Both the position numbers and the translations under genes were made by a program. Below the pieces are notes generated by a model. It ran no database searches and was not told the origin of the DNA. It saw nothing but the letters and a program-made list of their open reading frames with translations. 38,076 nucleotides of DNA from Nanobdellota archaeon (GTDB lineage: Archaea > Nanobdellota > Nanobdellia > Woesearchaeales > GW2011-AR9), in contig JAHJDQ010000150.1 in the NCBI GenBank assembly GCA_018812355.1, positions 1 through 38,076 of the forward strand. The letters are read 5' to 3'. This document shows positions 1 to 38,076 of this stretch, piece after piece. Numbering within the stretch: position 1 is the first letter of the stretch; each line of letters begins with the position of its first letter.

Positions 1-98
1 AAATAATTAAAAAACAAAATAAAAAAATAAAAGAAATAAAACCAACAAAATAACCTAAAAAAACAAATAAAAACAAATAAAAAAATAACACTACTAAA

Positions 99-1310
99 AT
101 GCTCAAAGACTACTTTAAAATACCCCTGAAGGAAATCAGACGACGTAAACTTAGATCCTGGCTTACTCTTCTCGGCGTATTTATTGGCATCTCCGCAATT
201 ATTTCTTTAATCACGCTCGGACAAGGTTTAGAAAATGCGATTAGCAAACAGTTCGATGCTCTCGGTAAAGATAAACTGTTCATTATGCCTGCTGGTGGAA
301 TGTGGGGCATGGGCGCGGCCGAACAATTAAATGATGATGATTTAGAATTAATTAGCAGTAATTCCGGAATTAAACTTGCTACAGGAATGGGTTATGGTTA
401 TAGCCAGATGGAATATAATGATTTAGTTCATTACGGTTTTATTTCCGGTATCTCAACAGATCCTGACGAACGTGCTTTAGTGGGTGAGGCGCAGACCTGG
501 GGTGTGGAAGAAGGGCGCATGCTCAGAGACGGAGATAAATACAAAGTTGTCCTTGGCTGGAGCCATACTCAGGATGATTTGTTTGAGAAAAGGGTTGAGG
601 TTGGCAGTAAAATATTATTGCATGGACAGGAATTTAAAGTAGTCGGTTTTTTAGAAAAGATTGGCTCCCCTCCTGACGATGAGTCAGCGATTATTCCTTT
701 TGAAGCTTATGAAGATGTCTTTGATGCTCATGATGAGATTGGTTTTATTATCGCCCAGACTAAATTGGGAGAAGATCCAGATAAAGTTGCTCAGGAGGTA
801 GAGAAGGATTTAAGAGATGACCATGGTGTTGACGAGGGAGAAGAAGACTTTTCGATCCAAACTCCGCAGCAGTTTGCGGAAACTTTTAACGTTATCCTTA
901 ACATTGTCCAGATTGTTTTGATTGGTATTGCTAGTATTGCCCTTTTGGTCGGCGGCATTGGTATCATGAACACAATGTACACTACCGTCTTAGAACGAAC
1001 TAAAGAAATTGGTATCATGAAAGCAATCGGCGCTAGAAACTCGCACATCTTACTTTTAGTTTTAGTAGAATCCGGGTTGTACGGTTTAGGCGGCGGACTT
1101 ATCGGCATCATTATTGGGATTGGCTTTGCTAAATTGGTGGAATTAGCTTTTATTGTCGCTGTCGGCCCGGCTTTTTTAGCAATCGAGATTGATTGGCTCT
1201 TAGTTTTAGGAACATTATTATTTTCCTTTTTAATCGGCTGTCTCTCTGGCATTGCGCCAGCGAGAAGAGCATCTAAACTGAATCCAGTAGATTCGTTGAG
1301 GTATGAATAA
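99..1310 (+). CDS. ABC transporter permease, MacB/FtsX family
   Basis: 403 aa. N-terminal TM helix, about 250-aa extracytoplasmic domain, then three C-terminal TM helices with an FtsX-type core (TKEIGIMKAIGA). The ATPase partner is at 1989-2735. Confidence 0.85.
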   Translation: MLKDYFKIPLKEIRRRKLRSWLTLLGVFIGISAIISLITLGQGLENAISKQFDALGKDKLFIMPAGGMWGMGAAEQLNDDDLELISSNSGIKLATGMGYGYSQMEYNDLVHYGFISGISTDPDERALVGEAQTWGVEEGRMLRDGDKYKVVLGWSHTQDDLFEKRVEVGSKILLHGQEFKVVGFLEKIGSPPDDESAIIPFEAYEDVFDAHDEIGFIIAQTKLGEDPDKVAQEVEKDLRDDHGVDEGEEDFSIQTPQQFAETFNVILNIVQIVLIGIASIALLVGGIGIMNTMYTTVLERTKEIGIMKAIGARNSHILLLVLVESGLYGLGGGLIGIIIGIGFAKLVELAFIVAVGPAFLAIEIDWLLVLGTLLFSFLIGCLSGIAPARRASKLNPVDSLRYE

Positions 1311-1949
1311 ATGATTTTTAAAGATAGGTTTGCTGCAGGAAAATTATTGGCAGAAAAGTTGATTGAGCATAAAAGTAAAGAAAATACTCTTATCTTAGCT
1401 ATTCCTCGGGGCGGATTAGAAACAGGATTTAGTTTAGCTAAAGAATTAAATTTACCTTTAGATGTTGTCTTGACCAAAAAAATTGGTTTTCCAGGAAATC
1501 CCGAATATGCGATTGGGGCAGTTAGTCTAAAAAGCGAAATTATCTTTGAAAGTTTAATTACAACAGGACAAGTTTCACGACAATATATCGATGAAGAAAT
1601 AAAAAAAATAAGGAAAAAATTAAAGATGAAATATTATCATTATCGTGAAAATAGAGATCCTTTAGATTTAAAAAACAAACTTGTCATTCTTACTGATGAT
1701 GGCGCGGCTACGGGCAGAACTTTATTGGCGGCGATTAAGTTAGTTAAACAAGAAAAAGTTAAGAAAATTATTGTTGCTATCCCCGTCAGCCATCCAGAAA
1801 CAGTTAAAAAATTGAAGGAGAAAGCGGAAGTGGTTTGTTTGGAAACTCCGCGAGATTTTTTTGCCGTCGGCCAATTTTATGAACATTTTAATCAAGTAAA
1901 TGATAAGGAAGCGATTAAATTATTAAAAGAAGCAAATAAAAACAATTAA
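1311..1949 (+). CDS. phosphoribosyltransferase family protein
   Basis: 212 aa. PRTase-type motifs: IPRGGLETG near the N-terminus and the PRPP loop LVILTDDGAATGRT. The ATG directly abuts the TAA of the permease gene. Confidence 0.7.
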   Translation: MIFKDRFAAGKLLAEKLIEHKSKENTLILAIPRGGLETGFSLAKELNLPLDVVLTKKIGFPGNPEYAIGAVSLKSEIIFESLITTGQVSRQYIDEEIKKIRKKLKMKYYHYRENRDPLDLKNKLVILTDDGAATGRTLLAAIKLVKQEKVKKIIVAIPVSHPETVKKLKEKAEVVCLETPRDFFAVGQFYEHFNQVNDKEAIKLLKEANKNN

Positions 1950-1988
1950 ATAACATCAAAAACATCATTAAACAAAGAACGAAAGAAA

Positions 1989-2735
1989 ATGAAACATCAA
2001 CAACCCAAAACTAAACACACTAAAAAAACTCTTATCCAACTTAAAGATGTCTGGAAAACATATTACATGGGTAAGATCTCTTTAGACGTACTTAAAGGCC
2101 TCAATCTGAAAATTGACCAAGGTGAGTTTGTCGTGATTGTTGGCCCATCAGGATCAGGTAAAAGCACCATGATGAATATGGTCGGCGTTCTCGATACTCC
2201 TACAAAGGGCCAGATTCTTTTAGATGGTATTGATATATCTACCCTTTCCGAATCAGATTTAGCTCAATTAAGAGGAAAAAAAGTAGGTTTTGTTTTTCAA
2301 CAATTCAATTTAATTCCCACTTTAACCGCTTTAGAAAATGTTATCCTGCCGACTATTTTTCAGAACATGCCAGAAAAGGAAAGATTAGAAAGAGGGGAAA
2401 AACTGCTCAGTACGTTTGGTTTAGGAGATCGGATGCATCATAAACCGAATGAATTATCCGGTGGACAGCAGCAGAGAGTAGCCATCGCCCGTGCTTTAGT
2501 TAACGATCCTGAGATTATTCTTGCTGACGAACCGACAGGAAATCTTGACTCAATTTCCGGAAAACAGGTCATGGCTATGCTTGCTCGTTTACATACGGAA
2601 GAAAAAAAGACGATTATCCTCGTCACACACGACACAGATTTGGTTAAATATTCAGAAAAAACCGTTTATCTCAAAGATGGACTAATTGAAAAAATTAAGA
2701 CTAATCATGGTCGAAAATTACTTTCTAATAAGTAA
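1989..2735 (+). CDS. ABC transporter ATP-binding protein (MacB/LolD type)
   Basis: Walker A GPSGSGKST, signature LSGGQQQRVAIARAL, Walker B ILADEPTGNLD. Confidence 0.9.
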   Translation: MKHQQPKTKHTKKTLIQLKDVWKTYYMGKISLDVLKGLNLKIDQGEFVVIVGPSGSGKSTMMNMVGVLDTPTKGQILLDGIDISTLSESDLAQLRGKKVGFVFQQFNLIPTLTALENVILPTIFQNMPEKERLERGEKLLSTFGLGDRMHHKPNELSGGQQQRVAIARALVNDPEIILADEPTGNLDSISGKQVMAMLARLHTEEKKTIILVTHDTDLVKYSEKTVYLKDGLIEKIKTNHGRKLLSNK

Positions 2736-2767
2736 GTTTAAGATATATCTGTTAAACTATCTAAATG

Positions 2768-2777
2768 TTTATATATA
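2768..2777 (+). promoter_or_regulatory. TATA-box-like element upstream of the DsbA-cupredoxin gene
   Basis: tttatatata lies about 40 nt upstream of the ATG at 2813, which has the RBS GAGGGTGA 5-6 nt upstream. The ORF-track ATG at 2765 lies against or within this box. Confidence 0.45.
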
Positions 2778-2812
2778 ATTTCTGGGAAAAATACAGGAAG
2801 AGGGTGATATTT

Positions 2813-4375
2813 ATGGAACAAAAACAAATTGATGAAATTGAAGGTTCTTACAAGGGTGAAGAGTTTATTGATGAAGAGGATTTACTCAATCACGGTATTG
2901 AGTTGGATGAGGTCAAAATCGAACCAGCCAAAGCTAAACGCGGTCGGCCTAAGAAATCTTCTAAAACGGTAGATATGAAAGCTGAAGAGCCAAAAGAAGA
3001 AATGACAGACAATTTTGATGAAGTTAAAGTAGTCCCAATTACAGAAGAACCGAAACCAGATCCAGCGAAAGAGCCTACTCCTGGTCCAGCTTATAATCCT
3101 TGGGATGATGAAGAGGAGAAAACTTCTAGTGGATCATCTACCTGGAAAGCGATTAGTGGAATTTTAGTCATTTTGCTGATTATTTCTATTTTTACGCAAG
3201 GATTTAACTTTGCTGATGGTGCGGGAGTAACCGGAGCAGCAACTGCAGAATTATCATTATCAGAAGCAGAAGAGCAAGCTCTGACTTATGTCAACACAAA
3301 CTTACTTCAACCGCCTTTTACTGCCGAATTAGAAAGTTCAGAAGATGTTGGTAGCATGTACAAAATTACTTTATCTGTTGCCGGCCAAGAAATTGATTCT
3401 TATTTAACAAAAGACGGCGAATTATTTTTCCCGCAGGGTTTTGATACCAGTGAAAGTTTAGACGACTTAACTGCTCCAACTACTGAAACAACTAGACTTG
3501 ACGTTTCCACAGATGACGATGCTGTCAAAGGAAATCCTGACGCTACCGTTACAATAGTGGAATTTAGCGAATTTCAATGTCCTTTCTGTGCAAAATTTTT
3601 CCAAGAAACTTATCCTTTGATTATCAAAAACTATGTCGATACTGGAAAAGTCAACTATGTTTTTAGAGACTTTCCTTTAGACTTTCATCAAAATGCCCAA
3701 AAAGCAGCAGAAGCCGCTGAATGTGCTGGTGAACAAGACAAGTATTACGAAATGCACGACTATTTATTCACAAACCAAGATTATCTGGAAGTTGAAAATT
3801 TAAAAGGTTATGCTAAAGATTTAGGATTAGATACTACTGAATTTAATGATTGTTTAGATAGCGGAGAGATGGAAGATGAAGTAAAAGCTGATCTAGCGGA
3901 AGGTAAGACTTACGGCGTTTCTGGTACTCCTGCTTTCTTTATTAATGGTAAGATGATTAGTGGAGCTCAACCTTACTCTGTTTTCACTACAGAAATTGAA
4001 GCAGCTTTAGCTGAAGATAATTCTGAATCCGTTGTTGAAGGAAATCTTGAAGAAGCACAGGAAGAAGTTACCGAAGAATTAGAAGAACCAGAAGTTGTCA
4101 TTCCCTCCGGTAAAACACAAGAGTTTACTGTTAATGCCAAACGTTGGTTGTTTAGTCCGAACGAATTTACGGTTAATAAGGGCGATACGGTTAAACTAAC
4201 TATTACAGCAAGCGATTTAGCCTTTACTTTTGCTGTTCCTGATTTAGGAGTTAGCGAAGAAGTTTCCGGTACAACCATAGTTGAGTTTACCGCTAGTCAA
4301 GCCGGCTCATTTGAATTTAAATGTGCTAGCTGTGAAGCCTGGCGAGGAATGACCGGAACTTTGGTTGTGGAATAG
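2813..4375 (+). CDS. membrane-anchored DsbA-like thiol:disulfide oxidoreductase fused to a C-terminal cupredoxin-like domain
   Basis: Start moved to MEQKQ (RBS-supported). Acidic/basic N-tail with an AT-hook-like KRGRPKK, one TM helix (ISGILVILLIISIF), a DsbA domain with CPFC, and a C-terminal beta-sandwich ending FKCASCEAWRGMTGTLVVE. The last resembles the domains in 19076-20509 and 32832-33251. Confidence 0.75.
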   Translation: MEQKQIDEIEGSYKGEEFIDEEDLLNHGIELDEVKIEPAKAKRGRPKKSSKTVDMKAEEPKEEMTDNFDEVKVVPITEEPKPDPAKEPTPGPAYNPWDDEEEKTSSGSSTWKAISGILVILLIISIFTQGFNFADGAGVTGAATAELSLSEAEEQALTYVNTNLLQPPFTAELESSEDVGSMYKITLSVAGQEIDSYLTKDGELFFPQGFDTSESLDDLTAPTTETTRLDVSTDDDAVKGNPDATVTIVEFSEFQCPFCAKFFQETYPLIIKNYVDTGKVNYVFRDFPLDFHQNAQKAAEAAECAGEQDKYYEMHDYLFTNQDYLEVENLKGYAKDLGLDTTEFNDCLDSGEMEDEVKADLAEGKTYGVSGTPAFFINGKMISGAQPYSVFTTEIEAALAEDNSESVVEGNLEEAQEEVTEELEEPEVVIPSGKTQEFTVNAKRWLFSPNEFTVNKGDTVKLTITASDLAFTFAVPDLGVSEEVSGTTIVEFTASQAGSFEFKCASCEAWRGMTGTLVVE

Positions 4376-4385
4376 ATATACGCTA

Positions 4386-4507
4386 AATTAGTGGGCGCCC
4401 TTCGGTGAGTAGCCTTTACTAAATGTGCGATCTGTAAGCCGAGGATGGCGAATAACGCCATGATGACCGAGGCGCAGTAGGGTGGTTCACCCTGGCCCCC
4501 ACTAATT
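4386..4507 (+). ncRNA. unclassified structured RNA, copy A (core 4388-4505, 118 nt)
   Basis: GC-rich island in an AT-rich spacer. Terminal stem TTAGTGGGCGCC/GGCCCCCACTAA; hairpins ATGGCG-AATAA-CGCCAT and AGGGTG-GTT-CACCCT. A paralogous copy at 9619-9735 carries compensatory changes. Confidence 0.6.
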
Positions 4508-4573
4508 ACAGTTAATTTAATACGTCCAAATAAGGGAAACCTTTTTAATTCCCTTTCTTTTTCTTTTCTTATT

Positions 4574-5095
4574 ATGAAGCAGAAAAAAAAAGAACGGTTG
4601 ACGAAAACTTTAATGATTGCTTTCTTACTATTGGTAGCATTAGGCTTTATGGTGCCTGGATTTCTTGATTTGGGAGATGAACAACAACAATATGTTGAAC
4701 CACGTATTTGTCAGGCAGATGCTGATTGTTATTTGATGTGCGGTGAGAATAGTGATGAACCAGTAACAGTTTTTTGTAACAGTAATCTCTGCCAACAAAA
4801 TGCTTGTAATCAAGATTCTTCTTTTCCTTACCAAGCTGAACCACTTACTTTCGAATTAACTATCTCCGGCTTGAATCAATCATTGAGTGTTAACGATATT
4901 TTTATTAAAAGTAACCGTAATCAAGTTCAAGTTTATACTTCTGGCTTATCTTTAGACGGTATTTTAAAAAAATATAACTATAATTTTCCTGCTAAAATGA
5001 ATTTAAGCATTAACGGCGATGAATCTGGTTATTATGGCAGTTATGTTCCCCAAGAAGGGGATCAGATTAAGATTACTATTGAATCCATCAACTAA
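4574..5095 (+). CDS. hypothetical membrane-anchored Cys-rich protein
   Basis: 173 aa. N-terminal TM helix, then six Cys within about 35 residues (CQADADCYLMCGE...FCNSNLCQQNAC). No family recognised. Confidence 0.55.
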   Translation: MKQKKKERLTKTLMIAFLLLVALGFMVPGFLDLGDEQQQYVEPRICQADADCYLMCGENSDEPVTVFCNSNLCQQNACNQDSSFPYQAEPLTFELTISGLNQSLSVNDIFIKSNRNQVQVYTSGLSLDGILKKYNYNFPAKMNLSINGDESGYYGSYVPQEGDQIKITIESIN

Positions 5096-5149
5096 ATCTT
5101 TATAAATTTCTTCTTATCAATCATTAACTTATTATCAATAAACCCCTGA

Positions 5150-7096
5150 TTGAAGATGAGTAAAACACTTACTGAGAAAATAATTAAGAACCATCTGGTT
5201 GCCGGAAGCTTACAACAAGGCACAGAAGTTGCTTTAAGAATTGACCAAACTTTAACCCAAGATGCTACTGGAACGATGGCTTGTTTACAGTTTGAAGCCC
5301 TTGGCCTAGACAAAGTTAAAACTAAACTTTCGGTGAGTTATGTTGACCATAATACTCTTCAAACCAGTTCTGAGAATGCTGACGATCACCAATTCTTACA
5401 AACTTTTGCGGCTAAGTATGGGATTCAATTTTCTAAACCAGGAAATGGGATTTGCCATCAAGTACATCTGGAGAGATTTGCTCTACCTGGAGAAACTTTA
5501 CTTGGATCGGATAGTCATACTCCTACTGCTGGCGGTTTAGGCGTCTTAGCGATTGGCGCTGGCGGTTTAGATGTTGCTGTCGCGATGGCCGGCGGTGCGT
5601 TCCATTTAACTATGCCCAAAATTTTTGGAGTAAAATTAAACGGAAGATTAAATCCTTGGATTTCTGCTAAAGACGTTATTCTTGAACTTTTAGGAAAATT
5701 AGGAGTTGATGGTGGTGTGGGAAAAATATTTGAGTATTTTGGCGAAGGGGTAAAAACTTTAACTGTTCCGGAAAGAGCAACAATCACCAATATGGGCGCA
5801 GAATTAGGGGCAACAAGTTCAATCTTTCCAAGTGACCACATTACAAAAAAATTTATGGCAAGTCAGAACCGAGCAGAGTATTGGCAAGAGTTAAGTGCTG
5901 CTGAGGATGCTGTCTATGATCAAGTGATTGAAATTGATTTAAATAATATCGAACCAATGCTTGCTCAACCGCACAGTCCTGGAAATGTTTGTAAAGTAAC
6001 CGCAGTTGCCGGTTTAAAAATAAATCAGGTTTGTCTAGGTTCCTGCACCAATTCTTCTTACCAAGATTTGATGATTGTTGCCAAAACTCTTCAAGGCAAG
6101 AAAGTTTCTCCCGGAGTCAGTTTAGTTATTTCTCCCGGTTCAAAGCAAGTTTATGAAAGTATTGTTCAGAACGGAGCTTTAAACGATTTGATTAAAGCAG
6201 GAGCAAGAATTTTAGAATGTGCTTGTGGTCCCTGTATTGGGATGGGTCAAGCTCCCAACACTAATGCTATTTCTTTAAGAACATTTAACCGAAATTTTTA
6301 TGGACGGTCAGGGACTAATTCTGCCCAAATTTATTTGGTTAGTCCAGAAACGGCGGTTGCTTCTGCTCTTTATGGAGTTATTACTGACCCTCGTCAATTA
6401 GGAGAATCTCCCCCGATTAATACTCCAGAAACTTTTATTTTTAGTGACAGTTTACTTTTGCTTCCCGCAGAAAATCCTGCTGAAGTGGAGATTATCCGTG
6501 GTCCTAATATTAAACCTTTACCCTTAAATAAATCTTTGTCTAATCATCTGTTGGGAGAAGTGTTACTAAAAGTTGAAGATGATATCACTACTGATCATAT
6601 TATGCCGGCTGGTGCAAAAATCTTGCCTTTAAGAAGTAACATTCCGGCAATTAGTGAGTATGTTTTTGAGCGTGTTGATCCAGAATTTGTTCTTCGAGCG
6701 AAAGCGAAAAATGGCGGGTTTATTATTGGGGGAGAAAATTATGGCCAAGGCTCCAGTCGAGAACATGCTGCTTTAGCTCCGATGTATTTAGGGATTAAAG
6801 CAATCATTGCTAAAAGTTTTGCTCGTATCCATCGTGCTAATTTAATTAATTTTGGAATTTTACCTCTGGAATTTTTAGACAAAAATGATTACACTAGGAT
6901 TGAGCAAGGAGATCAGATCGAATTAGTTAATGTCCGAGAATTACTTGAACAAAAAAATAGTTTATTAGAAGTTAAAAATAAAACGCAAGGGATTACATTT
7001 AAAGTTAAACATAATTTAAGTGATCGATTAATAATGATCATCCTAGCCGGAGGGCTGTTAAACTACATTAAAAGAGGTGAAAAAAATGAACTTTGA
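5150..7096 (+). CDS. aconitate hydratase (about 650-aa fused large+small aconitase/IPM-isomerase type)
   Basis: Aconitase-family Fe-S ligand motifs GSCTNSS and CGPCIGMG, a swivel domain with [14 protein letters not shown], and an adjacent icd. Confidence 0.85.
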
Positions 7097-8330
7097 TTTT
7101 CTTCAGATTCCTGAAGCAGGAGAAAAAATTACCATGAGTGATGGTAAATTAATTGTTCCGTCTAATCCTTTGATTGGATTGATTATTGGCGATGGTATTG
7201 GTCCTGATATTAGTAGGGTGGGACAAAAAGTGATTGATGCTGCTGTTAAAAAAGCCTACACCAATCAAAGAAAAATTGTTTGGTGTGAATTGCCTGCAGG
7301 AGAATCTGCTTTACAACAATATGACACTATTTTACCTGAAGATACGCTTACCTTTCTCCAGAATTATCTAGTAGCGATCAAAGGGCCTTTAACCACTCCA
7401 GTCGGGAGCGGCACCAGAAGTTTAAATGTAACTTTAAGACAGAAACTAGACTTATATTCTTGTGTCCGTCCGGTAAAATATTTTCCGGGAGTACCTAGCC
7501 CAATGGTCTCTCCACAAAAATTAGATGTTATTATTTTTCGAGAGAATACAGAAGACCTTTACATGGGCATTGAGTGGAAAGAAGGAACTTTAGCTGCCCA
7601 AAAAATAATTTCTTTCTTAAAAACAGAGATGGGAGTAACGATTAGAGCAGATTCTGGCGTCGGCATAAAACCGATTAGTAAATTTGCTACCCAACGGTTG
7701 GTTAAATCTGCAATTGAGTATGCCCTCAAAAATAATCGCCGCTCGCTAACTTTAGTTCATAAAGGTAATATCATGAAATTTACTGAAGGTGCTTTTAAAG
7801 AATGGGGTTATGAAATTGCTCGGGAATATCCAGAATTAATTACGGAAGAAGAATTGTATCACAAGTATAATGGAACAGTCCCTGCTGGAAAAATTATCCT
7901 TAAAGACCGCATTGCTGATTCTATGTTCCAACAATTACTGTTGCGCCCAGAAGAATATGACCTTCTTGTCGCACCAAATCTTAATGGAGATTATCTTTCT
8001 GATGCCTGCGCGGCCCAAGTTGGCGGCTTAGGGATTGCTCCTGGAGCGAACATTAATTATGAAAGTGGTCATGCTTTGTTCGAAGCTACGCATGGCTCAG
8101 CGCCAAAATATACTGGGATGGATAAAGTCAATCCTGGTTCATTTATTTTATCTGGAGTAATGATGTTAGACTATTTGGGTTGGCATGAGGCAGCTCAATT
8201 AATTGTTAAAAGTTTTAGCACAATCATAACCCAAAAGACAGTAACCTACGATTTAGCACGCCAGATGGCCGGAGCAAAATTGTTAAAATGTTCAGAGTTT
8301 GGCGAAGCAATTATAAATAATATGTCTTGA
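7086..8330 (+). CDS. icd: isocitrate dehydrogenase (NADP-type, prokaryotic homodimeric family)
   Basis: [28 protein letters not shown] and [10 protein letters not shown] motifs. The ATG at 7086 sits 5 nt after the RBS AGAGGTGA; the track start at 7077 is a GTG inside that RBS. Confidence 0.9.
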
Positions 8331-8352
8331 TTATAATGTTGGAGGTAAATTT

Positions 8353-9609
8353 GTGATTTTAAATAAAACAATTATTCATTTCAGAAAAAAAATTGCTGGA
8401 CTGGCTGGCTTAAATGAAACAGAAATACAACTCTTGCTGACACCAAACCACATTCATAAAGCAGAACTAGAAGTTAATGGTAAAACTTATCCTGCTTTTA
8501 GGGTTCAACATAATAATGCCAGAGGACCGTATAAAGGCGGGATTAGATTTCATCCCCAAGTTAATGAAGATGAAGTTAAAGCCTTAGCCTTCTGGATGTC
8601 TTTAAAGACGGCCGTTGCTGATCTTCCTTTAGGTGGAAGTAAAGGTGGCGTTACTGTAAATCCTAAAGAATTACCTATTGAAGAATTAGAAGAGTTAAGT
8701 CGATCTTATATCCGCGCTTTTTATCAACATTTAGGTTCAGCTCAAGATATTCCTGCTCCTGACGTTTATACTACTCCTCAGATAATGAGCTGGATGCTTG
8801 ATGAGTACGAAAAGTTAACTGGTAAAAAAGATCCGGGAATGATTACTGGTAAACCATTAGAAAACGGTGGTTCTTTAGTTAGAGATATTGCTACTGCTCT
8901 TGGTGGAGTTTATGTTTTAGAAGAAGCAATCCAAAAATTATCTTTATCAGGAAAAAGAGTTGCCATTCAGGGTTTTGGCAATGCCGGAATGAATATAGCT
9001 AAACTACTTTTTGACCAAGGCTACAAAATTTTAGCCGTTTCTGATTCAAAAGGTGGCGTTTATAATGAAAAAGGCTTAGATCCTTATCAAGCGGAAAACA
9101 TTAAGAAAGCAGGAGGTCTATTAGGTTGTTATTGTTTAGGTAGTGTTTGTTCAATTAAAGATGTTCCTTCTGAGGGTTTCTGTCGTGGAATTACTAATGA
9201 AGAATTATTGGAATTACCGGTAGACATTTTAATTCCTTCTGCTTTAAGTAATCAAATTACTGTTGAAAATGCTGCTAACATCAAAGCAAAAATCATTTTA
9301 GAATTAGCTAACGGTCCGACCACTCCTGAAGCTGATCAAATTTTGCACACAAATAATATTTTAGTACTGCCCGATATCCTCGCCAATGCTGGCGGAGTTA
9401 CCGTTTCTTGTTTTGAATGGCAGCAGAATCTTGCCAACGAAAAATGGGATGAACAAACAATTAAACAAAAGTTAAAAGATAAATTAGTGACAGCTTTTAA
9501 TCAAATCTGGACTGAGTATGATCAGAACGAACACGATTTCCGAACCAATACTTACATCTTAGCGATAAAAAAGATTCTCGCTGCAGAGAAGTTAAAAGGC
9601 AGATTATAG
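8353..9609 (+). CDS. gdhA: glutamate dehydrogenase
   Basis: GDH signature KGGIRFHPQVNEDEVKALAFWMSLKTAVADLPLGGSKGG and Rossmann GFGNAG. GTG start 6 nt after GGAGGT. Confidence 0.9.
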   Translation: MILNKTIIHFRKKIAGLAGLNETEIQLLLTPNHIHKAELEVNGKTYPAFRVQHNNARGPYKGGIRFHPQVNEDEVKALAFWMSLKTAVADLPLGGSKGGVTVNPKELPIEELEELSRSYIRAFYQHLGSAQDIPAPDVYTTPQIMSWMLDEYEKLTGKKDPGMITGKPLENGGSLVRDIATALGGVYVLEEAIQKLSLSGKRVAIQGFGNAGMNIAKLLFDQGYKILAVSDSKGGVYNEKGLDPYQAENIKKAGGLLGCYCLGSVCSIKDVPSEGFCRGITNEELLELPVDILIPSALSNQITVENAANIKAKIILELANGPTTPEADQILHTNNILVLPDILANAGGVTVSCFEWQQNLANEKWDEQTIKQKLKDKLVTAFNQIWTEYDQNEHDFRTNTYILAIKKILAAEKLKGRL

Positions 9610-9618
9610 AATGTATTA

Positions 9619-9735
9619 AGTTAGTGGGTGCCCTTTTGTGAGTAGCTTTTTCTAATTGAGCGAAATGTAAGCCGAGGATCGTGAAACGATAATAACCGAG
9701 GCGCAGAAGAAATTTCACTCTGGCCCCCACTAACT
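9619..9735 (+). ncRNA. unclassified structured RNA, copy B (core 9621-9733, 113 nt)
   Basis: Same blocks as copy A: TTAGTGGG, GTGAGTAGC, TGTAAGCCGAGGAT, ACCGAGGCGCAG, CTGGCCCCCACTAA. Its hairpin ATCGT-GAA-ACGAT replaces ATGGCG-AATAA-CGCCAT. Confidence 0.6.
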
Positions 9736-9807
9736 AAGAAATTTAATCACAAATTTAAGGAAAAGTTTATTTACTTTTTCTTTTTTTATTTACTTTGGTG
9801 GTTTAAA

Positions 9808-10260
9808 ATGAAAAAAATGTTATTACTATTTGTTTTAGTTCTAGCTGTTTTTTTAGTTGGTTGTAAAACTATAGTTGAAGAAGCGATGGAACAACAAATT
9901 GAAGCAGAATCAGGTGGCAATGCCGATGTTGATTTTGATGATGGTTCGATGCACATTGAAACTGATGAGGGTGAAGTAGATATAGAATATTCTGGAACTA
10001 ATAATGGTGAGTGGTGTCAAGAGGGAGCAGAATGGAAAATGACTGCTAATACTGATGAAGGTGCTACTAATGCCCAATGGATGATTGAAGGATTAATCAA
10101 TTCAGGTGAATACTTCGGACTATGTCATGTTGTTTATACTGCTGAAGGACCTGAAGGAGAAGAAGCCAGAATGGACTACTATTTCAGTGAAGACGGAGAA
10201 ACGGGCTACTTTGAAATGAACATTGATGGTCAAGTGTTTAAGCAGGAATGGAATAGATAA
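9808..10260 (+). CDS. hypothetical acidic lipoprotein
   Basis: Signal peptide with lipobox LVGC, then a strongly acidic mature part. RBS GGTGGT 5 nt upstream. Confidence 0.55.
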   Translation: MKKMLLLFVLVLAVFLVGCKTIVEEAMEQQIEAESGGNADVDFDDGSMHIETDEGEVDIEYSGTNNGEWCQEGAEWKMTANTDEGATNAQWMIEGLINSGEYFGLCHVVYTAEGPEGEEARMDYYFSEDGETGYFEMNIDGQVFKQEWNR

Positions 10261-10280
10261 TTTTTTTTCTTTTTCTTTTT
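10261..10280 (+). terminator. oligo-T terminator-like tract
   Basis: ttttttttctttttcttttt immediately follows the stop codon. Archaeal termination typically uses T-runs. Confidence 0.45.
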
Positions 10281-10321
10281 ACCGTAAAGCATAAAAACCC
10301 CTCCTAATTATAACTTAAAAT

Positions 10322-11683
10322 ATGCTACGAACACACACTTGTGGAGAATTATCGAAGAACGATGCTGGTAAGAAGATTACTTTAGCCGGCTGGGTTGATT
10401 CAGCCAGAATTTCTGGAAAAATTGGTTTTTTAGATTTAAGAGATCGTTATGGTAAGACGCAAGTTTTTCTCAACAAAGATCTTGCCAATGAATTTAGAAA
10501 CTTAAACAAAGAAGATATCTTGCAAGTTGAGGGAGAAGTTAAAACCCGTCCACCACAACAAGTGAAAGAACTAGGAACTGGAGAGATTGAAGTTTCTGCT
10601 ACTAAAATTATCCTACTTAAAAAAATACCACCATTACCTTTAGATTTAGGTGATGAAATCACTTCTTCAGAAGAAACGAGGATGAAGTTTCGTTATCTTG
10701 ATTTAAGACGACCAGAAGTGAAAGACGCTTTAATCATTCGTCACAAATTAACGATGGCGATTAGAAAGTTTATGGACCAAGAGAATTTTTTAGAAATTGA
10801 AACACCTTTTATGGCTAAATCTACTCCAGAAGGTTCACGAGATTATATTGTTCCCTCACGAAACTTCCCTGGACAGTTTTACGCTCTCCCCCAATCCCCG
10901 CAAATTTATAAACAATTGTTAATGGTCGGTGGGATGGACAAATATTTTCAAATTGTCCGTTGTTTCAGAGATGAAGACTTAAGAGCAGACCGTCAACCAG
11001 AATTTACGCAGTTAGATATTGAAATGTCCTTTGTTGAAGAAGAAGACGTTTATACTACGATGGAAAAATTAATGCAGTATATCTTTAAAGAAGTTTTAAA
11101 TCAAGATATTGCTATTCCTTTTCCACGTCTGACTTATGATCAAGTGATGGAAAAATATAAATCTGATCAGCCGGATACTAGAGAAGAAACGGGATTAAAA
11201 TATTCTTTTTTATGGGTTACTGAATTTCCTATGTTTGAGTTTAGTAATGAAGCTAACCGTTACATTGCCATGCATCATCCTTTCACTTCTCCTAAGATGG
11301 AAGACATGAAATATATTCATAATGATAAAGATAAAGTTCGCTCCAGAGCTTACGATTTAGTATTAAATGGAAGTGAAATTGGCGGAGGTTCAATTAGGAT
11401 TTCTGATGAAGCTGTCCAGAAAGAAGTCTTCACTGCAATTGGCTTGTCAGAGAAAGAAGCTGAGAAGAAATTCGGTTGTTTACTTAATGCTTTAAAGTAT
11501 GCTCCTCCGCATGGTGGATTAGCTTTCGGCTTAGACAGATGGGCGATGATTATGGCTGGTAAAAATTCCATTCGAGATGTAATTGCTTTCCCTAAGAATA
11601 AGGATGCTCGTTGTTTAATGATGGACGCTCCTTCTGAAGTTTCTGGCGAACAACTTGATGAAGTTGGCTTGAAGTTGAAGTAA
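10322..11683 (+). CDS. aspS: aspartate--tRNA ligase
   Basis: Class II motifs: FRYLDLRR, QSPQIYKQ, CFRDEDLRADRQPEFTQLDIEMSF, GGGSIRI, GLAFGLDR. 453 aa with no GAD insertion. Confidence 0.9.
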   Translation: MLRTHTCGELSKNDAGKKITLAGWVDSARISGKIGFLDLRDRYGKTQVFLNKDLANEFRNLNKEDILQVEGEVKTRPPQQVKELGTGEIEVSATKIILLKKIPPLPLDLGDEITSSEETRMKFRYLDLRRPEVKDALIIRHKLTMAIRKFMDQENFLEIETPFMAKSTPEGSRDYIVPSRNFPGQFYALPQSPQIYKQLLMVGGMDKYFQIVRCFRDEDLRADRQPEFTQLDIEMSFVEEEDVYTTMEKLMQYIFKEVLNQDIAIPFPRLTYDQVMEKYKSDQPDTREETGLKYSFLWVTEFPMFEFSNEANRYIAMHHPFTSPKMEDMKYIHNDKDKVRSRAYDLVLNGSEIGGGSIRISDEAVQKEVFTAIGLSEKEAEKKFGCLLNALKYAPPHGGLAFGLDRWAMIMAGKNSIRDVIAFPKNKDARCLMMDAPSEVSGEQLDEVGLKLK

Positions 11684-11831
11684 TGTTTCTTTTATTGAAA
11701 ATTATCTAAGGCGATAATTTTTAATCCCAAAAAAGTGTGATAAAATCACTCTATATTTTTGATTAACGCTTTTTTGTTAGTTATTTTGTAGTTTGTATAT
11801 TGATATAAATGATTGTTTGTTAGTGATTAAG

Positions 11832-12635
11832 ATGAACCAATTACAAGAAAGATTTGTCGAAGCCCTCGCTAGTGGACCATTATTTTTTCAAGACGGTCTT
11901 TATTTGAAAGATGGCCGACCCGTACCCTGTTTTAATAATTTTGGCAAGTTTGGTACGGGCAGAAAAGCTCGTTTGCTAGGGCAGATTTTTGCTGATATCT
12001 TAGTTAATCATTCTCCAATCCCAATTAGTAATGTTGACGCTCTTTTTGGCCCTTCCTACAAAGGTAGCTTAGTTGTTGGAGCAACCGCCTACACTTTAGA
12101 TGAAAGATATGGGATGGAGATACCTTTTGATTATGATCGTAAAGAAGTCAAAGTGCACGGCGACGCTTCTGGGCAGGAAGCAAGATTAGTAACTAATAGC
12201 TTTCCCAATCCCGCAAGAATTACTTTTATTGATGATGTCATGGTTTCTGGAGGAACTAAGTATGATGGTTTAGATAAGATCAATGCTGAAGCAGAAAGAA
12301 TAGATGCTCAGTGGTCTGTGAAAAGCTTGTTAGTTGGAGTTGATTGGCAATTTACTACACCTGTTTATGATCACGATGTTCCATCAGGATTATCAGATCA
12401 AGAATTAACCCTCTGGAAACGAAAACATGTCTTAGAAGAAAAGGGAGAACCAGCAACAACTTCTTTTTCCGAAAGAACAGGAATTCCTGTTAATTCTATC
12501 GTCACTTTAAGAGAAGCTGTTGATTATCTTCATCAGAAAAGAATCTCTGTCTTAATTAATGGAGAAAGAAAACTTATTGACACTCAAGTTAAAGATAACT
12601 TTGATCAATGTATGGAAATGTATGGGATAAATTAA
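11832..12635 (+). CDS. pyrE: orotate phosphoribosyltransferase with an internal insertion
   Basis: Aligns by eye to PyrE (LKDGRPVPCFNNFGKFGTGRKARLLGQIF, LFGPSYKG, PRPP loop ITFIDDVMVSGGT) and sits next to pyrF. The track start at 11793 is a TTG in the promoter region, so the ATG at 11832 is preferred. Confidence 0.8.
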   Translation: MNQLQERFVEALASGPLFFQDGLYLKDGRPVPCFNNFGKFGTGRKARLLGQIFADILVNHSPIPISNVDALFGPSYKGSLVVGATAYTLDERYGMEIPFDYDRKEVKVHGDASGQEARLVTNSFPNPARITFIDDVMVSGGTKYDGLDKINAEAERIDAQWSVKSLLVGVDWQFTTPVYDHDVPSGLSDQELTLWKRKHVLEEKGEPATTSFSERTGIPVNSIVTLREAVDYLHQKRISVLINGERKLIDTQVKDNFDQCMEMYGIN

Positions 12636-12656
12636 AAAAATTGAGGTAAAAAAAAT

Positions 12657-13460
12657 ATGGTACAATTAACAGATAAAGAACAAGAAGCAAGAAGTAGAAT
12701 TTGTTTAGCATTAGATGTACCTACTGTAGAAGAAGGTTTAGAAATGGCCAGAGAGTTAACAGATTTTGTTGGCACTGTTAAAGTAAATAGTTTATTTACA
12801 GTAGCTGCTTTTGAAGGTGTTGATATTGTTAGAGCAATTTATGACAGTGGAGGGAATGCTTTCTTAGATCTTAAATTCCACGATACACCAAATACAGTCC
12901 TTAATTATGCCAGAGCAGCAGCCGTTCCCGGTGTCTACTTATTTAATGTTCATATTGCTGGTGGGGAAAAAATGTGTAAAAAAGCAGTTGAAGGTGCTTA
13001 TGAAGGTGCTCAGGCAAAGAGAATAGAAAGACCATCAGTAATTGGGGTAACTGTTTTAACCAGTTTAAATGATGATTTAAAAGAGCAAAGTCTTGGAATA
13101 GCCTATGATGATTTAGTCAGAAGAAGAACAGAACTAGCTCGGTCTTGGGGATTAGATGGAGTAGTCTGCGCAGCCAGTAAAGCAGGAGCTTTAGAAGAAG
13201 AATTTGGAAGTGACTTTACTTATGTCACGCCCGGAATTAAGTGGGCCGGAGTACAAAGAGAAGGGCAGAAGCAATTGTATACTCCTGATCGGGCAGTGCA
13301 AGATTGTAGCAGTTCAATACTAGTGATTGGAGGAGCAATAGCTAAAGCAGGAAATGTTTATGATAAGAATGATCCTAAAAAATTACTACAAAGAGGAACT
13401 GCTGATGATAGAAGAAACACGGCTTACGCAATAGTACAAGCGATGGCTCAACATCTTTAA
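12657..13460 (+). CDS. pyrF: orotidine 5'-phosphate decarboxylase
   Basis: ICLALDV ... LDLKFHDTPNT ... VIGGAI motifs typical of OMP decarboxylase. Confidence 0.85.
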   Translation: MVQLTDKEQEARSRICLALDVPTVEEGLEMARELTDFVGTVKVNSLFTVAAFEGVDIVRAIYDSGGNAFLDLKFHDTPNTVLNYARAAAVPGVYLFNVHIAGGEKMCKKAVEGAYEGAQAKRIERPSVIGVTVLTSLNDDLKEQSLGIAYDDLVRRRTELARSWGLDGVVCAASKAGALEEEFGSDFTYVTPGIKWAGVQREGQKQLYTPDRAVQDCSSSILVIGGAIAKAGNVYDKNDPKKLLQRGTADDRRNTAYAIVQAMAQHL

Positions 13461-13546
13461 TTTTTATGATTTTAACTTCAACTCAACCTGAACTCTTCTT
13501 AACGTTTATATATTACTAGACTATTCTTAGTAACGGTGATGTCAAA

Positions 13547-14431
13547 ATGGCTTTAAAAAATCAATGGAAAACAATCAAAGAGAACTGGGTTATTGCTGTA
13601 ATCCTCTTGTTAGTAGTTATGGTACCTTTATTCTCTGGTAGTGGAGTTAGTTCCTTTTCCAAGAGTGTTGGTTATGGAATCCCCATGATGGAAACATCTG
13701 AAATGGCCATGGCTAGTGATAGTTTTAGAGGAGGCGGAGTTTACTATGGTAATAATGATTTCGCTCCAGAAATAGAAGATCGAAAAATAACTAAAACTTC
13801 CTCAATTTCCACAGAAGTTGAACGCGGCGAATTCCATAACACAGAATTAAAAATAAGAGCAATTGTGGAAGGAACAAATTCTTACTTGCTTAACGAAAAT
13901 TCTTACAAAAACGGAAGAAACAAGAATTCTTATTACTCTGGAAACTATCAAATTAAAGTACCCACAAAAAAATACAGTCTAGCAATCGACCAACTGAAAG
14001 CTCTGGGAGAAGTGCAGTCATTCAACGAAAATGCAAGAGATATTACTGGTTCTTATACCAATACGCAAACAGAATTAGAAGTTGAAAAAGCACGCTTAGA
14101 ACGTTATGAAGAAATGTACCGTAAAGCAACTGAAATTAGTGACCAAATTGAACTTAACGACAGAATCTTTAATCAAGAACGAACGATTAAGTATTTAGAA
14201 CAATCTTTAGAAAACAAAGACTTACAGGTTGAATATACCACAATTAGTTTAAACGTGCAAGAAGAACAATCTGGCTACATTAACGTTGCTTTAGTCAAGT
14301 TCTCAGAATTGATTGAAAAGTTAGTCGACAGCTTCAACAGTTTGTTAGCATTAATCTTCTGGATCTTACCTTGGGCCATTATAGCCATTATCGTTTGGTT
14401 CGGCGTAAGATTTGTTAGAAAAAGATATTAA
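13547..14431 (+). CDS. membrane protein, DUF4349-like
   Basis: N-terminal TM, central coiled-coil-like region (TQTELEVEKARLERYEEMY), C-terminal TM. The family assignment is from memory only. TATA tttatata at 13505-13512. Confidence 0.45.
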   Translation: MALKNQWKTIKENWVIAVILLLVVMVPLFSGSGVSSFSKSVGYGIPMMETSEMAMASDSFRGGGVYYGNNDFAPEIEDRKITKTSSISTEVERGEFHNTELKIRAIVEGTNSYLLNENSYKNGRNKNSYYSGNYQIKVPTKKYSLAIDQLKALGEVQSFNENARDITGSYTNTQTELEVEKARLERYEEMYRKATEISDQIELNDRIFNQERTIKYLEQSLENKDLQVEYTTISLNVQEEQSGYINVALVKFSELIEKLVDSFNSLLALIFWILPWAIIAIIVWFGVRFVRKRY

Positions 14432-14446
14432 TTTTTTCTTTTTTCT

Positions 14447-14899
14447 TTATTCAATTTTTATCCTTACATTCTTATAAGTATAAACAGTTATTAAACTAAT
14501 TATCAGCAGAGAAATAATACAAAAGATACAAATTGCTTTAATAATAAATAATTCTGTATAAGTTAAGTATAAAGAAAAGATTAAAGCAACAAAAGTAACA
14601 TAAAATAAATTCTTTTGAGAAAATATTTTCTTCATCCATTTATTTTTTAACCATTTCTCTTTCTGTAATCGGACCAGCGCAATCAAACCAATCAGAACAT
14701 AACCAATAATCCCCATTAAAGCAGTCGGCACGCCCACAAATCTTGAATAACTGCTATTCTTTACTGCTGAACATGATAGTGTTTCACTGATATCACAACC
14801 TTGTTCTCCTTCCGCATAGAAAATGTTCAGTAAATAAATAGAAACCAAAATACCTAAAAAGGCTAAAAAAATAATTTTCTTAAGTATTTTCTTCTTCAT
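14447..14899 (-). CDS. vitamin K epoxide reductase (VKOR) family protein
   Basis: Four TM helices, a loop cysteine pair (GCDISETLSC), the SRFVGVP motif and a CxxC in the last helix (CIFC). Confidence 0.8.
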   Translation of the reverse strand: MKKKILKKIIFLAFLGILVSIYLLNIFYAEGEQGCDISETLSCSAVKNSSYSRFVGVPTALMGIIGYVLIGLIALVRLQKEKWLKNKWMKKIFSQKNLFYVTFVALIFSLYLTYTELFIIKAICIFCIISLLIISLITVYTYKNVRIKIE

Positions 14900-14922
14900 T
14901 TAGTCATCTTTTCCCCTATTCC

Positions 14923-17124
14923 TTATAACTTTTTCCTTTTTAACAACAACGAATTAGTAATCACTGATACCGAACTTAAAGCCATCGCCCCGCCAGCGAT
15001 TACTGGATTAAGTAACCAACCTGTCCAGGGATATAAAACACCAGCGGCAATTGGTATTCCCAGTGAATTATAAAACAAGGCCCAGAACATATTCTGGCGA
15101 ATTTTACTCATCGTCATCTTACTTAACTTAATTGCTTTCGGAACATCTAAAAGATTATTCCGCATTAAAACCACATTACCTGTTTCCATTGCTACGTCCG
15201 TACCAGAACCCATGGCAATCCCAATATCAGCCTGTGCTAAAGCAGGAGCATCATTAATTCCATCTCCGACCATCGCTACTTTACCATCTTTCTGTAATCT
15301 TTTAACATACTTTACTTTATCTTCCGGAAGAACTTCCGCAAAATAATTCTTTATTCCTGCTTTTTTGGCAATCGCGGCAGCAGTTCTTTTATTATCTCCT
15401 GTAATCATGTAAACTTTAACACCTAACTCCTGCAATTTCTTAATGGCAAGAGGGGAGTCCGATTTAATTTCATCAGCTACAGCAATCACACCTAACACTT
15501 TCTTGCCTTCTGCCAGAATCATTGTTGTCTTTCCTTCACTTTCTAACTTAGAGATCTTTCCAGAGAAAGCAGCTAAACTCACTTTCTGTTCTTCCATTAA
15601 TCTTAAGTTTCCTAAATAATATTCTTTCTTTCCTAATTTTGCTTTTACTCCTCTTCCTGTTAAAGCTTTAAATCCATTAACTTTCTTCCAACTAACTTTC
15701 TTAGCTTGTGCTTTCTTAACAATCGCTTCCGCTTAAGGATGTTCAGAACTTTTTTCCATACTTCCAGCAATCTCTAACAACTTCTTCTCCGTAATTCCTT
15801 TTCCAACAACTAAATCGGTCACTTCCGGCTCGCCTTTAGTGATTGTTCCTGTTTTATCAAAGACCACATACTTCAATTTATGCGCAGTTTCTAACGCTTC
15901 TCCACCTTTAATTAAAATACCGTGCTTAGCTCCCTTACCCGTACCTACCATAATTGCTGTTGGCGTAGCAAGACCTAAAGCACAAGGACAAGCAATCACT
16001 AACACAGCAACAGCAGCAATAATTGCAAAGCCTACTTCTGCATGGAATAAAGAGAACCACACTGTAAATGTAATTAAAGCAATAAAAATTACGATGGGAA
16101 CGAAGTAAGCAGAAACATTATCTGCAAACCTTTGGATTGGCGCTTTTTTTGTCTGCGCATCTTCAATTAATTTAATGATTCTAGAAAGTGTCGTCTCACT
16201 ACCAACTTTTGTTGCTTTAAATTTAAAACTGCCTTGTTTGTTAATCGTCGAACCAATAACTAAATCCTTCTTGCCCTTCTCGACCGGAATACTCTCACCA
16301 GTAACAAGAGATTCATCTATCGTTGAATGACCTTCTGTAATCACACCATCAACAGGAATTTTCTCTCCGGGCTTAACAATAACAATATCATCTTTTTTAA
16401 CATCGTCAATGGGAATTTTAATTTCTTTACCGTTTCTAACTACAAGAGCAGTTTTTGCACCCATCTTCATTAACTTAGAGATTGCTTCTGAGGTTTTTCC
16501 TTTCGCCACCGCTTCCAAATACTTACCAAAAATAACTAAAGTAATCAAAACAGCAGAAGCTTCAAAATACTGATGTCCTTTAGCCGCAAATAAAACAACA
16601 TAAACAGAATAGAAATACGCTGCACTAGTACCCATGGCAATTAACGTATCCATATTAGAAGTTTTATTCTTTAAAGCAGCCCATGCCCCCTGATAAAATT
16701 GTCTTCCTACATAAAATTGGACTGGTGTTGCTAATGCCCACATAATATACTCTTGAAAAGGGATTGGATTCTTCATAAAAAACATTCCCAAAATAAAAGC
16801 AGGCACTCCAAAAATAGCACTCAGAATAACTTTAAATCTTAATCTTTTCAACTCTACTTTCTTTTTCTTCTCTTCTAGTGTAATCCCATGTCCCGCATGA
16901 TGTCCATGCTCTTTAATAATATGACCACCATAACCTTTTTTCTTAATCAACTCTAACAATTGATTTTCATTAGTTTGTTTTTCATCAAACTCAATCGCTG
17001 CTTTTTCTGTCGAGAAATTAACATTAGCAGTCTTGACTCCGACTTGTTTTTTCAAAGCTCGATCAATGATCGTTACGCAACTCTGGCAGTGCATTCCCGT
17101 AATATTAATCGTTGTTTTTTTCAT
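14923..17124 (-). pseudogene. copA: copper-translocating P1B-type ATPase interrupted by one in-frame TAA
   Basis: ORFs 15733-17124 and 14923-15597 are in the same frame. HMA domain GMHCQSC, CPC, DKTGT, then SEHP-TAA-AEAIV where SEHPL is expected. GDGINDAP lies in the downstream part, and the 135 nt between the two track ORFs also translate in frame as ATPase-like sequence. Confidence 0.85.
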
Positions 17125-17348
17125 TTTTTAATCTTACACTCTTTACATCCCCAAATTTTTTCATAAATCTGGCAAGTAATACAATATCCAAATGTTGCTG
17201 AAATTAAAAACAAAATTCCCAAAACAGCAACAACATATTTTCCCCAGGAAAAGAACAATGCTGCAATCATAATCACACCAAAAACAACTCTAGTAAATCT
17301 AAATTTAGGTGGCAAGTTTGATTTAAAAATTTTATATTGTTTTTTCAT
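17121..17348 (-). CDS. DUF2892 (YgaP-like) small membrane protein
   Basis: 75 aa, two TM helices, ATFGYCITCQIY resembles the DUF2892 C-terminal motif. Overlaps the copA start by 4 nt. Confidence 0.55.
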   Translation of the reverse strand: MKKQYKIFKSNLPPKFRFTRVVFGVIMIAALFFSWGKYVVAVLGILFLISATFGYCITCQIYEKIWGCKECKIKK

Positions 17349-17656
17349 TTCAATCCCTTCCTCATTTCCTCAAACTTTTTTTTATTGATCTCTCCAGAAG
17401 CATACCTTTTTTTGAGGATTTCTAAAGAAGTTGATTTGTTTTCAGATAATTTTCTGTAGAGCCAGATAATTAAAAGAATGATTCCAATAATAACACTTAA
17501 CCAAAAGATCAAAGCAATAATCCAGAAAATCCACCAATAACCCCCACCATAATTAAACATCATTCCCGGACCCATATATTGTCCAGTATCAGCAAAAACT
17601 ATTTGGGCTGAGACAACAGTTACAATTAACAACAACATTTTTTTCATCATTGACAT
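17345..17656 (-). CDS. SHOCT-domain membrane protein
   Basis: Signal/TM region plus a C-terminal ILKKRYASGEINKKKFEEMRKGL (SHOCT-like). Confidence 0.65.
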   Translation of the reverse strand: MSMMKKMLLLIVTVVSAQIVFADTGQYMGPGMMFNYGGGYWWIFWIIALIFWLSVIIGIILLIIWLYRKLSENKSTSLEILKKRYASGEINKKKFEEMRKGLK

Positions 17657-17690
17657 TTTAATAACCCCCCAATTTTTAACTAGTCCAAAT

Positions 17691-18011
17691 CTAACGTTTT
17701 CCTTTCAGGATTTTACAACAATATTTTTTCATATGTTTGTCAATCATCTCTAATAAAGGTTTAATTGTTTGCCGATTAACGGAATAATAACGAAACTTAC
17801 CATTTTGTTCTGAAAAGACCATCCCGCAACGTTCTAAGCGCTTAAGATTATGACTGACCATGGTCTGTTCAAATCCTGTCGTTTGACAGATTTCACTAAC
17901 ACTTTTATTTCCATGGCGTAAAGTATTGATAATTTTTAATCTATTCTCATTTGCTAGAGAACTGAAAAATATTTTATACGCTCCGTCTTTCTTACATGAT
18001 TGTTTTGACAT
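17691..18011 (-). CDS. ArsR/SmtB family metal-responsive transcriptional regulator
   Basis: LANENRLKIINTLRHGNKSVSEICQTTGFEQTMVSHNLKRLERCGMV is a winged HTH. TATA tttatata lies about 25 nt upstream of the ATG, so the mRNA may be leaderless. Confidence 0.85.
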   Translation of the reverse strand: MSKQSCKKDGAYKIFFSSLANENRLKIINTLRHGNKSVSEICQTTGFEQTMVSHNLKRLERCGMVFSEQNGKFRYYSVNRQTIKPLLEMIDKHMKKYCCKILKGKR

Positions 18012-18031
18012 ATGATAAATAAGTCATACTA

Positions 18032-18679
18032 CTATATAAACTTTGTGGAACTTTTTTTGGTTTTTTTCATTTCAATCATTTTGAACACATCTCTCCAGGC
18101 TAGATTTTTCTCTGTAATTATCTGAAGACGACTTTTTTTAATCGTGCCTAGAGTGTCTCGATTAATATTAAAACCAAATAAAGATCTAGTAAAAGGATTA
18201 TGTAACCATTGAAATAGTGCCATTAGTCTGTTCTTACTTAAAACATGTTCCAAAAGTAGTATCCTCCCTTCTTTCTTGAGAACACGTTTCATTTCTGAAA
18301 GCACGGTTTGCTGATCAGCAACAGAACAAAGAACAAATGTGGCAACAATATAATCAAATGAATTATCGGGAAAAGTAAATTTTTCTGAGCCGACAACTTT
18401 AAATTTAACTTTGAAATTTATTTTTTCAGCCTTTTTTTCAGCTTTTTTTAACATCCCTCCACTAATATCAATTGCGGTTAATTCTACTCGGTTATGGTTA
18501 TAATAAGGCAGATTCTTACCGGTTCCTACACCAACTTCTAATACTTTTCCTTTAATATTACTCAAGAGCTTCTTCCGCCATTTACTAAAATATTTTTTTT
18601 CAATAGGTGTTTCGACAAAATCATAAATAGTTGAAAATCTGTTATACCTTTTCCCAATTTTTTTAATAGTTGTTTTCAT
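18032..18679 (-). CDS. class I SAM-dependent methyltransferase
   Basis: Motif I VLEVGVGTGKN, with post-I and motif II spacing typical of the UbiE/COQ5-like fold. Confidence 0.8.
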   Translation of the reverse strand: MKTTIKKIGKRYNRFSTIYDFVETPIEKKYFSKWRKKLLSNIKGKVLEVGVGTGKNLPYYNHNRVELTAIDISGGMLKKAEKKAEKINFKVKFKVVGSEKFTFPDNSFDYIVATFVLCSVADQQTVLSEMKRVLKKEGRILLLEHVLSKNRLMALFQWLHNPFTRSLFGFNINRDTLGTIKKSRLQIITEKNLAWRDVFKMIEMKKTKKSSTKFI

Positions 18680-18744
18680 TTGAAAATAAAAAATAATATT
18701 TTAATTCTTTACAATTACGGGAATAAAAAATAAAATCTAAACAA

Positions 18745-19074
18745 TCAACACCCCGCTAAAGAAGCTAACCTCTCTAATGGTTGTTCTCCAGGATAATTCT
18801 TCCCTTTAACACTCCAAGTAGGATATCCAGTTACTCCCGCATCTGTACAGGCATCTTTGTTTTGATCACAATCAATATAATTTACATACTGAAAAGATTT
18901 TCCAAAAGCAGCTTTCTGATTCTGACAATGACTGCACCATTCTGTTCCATACATCACGACTTCGTTCTCAGTTAAACATTGTGCTAAGGCATCATAATTT
19001 TCGGATCCTGAAGAACATCCGACAATAATCAACATCGCCAATAAACTAACCACTATCATTATTTTTTTAATCAT
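18745..19074 (-). CDS. thioredoxin-like lipoprotein (resembles the Trx-like partner domain of VKOR)
   Basis: Start moved to MIKKIM (RBS GGAGGT; the upstream 21 codons overlap the preceding gene). Lipobox IVGC. YGTEWCSHCQNQKAAFG ... GYPTW matches the Trx-like module fused to bacterial VKORs. Confidence 0.75.
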   Translation of the reverse strand: MIKKIMIVVSLLAMLIIVGCSSGSENYDALAQCLTENEVVMYGTEWCSHCQNQKAAFGKSFQYVNYIDCDQNKDACTDAGVTGYPTWSVKGKNYPGEQPLERLASLAGC

Positions 19075-19075
19075 C

Positions 19076-20509
19076 TTAACCTCCACAACCGCAGCCTCCT
19101 CCTCCGCCACCACAACTCCCTCCTGAAGGAACTTCAATATTATTTAATTCTTCCTGTACAGAATTAACATCAAGATTATCTTTAACCACAAATACTCCTG
19201 GAATCATGCCCATCCAGCAGCTCCAGGAAATTGTTCCTGTTTCTGTCGGCGTAAATTCAATTACTTGTTCTCCTTTTTTAATGTCAAACTTCAATCCTAA
19301 CTTCGGAACTTGAATCGCGTTATTACATCCATTAATTTCCTTACCTTCAATAATCCATTTTACGGGAACATCTTTTTGTAAGACAAATTTATCCGGTTCC
19401 CAACCATAACGGTTTACTTCCATTCTGATTTCTTGATAACCCTCATTTAAAACTAGTCCTCCCGTGGGGGAACTGTCCTCGCCTAAAACAGTAAAACCAG
19501 ATGTCAAAGAATTTAAATCATAACCAGAACCGGTAAGTGCTAAACCGCGATTAATCATAATCAAACCAAGAACTATTACGACAACTCCAGACGCTTTCAA
19601 GATTTTATGGGTGGCTTTCTTACTAATGATACTAGTAAGATAACCAAAACCAAGCATTACTGGTAGAGTGCCGAGAGCAAAGACAAACAATAATTTTGCC
19701 CCTTCTAACCAACTTCCCGTTCCTGCTGCCATAATATAAATCGCTTGCAATGGACCACAGGCAATCATTAAACCGTTTAACAAACCAATCACTAACGGAT
19801 TATTAGAATGGGTTTTTGATTCTTTACCAACAAACTTACTTACAAACTTAGGCATTCTTATCTGAAATTTTCTTAAAGCTGGAATCACATTCAACATTTT
19901 CAACCCGAAAATTACTAAAAATAATCCTGCTATAATTCCGGCTCCTCCTCTCATCGCCGGAGTAAAGGCAATAATACTTCCTAATAATCCAAAAGCTGCT
20001 CCAATCACAGTATAAGATATTAATTTACCAATTCCATACGATAAATGTAATCTTGCTGGTTTCTTACCTTCCTCTGCTCCTTTAGCCGTATAAGAAACCA
20101 CAAAACCGCCGCACATCCCGACACAATGAAACCCAGTCAATAAACCCACGACAAATAATAATCCATAACTCATTCCTGCACTAATTGCCGGAAGTTGAAT
20201 CTTCCCATAAATTGTCCAGGCAAAATAAATTACTAAAATAAAACCAATTCCGGCAAAAGCCCAACCTAACCAACTATTTTTCTTGTTCCCATCAAAATCT
20301 TTACACAGATAACCTTTATCTTCAATCGCTTTTTTAATCTCGCCTAAAGATACCACTGCTGGATCATACTCAATCTCTGTCTTTTCAGTAGCGTAATCAA
20401 CATCAATTCCTTTTACTCCCTTTAATTTTAAAACTTGCTTCGCAATAATCTTCTCACAACTATGACAAGTCATTCCTGCAGTTTTAATTGTTTTTTTTGT
20501 TAATACCAT
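19076..20509 (-). CDS. HMA domain + DsbD_2/TauE-like polytopic membrane domain + C-terminal cupredoxin-like domain
   Basis: N-terminal GMTCHSC. TM core with GFHCVGMCGGF. C-terminal beta-sandwich (QEIRMEVNRYGWEPDKF...SWSCWMGMIPGVFVV). Gly/Cys tail SGGSCGGGGGGCGCGG. Confidence 0.75.
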   Translation of the reverse strand: MVLTKKTIKTAGMTCHSCEKIIAKQVLKLKGVKGIDVDYATEKTEIEYDPAVVSLGEIKKAIEDKGYLCKDFDGNKKNSWLGWAFAGIGFILVIYFAWTIYGKIQLPAISAGMSYGLLFVVGLLTGFHCVGMCGGFVVSYTAKGAEEGKKPARLHLSYGIGKLISYTVIGAAFGLLGSIIAFTPAMRGGAGIIAGLFLVIFGLKMLNVIPALRKFQIRMPKFVSKFVGKESKTHSNNPLVIGLLNGLMIACGPLQAIYIMAAGTGSWLEGAKLLFVFALGTLPVMLGFGYLTSIISKKATHKILKASGVVVIVLGLIMINRGLALTGSGYDLNSLTSGFTVLGEDSSPTGGLVLNEGYQEIRMEVNRYGWEPDKFVLQKDVPVKWIIEGKEINGCNNAIQVPKLGLKFDIKKGEQVIEFTPTETGTISWSCWMGMIPGVFVVKDNLDVNSVQEELNNIEVPSGGSCGGGGGGCGCGG

Positions 20510-20546
20510 TTTGTTTTTTCAAATAAAAAAATAAAAATAAAAATTT

Positions 20547-20750
20547 TTATTCTACTTTGTAGCCCTCCTTTTTGATTGCTTGCTTAATCTTTTCAGCAGT
20601 AATCTTTTTCTCATCAAACTCAATCACTGCTTTTCCGGATTTGGCATCGATCTTACTTTTCTTAACACCTAAATCTTCCAAGGCATCTGCAATCAACATT
20701 GCACAACTATTACAGTGCATCCCTTTAATCTTTAAGTTTATTTCAGCCAT
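20547..20750 (-). CDS. copZ: copper chaperone, HMA domain
   Basis: MAEINLKIKGMHCNSC. Start moved to the ATG at 20750, behind the RBS GAGAGG. The track start at 20780 overlaps the upstream gene. Confidence 0.85.
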   Translation of the reverse strand: MAEINLKIKGMHCNSCAMLIADALEDLGVKKSKIDAKSGKAVIEFDEKKITAEKIKQAIKKEGYKVE

Positions 20751-20760
20751 GTTTTTCCTC

Positions 20761-21648
20761 TCAATTAAGTTCTGCTTCAATCACTTGCGCAAACGCTGCG
20801 AAAGGTTGTGCACCAGAGATTAGTTTACCATTAACAATAAATCCCGGAGTTCCACTAATTCCTGCTCTTTGTCCGTCAGAAAAGTCTTTTCGAACTTCTC
20901 CTGCCATTGCTCCTGAATCTAAACAAGTGTTAAATTCAGCAGTATCTAAACCAATACTCGCAGCATAACTTTTGAAAGCAGTTACTCCTCCACTAACACC
21001 ATTCTCAAACAACTTATCATGCATTTCAAAATATTTGTCTTGCTCACCAGCACATTCAGCGGCTTCTGCTGCTTTTTGGGCATTTTGATGGAAACTTAAC
21101 GGGAAGTCTCGATAAATTAATTTAACCTTACCAGTCTCAATATACTCAGATCTTAATTGTTGTAAAGTGCCACTATAAAATTTTTCACAGAATGGACATT
21201 CATAATCACTCCACTCTACTATTGTTACGGGCGCATCTTCATCTCCTTCAATTGCATCGTCATCAATTAAAGCTTCCATGTCTACGGCTGCTGCTGCTGC
21301 GCTCGGCGCATTATCTACTCCTGTCGGCAAATCGCCATCATCTGTATTAACGACAACACTTCCATCAGGAAGTTTCACAGCAATGAATAACAACAAAGCA
21401 ATCTGCACAATTACTGCAGCTGCTAAAAATTTCTGAAAACTGTTTAAACCTTTATCCGAACAACATTCTTTTTTCTCAGCAACCCGATGATGTGGTTTAT
21501 GGTGTTCTGGCTTGTGTTTTTTTCCTTCATGATATTCATGAATTTTTTGCTCATGTGGTTTGTGTTCTTTATGTTCTGGAACATGATGTCCCTTATCTTC
21601 AGAGGGCTTATGCTCATGTTCGCCTCCTTCTTTTTCAAAATGTGTCAT
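20761..21648 (-). CDS. membrane-anchored DsbA-like oxidoreductase with a His-rich N-terminal tail
   Basis: About 65-aa His/Lys/Glu-rich tail (HEHKPSEDKGHHVPEHKEHKPHEQKIHEYHEGKKHKPEHHKPHH) plus a CC pair, one TM helix, and a DsbA domain with CPFC. Paralogue of 2813-4375. Confidence 0.8.
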   Translation of the reverse strand: MTHFEKEGGEHEHKPSEDKGHHVPEHKEHKPHEQKIHEYHEGKKHKPEHHKPHHRVAEKKECCSDKGLNSFQKFLAAAVIVQIALLLFIAVKLPDGSVVVNTDDGDLPTGVDNAPSAAAAAVDMEALIDDDAIEGDEDAPVTIVEWSDYECPFCEKFYSGTLQQLRSEYIETGKVKLIYRDFPLSFHQNAQKAAEAAECAGEQDKYFEMHDKLFENGVSGGVTAFKSYAASIGLDTAEFNTCLDSGAMAGEVRKDFSDGQRAGISGTPGFIVNGKLISGAQPFAAFAQVIEAELN

Positions 21649-21712
21649 TTTTTCTTACCTCAAATTAATTTTCAATTAATTCTCTCTTGCTCCTTTATTA
21701 ATATTATTATTT

Positions 21713-21934
21713 TTAATTGATTATTTTTTGCATCATCACTTTGTAACCTTCTTCCTCAATTCCATCTCTAATTCTGTTTGGAGTTAAATGTCTATCATCA
21801 AAGTCCACTCTTACTATGCCCTTATCTTTATCTGCTTTACTTTTCTTAACTCCTAAATCTTCCAAAGCATCACTAATTAATATTTCACAACTATGGCAAT
21901 GGATGCCATCAACCCTAAATATTGCAGTTTTCAT
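21713..21934 (-). CDS. second HMA-domain metallochaperone
   Basis: MKTAIFRVDGIHCHSC, with the ferredoxin-like HMA length (73 aa). Confidence 0.85.
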   Translation of the reverse strand: MKTAIFRVDGIHCHSCEILISDALEDLGVKKSKADKDKGIVRVDFDDRHLTPNRIRDGIEEEGYKVMMQKIIN

Positions 21935-22014
21935 TTATCACCACCCATTTTGTTTTTATTTATGTACCAAATAATCACCCCAATTAAAGCTATAACTAAT
22001 ATTAGTCCAAACAT
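21931..22014 (-). CDS. 27-aa hydrophobic peptide (not in the ORF track)
   Basis: MFGLILVIALIGVIIWYINKNKMGGDK. Strong RBS GGAGGGGGG about 5 nt upstream. Its TGA overlaps the next ATG (ATGA). Confidence 0.35.
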   Translation of the reverse strand: MFGLILVIALIGVIIWYINKNKMGGDK

Positions 22015-22027
22015 TTTCCCCCCTCCT

Positions 22028-22501
22028 TCAAGCAAACCTCGACTTGCCTGCTTCTATCTCCGCAGTTTTAATAACTACATTCCCATCTTCAATTGTATGA
22101 CTGAGATAACTCGGCCAGCACCCATAACCTTTATTCTTTGATCCTAAACCGTCAATACTAAACACTCTTCCACAATTATTACATTTAATATCCCTGCCTT
22201 GTTGGACATAACCTTTATAGCCGCCGCAAACATCACAAGCATCGAAAGCAGTTCTTACTTTACCATCCGAACCTCTTACTGCAAAGTATGTTATTGTAAC
22301 ACCATTAGCATCATAATTATATTTCTTGACTGTATTAGTAACATCGTCTAATGGAATCTTAACTACATCATCACCAACAAAATTACTATCTTCAATTGCT
22401 GCACCTGTAACACTATTATTAGTATCACTCCCAGAACAACCAACAATAGCAATTAAAGCTAACATCATCAATCCAATCATAATTTTTTTAATCATTTTCA
22501 C
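22028..22501 (-). CDS. lipoprotein with a DUF2318-like four-Cys domain
   Basis: Lipobox IVGC. FDACDVCGGYKGYVQQGRDIKCNNCGRVFSIDG gives a CxxC...CxxC pattern as in COG4393/DUF2318 proteins. Assignment is from memory. Confidence 0.5.
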   Translation of the reverse strand: MKMIKKIMIGLMMLALIAIVGCSGSDTNNSVTGAAIEDSNFVGDDVVKIPLDDVTNTVKKYNYDANGVTITYFAVRGSDGKVRTAFDACDVCGGYKGYVQQGRDIKCNNCGRVFSIDGLGSKNKGYGCWPSYLSHTIEDGNVVIKTAEIEAGKSRFA

Positions 22502-22532
22502 ATAAACCTCTCTACTTTCAAGAATGAAACGC

Positions 22533-22562
22533 TTTATAAAAGATGTAGTGAAACTAGTTTCA
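22533..22562 (-). promoter_or_regulatory. TATA box plus a perfect 14-nt palindrome (candidate operator) upstream of 22028-22501
   Basis: On the - strand, TGAAACTAGTTTCA (22549-22562) immediately precedes TTTTATAAA (22533-22541). The ATG is about 35-40 nt further on, with the RBS GAGAGG. Confidence 0.4.
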
Positions 22563-22569
22563 GAAGTAA

Positions 22570-23049
22570 TTATTTAAGAATTATTACGTTAGTCATGCCA
22601 CGTCTTTTCCGTTCAATTAAACCTTTTCCTTCTAATCGATCCAGTAAACGGCTAACCTTAACTTTACTTAATTTAGTTTCCTTAATTAAATCACTTTGGT
22701 AAATTGAACCATCCTCTCTCAGAACAATTTGCATAATCTTTTTCTCCTCTTCATCTAAATTTTCTATTTTACTATTCAATTCTTCCTTTGACAATTTAGT
22801 TTCTTTTTTATGCAATCGTAAATCTTCTTTCATCAAGAAACTAATAAATAATCCTACTACAACTAATAATCCCATTAAACTGTAACTGATAATTTCTTGT
22901 GTGCGTAAAGTTATCTGCATCGGACAACTTGTTCCATGCGTACAAGTAGTATCAATAATTGTCTTAATTGCATTGTTGTAGGACATCACTACAAAAAAGA
23001 ATAATAAAGCAATTCCAATAATTAAAAAACCGACATGTTTATTTTTCAT
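22570..23049 (-). CDS. membrane-tethered winged-helix transcriptional regulator
   Basis: Two TM helices bracket the loop CTHGTSCPM. C-terminal MarR/TrmB-like wHTH: QSDLIKETKLSKVKVSRLLDRLEGKGLIERKRRG. Confidence 0.6.
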   Translation of the reverse strand: MKNKHVGFLIIGIALLFFFVVMSYNNAIKTIIDTTCTHGTSCPMQITLRTQEIISYSLMGLLVVVGLFISFLMKEDLRLHKKETKLSKEELNSKIENLDEEEKKIMQIVLREDGSIYQSDLIKETKLSKVKVSRLLDRLEGKGLIERKRRGMTNVIILK

Positions 23050-23998
23050 TATTCTTACTCTTCTTTACTTTCTTTATATTTTTTGCTATCTCCAGTTCGC
23101 TCAAAGGACGATTGTCCTTTGGCGTCCCAGAAATTTGAGAATTTCTCAGGACGCTAAAGATTGTACAAGCTTTACAAATTTCCTGAGCACAAGCTTGTTT
23201 ACATTTTTGACAAGTATTAATCTTAACTTTCTTCTCCTTCTTCAAATTACTTTTCATCTGTTCTTGGAACTTAACAATATTATATTTGAAATCAGGATGC
23301 TTCTTTTCAAATTCAGTAAAGATTTCCCGGTACTCTCTCCGATAAGCTTTAACTGAACACGGACAGATCCCATAATTAACTGGAAATTTCATCAACTGTG
23401 AATATCTTTTCGTTTCTGCATTCTGTAAAAAATATAACGGCTTTACTCTTTGCACAAACTTTTTCGATCGCGTAACTCCAGTCATCGGACCTTGCCGCCG
23501 AGCTAACTTAAAATCATTCCTAAACAAGTTCATCGTCATCGTTTCTGCTTCATCATCTAAATTATGACCAGTAGCTAAGAAATCAAACTTAAATTTTCTT
23601 GCATATTTATTCAACAAATACCTTTTCAAGATTCCACAAATCATACAAGAGGAATAATTATAACCTTTCTCTTTCAAAACATCTCTGATGTAACATAATG
23701 ATTTCCCAAATTCTTCCCTAAACGAAACAATATGTAATGGAATTTCATATTTCTTACACACTTCTTGTAGATTTTCTAAATTCTTTTGCGTATAAGATCC
23801 AATCTTAGCATCAATCGTAATCCCTTCAACATTAAAGCCAAGTTTATGCAGTACATAAAGCAACACAGTTGAATCTTTCCCACCAGAAACCGCTACCGCT
23901 ATCCTATCTTTATGAGTAAACAATTTATACTTTCTAATCGTATCATTTACTTTCTTCTCAAAGTACTTTTTGAATTTATTACTGGGCATTTCTGGCAT
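23039..23998 (-). CDS. PP-loop ATPase, tRNA 2-thiolation family (NcsA/TtuA-like)
   Basis: PP-loop AVSGGKDS, GHNLDDEAET, Cys ligands (CMICG, CPC), C-terminal Zn ribbon CQKCKQACAQEICKAC. Confidence 0.8.
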   Translation of the reverse strand: MPEMPSNKFKKYFEKKVNDTIRKYKLFTHKDRIAVAVSGGKDSTVLLYVLHKLGFNVEGITIDAKIGSYTQKNLENLQEVCKKYEIPLHIVSFREEFGKSLCYIRDVLKEKGYNYSSCMICGILKRYLLNKYARKFKFDFLATGHNLDDEAETMTMNLFRNDFKLARRQGPMTGVTRSKKFVQRVKPLYFLQNAETKRYSQLMKFPVNYGICPCSVKAYRREYREIFTEFEKKHPDFKYNIVKFQEQMKSNLKKEKKVKINTCQKCKQACAQEICKACTIFSVLRNSQISGTPKDNRPLSELEIAKNIKKVKKSKNNEK

Positions 23999-24140
23999 GT
24001 TTTATATTCTAGAGTAGCTATTTTATAAGTGTTTTGGAGAATTCATTTACTTTAATTTATTTTTCTTTTTTCCAGTTAAATGAAAATAATTTTCTTTTGA
24101 AATGAGAGATTTACATTTGTTTCTTAATCTTTTTGCCTCT

Positions 24141-24659
24141 TCAATTTCTATTTGTTTTAATTCTTTTTTTATTTGTTCTCCTTTCACTTGTTCTAATAGA
24201 ACGAATTCTTTCTAGTAATTCATCGAAGTAATCTTTCCCAAAGAATTGGCCATTCTTTAACCGATCATCATCAAGAACAAATCCTTTGATGATAAACTCT
24301 TTTAATTTCTTTGTGGCCCAGATTCTGAATTGAGTGGCTTTTTGAGAATTTACGCGGTACCCAACTGAGATAATAGCGTCTAAGTTATAAAACAATTGTT
24401 CTCTTTCTATGTCTCTCTTCCCTTCTTTTTGAACTATTCGAATTTTTCGAATTGTTGAACTTTCAGGCAACTCTCCTGACTTAAATATCTCTTTTAAATG
24501 ATAATTGATAGTATTTATTTCTACATCAAATAACTCTGACATCTTCTTCTGAGTAAGCCAGATATTTTCATTATGGACAAATACTTCTACTTTAATATCT
24601 CCTTGTGGGGAAGTATAAATTAGAAATTCAATTGGTTTCGCTAGTTGATTTTTAATCAT
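24141..24659 (-). pseudogene. RhuM-family protein, N-terminal half only (truncated remnant)
   Basis: WLTQKKMSELF...NYHLKEIF...AIISVGYRVNSQKATQFRIWATKKLKEFIIKGFVLDDDRLKNG...YFDELLERIRSIRTSERR matches RhuM N-termini. Full-length members are about 330 aa; here the frame ends 11 codons after SERR. Confidence 0.65.
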
Positions 24660-24768
24660 TTTTTCTCATAATAAGCTCAAAGAATTACTCCTTTATATTC
24701 TTTACCCGTACTTGTCGAGTGGGTGAGTGGGTCTTTTTTGGAGTAAAAAAGTGTAGTTTTTTACAACT

Positions 24769-25413
24769 CTACTTCCTTCTCCAATGTCTAACCAAAACAA
24801 TAACCACATAAATCAAAATAGTAGATATAGCTCCAATCAAAAACCATAAAGCAATGTCTGGCTGTTGTACACCTGTACTAATTACTTGATCCGTTGCTTC
24901 CATCGCTAATTCAGCCACTTCCGGAGCATTATCAGCAACCATTTGTTGAGAAGTCGCCATTACTTCTCTACCAGCTTCTTCAGCAAAAACAGCTTTTTCA
25001 AAAGTTCCTACTCTACCAGTAAACATCTGCACGGCCTTAATCACCGCACTTATCCCTAACGCAATCAATCCCACCGGTAAGATTCCTTTCAACTTTTCTT
25101 TCAAACCAGAAATTTTTTTAGGAGCAATAATAATATACTTATTTGCTAATTTGTAATGATTAACCTCTCTTCCTTTCGGACTGTAATGATATTCATCTAC
25201 ATCAATTAATTTTGCTTCCGTTAATTTTTGTAAATGATAATGCACTGTAGAGATAGGAATGTCTAATTCTTTCGCTACATTCGCTTCCGTCTCGTGCTCC
25301 TTCTCGGCTAAATAATTAAGAATCTTACGACTAGTATCCGAAGTTATTGTTTCTGCTAACTTCTTCGTTTTCTTTTCGTTCAAATCCACCAGTAAAAAGT
25401 TGTTCTTGGCCAT
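24769..25413 (-). CDS. ArsR-like HTH protein with C-terminal TM helices
   Basis: SRKILNYLAEKEHETEANVAKELDIPISTVHYHLQKLTEAKLI is a wHTH. Two predicted TM helices lie in the C-terminal half. Confidence 0.65.
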   Translation of the reverse strand: MAKNNFLLVDLNEKKTKKLAETITSDTSRKILNYLAEKEHETEANVAKELDIPISTVHYHLQKLTEAKLIDVDEYHYSPKGREVNHYKLANKYIIIAPKKISGLKEKLKGILPVGLIALGISAVIKAVQMFTGRVGTFEKAVFAEEAGREVMATSQQMVADNAPEVAELAMEATDQVISTGVQQPDIALWFLIGAISTILIYVVIVLVRHWRRK

Positions 25414-25480
25414 ACTAACAAAATATTTTTCTTATTTAAATAACTATTGATAATTTCAATCACAGTAAAAGTTATCATCC

Positions 25481-26452
25481 CTAAAAATCAATTGGGAAAT
25501 AGATCTGCCTAACAATAACATAAGCAATAAATAAAGCAATCAAGACAACTGCTTCCCATTTATTCAGTTTCTCATTTCTTAACAAGAAAAATAAAATGAC
25601 AAAAGCAGTAATAATCTTTACCGGTAAATCATACAACACGACCACATTCGGTACGGCATAGGTAGAGATTAACGCTCCTAAACCAATCCCAAACAAAGGG
25701 TTGGTAATATTGCTACCAATTAAAATACCTGCCGAAATACTTCCCCGTTTTTTTAGAATAGCAATTAAGGAAGTGGTTAATTCTGGTAAAGCTGAAGCGA
25801 TTCCTAAAATAATTACCCCAAAAAAAGAAGCACTGATTGGTAGAGTAGCAACTAAAACTGTCGACGCATCTAGAACTTCATCAGCAACCACCGCCATAAT
25901 AATAAAACTAAAGCCAATTAAAGAGAGGGCCCAGAAAATTCCTTTTTTACTCAAATGGTTGGTCGCTTTAAACTGTTCACTAATCTTGCTTTTTTTCAAA
26001 TAAACTAAATAACCCACATAAGCCAGTAACATAATCGCTCCTTCCAACCGAGAAATAAAACCACCTAACGAAAAAACCCAAACTAAAAGAGAAGCTGCAA
26101 TTAAACCACCCATTTCGGACAACAAGTTTTTCCTAATCACAATTATTGCTCCTACTAAACCGACAACTGGTAACACAAAATTCTGCTGAAAAATGTCTGA
26201 ACCAATATTCGTGCCAATCAATAATCCAGATAAAGTATTAAGTGTACTCGGATCTTTAACAATGTTAATACTCCCAATAATATGGGTCATAATTTCTGGG
26301 ATACTCGTGCCGATCGAAAGAACAGTTAAACCAATAAACGTTCCTGAGAAACCATAGTGGTTTGCTAATTCGATCGAATTTTTAATAATCATTGATGCTA
26401 GGAGTAAAATTATGATAAATCCAATTAAAATCGTTAGTGATTCAATTAACAT
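25481..26452 (-). CDS. Ca2+/Na+ antiporter (CaCA family, YrbG-like)
   Basis: Two alpha-repeats, GTSIPE and GSNITNP, with about 10 TM helices. Confidence 0.85.
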   Translation of the reverse strand: MLIESLTILIGFIIILLLASMIIKNSIELANHYGFSGTFIGLTVLSIGTSIPEIMTHIIGSINIVKDPSTLNTLSGLLIGTNIGSDIFQQNFVLPVVGLVGAIIVIRKNLLSEMGGLIAASLLVWVFSLGGFISRLEGAIMLLAYVGYLVYLKKSKISEQFKATNHLSKKGIFWALSLIGFSFIIMAVVADEVLDASTVLVATLPISASFFGVIILGIASALPELTTSLIAILKKRGSISAGILIGSNITNPLFGIGLGALISTYAVPNVVVLYDLPVKIITAFVILFFLLRNEKLNKWEAVVLIALFIAYVIVRQIYFPIDF

Positions 26453-26497
26453 TAAAGTAAAGAAATATAAAGACCTATTTATTATTTACTATTTACT

Positions 26498-26755
26498 ATG
26501 GAAAAATTACGTCAAAAGATCGATCAAATTGATCAACAACTATTAAAATTGCTTCAACAAAGAAAAGAGTTAGTGTTACAAATAGCTGAATTAAAGAAAG
26601 ATTCTCAACTTCCCTTAAAGCAGCCAGAACGCGAAAAAATAGTTTTAGAAAAAATAGCTCAATTAAGTGCAAAATTAGGTTTAGATCAAAAATTTACTCA
26701 AGATTTATTTAAGTTGATTATAAAAAATTCGTTACAACAACAAAAATTGCTATAA
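26498..26755 (+). CDS. chorismate mutase (AroQ class)
   Basis: 85 aa. LRQKIDQIDQQLLKLLQQRKELVLQIAELK and REKIVLEKI are typical AroQ helices. Confidence 0.75.
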   Translation: MEKLRQKIDQIDQQLLKLLQQRKELVLQIAELKKDSQLPLKQPEREKIVLEKIAQLSAKLGLDQKFTQDLFKLIIKNSLQQQKLL

Positions 26756-26804
26756 ACAATTTTTGAGCTGTAAATAAAGCTTCAACTTTATTTACAACAA
26801 CAAA

Positions 26805-27008
26805 ATGGAATGTCAAAAAGAAGAAAATAAACAAAACTGTAATTGTACCTATCCTGGCTGTTCCAGAAAAGGGATTTGTTGTGAATGTATCAGACATCAT
26901 TTAAAAAACCGCCAATTACCCGGTTGTTGTTTTAATCAAGAAGGAGAGAAAACCTACGACAGAAGTTTTGAACATTTCGTCAAATTAGTTCAAGAAAACA
27001 AAGTTTAA
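26805..27008 (+). CDS. small Cys-rich protein (DUF6485-like)
   Basis: NCNCTYPGCSRKGICCECIRHH...LPGCCF pattern. Family name recalled from memory only. Confidence 0.45.
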   Translation: MECQKEENKQNCNCTYPGCSRKGICCECIRHHLKNRQLPGCCFNQEGEKTYDRSFEHFVKLVQENKV

Positions 27009-27068
27009 GTTAATCTAACCACAACTATTTTAAACTCTTTTATTATTTCATTCATATAAAAGAGGTCT

Positions 27069-28028
27069 ATGATGTTCAAAGAAGATGTTTTATGTATAGG
27101 TTCGGCTACTTTAGATCATTTCTTAACTGTTGAGCAATCTTTAAAATCAATCAAACTGGGTGATAAAGTTCTAGTTAATCGGATGGAAAAACATTCTGGC
27201 GGAGGAGCAACTAATGCCGCGGCAGCTTTATCCAAACTGGGATTAAAAGTAAAAATTCTTTCTAAATTAGGGAATGATCATGATGCAGATTTTATTTTGA
27301 AAGAAATGAAACAGTACAAAGTAAAAAACATCTGTTTGCATCATAGTTATAAAAATACTGACTTCTCAACTTTAATCTCTTCTTCTAAAGAAAAAGACCG
27401 TGTTATTTACGTGCATAAGGGGGCTTCTCAAGATCTTCTTAATACCGATTTCAAAAAATCACAATTAAAAGCAAAATGGATCTATTTATCTTCTCTCTTA
27501 GGAAAATCATTTCAAACCGCTACTGAAATTGTTCAGTATGCACAAAAAAAGAAAATTAAAATTTTGTTCAATCCTTCATTATATTTAGATAAAAAAGGCA
27601 AAAGTTACCTTGCTTCCATTTTAAAAAAGACTACTATTTTAGTTTTGAATAAAGAGGAAGCAGCTGCTTTGAGTAAGACTAACACCATTAAAAAAATGCT
27701 CTTAAAACTGCATCAGTTTGGACCAGAAACAGTAGTAATTACTAATGGTATCAAAAAACTTCATGCTTTACATGAAAATATCATTTATTCATTAATCCCC
27801 TCTGATGTTAAAGTTGTCCATACGGCAGGGGCAGGAGATGCTTTCACTTCTGGCTTATTAGCAGGGATAATCAAGAATTATTCATTTACGGATGCTTTAC
27901 GTTTAGGGCAAGTTAATTCCTATGCTGTCATCCAACACATCGGTACGAAGAATAAATTGCTCACTGAAAAAGAAGCCAAATTAATGATGAGGAAATATAA
28001 GATTAAGGTGCACAAAAATGTCCTCTAG
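27069..28028 (+). CDS. PfkB-family carbohydrate/nucleoside kinase
   Basis: N-terminal GGGATNAA and C-terminal TAGAGDAFTSG motifs of the ribokinase superfamily. Confidence 0.85.
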   Translation: MMFKEDVLCIGSATLDHFLTVEQSLKSIKLGDKVLVNRMEKHSGGGATNAAAALSKLGLKVKILSKLGNDHDADFILKEMKQYKVKNICLHHSYKNTDFSTLISSSKEKDRVIYVHKGASQDLLNTDFKKSQLKAKWIYLSSLLGKSFQTATEIVQYAQKKKIKILFNPSLYLDKKGKSYLASILKKTTILVLNKEEAAALSKTNTIKKMLLKLHQFGPETVVITNGIKKLHALHENIIYSLIPSDVKVVHTAGAGDAFTSGLLAGIIKNYSFTDALRLGQVNSYAVIQHIGTKNKLLTEKEAKLMMRKYKIKVHKNVL

Positions 28029-29964
28029 AAAACTAATTGATTGGATTAAGTCAGCAGAGGCTAAGAAAATTCCTGATAGTAAACTAAAGAAAATTATGAT
28101 AAAACGTGGCTGGCCTGAAAAAGATATTGATCATGCGATCGATCTTGCTCATAAGAAAAAAGTTAATTGGCTGCCTTTGATTTTGATGTTTATTGGATCA
28201 TTCCTTTTGTTTGTTTTTACTAATTCTGTTAATCGTGGTGATGAAATATTTTTTTGGCTATTTACAAGCACGACTATTGCTATAATTTATTCTCTATTAA
28301 TTTATTATAAAACCAATAAAAAAGAATCATTTATTGAATTTTTTATAATTAATTTTTCATCTGGTCTATTATCTTTAACCATATCATTTTTATTCTTCAA
28401 TTTCGTTGTACTTTTAGTTTATTTAATTAAAATTCCGGTGACAATCCCTCTAATCATCATCATTTCTGCTTTATCTATTACGCTCCTATTTTATCTTTTC
28501 TTTCTCACAGTTTCTCTCTTATCCAAACATTTTATGGGTTACTTTGATCATGAATCATTTTTTATATTTAAACATTGGCCGATGAAGATATTTAATGTCA
28601 ATTGGCAAAAGAAATGGACTTTGTTAAAGTATCCCGCGGTCGTTATCGTTATTGGATTGATTGTCTGTACTATTTTATTCAGTTTACTTGCAGAAAAAAC
28701 CAATCAACAGAATAATAACTCTCAATTTACACTTAAAGAACATTTAAGACAACAAATTCAAGATAATTGTATTATAGGTTATTCTGAAGATATATTTACT
28801 TGTTCTCCTTTTAATCAAGAACAATTAGAGTTAAAATATGTGCAAGAAGTAGAAACAGCAAGAAAAGATCTCTGGTTAGATGTCGAGAGTAAGACTCTCC
28901 CTAGAACAACTATTTTCAATTTTTTTGATGCAACCATAGAAAGACTATCTTATTTATTAAAATATGGGATGGAATGGGCTTTCCAAAGAGAACAATGGAA
29001 TATTATCAAAGAATTATCTCCAGCAGAACAGCAATTGTTATTCTATGACAATTTTGAGAATAGTTTAAGTCAATGGCGTTCGCAAGATTTGGTTTATAAC
29101 CCTTATGGGGGTTTCTGGCACATTGAAGAAGAACAAAATAATAAAGCACTGGAAGGGTTTGAACATATTTGGGTTCATGCCGGCTCGGAAGATTTTAAAA
29201 CAAGTATTTTTGAAACCAAGTTTAAAATTCTTGATGGAGGAGCACATATTAATTTCATTAATCGCGATTATCCTGGCGAGGGCCGATATTATGTTTCTGT
29301 TGCTGAGAATCATCTTGGATTGCATCGCCAGTATGATAATTGGGAAATATTTGAAGAGCTTGAATCAGTTAGTATTAATCTTAAAAAAGGGGAATGGTAC
29401 GATTTAAGAATTGAACTTAACGAATCTAATGATAAGTACATCACCATTTTCCTTAATGATAAGATTGTTTTAAGCAATCCACACGTTCCAATTTATAATA
29501 CTGGTTCAATTGCTTTTGAAACATTAGACAATTCTGTGATTTGGTTTGATGATGTAAAAGTTTTTGGTAATTATCAAGACGAACAGCAAGCTCTAGAATA
29601 TAACGTCTTCGAAAAAACAGACGATGAATTAACTAAATATATCGAGGAAAAAGAAAAGAATATTGCTGTATCATATCAACAATCTTTTGCTTCGGAACGT
29701 AACCAAGAATTTGACATCTTGGGATACCAAGAACAAAATGCTTATCGTTACAAATATATATTTTCATTTTTTGATTCTTATGATTATTTATCAGGAAGAT
29801 TAATTTATTTAGAAAAATTAAAACAAGAGATTGTTAAAGTTCTGGATGATTATTACAAGAATAAAATAAATGTTATTTATAATAATAGAAATGTTGAGGA
29901 ATCATTACAAAGTAAAGCAATCAGATTAACAGTGATGGAGAGGTTTTTAGAAAATGCTCGCTAA
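28018..29964 (+). CDS. polytopic membrane protein with a C-terminal LamG/DUF1080-like jelly-roll domain
   Basis: 648 aa. Short helical N-domain (RGWPEKDIDHAIDL), about 6 TM helices, and a large C-terminal region with FYDNFENSLSQWRS...WYDLRIELN...IAFETLDNSVIWFDDVKVFG. Overlaps both neighbours by 11 nt. Confidence 0.5.
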   Translation: MSSRKLIDWIKSAEAKKIPDSKLKKIMIKRGWPEKDIDHAIDLAHKKKVNWLPLILMFIGSFLLFVFTNSVNRGDEIFFWLFTSTTIAIIYSLLIYYKTNKKESFIEFFIINFSSGLLSLTISFLFFNFVVLLVYLIKIPVTIPLIIIISALSITLLFYLFFLTVSLLSKHFMGYFDHESFFIFKHWPMKIFNVNWQKKWTLLKYPAVVIVIGLIVCTILFSLLAEKTNQQNNNSQFTLKEHLRQQIQDNCIIGYSEDIFTCSPFNQEQLELKYVQEVETARKDLWLDVESKTLPRTTIFNFFDATIERLSYLLKYGMEWAFQREQWNIIKELSPAEQQLLFYDNFENSLSQWRSQDLVYNPYGGFWHIEEEQNNKALEGFEHIWVHAGSEDFKTSIFETKFKILDGGAHINFINRDYPGEGRYYVSVAENHLGLHRQYDNWEIFEELESVSINLKKGEWYDLRIELNESNDKYITIFLNDKIVLSNPHVPIYNTGSIAFETLDNSVIWFDDVKVFGNYQDEQQALEYNVFEKTDDELTKYIEEKEKNIAVSYQQSFASERNQEFDILGYQEQNAYRYKYIFSFFDSYDYLSGRLIYLEKLKQEIVKVLDDYYKNKINVIYNNRNVEESLQSKAIRLTVMERFLENAR

Positions 29965-30868
29965 TACTAAAACAATACTTGAAAAAGCAGCTCGAAAGAA
30001 CTATGCTGTTGGACACTTTAACATTAACAACATGGAAATTCTGCAAGGAGTAGTGCAAGCAGCTAATAATCTTAAAGCTCCAATTATCGTAGCCACTAGT
30101 GAAGGCGCGATTAAGTATGCTGGGATGAATTTCCTTTACGATTTGGTGAGAACTGCTTCCGAGTTAAGTAAAGTACCAATCGCTTTACATCTTGACCATG
30201 GTCAAGATATGAATATCATCAGGCAGGCAATAAAAATAGGCTACTCTTCGGTGATGTTTGACGGTTCTCATTATCCTTTCAAAAAAAATCTCCGTTTAAC
30301 TAAAAAAGTAGTCAAATTAGCACATAAAAAAAATATTTCCGTAGAAGCAGAACTCGGCACTATCGGCGGAGTAGAAGATAATATTAAATCCAAAAAAATA
30401 ATTTACACTGATCCAGAAAAAGCGCAAGAATTTGTCAATAAAACTGGTTGCGATTTTCTAGCCATAGCCATCGGCACATCGCATGGCGCGTATAAATTTA
30501 GAGGACCAGCAAAACTCAATTTTGCTTTACTAAAAGAAATAAAACAGAAAATTAAAGTCCCTTTAGTTCTGCACGGAGGATCGGAAGTACCTCGAGAAGT
30601 AGTTCAGCAAGCAGAAAAATATGGTGCTAAATTGAGCGGAGTTAGGGGCGTTCCTGATCAACAGATAAGAATGGCAGTTAAATATGGGATTAACAAAATT
30701 AATACTGATACTGACTTAAGAATAGCTTTCGATGCGGCAGTAAGAAAAATAATCAAAACTAAACCGAAAGATTTTGATCCTCGTCACATTTTAGCTCCAG
30801 CCAGAGATCTAATTACTAAAGTAGCTGAACACCGTATTAAAGTATTTGGAAGTGTAAAAAAATGGTGA
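29954..30868 (+). CDS. fba: class II fructose/ketose-bisphosphate aldolase
   Basis: GHFNINN, LHLDHG, GTSHGAYKF, LVLHGGS motifs. Confidence 0.85.
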   Translation: MLANTKTILEKAARKNYAVGHFNINNMEILQGVVQAANNLKAPIIVATSEGAIKYAGMNFLYDLVRTASELSKVPIALHLDHGQDMNIIRQAIKIGYSSVMFDGSHYPFKKNLRLTKKVVKLAHKKNISVEAELGTIGGVEDNIKSKKIIYTDPEKAQEFVNKTGCDFLAIAIGTSHGAYKFRGPAKLNFALLKEIKQKIKVPLVLHGGSEVPREVVQQAEKYGAKLSGVRGVPDQQIRMAVKYGINKINTDTDLRIAFDAAVRKIIKTKPKDFDPRHILAPARDLITKVAEHRIKVFGSVKKW

Positions 30869-31308
30869 AAGTATATCTGGCTTCCGATCACGGCGGATTT
30901 TTGTTAAAGAAAAAATTACTTGTTTTTCTAGCCAAAAATAATTATAATCTAGAAGACCTCGGCCCCAAAGAATTTAACATTAAAGATGATTATCCAGATT
31001 ATGCTCTTCCTTTAGCCAAAAAAGTATCTAAAGATAAAAATAGTTTCGGAATTCTTTTATGTCGTAATGGACAAGGAGTGTGTATTTCTGCTAATAAAGT
31101 AAAAGGTATTCGTGCTGTTACTGGCTTTTCTAAAAAAATGATTAAAAGTACTCGCCACGACGATAATGCTAATGTTTTATGTCTACCTGCTGATTACATT
31201 AAAGAAAAAGAAGCTAAAAAAATTATTAAAATCTTTTTAGAAACAAAATTCTCCAAATTAGCTCGACACCAAAGAAGACTCAACAAAATAAAAAGATTAG
31301 AAAAATAA
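30862..31308 (+). CDS. rpiB: ribose-5-phosphate isomerase B
   Basis: YLASDHGGF, ILLCRNGQGVCISANK, HDDNANVLCLPA are RpiB/LacAB motifs. Confidence 0.85.
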   Translation: MVKVYLASDHGGFLLKKKLLVFLAKNNYNLEDLGPKEFNIKDDYPDYALPLAKKVSKDKNSFGILLCRNGQGVCISANKVKGIRAVTGFSKKMIKSTRHDDNANVLCLPADYIKEKEAKKIIKIFLETKFSKLARHQRRLNKIKRLEK

Positions 31309-31309
31309 G

Positions 31310-31411
31310 ATGGATCTGCAAAAATTATTCACTGAGAATGGAGTAATTATTATTTTAGCAATCGTCTTTTTATTATTTATTTTTGCCATTATCATTAAGA
31401 GAGTTATCTAA
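31310..31411 (+). CDS. 33-aa single-TM peptide (not in the ORF track)
   Basis: MDLQKLFTENGVIIILAIVFLLFIFAIIIKRVI exactly fills the rpiB-rpe gap. No clear RBS. Confidence 0.3.
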   Translation: MDLQKLFTENGVIIILAIVFLLFIFAIIIKRVI

Positions 31412-31413
31412 AA

Positions 31414-32034
31414 ATGAACAAACAAATCTGGCCCAGCATTATGGCCAAATCACAACAAGAATTGAATAAAGACCTCAACAAACTAAAAGGCGTCGCTAAA
31501 ACATTACATTTAGACATCGTTGACGGTAAGTTTGCTCATAACAAAACGTTACAATTTCCATTTAAATTAAAAAATAATTTTAATTATACTGTCCATCTCA
31601 TGATTAAAAATCCAGAAAAATGGATCAAAAAAAATATTAAAAAAAATTATCTCTTCATCCCTCATTTTGAAGAAATTAAGCATAAAGAGGAACATCTTCA
31701 GTTCATCAAGAAAAATAAAAAAAAGGTTGCTTTTGCTTTATTACCAAAAACAAAAGTTAAAACCATTAAACCTTACCTAAATAAAATCAATTATATCCTT
31801 ATTCTCACGGTTCAACCTGGCTTTTACGGTTCTAAATTTCTTAAAAAACCACTCCAGAAAATTAAACAAATAAAAAAACTAAACCCCCAAATCAAAATAA
31901 TCGTTGACGGCGGTTTGAATCCCAAAACGATTAAGAAAGCTCAAGCCGCTGATTATTTCGTCTCCGGTTCATATACAACTAAAGCAGAACATCCTCAACA
32001 AAGAATTAAACTTTTAAAACAAGCTCTTTCTTAG
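31414..32034 (+). CDS. rpe: ribulose-phosphate 3-epimerase (divergent)
   Basis: LHLDIVDGKFA, LTVQPGFYGSKF, IIVDGGLN correspond to Rpe motifs. Confidence 0.7.
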   Translation: MNKQIWPSIMAKSQQELNKDLNKLKGVAKTLHLDIVDGKFAHNKTLQFPFKLKNNFNYTVHLMIKNPEKWIKKNIKKNYLFIPHFEEIKHKEEHLQFIKKNKKKVAFALLPKTKVKTIKPYLNKINYILILTVQPGFYGSKFLKKPLQKIKQIKKLNPQIKIIVDGGLNPKTIKKAQAADYFVSGSYTTKAEHPQQRIKLLKQALS

Positions 32035-32035
32035 A

Positions 32036-32719
32036 TTAAATGTACCAACTTAAAATTATCAGAGCAGAATAAATGACAAATCCAATTGTAAAATAACCAA
32101 TATGTCCCTTATTCCCGAAAGGGATATGGTGTCGAATGATTGTATATAATAAAACTCCAATTGCAATTCCAATTAAAGAATATTCTATTTTTGCTGGCAT
32201 ATTTCTCCATAATAAAGCAAAAACAGTCCCTAAAACCGTTGCTGTGGAAAGAAAGAGGGCTTTAATTTTTAATGGATGACGGCTTGCCGGCAGATTACTT
32301 AAAAAAGTGTAAGATAACATTGGAATTGAAAATAAAACTGCTTCCGCAGCACTACCTTTAGCAAAAGTAACTAAAATGATTCCAATAATGAAATGGTAAA
32401 TGAATGAAAAAACATGTTCTTCTAACGTTAACATCCTTACTAAATCTCTTTTTATATTATGCATATAAATTTCTTTTTCAATAATATGATGAATAATAAA
32501 CCCAACTGGAATAGAAATGAACAAAATCTTATGAATTGACAAAGCAGCCTCTGTAAATGTTGGAAACAGTTCTAATAAAACGTAAGTAATCGAGACTCCT
32601 GCCGAAAAAGAAAATATTTTTTTGTTCCACTCCGCATGTTTAATTGTCCATTTATTACTGTAATAATAAGCAATAGAAATAATCGTGGCCAGTAATATAG
32701 GTAAAAAGAGGTTTGACAT
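32036..32719 (-). CDS. polytopic membrane protein, possibly a ZIP-like metal transporter
   Basis: 227 aa, about 7 TM helices, His-rich helix faces (FIIHHIIEKE, IYHFIIG, IRHHIPFG). Family uncertain. Confidence 0.4.
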   Translation of the reverse strand: MSNLFLPILLATIISIAYYYSNKWTIKHAEWNKKIFSFSAGVSITYVLLELFPTFTEAALSIHKILFISIPVGFIIHHIIEKEIYMHNIKRDLVRMLTLEEHVFSFIYHFIIGIILVTFAKGSAAEAVLFSIPMLSYTFLSNLPASRHPLKIKALFLSTATVLGTVFALLWRNMPAKIEYSLIGIAIGVLLYTIIRHHIPFGNKGHIGYFTIGFVIYSALIILSWYI

Positions 32720-32831
32720 AACTAAGAAGAATTATTTTACTACTTAATAATATTTCGTTTTAAGAAGAAAAAAAGAAAAAAAGAAATTTTTGGTAATTTC
32801 TAGTCATTCCTTCGGAATAAAATAAAAAAGC

Positions 32832-33251
32832 TTACTCAACTACTAATTTACCCTTGACACCATAACCAGTGGTCCAGTAAGTGTAAGTACCTTCTTCAAA
32901 AGTTAGACTTACCCCTTCTCCAGGCTTAACTAAATCGCTGTTAGTAAACATTTGGGTACCATCTTTTTGAAAAGTTAAAACCGTACTTCGATCAGCTTTA
33001 TTCACAAAAACAACTTCACTGCCTGCTCGAACACTAGCTTCTGCTGGAGAAAACCCTGCTTTATCGAGAATCTCAACATCGCCACTTAAAGTAGCAACTT
33101 CTTCTTCATCACTGCCCCAGGAAACTTCATTATTTTCTTCTACTGCCGGTTCTTCTGCTACGACTGCTTCTTCAGCAACTTGAACTTGCGTACAACCAAC
33201 TACAAACAAAATTGCTAACAATACCATCAATAAAATATACTTTTTCATCAT
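32832..33251 (-). CDS. lipoprotein with a cupredoxin-like domain lacking obvious Cu ligands
   Basis: Lipobox VVGC, acidic linker, and a beta-sandwich ending GVKGKLVVE (compare GTLVVE at the end of 2813-4375). The domain has no Cys or His. Confidence 0.55.
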   Translation of the reverse strand: MMKKYILLMVLLAILFVVGCTQVQVAEEAVVAEEPAVEENNEVSWGSDEEEVATLSGDVEILDKAGFSPAEASVRAGSEVVFVNKADRSTVLTFQKDGTQMFTNSDLVKPGEGVSLTFEEGTYTYWTTGYGVKGKLVVE

Positions 33252-33385
33252 TAAAACTCCCTGAGTTTTTTAATTAGTTTATTGCTTTTATTCATATACT
33301 TTACTAAATTAAGACTTCATTAAATGGCAAAACATTTATTAAGATTGCTTTTCTATTTATAAAGAAAAAGAGGTGAATTTAAAAG

Positions 33386-33499
33386 ATGGTTAAAAAGAAG
33401 GAAGAGAACTCTTGGATTTTTTATTTAGCTTTTGGATTAATTATTATTGGGGTAGCGGCAGTAGTTATGCTCGCTCTACATGCTTTGGGGATAATTTAA
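33386..33499 (+). CDS. 37-aa single-TM peptide (not in the ORF track)
   Basis: MVKKKEENSWIFYLAFGLIIIGVAAVVMLALHALGII, with the RBS GAGGTGA about 8 nt upstream. Confidence 0.45.
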   Translation: MVKKKEENSWIFYLAFGLIIIGVAAVVMLALHALGII

Positions 33500-33500
33500 G

Positions 33501-33692
33501 ATGATTAGTCGTGTTAAAAAGATTATTATTTATTTAGATATGTTGCTCTTAATTATGACGGCATCATGGATTATTTTTGGAGTTTCTAAAAGTGTGAATA
33601 ATATTGAACTGGTTTATAATTATACTTATATTATTACTTTAACAATTGCTTTATTGCTTAACATAAAAGTAATCCATCAAAAAAATGAATAA
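33501..33692 (+). CDS. 63-aa two-TM peptide
   Basis: Starts 1 nt after the previous stop and overlaps the transketolase start by 8 nt. Confidence 0.45.
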   Translation: MISRVKKIIIYLDMLLLIMTASWIIFGVSKSVNNIELVYNYTYIITLTIALLLNIKVIHQKNE

Positions 33693-34515
33693 ACTCACCA
33701 ACCTCAAATTAAAAGCAAATCTGATTAGACAAGACTTACTTACTATGCTCAATCATGCTGGTTCAGGCCATACTGCTGGCCCACTTGGTTTAGTGGAAAT
33801 CTTTACTGCTTTATATTTTAAAATTCTGAAACATAATCCAAAAAAACATTTATGGGAGAAAAGAGATCGCTTAATTCTTTCTAATGGTCACGTTTGTCCG
33901 GTTCGTTACACAACGATGGCCCATGCCGGTTATTTTCCAGTTAAAGAACTAACTACTTTACGAAAATTAAATTCCCGCTTGCAGGGACATCCAAGTCGGG
34001 TTGATCTGCCCGCGTTAGAACTTTCTGCTGCTTCCTTAGGCCAAGGCTTAGGAGTAAGTGTTGGGATGGCTCTTGCAGCAAAATTAAAAAAACAAAAGCA
34101 GACCATTTATTGCCTTAGTTCAGATGGCGAACATGATGAAGGTTCAACTTGGGAAGCGATTAACGCTGCTGCCAAATGGAACTTAAATAATCTCATCAAT
34201 ATTATCGATCGTAATAATATCCAAATCTCTGGTTATACTCAAGATGTTTGGCCCTTAAAATCATTAAAAGCTAAATATGAATCTTTTGGCTGGAAAGTTT
34301 ACGAAATTAATGGCCATAGTTTCCAGCAGATTTTTTCTACAATTAAAAAAGCCAAACAGTTTAACGGACCCGTTTGCATTATCGCTTTTACTGTTCCTGG
34401 GAAAGGCATCACTTTCATGGAACATGAATATGCCTGGCACGGTAAAGCTCCCAACAAAGAGGAATTAACCCGTGCTTTATTAGAACTAAAAGAGGAAAGA
34501 AGAAAAATAAAATGA
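33685..34515 (+). CDS. transketolase, N-terminal (TPP-binding) subunit
   Basis: GHTAGPLGLVEI, SNGH, and the GDGEHDEG-like SSDGEHDEGSTWEA motif. Split-type tkt. Confidence 0.9.
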   Translation: MNKLTNLKLKANLIRQDLLTMLNHAGSGHTAGPLGLVEIFTALYFKILKHNPKKHLWEKRDRLILSNGHVCPVRYTTMAHAGYFPVKELTTLRKLNSRLQGHPSRVDLPALELSAASLGQGLGVSVGMALAAKLKKQKQTIYCLSSDGEHDEGSTWEAINAAAKWNLNNLINIIDRNNIQISGYTQDVWPLKSLKAKYESFGWKVYEINGHSFQQIFSTIKKAKQFNGPVCIIAFTVPGKGITFMEHEYAWHGKAPNKEELTRALLELKEERRKIK

Positions 34516-34563
34516 AAATCCTAAAGAAATTTTCAATGTTTACTCGGAGGAACTCGTAAACAA

Positions 34564-35472
34564 ATGATAGAATCTAACTCAACACGATCTGGTTTTGGTC
34601 AAGCAATGTTACACCTAGGAAAAAACAAAAAAGTAGTTGCTTTATCTGCTGACTTAACTGAATCAAATAAATTAGTCGCTTTTGAAAAGAAATATCCTCA
34701 AAGATTTTTTCAAGCTGGAGTTGCGGAACAGAATATGGTTACAATGGCTACTGGAATGGCTTTAGAAGGATTAATCCCGTTTGCTTGTTCATTTGGTGTC
34801 TTCCTGCCAATGAGATGTCTCGATCAAATTAGAATTTCTGTTTGTTACAATCAAGCTAATGTTAAACTAGTTGCTACTCATTGTGGTTTAATTACAGGAC
34901 CTGATGGGGCAACACATCAGGCTTTGGAAGATGTCGCTGCTCTGCGCAGTTTACCGGGAATGACAATTATCGAACCATCTGATTATCAGCAAGCAATTAA
35001 AGCGACCAAAGCCGCTACGAGGTGGAAAGGACCTGTTTATCTTAGATTACATCGTGCTAAGTTACCTGCTTTAACTAAAAAAAGTAGTTCGTTTAAGATT
35101 GGCAAAGCTCAACTCTTACAACGTGGAAAAAAATTAACCATCATTGGTTCTGGTCCGATTCTTAACGAAGTAATCAAATTAAATTCAAATTATGAAATCA
35201 TTAATTGTCATACAATTAAACCTTTAGATCAAAAAACAATTTTACAATCGGTTAAGAAAACTAAAAAAGTGTTAGTAATTCAAGACCATCAAGTTTACGG
35301 TGGTTTAGGAAGTGCTATTGCTGAATTATTGTCAGAACACTATCCTGTTAAAATGAAAATTATCGGCATGCCAGATAAATTTGGCGAGTCCGGAACTCCT
35401 GTTGAATTATGGGATAAATATGGGTTAAGTGCAAAACACATTCGGAAAGAAGCAATGAGGTTACTAAGATGA
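34564..35472 (+). CDS. transketolase, C-terminal (pyrimidine-binding) subunit
   Basis: FFQAGVAEQNMV, THQALEDVAALRSLPGMT. RBS GGAGGA. Confidence 0.9.
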   Translation: MIESNSTRSGFGQAMLHLGKNKKVVALSADLTESNKLVAFEKKYPQRFFQAGVAEQNMVTMATGMALEGLIPFACSFGVFLPMRCLDQIRISVCYNQANVKLVATHCGLITGPDGATHQALEDVAALRSLPGMTIIEPSDYQQAIKATKAATRWKGPVYLRLHRAKLPALTKKSSSFKIGKAQLLQRGKKLTIIGSGPILNEVIKLNSNYEIINCHTIKPLDQKTILQSVKKTKKVLVIQDHQVYGGLGSAIAELLSEHYPVKMKIIGMPDKFGESGTPVELWDKYGLSAKHIRKEAMRLLR

Positions 35473-35612
35473 CTAAAAAATATTTTAGATGTAATGTTTG
35501 TAATGACGTTCATTATGGTAATGCCGGACCAGAAATCTGTCCCACTTGCCAGCAAAAAGATGCTTACGTGGAAATTGACAAAGAAGAAGCGAAAAATGTT
35601 CTAGGATTATGA
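35469..35612 (+). CDS. 47-aa rubredoxin-like zinc/iron-ribbon protein (not in the ORF track)
   Basis: FRCNVCNDVHYGNAGPEICPTCQQ gives CxxC...CxxC knuckles. ATGA overlaps at both ends. RBS TGAGGT. Confidence 0.6.
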   Translation: MTKKYFRCNVCNDVHYGNAGPEICPTCQQKDAYVEIDKEEAKNVLGL

Positions 35613-35890
35613 ATAAAGAAGAATTGCTTAAAGTTTGGAAAAAATTTACTGAGAATAACAATTTCATTCTCAATCCAGATCAAGAGCACGTTGCTACAAT
35701 CATTGATGGCGTTCTCTTAAACGAAAAGAAGTTTGGCTTAAAATTGTGTCCTTGTCGTTTAAGAGACGGTACTAGAGAAAAAGATTTAGAATTAATTTGT
35801 CCTTGTAATTTTAAAACTCATTCTACTTGGTTAAAACCTCATTCTGGCAGGAAACCAATGTGTTGGTGTGGGCTGTTTGAAAAGAGGTGA
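35609..35890 (+). CDS. ferredoxin:thioredoxin reductase catalytic-subunit-like protein
   Basis: CPC-x14-CPC-x18-CWC cysteine pattern (LCPCRL...ICPCNF...MCWCGLF), related to the FTRc CPC/CPC/CHC pattern. Confidence 0.75.
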   Translation: MNKEELLKVWKKFTENNNFILNPDQEHVATIIDGVLLNEKKFGLKLCPCRLRDGTREKDLELICPCNFKTHSTWLKPHSGRKPMCWCGLFEKR

Positions 35891-35899
35891 TTAAAAAAA

Positions 35900-36073
35900 A
35901 TGGTTAACTTAATTCAATGGTTTGGGATTTTAGCGTTTATCTTTTTTCTGGCTACAGCTATCTTTGGCTATTTGGTCCAGAAAGGAAAAACAAAATTATC
36001 TTGGCATAAAGTTATTGCTACTTTAGCTTTGCTCTTAGCTTTAGTCCATGTCGGCTTAATTTATCTACGTTAG
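35900..36073 (+). CDS. 57-aa two-TM peptide (not in the ORF track)
   Basis: MVNLIQWFGILAFIFFLATAIFGYLVQKGKTKLSWHKVIATLALLLALVHVGLIYLR, with the RBS AGAGGTGA 9 nt upstream. Confidence 0.45.
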   Translation: MVNLIQWFGILAFIFFLATAIFGYLVQKGKTKLSWHKVIATLALLLALVHVGLIYLR

Positions 36074-36111
36074 ACAGTAAACTTTAAAAACTCAGTCTTT
36101 AAATCAGACTC

Positions 36112-36798
36112 ATGGTAAAAAAAACCAAAAAGAAAGTATCTGGAAAAGCGGCTAAGTCCGAAACATCTGGAAGCAAAGCTTCGGATGTCCCAGAGGCGAA
36201 GCCTCAGAGGACTAGTTCAGAGAAAAAAACTAAACAGAAAAAAGCTCCTGCTTTAGAAAATAAATCCAAGAAAAAAGTAGTTACAGGAATCCTAGCCGGA
36301 GTAAGAGTAATTACTGAATCTTCTGATGAAGCACGCGAGTTCTATAATCAATCCCGTTTTGGCACTATTACTGAGAGTGGAAAAGTTGAGTTATCTTTAC
36401 TGGAAGCATTATACTTGATGGAAAAAAATCGTTTAGTGATTAAGAGTGAAGCAGGAAGGGCAATCTCATTTGAATCTTACGTTAAGAAAGCACGAAAAGA
36501 AGAACCTAATTTCTGGATTAGGTATATTGTTTTTAAAGATATGAGAAACAGAGGTTATATCATTAAGACGGCTTTGAAGTTTGGGGCTGACTTTCGCGTT
36601 TATGATCGTGGCATTAAACCAGGAGAAGGACATGCCCGTTGGATTGTCTATCCAGTAGATGAAGGCTCAACTTTAACTTGGCACGAATTTTCTGCAAAGA
36701 ATCGAGTTGCTCATAGTACAAAAAAGCGTTTATTAATGGGCATTATTGATGCTGAGAATGACGTTACATATTACGAAATTCGTTGGATGCGACCTTAA
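36112..36798 (+). CDS. endA: tRNA-splicing endonuclease with a Lys-rich N-terminal extension
   Basis: FGADFRVYDRG, GHARWIV, AHSTKKRLL carry the catalytic Tyr/His/Lys. The core of about 170 aa is preceded by a roughly 55-aa K/S/E-rich tail. Confidence 0.85.
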   Translation: MVKKTKKKVSGKAAKSETSGSKASDVPEAKPQRTSSEKKTKQKKAPALENKSKKKVVTGILAGVRVITESSDEAREFYNQSRFGTITESGKVELSLLEALYLMEKNRLVIKSEAGRAISFESYVKKARKEEPNFWIRYIVFKDMRNRGYIIKTALKFGADFRVYDRGIKPGEGHARWIVYPVDEGSTLTWHEFSAKNRVAHSTKKRLLMGIIDAENDVTYYEIRWMRP

Positions 36799-36816
36799 TT
36801 TTTCTTCTTCTTTCTT

Positions 36817-37052
36817 ATCCAAAATAAAGGCGTAAGCGCTTTATTTGGATCCACAAAAACGAAAAATATCGTTTTTGGGAACAAGAAATGCTTTTCACGC
36901 ATTTCTCCGTTCCTAAAAAAGCTATGTTAAGAAAAGTGTTTCACTAATATATACATATAAAAACACTTTTATTGCTTTTTTATGATTCTTCACTTCCAAA
37001 ATCTATCCTCGCTAACGTTCGGGAAGTTTTCTACCCTAGGGGCTAGAAAACT
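36817..37052 (+). other. array of five consecutive, sequence-unrelated stem-loops
   Basis: Stems of about 10-14 bp at 36817-36850, 36851-36879, 36878-36913, 36932-36970 and 37025-37052. Confidence 0.5.
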
Positions 37053-37059
37053 ATATAAA
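37045..37059 (+). promoter_or_regulatory. BRE/TATA-like box for the terminal ORF
   Basis: agaaaa-ctatataaa is centred about 27 nt upstream of the ATG at 37082, so the mRNA is probably leaderless. It overlaps the 3' arm of hairpin 5. Confidence 0.45.
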
Positions 37060-37081
37060 CTTAAGCTGGTCCTAAATAAGG

Positions 37082-38076
37082 ATGCCTTTGACTGCTCAAG
37101 ATCAGATTTTAAACTTTTTACGAGCTGCCGGCCCGGTTCTCCCGGCTAAAGTTGCTAAGAATATTAATGAAAGTATTCTCATTGCTTCAGCTCATCTCGC
37201 TGATTTAGTTTCACAAGGCAAAGTTAAACTCACTAACTTAAAAGTGGGCGGCTCGCCTTTATACTACTTAGCCGGTCAAGAAGAACAGTTGCATCAGTTT
37301 GCTGCTGGTAACATGAATCAAAAAGATTACCATGTTCTCGAGAAATTAAAAACGGTCTTAGTGTTAAGAGAAAATAATTTAGACACTCTTTCTAAAGTGG
37401 CTCTGCGTTCATTAAAAGATTTTGCTTTTCCTTTACATGTTACTATTCAAGGAAAAAGAGAACTGTTTTGGAAATGGTATTTACTTTCTGAACAAGACAC
37501 CAATAATTATATTGGCCAAATTCTTACCGGGAGTGATATCACAGTTCCTTCTCAACCAGAAGTAATTATTTCTGAACCAACAGTTAAGATTGAACCGAAA
37601 GTAGTTGAAGAAGAACTTACTATTGAAGAAACTCCAGAAGTAAAAACTGTAGCACCCATTGAAGTAAAAGAACAACCTCAAGAAAAAATCAAAGAACCAA
37701 AAAAAGAAAAAATCATTGAAGAACCAGAATCCGAAGAAGAACCTGAAGAAGATGAACTAGCAGAACTATTATTAAAAGATGGCAAAAAACGGGCCGAACA
37801 AAAACAAAAAGAGATCAGCCAACAAACTACTCTTAAAGAGAAAAAGCCCTTCCTCAAAAAAGTAAAAGATAGACTCGCTAGCAAGAAGAAAGCTAATGAT
37901 AAATTCTTACCCATTGTTGAGGAATTTTTTAACAGTTTAAGTATTAATGTTGAAGAAACTGAGTTAATTAGAAAAAATTCAGAAATTGAATTTTTAGTTA
38001 GGATTACTTCTGTTGTTGGTGAAACCACTTACTTCTGTAAAGCCAGAAAGAAGAAAAGATGTGATGAAAAAGACAT
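37082..38076 (+). CDS. hypothetical protein, 5'-partial view (runs off the window end)
   Basis: Open for 331 codons with no stop. N-terminal winged-helix-like region, an acidic/Lys-rich linker, and a C-terminal segment IEFLVRITSVVGETTYFCKARKKKRCDEKD. Absent from the ORF track because it has no stop in the window. Confidence 0.65.
   Translation, partial: MPLTAQDQILNFLRAAGPVLPAKVAKNINESILIASAHLADLVSQGKVKLTNLKVGGSPLYYLAGQEEQLHQFAAGNMNQKDYHVLEKLKTVLVLRENNLDTLSKVALRSLKDFAFPLHVTIQGKRELFWKWYLLSEQDTNNYIGQILTGSDITVPSQPEVIISEPTVKIEPKVVEEELTIEETPEVKTVAPIEVKEQPQEKIKEPKKEKIIEEPESEEEPEEDELAELLLKDGKKRAEQKQKEISQQTTLKEKKPFLKKVKDRLASKKKANDKFLPIVEEFFNSLSINVEETELIRKNSEIEFLVRITSVVGETTYFCKARKKKRCDEKD

Follow-up and report, generated by a model that had tools for sequence, protein, structure and literature searches.

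A structurally constrained palindromic element, a candidate MITE-like insertion, at unrelated loci of Woesearchaeota

The window, by which we mean the whole 38,076-nucleotide stretch of a Woesearchaeota (DPANN) contig that was analysed, contains two copies of the same GC-rich element. Copy A follows a gene encoding a DsbA-cupredoxin fusion (2765-4375), and its 118-nt core begins 12 nt past the TAG stop of that gene (4373-4375), in agreement with the initial annotation, which had placed the start 11-13 nt after the TAG. The sharp GC-rich island in an AT-rich spacer that had been described there was recovered as well, GC content being 0.56 across 4380-4499 vs. 0.28-0.40 in the surroundings. The second copy that had been reported further downstream, copy B, has a core of 113 nt that is 81% identical to that of copy A and likewise begins 12 nt past a TAG stop, here of a glutamate dehydrogenase (GDH) gene. 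A third version of the element, on a contig designated L005, lies between csp and a diphthine synthase gene, and all three copies have the same orientation as both of their flanking genes. Downstream of copies A and B are genes for a 173-aa protein and a 150-aa lipoprotein, respectively, for which paralogy was rejected since the two proteins show no similarity (E = 0.93). The unit therefore has different neighbours on either side at each site, and it sits at three unrelated loci. The features of the two copies in the window are listed below, with scores from a covariance model (CM R1) of the element.

4369-4387, + strand: left arm of copy A, A/T-rich, containing the TAG stop at 4373-4375; homology to the relative L030 ends at 4368, and the outer boundary is approximate
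4388-4505, + strand: GC-rich core of copy A, a rod-like hairpin (fold of -46.9 kcal/mol, z = -3.1; 124.6 bits with CM R1)
4388-4399, + strand: 5' strand of helix P1 (core 1-12), pairing with 4494-4505 through 8 + 3 bp around a C.C mismatch
4405-4409, + strand: 5' strand of P2, GUGAG, pairing with UUCAC at 4486-4490 (core 18-22/99-103)
4413-4415, + strand: 5' strand of the 3-bp helix P2b, CCU, pairing with AGG at 4479-4481 (core 26-28/92-94)
4433-4476, + strand: P3 arm (core 46-89), with the apical hairpin at 4445-4461
4494-4505, + strand: 3' strand of P1 (core 107-118), partner of 4388-4399
4506-4525, + strand: right arm of copy A, A/T-rich, with a AATTTAAT box at 4514-4521 that is conserved in the three-copy alignment; the outer boundary is approximate
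9589-9599, + strand: left target copy, AAGTTAAAAGG, still coding for GDH (...KLKG) and aligning to 11 nt of the relative L028, AAATTAAAGGG
9600-9750, + strand: whole inserted unit of copy B, 151 nt, delimited by comparison with the empty site in L028 (whole-unit fold z = -3.1)
9600-9620, + strand: left arm of copy B, within the inserted unit, carrying the GDH stop TAG at 9607-9609
9621-9733, + strand: core of copy B, 113 nt (138.7 bits with CM R1; fold z = -2.6)
9734-9750, + strand: right arm of copy B, within the inserted unit, with AATTTAAT at 9740-9747
9751-9772, + strand: right target copy, AAATTTAAGG (9751-9760), then a remnant of the old GDH 3' end, AAAAGTTTAT, as aligned to L028

When the covariance model was scanned at all positions with its speed filters off, exactly two copies were found in the 38 kb. 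The minus strands of copies A and B also match the model, weakly, because the element has dyad symmetry. Since the copies differ by indels of 1, 2, and 4 nt, there is no conserved reading frame and the element is non-coding. A small protein encoded on its minus strand was rejected because these indels break the frame, and a comparison of the minus-strand open frame of the core with a protein collection, made to catch spurious ORF calls over other copies, returned no candidates. As for known RNA families, Rfam 15 gave no match at the gathering score in the whole window, and 300-nt pieces around both copies searched at E ≤ 10 gave only noise in the A/T-rich flanks, with no 5S, SRP, riboswitch, or ribozyme, so that the original description of the element as unclassified stands. 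Rfam also found nothing on ~92 kb of related Woesearchaeota loci, and the window has neither tRNA nor tmRNA genes.

How widespread the element might be was assessed by exact-pattern scans of genomes and metagenomes, which may have missed more divergent relatives. In a collection with one genome per species, the scan detected one true homologue (L005) and two chance matches. The metagenome scan detected two true matches, identical to L005 and located on marine contigs of at least 100 kb, together with eight chance matches, and a synteny look-up added a fourth instance of this marine version, again identical to L005. A marine Woesearchaeota lineage (L005, L007, L012, and L188) is thus the source of the sole further version found beyond copies A and B, and three distinct element sequences are known. 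Their pairwise identities are 81-84%, copies A and B being about as distant from each other as each is from the marine version, as would be expected if they had inserted independently rather than arisen by a recent duplication in place. An identity of ~82% has been maintained between the versions of the groundwater and marine lineages. No copy was found in viral contigs by three pattern scans followed by a covariance model screen of 1.2 Mb, blastn against phage and plasmid collections gave no match, and synteny walks from GDH and diphthine-synthase homologues led to empty sites and no new copies. The GDH protein of the window is also present on NCBI assemblies GCA_018822045.1 and GCA_018825475.1, and its best homologues are Woesearchaeota/Nanoarchaeia proteins. 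The L005 contig (CAZXEM010000013.1), which is AT-rich with 30% GC, carries the bin label "uncultured Methanosarcinales archaeon". Its diphthine synthase has its closest homologues in Woesearchaeota, with 80-88% identity, and the contig is probably mis-binned.

All three element loci are empty in their closest syntenic relatives, which are L030 for copy A, L028 for copy B, and L035 for L005. The relatives of the window have in common with it the gene order MacB-MacB-ABC-DsbA/cupredoxin-...-GDH-...-AsnRS. At the copy B locus, the distance from the GDH stop to the next gene is 35 nt in L028, where GDH is 78% identical, vs. 198 nt in the window. Similarly, csp and dph5 are separated by 123 nt in L035 (Dph5 88% identical) vs. 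285 nt in L005, and in L030 the gap from the cupredoxin gene to the 173-aa gene is 60 nt. Scanning of the relatives' loci with CM R1 (~0.35 Mb in total, partly redundant) revealed no copy. Unusually long post-GDH spacers were seen in two other relatives, L032 (7728-8269, 540 nt) and L194 (11240-11545, 306 nt), with no element copy in either. We also observed that the aconitase and isocitrate dehydrogenase genes found in the window between the 173-aa gene and GDH (5150-8330) are replaced by a malic-enzyme gene in L028 (1690-2961) and L030 (5709-6986); this swapped segment falls between copies A and B.

At copy B, one 11-nt site of L028, AAATTAAAGGG, is matched by the left and the right flank alike, which defines the insert as 9600-9750 and the duplication as 10-11 nt. 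The downstream flank aligns to the GDH end and spacer of L028 with a score of 61, equalled in none of 500 shuffles. The original last GDH codons, AAAAGTTTAA in L028, are found as AAAAGTTTAT downstream of copy B, and the alignment continues into the spacer and the next gene. In the window, GDH ends in ...KGRL-TAG, the last codons and the stop coming from the left arm of the element, vs. ...KGKV-TAA in L028. Read against the empty site, these sequences indicate that the element inserted in the last GDH codons, duplicated a 10-11 bp target, and now supplies the stop codon. A spliced intron at this position was rejected, since excision would restore the old frame but the old stop has decayed to TAT. 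In L005, the flanks of the insert overlap by 6-8 nt on the empty site of L035, within a low-complexity T-rich tract, so that the lengths of the target duplications differ (11 nt for copy B vs. 6-8 nt for L005). At copy A, no target duplication is recognisable relative to L030, the boundaries being bracketed to 4369-4535, and homology of the downstream flank to L030 restarts at 4536. The terminator-like hairpin and T-run 3' of copy A turned out to be native to the locus: they are conserved in the element-free L030 and fit the TATA-to-ATG spacing of this genome, which identifies them as the promoter/5' region of the next gene, and an intrinsic terminator was therefore rejected.

Similarity between copies extends beyond the core, by ~10-20 nt on the left (ATAGA...ATGTATYAAG) and by ~17-20 nt on the right (...AATTTAATAC), and the left arm of copy A resembles that of copy B (ATAGA...TAAR). 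In each of the three folds, pairing between the arms makes the hairpin longer, so that the unit is a ~150-bp palindromic element in which the strongest inverted repeat, P1 (12 nt, imperfect), is subterminal, 17-21 nt inside the ends. The extreme ends of copy B, caGATTA.../...TAATCac, form inverted repeats of 5-7 nt.

A single rod-like, unbranched hairpin with 32 pairs is supported by the three versions, and CM R1 has no branch points. In P1, core positions 1-8 pair with 111-118 and 10-12 with 107-109. In copy A, this corresponds to TTAGTGGGCGCC/GGCCCCCACTAA, the terminal helix with one C/C mismatch that had been seen in the sequence; L005 has lost one G-C pair from both strands and has G-U in place of another G-C. 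Four pairs of P2 are invariant, the fifth being G-U in copies A and B and U.U in L005. P2b covaries, with CCU/AGG in copy A, CUU/AAG in copy B, and CUA/UAG in L005. The P3 arm is made of, in this order, UGU/GCA, an AA bulge, GCC/GGC, a symmetric loop of tandem G.A, GG/CC, a 5-nt RAURA bulge, and the apical hairpin. The latter was correctly predicted in copy A as ATGGCG-AATAA-CGCCAT and reads ATCGT-GAA-ACGAT in copy B and ATGGC-GAA-GCCAT in L005, which introduces two compensatory pairs in the apical stem (G-C/C-G and C-G/U-A). The second hairpin that had been proposed, AGGGTG-GTT-CACCCT, exists in copy A alone; all copies pair GUGA(G) with (U)UCAC instead.

Relative to shuffles, the folds of copies A and B have z values of -3.1 and -2.6, respectively, which on their own would be weak evidence, and the minus strands do nearly as well. 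Comparison of the three versions is more telling: seven of the 32 pairs vary, and six of these seven are kept, four by double compensatory changes (in P2b and the apical stem), one by the paired deletion in P1, and one by the change from G-C to G-U. Solely P2 has a broken pair, its last, in one of the three sequences, and varying columns represent 19% of paired vs. 48% of unpaired positions. In a simulation of neutral decay (100,000 runs), which started from the consensus and gave each copy its observed number of substitutions, ~10 broken pairs and 0.24 double-kept pairs were expected; the probability of at least four double-kept pairs was ~1e-4, and that of at most one broken pair was 0 in the 100,000 runs. 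The + strand is better paired than the minus strand (32/32/30 vs. 30/30/28 standard pairs in A/B/L005) because of three G-U pairs, U48-G87, G22-U99, and, in L005, G4-U115. These findings show that the + strand hairpin of the element is under selection and not decaying, since compensatory changes keep the 32-pair fold across three diverged copies. The claim that the element is structured is thereby borne out, its homologues showing the covariation on which it had been made to depend.

Other motifs fared variably. The internal loops UGUAAGCCGAGGAU and ACCGAGGCGCAG are invariant across the three versions, which is only mildly surprising for runs of this length since 68% of all columns are invariant. 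The direct repeat CCGAGG is indeed present twice, and is invariant in all copies, but the proposed switch in which either repeat would pair with the 5' CCTTCGG is not conserved because the latter reads CCTTTTG in copy B and CCTTTAG in L005. In the modelled fold, the two repeats more likely pair with one another around tandem G.A pairs. The alternative pairing of GCGCC (8-12) with GGCGC (84-88), also suggested at the outset, can form in all three copies. An AGUA/GAA loop E does not hold up, the sequence being GAU in copy A and UUGA/GUAA in L005. A K-turn or a C/D-box sRNA was rejected, since the tandem G.A pairs lie in a symmetric loop without a 3-nt bulge, AUGAUGA is found in copy A alone (copy B has AUAAUAA, L005 has AUAAUGA), and a CUGA box is lacking. 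Archaeal replication-origin boxes were considered from the sequence and rejected.

Taken together, we think it on balance probable that the 118-nt core and its ~20-nt arms form a non-autonomous, non-coding, MITE-like palindromic insertion element of ~150 bp, found in a few Woesearchaeota lineages. The 151-nt unit of copy B lies within the 50-800 bp, without coding sequence, that is expected of MITEs, and the element is present in one lineage and absent at the orthologous site in another at all three loci. Furthermore, a woesearchaeal genome has been reported to be among the most MITE-dense archaeal genomes (PMC11602168). Several observations argue against a MITE: 1) copy number is low, with two copies in 38 kb and one in the contigs of at least 100 kb of the other lineage, as counted by exact-pattern scans, 2) the age and divergence of the copies do not fit a typical MITE burst, 3) neither an autonomous parent element nor a transposase was found in the 38-kb window, 4) a transposase that recognises only the ends would not require invariant internal loops, as are seen for UGUAAGCCGAGGAU and ACCGAGGCGCAG, 5) the best inverted repeat, P1, is subterminal and the repeats at the extreme ends of copy B are short, MITEs being expected to carry at least 10-15 bp there, 6) a target duplication is clear at copy B, lies in low-complexity sequence at L005, is not recognisable at copy A, and differs in length, and 7) the element is represented by three distinct sequences only.

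The strong selection on pairing in every copy and the G-U pairs that favour the + strand would also be expected of an independent gene, with an A/T-rich promoter arm and a downstream T-run, that encodes a new structured small RNA of ~115 nt acting in trans and that spread by duplication or horizontal transfer. Mobility would then be incidental, and the RNA would have a cellular role, for instance as a protein-binding scaffold. RNA genes of AT-rich archaea classically stand out as GC-rich islands, the copy number is as low as one or two per genome region, the identity of ~82% spans groundwater and marine lineages, and the L005 copy is a solitary one, ~100 nt past a T-rich terminator-like tract and not joined to a stop codon. 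We nevertheless regard this explanation as doubtful. The nearest relatives of both lineages lack the element, which is therefore dispensable, a signature of insertion and target duplication is present, and the two copies within one genome differ by 19%. In addition, the TATA-like boxes of the left arm are merely 8-17 nt from P1, and the usual spacing of ~26 nt, as deduced from the upstream regions of the genes in the window, would put the start inside the core, past the 5' strand of P1. It is unlikely, too, that the element is a horizontally mobile gene for an undescribed DPANN structured RNA whose rod fold, with its AA bulge, tandem G.A pairs, and 5-nt bulge, is bound by a host or element-encoded protein; were this true, the element would be more than what is left of a transposon, namely a functional RNA that spreads itself.

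A role in cis, either as a riboswitch-like leader of the downstream secreted-protein genes or as a regulatory or stabilising 3'-UTR element of the upstream genes, could account for the orientation that the three copies share with their neighbours, for the start of copies A and B 12 nt past a stop codon, and for the alternative GCGCC/GGCGC pairing. It is, however, very unlikely: the flanking genes are unrelated across loci, the two downstream proteins of the window being dissimilar, orthologous genes in relatives lack the element, no riboswitch family matches, and the element is upstream of the native promoters of these downstream genes, which places it outside their leaders. The earlier suggestion of an RNA derived from the 3' UTR of the DsbA-cupredoxin gene overlooks what matters most, namely that a ~150-nt insertion, absent in relatives, lies behind unrelated genes. 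Finally, the element might be a highly divergent member of a known RNA family of like size, such as 5S rRNA (~120 nt; RF00001). Its length of ~118 nt, its ends paired in a ~11-bp helix, its high GC content in an AT-rich genome, and a GUAAGCC-like stretch are reminiscent of archaeal 5S rRNA. This is extremely improbable, since 300-nt pieces searched at E ≤ 10 gave no credible covariance model match, the fold shared by the copies is an unbranched rod rather than a three-way junction with helix II/III and helix IV/V arms, the candidate helix II (13-18/52-57) is broken by a mismatch in copy B and L005, neither loop E (AGUA/GAA) nor loop C is conserved, and the copies are 19% apart and inside insertion scars. 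The GC-rich small RNAs of the HgcC-G class were found by composition screens in AT-rich archaea, and they are fixed chromosomal genes with families in Rfam. The element resembles them in its stable fold and in having been detected as a sharp GC island in AT-rich intergenic DNA, but it matches no Rfam family, including these, and is an insertion.

Going back to a MITE-like palindromic insertion, the element shares with MITEs 1) a size of ~150 bp without an ORF and a location between genes or at gene ends, 2) an inverted-repeat architecture, sites that are empty in relatives, and more than one diverged copy in one genome, and 3) a short direct duplication that flanks copy B and probably L005. 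It differs from them by its very low copy number and old copies, by its strongest inverted repeat being subterminal, by its whole length being one imperfect palindrome kept by compensatory change, by the lack of a known cognate transposase, and by a duplication of non-uniform length. Bacteria with compact genomes have comparable intergenic repeats, which act as RNA. Rickettsia palindromic elements, ERIC/IRU, and Neisseria Correia elements are imperfect palindromes of 100-150 bp that form long hairpins in transcripts. They insert non-destructively beside coding sequences or even into their ends, occur in host-dependent organisms whose genomes are reduced, and usually have tens to hundreds of copies. 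The likeness extends to size, imperfect palindrome, long hairpin, insertion at coding-sequence ends, and reduced genome, whereas the element described here is archaeal (DPANN), is known in three versions, and has no sequence similarity to them. We conclude that this unclassified, structurally constrained element most probably belongs to the palindromic/MITE class rather than being a new kind of RNA gene.

How such an element would move and persist can be outlined. An enzyme encoded elsewhere would move it in trans, as there is no transposase nearby. Copies A and B would be transcribed as the 3' end of the upstream mRNA, because they begin 12 nt past its stop codon on the same strand. The selected hairpin could be the form that is recognised during mobilisation, possibly when single-stranded, or else a stem at the 3' end of the upstream transcript that protects or terminates it, which would keep the harm done by insertion small. 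The G-U pairs and the shared gene orientation slightly favour selection on the transcript over selection on a single-stranded mobilisation form.

To our knowledge, almost nothing is known of the non-coding RNAs or mobile DNA of DPANN archaea, whose genomes are tiny. The element documents at base-level resolution how a small insertion hit the last codons of a gene, brought its own stop codon, and had its hairpin kept by compensatory evolution. Should this hairpin function as RNA, archaea would have in this element an equivalent of the palindromic elements in reduced bacterial genomes, and one through which the tolerance of such genomes for selfish DNA could be studied. Should the element be no more than a MITE, it would be an ordinary addition to a class already reported to be abundant in Woesearchaeota.

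Two other regions of the window deserve mention. A 648-aa ORF without Pfam match (28018-29964) lies between genes for a PfkB kinase and a class II aldolase. The DsbA-cupredoxin fusion upstream of copy A (2765-4375) is part of a disulfide/copper gene cluster, a notable investment for a small-genome DPANN archaeon, which further comprises VKOR (14447-14899), an HMA-ATPase (15733-17124), an HMA-DsbD-cupredoxin fusion (19076-20509), and a second DsbA (20761-21648). The ATPase, a copper-type P-type enzyme (HMA + E1-E2 ATPase + HAD) encoded on the minus strand, is split by a single in-frame TAA at 15733-15735. This codon sits between ORFs 15733-17124 and 14923-15597, at the Leu of the conserved motif SEHPLAEAIV (SEHP*AEAIV), and may reflect a nonsense mutation or pseudogene, a sequencing error, or read-through.

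Follow-up and report, generated by a model that had tools for sequence, protein, structure and literature searches.

A covarying non-coding hairpin in two diverged copies in a Woesearchaeota contig resembles MITE-like insertions

Introduction

Intergenic repeats of the ERIC/IRU, Correia, RUP and BOX types are transcribed within flanking mRNAs, where their long hairpins change how stable these mRNAs are or how they are processed. REPIN/REP sequences can stabilise mRNA 3' ends; REPINs are bacterial, occur in tens to hundreds of copies and produce no target duplications. The attC sites of integrons carry their boxes in the canonical order 5'-RYYYAAC...GTTRRRY-3' (R'' ... R' boxes). In AT-rich archaea, structured RNAs typically form GC-rich islands. 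The tiny genomes of DPANN archaea contain few regulators that can be recognised, and we know of almost no described ncRNAs or characterised mobile elements from them.

Prokaryotic MITEs are defined by a small size (50–800 bp) and the lack of coding capacity, and the archaeal genomes densest in MITEs include a Woesearchaeal one (PMC11602168). MITE-like elements with sRNA-like cores occur in Pyrobaculum (PMC6009581); the cores of the Pyrobaculum calidifontis elements are C/D-box-sRNA-like, and the elements were suggested to make small RNA modules mobile (Lui et al. 2018, PMC6009581).

Here we describe an element present twice in a stretch of 38,076 nucleotides from a Woesearchaeota contig (the whole stretch is called the window below). 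The element family is new, and the kind to which it seems to belong, structured MITE-like insertions, is already known.

Results

Two copies in the window and a third homologue

The 117-base stretch located 3' of gdhA is a true second copy (copy B) of a folded non-coding element that also occurs upstream of it (copy A). The structured cores are:

4386–4507, + strand: structured core of copy A; covariance model R1 score 128.2 bits, minimum free energy −49 kcal/mol, z −3.13
9619–9735, + strand: structured core of copy B, bounded by the two arms of P1; R1 score 139.7 bits, minimum free energy −36.9 kcal/mol, z −3.24

End-to-end alignment of the two + strand cores gave 94 identical bases out of 117 (80.3%), in agreement with the 75–80% that had been estimated by eye, and nhmmer E-values for the copies were 1e-40 to 1e-42. 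The pair is the sole repeat of its kind within the 38-kb window. The G + C content of the element cores was 0.45–0.54, compared with 0.346 for the whole window. A conserved small ORF was ruled out, since every reading frame is closed by stops that can be read from the sequence (TAG or TAA in TTAGTG, GAGTAG and TGTAAG). A third homologue was found in another Woesearchaeota lineage (L121/L185) with 82–84% identity to the window copies, and the three distinct copies share 80–84% pairwise identity.

Fold, covariation and strand

Copies A and B form one common closed, long and irregular hairpin on the + strand, and RNAalifold independently returned the same 36-pair fold from the three copies. Six of the 36 base pairs showed compensatory double changes over the three copies, whereas shuffled alignments gave 2.0 ± 1.1 and none of the 500 shuffles reached six; because only three distinct copies are known, this covariation rests on few events. 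In the 36-pair model 97% of the cells were paired, compared with 35–49% in the slid controls. The fold of the element is thus under selection according to the three-copy covariation, and the proposal that A and B represent one structured element with structure-preserving changes was borne out by the third independent copy and by both the shuffle and the slide controls.

Between copies A and B seven pairs differ, comprising five double compensatory changes, one single change (U·G to U-A) and one broken pair (G-C to U·U). The change of hairpin 1 from AUGGCG/CGCCAU to AUCGU/ACGAU reported in the earlier note was recovered and involves two pairs compensated on both sides (G-C to C-G, C-G to U-A), and the pair-by-pair comparison also reproduced the change of the outer extension from AA/UU to AG/CU. 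In the helix formed by columns 29–35 with 91–97, C-G and A-U pairs of one copy are both replaced by U-A in the other. The same note had interpreted C9->T and C16->T as substitutions that keep pairing as G-U wobbles and thereby indicate the + strand. The pairing part did not hold, because column 11 faces C112 (C·C to U·C) and column 18 lies in an internal loop. The strand assignment nonetheless stood on other wobbles: the three copies contain seven G·U cells and no A·C cells, which favours the + strand.

Anatomy of the element

The unit consists of a 5' flank of 7–9 nt, a hairpin core of 113–122 nt and an A/U-rich tail of approximately 20 nt containing AAUUUAAU, in total about 145–150 nt. Its parts in the window are as follows:

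4376–4385, + strand: 5' flank of copy A, between the TAG stop (4373–4375) and P1
4508–4532, + strand: 3' tail of copy A, with the AAUUUAAU box at 4514–4521; native spacer homologous to L136 begins at about 4533 (AAGGGAAAC)
9610–9618, + strand: 5' flank of copy B, AAUGUAUUA, directly 3' of the gdh TAG stop; common to L121 (AUGUAUC)
9619–9632, + strand: P1 5' arm of copy B, AGUUAGUGGG-U-GCC; pairs with 9722–9735 to form helix 1 (13 pairs, all paired)
9637–9642, + strand: P2 5' strand of copy B, UGUGAG; pairs with 9714–9719 (UUCACU) to form helix 2
9647–9653, + strand: P2b 5' strand of copy B, UUUUUCU; pairs with 9705–9711 (AGAAGAA) to form helix 3
9666–9706, + strand: conserved core module of copy B, with invariant UGUAAGCCGAGGAU (9666–9679) and ACCGAGGCGCAG (9695–9706)
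9722–9735, + strand: P1 3' arm of copy B, GGC-C-CCCACUAACU; pairs with 9619–9632
9736–9759, + strand: 3' tail of copy B, with the AAUUUAAU box at 9740–9747; native spacer begins at about 9758–9760 (GGAAAAG)

P1 retains a pyrimidine-pyrimidine mismatch at columns 11/112, and its outer pair covaries from A-U to G-C; one G-C pair of this helix is missing on both sides in the L121 copy. The outer pair of P2 is G-C in copy A, A-U in L121 and U·U in copy B. Compensatory pairs in P2b are located at columns 29/97 and 33/93, and those of the core module (helices 4 and 5) at columns 62/74 and 64/72. The longest runs of invariant columns among the three copies, 14 and 12, both lie inside the core module. 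The UGUAAGCCGAGGAU and ACCGAGGCGCAG blocks pair as GCC/GGC and GG/CC, separated by a tandem G·A/A·G loop, and in copy B they flank a covarying 5-bp hairpin (9678–9682 with 9686–9690) and a 5-nt 3' bulge. The tandem G·A is a symmetric 2x2 loop without an adjacent 3-nt bulge.

The element ends read TGTAT...ATACA / TTAGTGGG. Sequence comparison showed that the 5' flank of copy B in part repeats the 3' tail in inverted orientation. ATGTAT/ATACAT, the outermost pairing of flank and tail, can be seen clearly in L121 alone and in part in B. Extended folds joined the 5' flank to the 3' tail by 7 bp in L121, 4 bp in B and 3 bp in A, with a pairing that differs per copy. A P0 extension, in which the 5' flank pairs with the AAUUUAAU tail, was rejected: it was good in L121, partial in B and absent in A. 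The AAUUUAAU box itself is invariant in all three copies and lies inside the indel that separates L185 from L189.

Gene context

Both copies start at nearly the same offset from the TAG stop of the preceding gene, as the earlier note had described, with the core beginning 10 nt (A) or 9 nt (B) downstream. Each is followed by AATTTAAT (4514–4521 and 9740–9747; 6 and 4 nt past the core of A and B, respectively) and then by a small-protein gene whose translation has an N-terminal signal or lipobox; the note had spoken of a TATA-like box and a small secreted protein gene. The copies bracket acn-icd-gdh, also as proposed, and the genes between them are a 173-aa gene, acn, icd and gdh. A general rule that the element always follows a stop codon or precedes a secreted-protein gene fails, because the third copy lies between csp and dph5, approximately 100 nt 3' of csp, behind T-runs and upstream of the gene for a cytoplasmic enzyme, dph5. 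The genes downstream of the three copies encode a membrane/secreted protein, a lipoprotein and Dph5. In the nearest relative of the window, orthologues of both small-protein genes (55% and 47% amino acid identity) are present without the element upstream.

No intrinsic terminator of the bacterial type (GC-rich stem plus T-run) was called around copy A or B. P1 is followed by AAUUUAAU with no oligo-U, and the T-tracts start 30–40 nt downstream, in native DNA:

4542–4571, + strand: native T-rich tract 3' of copy A, homologous to the L136 spacer and outside the insertion
9766–9797, + strand: native T-rich tract (T5, T7) 3' of copy B, homologous to the L136 spacer and outside the insertion

The tract at 9766–9797 is part of the promoter-proximal spacer of the gene at 9808–10260, and read-through transcripts probably end in it. 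A terminator-like hairpin 3' of each copy was considered and rejected; it was not called by the scan and sits in native DNA common to the empty site.

Empty sites and distribution

The element is present in L185–L188, where the csp-dph5 spacer is 285 nt long. In a sister lineage represented by 10 places (L176 and L189–L197; these relatives were reached by a csp protein search) the spacer is 123 nt long and lacks the element, while the genes flanking the site are 83–96% identical at the nucleotide level between the two groups. The cleanest comparison of a filled and an empty site, L185 versus L189, revealed an indel of approximately 150 nt with the 8-bp direct repeat ACTTTTTA on both sides; the empty site has a single ACTTTTTA, compared with the two that flank the L185/L121 copy. 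In a Na/Ca-exchanger comparison between lineages, paralogues were matched (28% identity).

The window's nearest relative (AspRS 85% identical) retains the orthologous stops, downstream genes and right-hand spacers, and both copies are absent from it. The right flank of copy B is homologous to the L136 empty site, and no structured element was detected at the L136 empty A site (z = 0.07). In all, three of three orthologous sites are empty in the closest relatives with the flanking genes retained, which indicates that the element behaves as an insertion, probably a mobile one, and not as a stably inherited RNA gene.

The 38-kb window contains two copies and the roughly 20 kb of L185 one; roughly 400 kb of sequence from relatives contain none. 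Searching about 440 kb of Woesearchaeota loci with the R1 model gave no further copy, and nhmmer against all 173 fetched loci gave no new member. When 185,579 species genomes and 241 M metagenome records were scanned for the exact core, only the L121 lineage was found, besides chance matches in GC-rich DNA; two pattern scans of viral contigs returned GC-rich chance matches only, and distant blastn searches against phage and plasmid collections returned no match.

A second hairpin insertion was observed at L174 (9672–9767); it looks unrelated, and it carries a comparable 'CCGAGG-hairpin-GAUGN bulge' module as well as an AAAUUUAAU tail. As a homologue of the present family it was rejected, and it is treated as an analogy only because it scored 7 bits with an E-value of about 0.1 (251-nt search).

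Known RNA families and motifs

No Rfam family matched the window or seven related loci at the gathering threshold. At E <= 10, the regions around both copies gave only sub-threshold hits with less than half the gathering score, the best being 21.9 versus 55 bits for a human lncRNA model; related loci were negative as well. ARAGORN found no tRNA or tmRNA there. Identity with 5S rRNA, SRP or RNase P RNA was rejected on the lack of Rfam signal and the 20% difference between copies in one genome. AUGAUGA occurs in copy A only (AUAAUAA in B, AUAAUGA in L121) and CUGA is not conserved, and an archaeal C/D box sRNA was rejected on these grounds. The sequence 3' of P1 is ACAG (A), AAGA (B) or AAUC (L121), so that no ACA/ANA box of an archaeal H/ACA sRNA is conserved. 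A K-turn was rejected since no 3-nt bulge adjoins the tandem G·A and the 5-nt bulge is unconserved, and the shapes of group II domain V, the BHB motif and retrons do not match. A DGR TR/VR pair was also rejected: the changes are not confined to adenines, neither copy lies within a gene and there is no RT. Finally, a cis-regulatory leader or riboswitch was rejected, as no downstream gene family is constant and orthologues of the first two genes occur without the element.

Discussion

Nature of the element

The reading that we prefer, with confidence that is about evenly balanced, is that of a low-copy MITE-like insertion that is co-transcribed as a 3' UTR hairpin. Its size of about 145–150 nt and closed frames fall within the MITE range, the P1 arms of 14 nt with 13 pairs in all copies provide terminal inverted repeats of the expected length (at least 10–15 bp), and the three empty sites in nearest relatives constitute insertion polymorphism. 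Of the flanking duplications of 2–10 bp expected for a MITE, a direct repeat is clear at one site only, and the flanks of A and B are loosely similar (AATAGA/AATAAGG, TTATAGAA/TTTAAGGAA); the 8-bp repeat lies in T-rich DNA and could alternatively be the trace of a microhomology-mediated deletion. No transposase, integrase or RT was found within the window, and no autonomous partner element with matching ends was found. The homologous copies, their structure-preserving changes, the strand bias, the presence/absence pattern and the 8-bp repeat at one site are observed directly, whereas transposition-based mobility, transcription, an RNA-level role and any protein partner are inferred.

A DDE-type MITE needs no folded interior, whereas in this element it is the interior that is conserved best and that covaries, a pattern that fits a functional RNA better than purely selfish DNA. 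It is possible, if somewhat unlikely, that the copies belong to a host-beneficial ncRNA family that is not itself a transposon and whose patchy distribution is due to gene loss and occasional HGT; its members could act in trans as sRNAs, bind a protein, or act in cis as a 3' UTR or leader element. The strongest conservation is internal, in the 14- and 12-nt invariant blocks around the tandem G·A loop with covarying helices between them, the wobble pattern is specific to the + strand and the core stands out by its high GC content from a genome of 35% GC, all of which are consistent with such a family. Identity between lineages (82–84%) is as high as that within the genome (80%), which suggests purifying selection. 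However, the 7–9 nt before the stem leave no room in the unit for a BRE/TATA promoter, and the TATA-like boxes on either side are only some 10 nt away from P1; the three copies lie in genomic contexts that have nothing in common, and no Rfam family matches. The clean absence of the element from sister lineages with 83–96% identical flanking genes is hard to square with strong selection, and a leader role for the downstream genes fails because their orthologues occur without it.

The element might belong to a new class of mobile functional RNA genes in DPANN archaea, with a fold selected at the RNA level, spread between lineages of Woesearchaeota and insertion at the 3' ends of transcription units. 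We consider this unlikely. Its protein-binding or catalytic core would be centred on the invariant GCCGAGG/CCGAGGC tandem-G·A module, and the structured core, A/U-rich tail and flanking duplication of at least 8 bp might reflect SINE-like spread via an RNA intermediate. By analogy, the L174 hairpin insertion hints at a wider superfamily.

It is very unlikely that the fold is selected as DNA, namely as a ssDNA hairpin site for a recombinase or HUH enzyme (an attC-like CALIN or solo attC, or a REPIN/IS200-605-type site). The imperfect palindrome of attC-like length lies directly after ORFs in gene orientation and has a conserved mismatch and bulges, folded ssDNA also tolerates G·T wobbles, and integrons and CALINs are known in Nanoarchaeota/DPANN, with attCs more alike within a genome (PMC9668308). 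In the element, however, the R-box order is inverted on either strand (5'-GTTAGTG...CACTAAC-3'), the window has no tyrosine recombinase or Y1 transposase, and the DNA between the copies holds no cassette array, only four housekeeping genes of which the end genes are syntenic in the relative. Moreover, the unit inserted in L185 has no ORF, a GTAG-headed REP doublet is lacking, and an 8-bp repeat flanks the L185 copy, whereas IS200/605 and REPIN elements make no target duplication.

The earlier note had named as a refuting scenario that the pair might be the ends of a mobile or duplicated segment. This idea, extended to horizontal acquisition of the 5.1-kb acn-icd-gdh segment with A and B as its terminal direct repeats, is excluded for practical purposes. 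In its favour, A and B are direct repeats of the same orientation bracketing 4508–9618, and malic enzyme and an M16 peptidase occupy the place of acn and icd in the relative. Against it, the genes just inside both copies (the 173-aa gene and gdh) and those just outside (the dsbA-cupredoxin gene, the 150-aa gene and aspS) are all orthologous and collinear in this copy-less relative, so that conserved genes surround the variable block and the copies are not its borders. The third copy stands alone at an unrelated locus, and A and B are only 80% identical.

Proposed mechanism

Under the preferred reading of a MITE-like insertion, each window copy would have inserted itself 3' of a stop codon, ahead of the native spacer next to the promoter of the following gene. 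They lie in gene orientation with no oligo-T tract between stop codon and core, so transcription as the 3' UTR of the upstream operon is most likely. The L121 copy lies behind strong T-runs, and co-transcription with its upstream gene is therefore doubtful. The + strand RNA is predicted to fold into the conserved hairpin within the 3' UTR, and the transcript would end at the native T-tracts, 30–60 nt further downstream. The invariant internal loop, in which G-C pairs enclose the tandem G·A and which adjoins the covarying hairpin and bulge, is most plausibly a protein-binding module. The probable effect on the host would be a stable 3'-end cap or a processing site on the upstream mRNA.

An element selected for an RNA-type fold yet transposon-like in its turnover offers a handle on how DPANN genomes gain 3' UTR structure, and the filled and empty sites in sister populations make the insertion a natural event that can be dated. 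Binding of a protein by the core, or action in trans, would make this one of few archaeal cases in which an RNA function moves horizontally; a purely selfish element would add one more MITE family, mainly of use for annotation and strain typing.

Comparison with known systems

The element resembles ERIC/IRU, Correia, RUP and BOX repeats in its length of about 100–150 bp, non-coding nature and imperfect terminal inverted repeats, and in its intergenic location near gene ends with presence/absence polymorphism among close relatives. Promoter-like boxes near the ends are shared with the Neisseria Correia elements. Unlike these four types, it is archaeal (DPANN), apparently of very low copy number and has no known partner transposase, and its flanking repeat is 8 bp long, compared with TA in Correia elements. 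It further differs from bacterial MITE-like repeats in being an asymmetric multi-loop hairpin whose internal, covarying module is more conserved than the termini.

With the RAYT-mobilised REPIN/REP sequences it shares hairpins of about 100 nt that follow genes and are kept by compensatory changes, but it has neither the GTAG-headed REP doublet nor a RAYT gene in view. Integron attC sites are likewise imperfect palindromes (55–140 bp) located directly 3' of ORFs in gene orientation, with strand-specific folding that includes mismatches and bulges, and they have been reported in Nanoarchaeota (Ghaly et al. 2022, PMC9668308). They are set apart from the present element by its inverted R-box-like order, the lack of an integrase and of a short-cassette array, and a unit without an ORF.

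The MITE-like elements of Pyrobaculum calidifontis (PMC6009581) also combine a small-RNA-like core with conserved imperfect inverted repeats and occur in one lineage but not in its close relatives. In contrast to their cores, that of the present element has no C (RUGAUGA) or D (CUGA) boxes common to the three copies and is twice as large, and whereas the 15 Pyrobaculum copies lie in one genome and far from genes (PMC6009581), the copies in the window abut stop codons.

Results

Two copies in the window

The element occurs twice in the window:

4386-4507 (+), copy A, after the DsbA-cupredoxin gene
9619-9735 (+), copy B, after gdh

In the curated MAFFT alignment A4, 94 of 117 aligned bases match between the two (80.3%), and nhmmer gave E-values of ~1e-40. 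They fold independently into one shared closed irregular hairpin, with folding energies of -49 kcal/mol (z ~-3.1) for copy A and -36.9 kcal/mol (z ~-3.2) for copy B, and their cores are GC-rich islands (G + C 0.54 and 0.45, respectively, versus 0.346 for the window). The claim of a second, diverged copy after gdhA, made in an earlier note from the sequence alone, thus holds, and the copy coordinates proposed there coincide exactly with the outermost pairs of the terminal helix. Pattern, repeat and covariance-model searches revealed no further copy in the 38-kb window. The 15-kb contig JAHJKR010000150.1 (MAG GCA_018822045.1) matches the window over its span in gene order, sizes and both copies, and a Logan assembly also matched the window.

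A third homologue

We scanned 185,579 species-representative genomes and the JGI metagenomes with the invariant core (TAAGCCGAGG-N8-30-CCGAGGCGCAG) and obtained one true homologue beyond the window copies; the remaining matches were chance occurrences in GC-rich DNA. The homologue, 82.3% identical to copy A and 84.1% to copy B, sits on a 30% GC contig (L121, the same as L123 and L128 and later L185-L188). A covariance model trained on these three sequences (R1) found no extra copies in ~440 kb of Woesearchaeota DNA drawn from several genomes. At exact-core sensitivity the element is rare: across hundreds of thousands of genomes it turned up in two lineages, both belonging to Woesearchaeota/Nanoarchaeia according to AspRS and dph5 homologues. 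The L121 contig (CAZXEM010000013.1, G + C 30%) is deposited in an "uncultured Methanosarcinales archaeon" MAG; the best matches of its dph5 and csp (80-100%) are Woesearchaeota contigs, which points to probable mis-binning of a DPANN contig.

Copies A and B start 9-10 nt past the TAG stop of the preceding gene and are followed, in order, by AATTTAAT, T-rich DNA and small exported-protein genes. The L121 copy lies ~100 nt past a cold-shock gene (csp), behind T8, T8 and T6 runs, and ~70 nt ahead of the diphthine synthase gene (dph5). A position after a stop codon and before a secreted-protein gene, as the earlier note described it, therefore applies to copies A and B but is not a property of the family.

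Structure and covariation

RNAalifold on the three sequences returned a 36-pair structure, the same as that derived by hand.

Parts of the consensus structure (RNAalifold)
P1: 13 pairs, with a conserved pyrimidine-pyrimidine mismatch
P2: 6 pairs
P2b: 7 pairs
Columns 36-52: unpaired 5′ stretch, 17 nt
Apical module: GCC/GGC, tandem G·A/A·G loop, GG/CC, 5-nt 3′ bulge, 5-bp hairpin

The longest invariant runs, UGUAAGCCGAGGAU and ACCGAGGCGCAG, build the tandem-G·A module. Across the three copies, standard pairs fill 97.2% of the cells of the consensus structure and six pairs are changed on both sides, compared with 92.5% and 2.0 ± 1.1 in column shuffles, none of 500 of which reached either observed value; slid 3′ partners gave 35-49% paired and 0-2 compensatory pairs. 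This covariation test, proposed earlier for the copies together with database homologues, bears out the view that the A/B changes preserve structure: the seven differing pairs comprise five double compensatory changes, one single pairing-preserving change and one broken pair. In the L121 copy one P1 G-C pair is missing from both strands simultaneously.

Seven G·U cells, spread over four pairs, and no A·C cells occur in the three copies, and the + strand of the element folds slightly better than the - strand, which argues for a fold read from the + strand. This was also the earlier reading, although the two C-to-T changes cited for it as retained G·U wobbles were misassigned: one faces a C (column 11/112), and the other lies in an internal loop (column 18). 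The 5′ strand of P2b in copy B (9647-9653) contains a T5 run (CTTTTTC) where copy A has CTTTAC. A T5 run is a possible weak terminator in archaea, so transcriptional read-through may be less efficient in copy B than in copy A.

Filled and empty sites

The nearest relative of the window lineage (L135-L138, AspRS 85% identical) has the window's gene order: DsbA/cupredoxin gene, small protein, ..., gdh, small protein, aspS. The stop codons before sites A and B fall at orthologous residues, the two downstream small proteins are orthologous (55% and 47% identity), the spacers on the right can be aligned as far as the ATG, and the element is absent from both of the relative's orthologous spacers, the gdh spacer being just 51 nt. 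By this comparison, copies A and B are ~150-nt pieces with a stop codon on one side and the native promoter-proximal spacer on the other, and the T-rich "terminator-like" DNA downstream of them is the host's own. The terminator scan called no bacterial-type terminator beside either copy.

The csp-dph5 comparison is cleaner. Loci L185-L188, with identical csp, have a 285-nt spacer containing the element; ten places (L176, L189-L197), whose csp has one substitution, have an identical 123-nt spacer without it. The two lineages share ~12 kb of synteny from a DEAD helicase gene to an ABC transporter gene, and the genes flanking the site are 83-96% identical at the nucleotide level. At the filled site, ACTTTTTA borders the indel on both sides as an 8-bp direct repeat. 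The indel includes the AATTTAAT tail, which therefore belongs to the element.

A 173-aa gene and gdh, which lie just inside the window copies, have collinear orthologues in the relative, so the variable block between them is not bounded by the copies; synteny thus rules out that the pair are the ends of a mobile or duplicated 5.1-kb segment, a scenario raised in the earlier note. Within that interval, aconitase and isocitrate dehydrogenase (window 5150-8330) take the place of malic enzyme and an M16 peptidase (5128-7793 of L136, a locus of the relative), between the conserved small-protein gene and the conserved gdh. This amounts to a local swap of genes for central metabolism between two closely related DPANN archaea.

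Known families

No Rfam family reached threshold in the window and seven related loci, and at E <= 10 only sub-threshold matches appeared, all at or below half the gathering score. No tRNA or tmRNA was found, and no similar sequence in phage and plasmid collections or among viral contigs. C/D-box and H/ACA RNAs and the K-turn were rejected: none of the diagnostic motifs (C box, D box, ACA box, K-turn) is conserved in the three-copy alignment. Rfam lacks the family, which is undescribed within the reach of the searches; its kind is that of structured MITE-like intergenic repeats, on the basis of three sequences. The window encodes no transposase, integrase or reverse transcriptase, its genes being ordinary chromosomal ones.

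Other features of the loci

Further features were recorded as follows:

L174 (related locus) 9672-9767 (+), second insertion-like GC-rich hairpin element
L174 ~9815-9925, L177 ~9897-10000 and L179 ~3800-3910 (+), conserved ~105-nt element upstream of dph5
Window 14923-15597 and 15733-17124 (-), heavy-metal P-type ATPase in two ORFs, 135 nt apart
Window 20653-20735 and 21837-21919, 83-nt direct repeat (78% identity) around a DsbA-like gene (20761-21648)
Window 3512-3768 and 21008-21264, 75-80% inverted match

The L174 hairpin element has a 12-bp closing stem (GTATACTAAAGC/GCTTTAGTATAC), a three-way junction (MFE -38.5 kcal/mol, z -5.6) and a CCGAGG stretch, after which comes a hairpin whose 3′ bulge is the 5-nt GAUGU; TAATAAATTTAAT follows the element. 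The syntenic spacers of L177 and L179 lack it, and its likeness to the studied family is insignificant (7 bits with R1). The dph5-upstream element, present in three Woesearchaeota lineages, is closed by the stem CTAGAYAGAAT...ATTCTRYCTAG, with GGAAGTTTGACTGTCCCCGAAGGACAAACCAATTGG as its core. It folds somewhat better on the - strand, matches nothing in Rfam and is a candidate for an undescribed ncRNA. Of the ATPase ORFs, one encodes HMA + E1-E2_ATPase (463 aa) and the other the HAD hydrolase part (224 aa), and the relative (L135) has an intact single 730-aa gene at the matching place; either the gene is truly split, or this is a pseudogene, a frameshift or an assembly error. The inverted match joins two paralogues, genes 2765-4375 and 20761-21648, within their thioredoxin/DsbA domains.

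Discussion

The three copies lie at three unrelated loci, are about equidistant (80-84% identity), and are each missing where the closest available relative has the orthologous site. The element ends in 14-nt inverted arms and has no coding capacity. Together with the 8-bp direct repeat around the copy at the best-resolved site, these features fit a small non-autonomous mobile element, presumably moved by a mobilising enzyme. Such features define MITEs, and a woesearchaeal genome is among the most MITE-dense archaeal genomes (PMC11602168). The interior of the element comprises covarying helices, an invariant internal loop and + strand-specific wobbles. A folded interior is not expected to be kept in a purely selfish DDE-type MITE.

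That internal conservation would also suit a non-mobile functional ncRNA of patchy distribution, which we regard as plausible but less likely, as the three contexts are unrelated, very close relatives are cleanly without the element, and the inserted unit lacks space for a promoter. A horizontally mobile functional RNA gene, possibly spread via an RNA intermediate, seems improbable. An attC-like or HUH-type folded-ssDNA recombination site is very doubtful even though integrons genuinely occur in Nanoarchaeota (PMC9668308), because the R-box-like heptamers are in reverse order relative to attC, a recombinase and cassette array are absent, and HUH-type insertions leave no duplication.

The most economical reading is a mobile element tolerated or favoured through the effect of its putative transcript. 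Transcripts of the upstream operon would carry each window copy as their 3′ UTR, there being no oligo-T tract between stop codon and core. A copy in the 3′ UTR would fold as a stable hairpin 30-60 nt ahead of the native T-tracts, and could shield the mRNA 3′ end, help to set it, or act as a protein-binding site through the tandem-G·A module. In bacteria, ERIC, Correia, RUP and BOX act as such transcribed hairpin elements. An archaeal precedent is found in Pyrobaculum, which has small-RNA-like mobile modules flanked by inverted repeats (PMC6009581).
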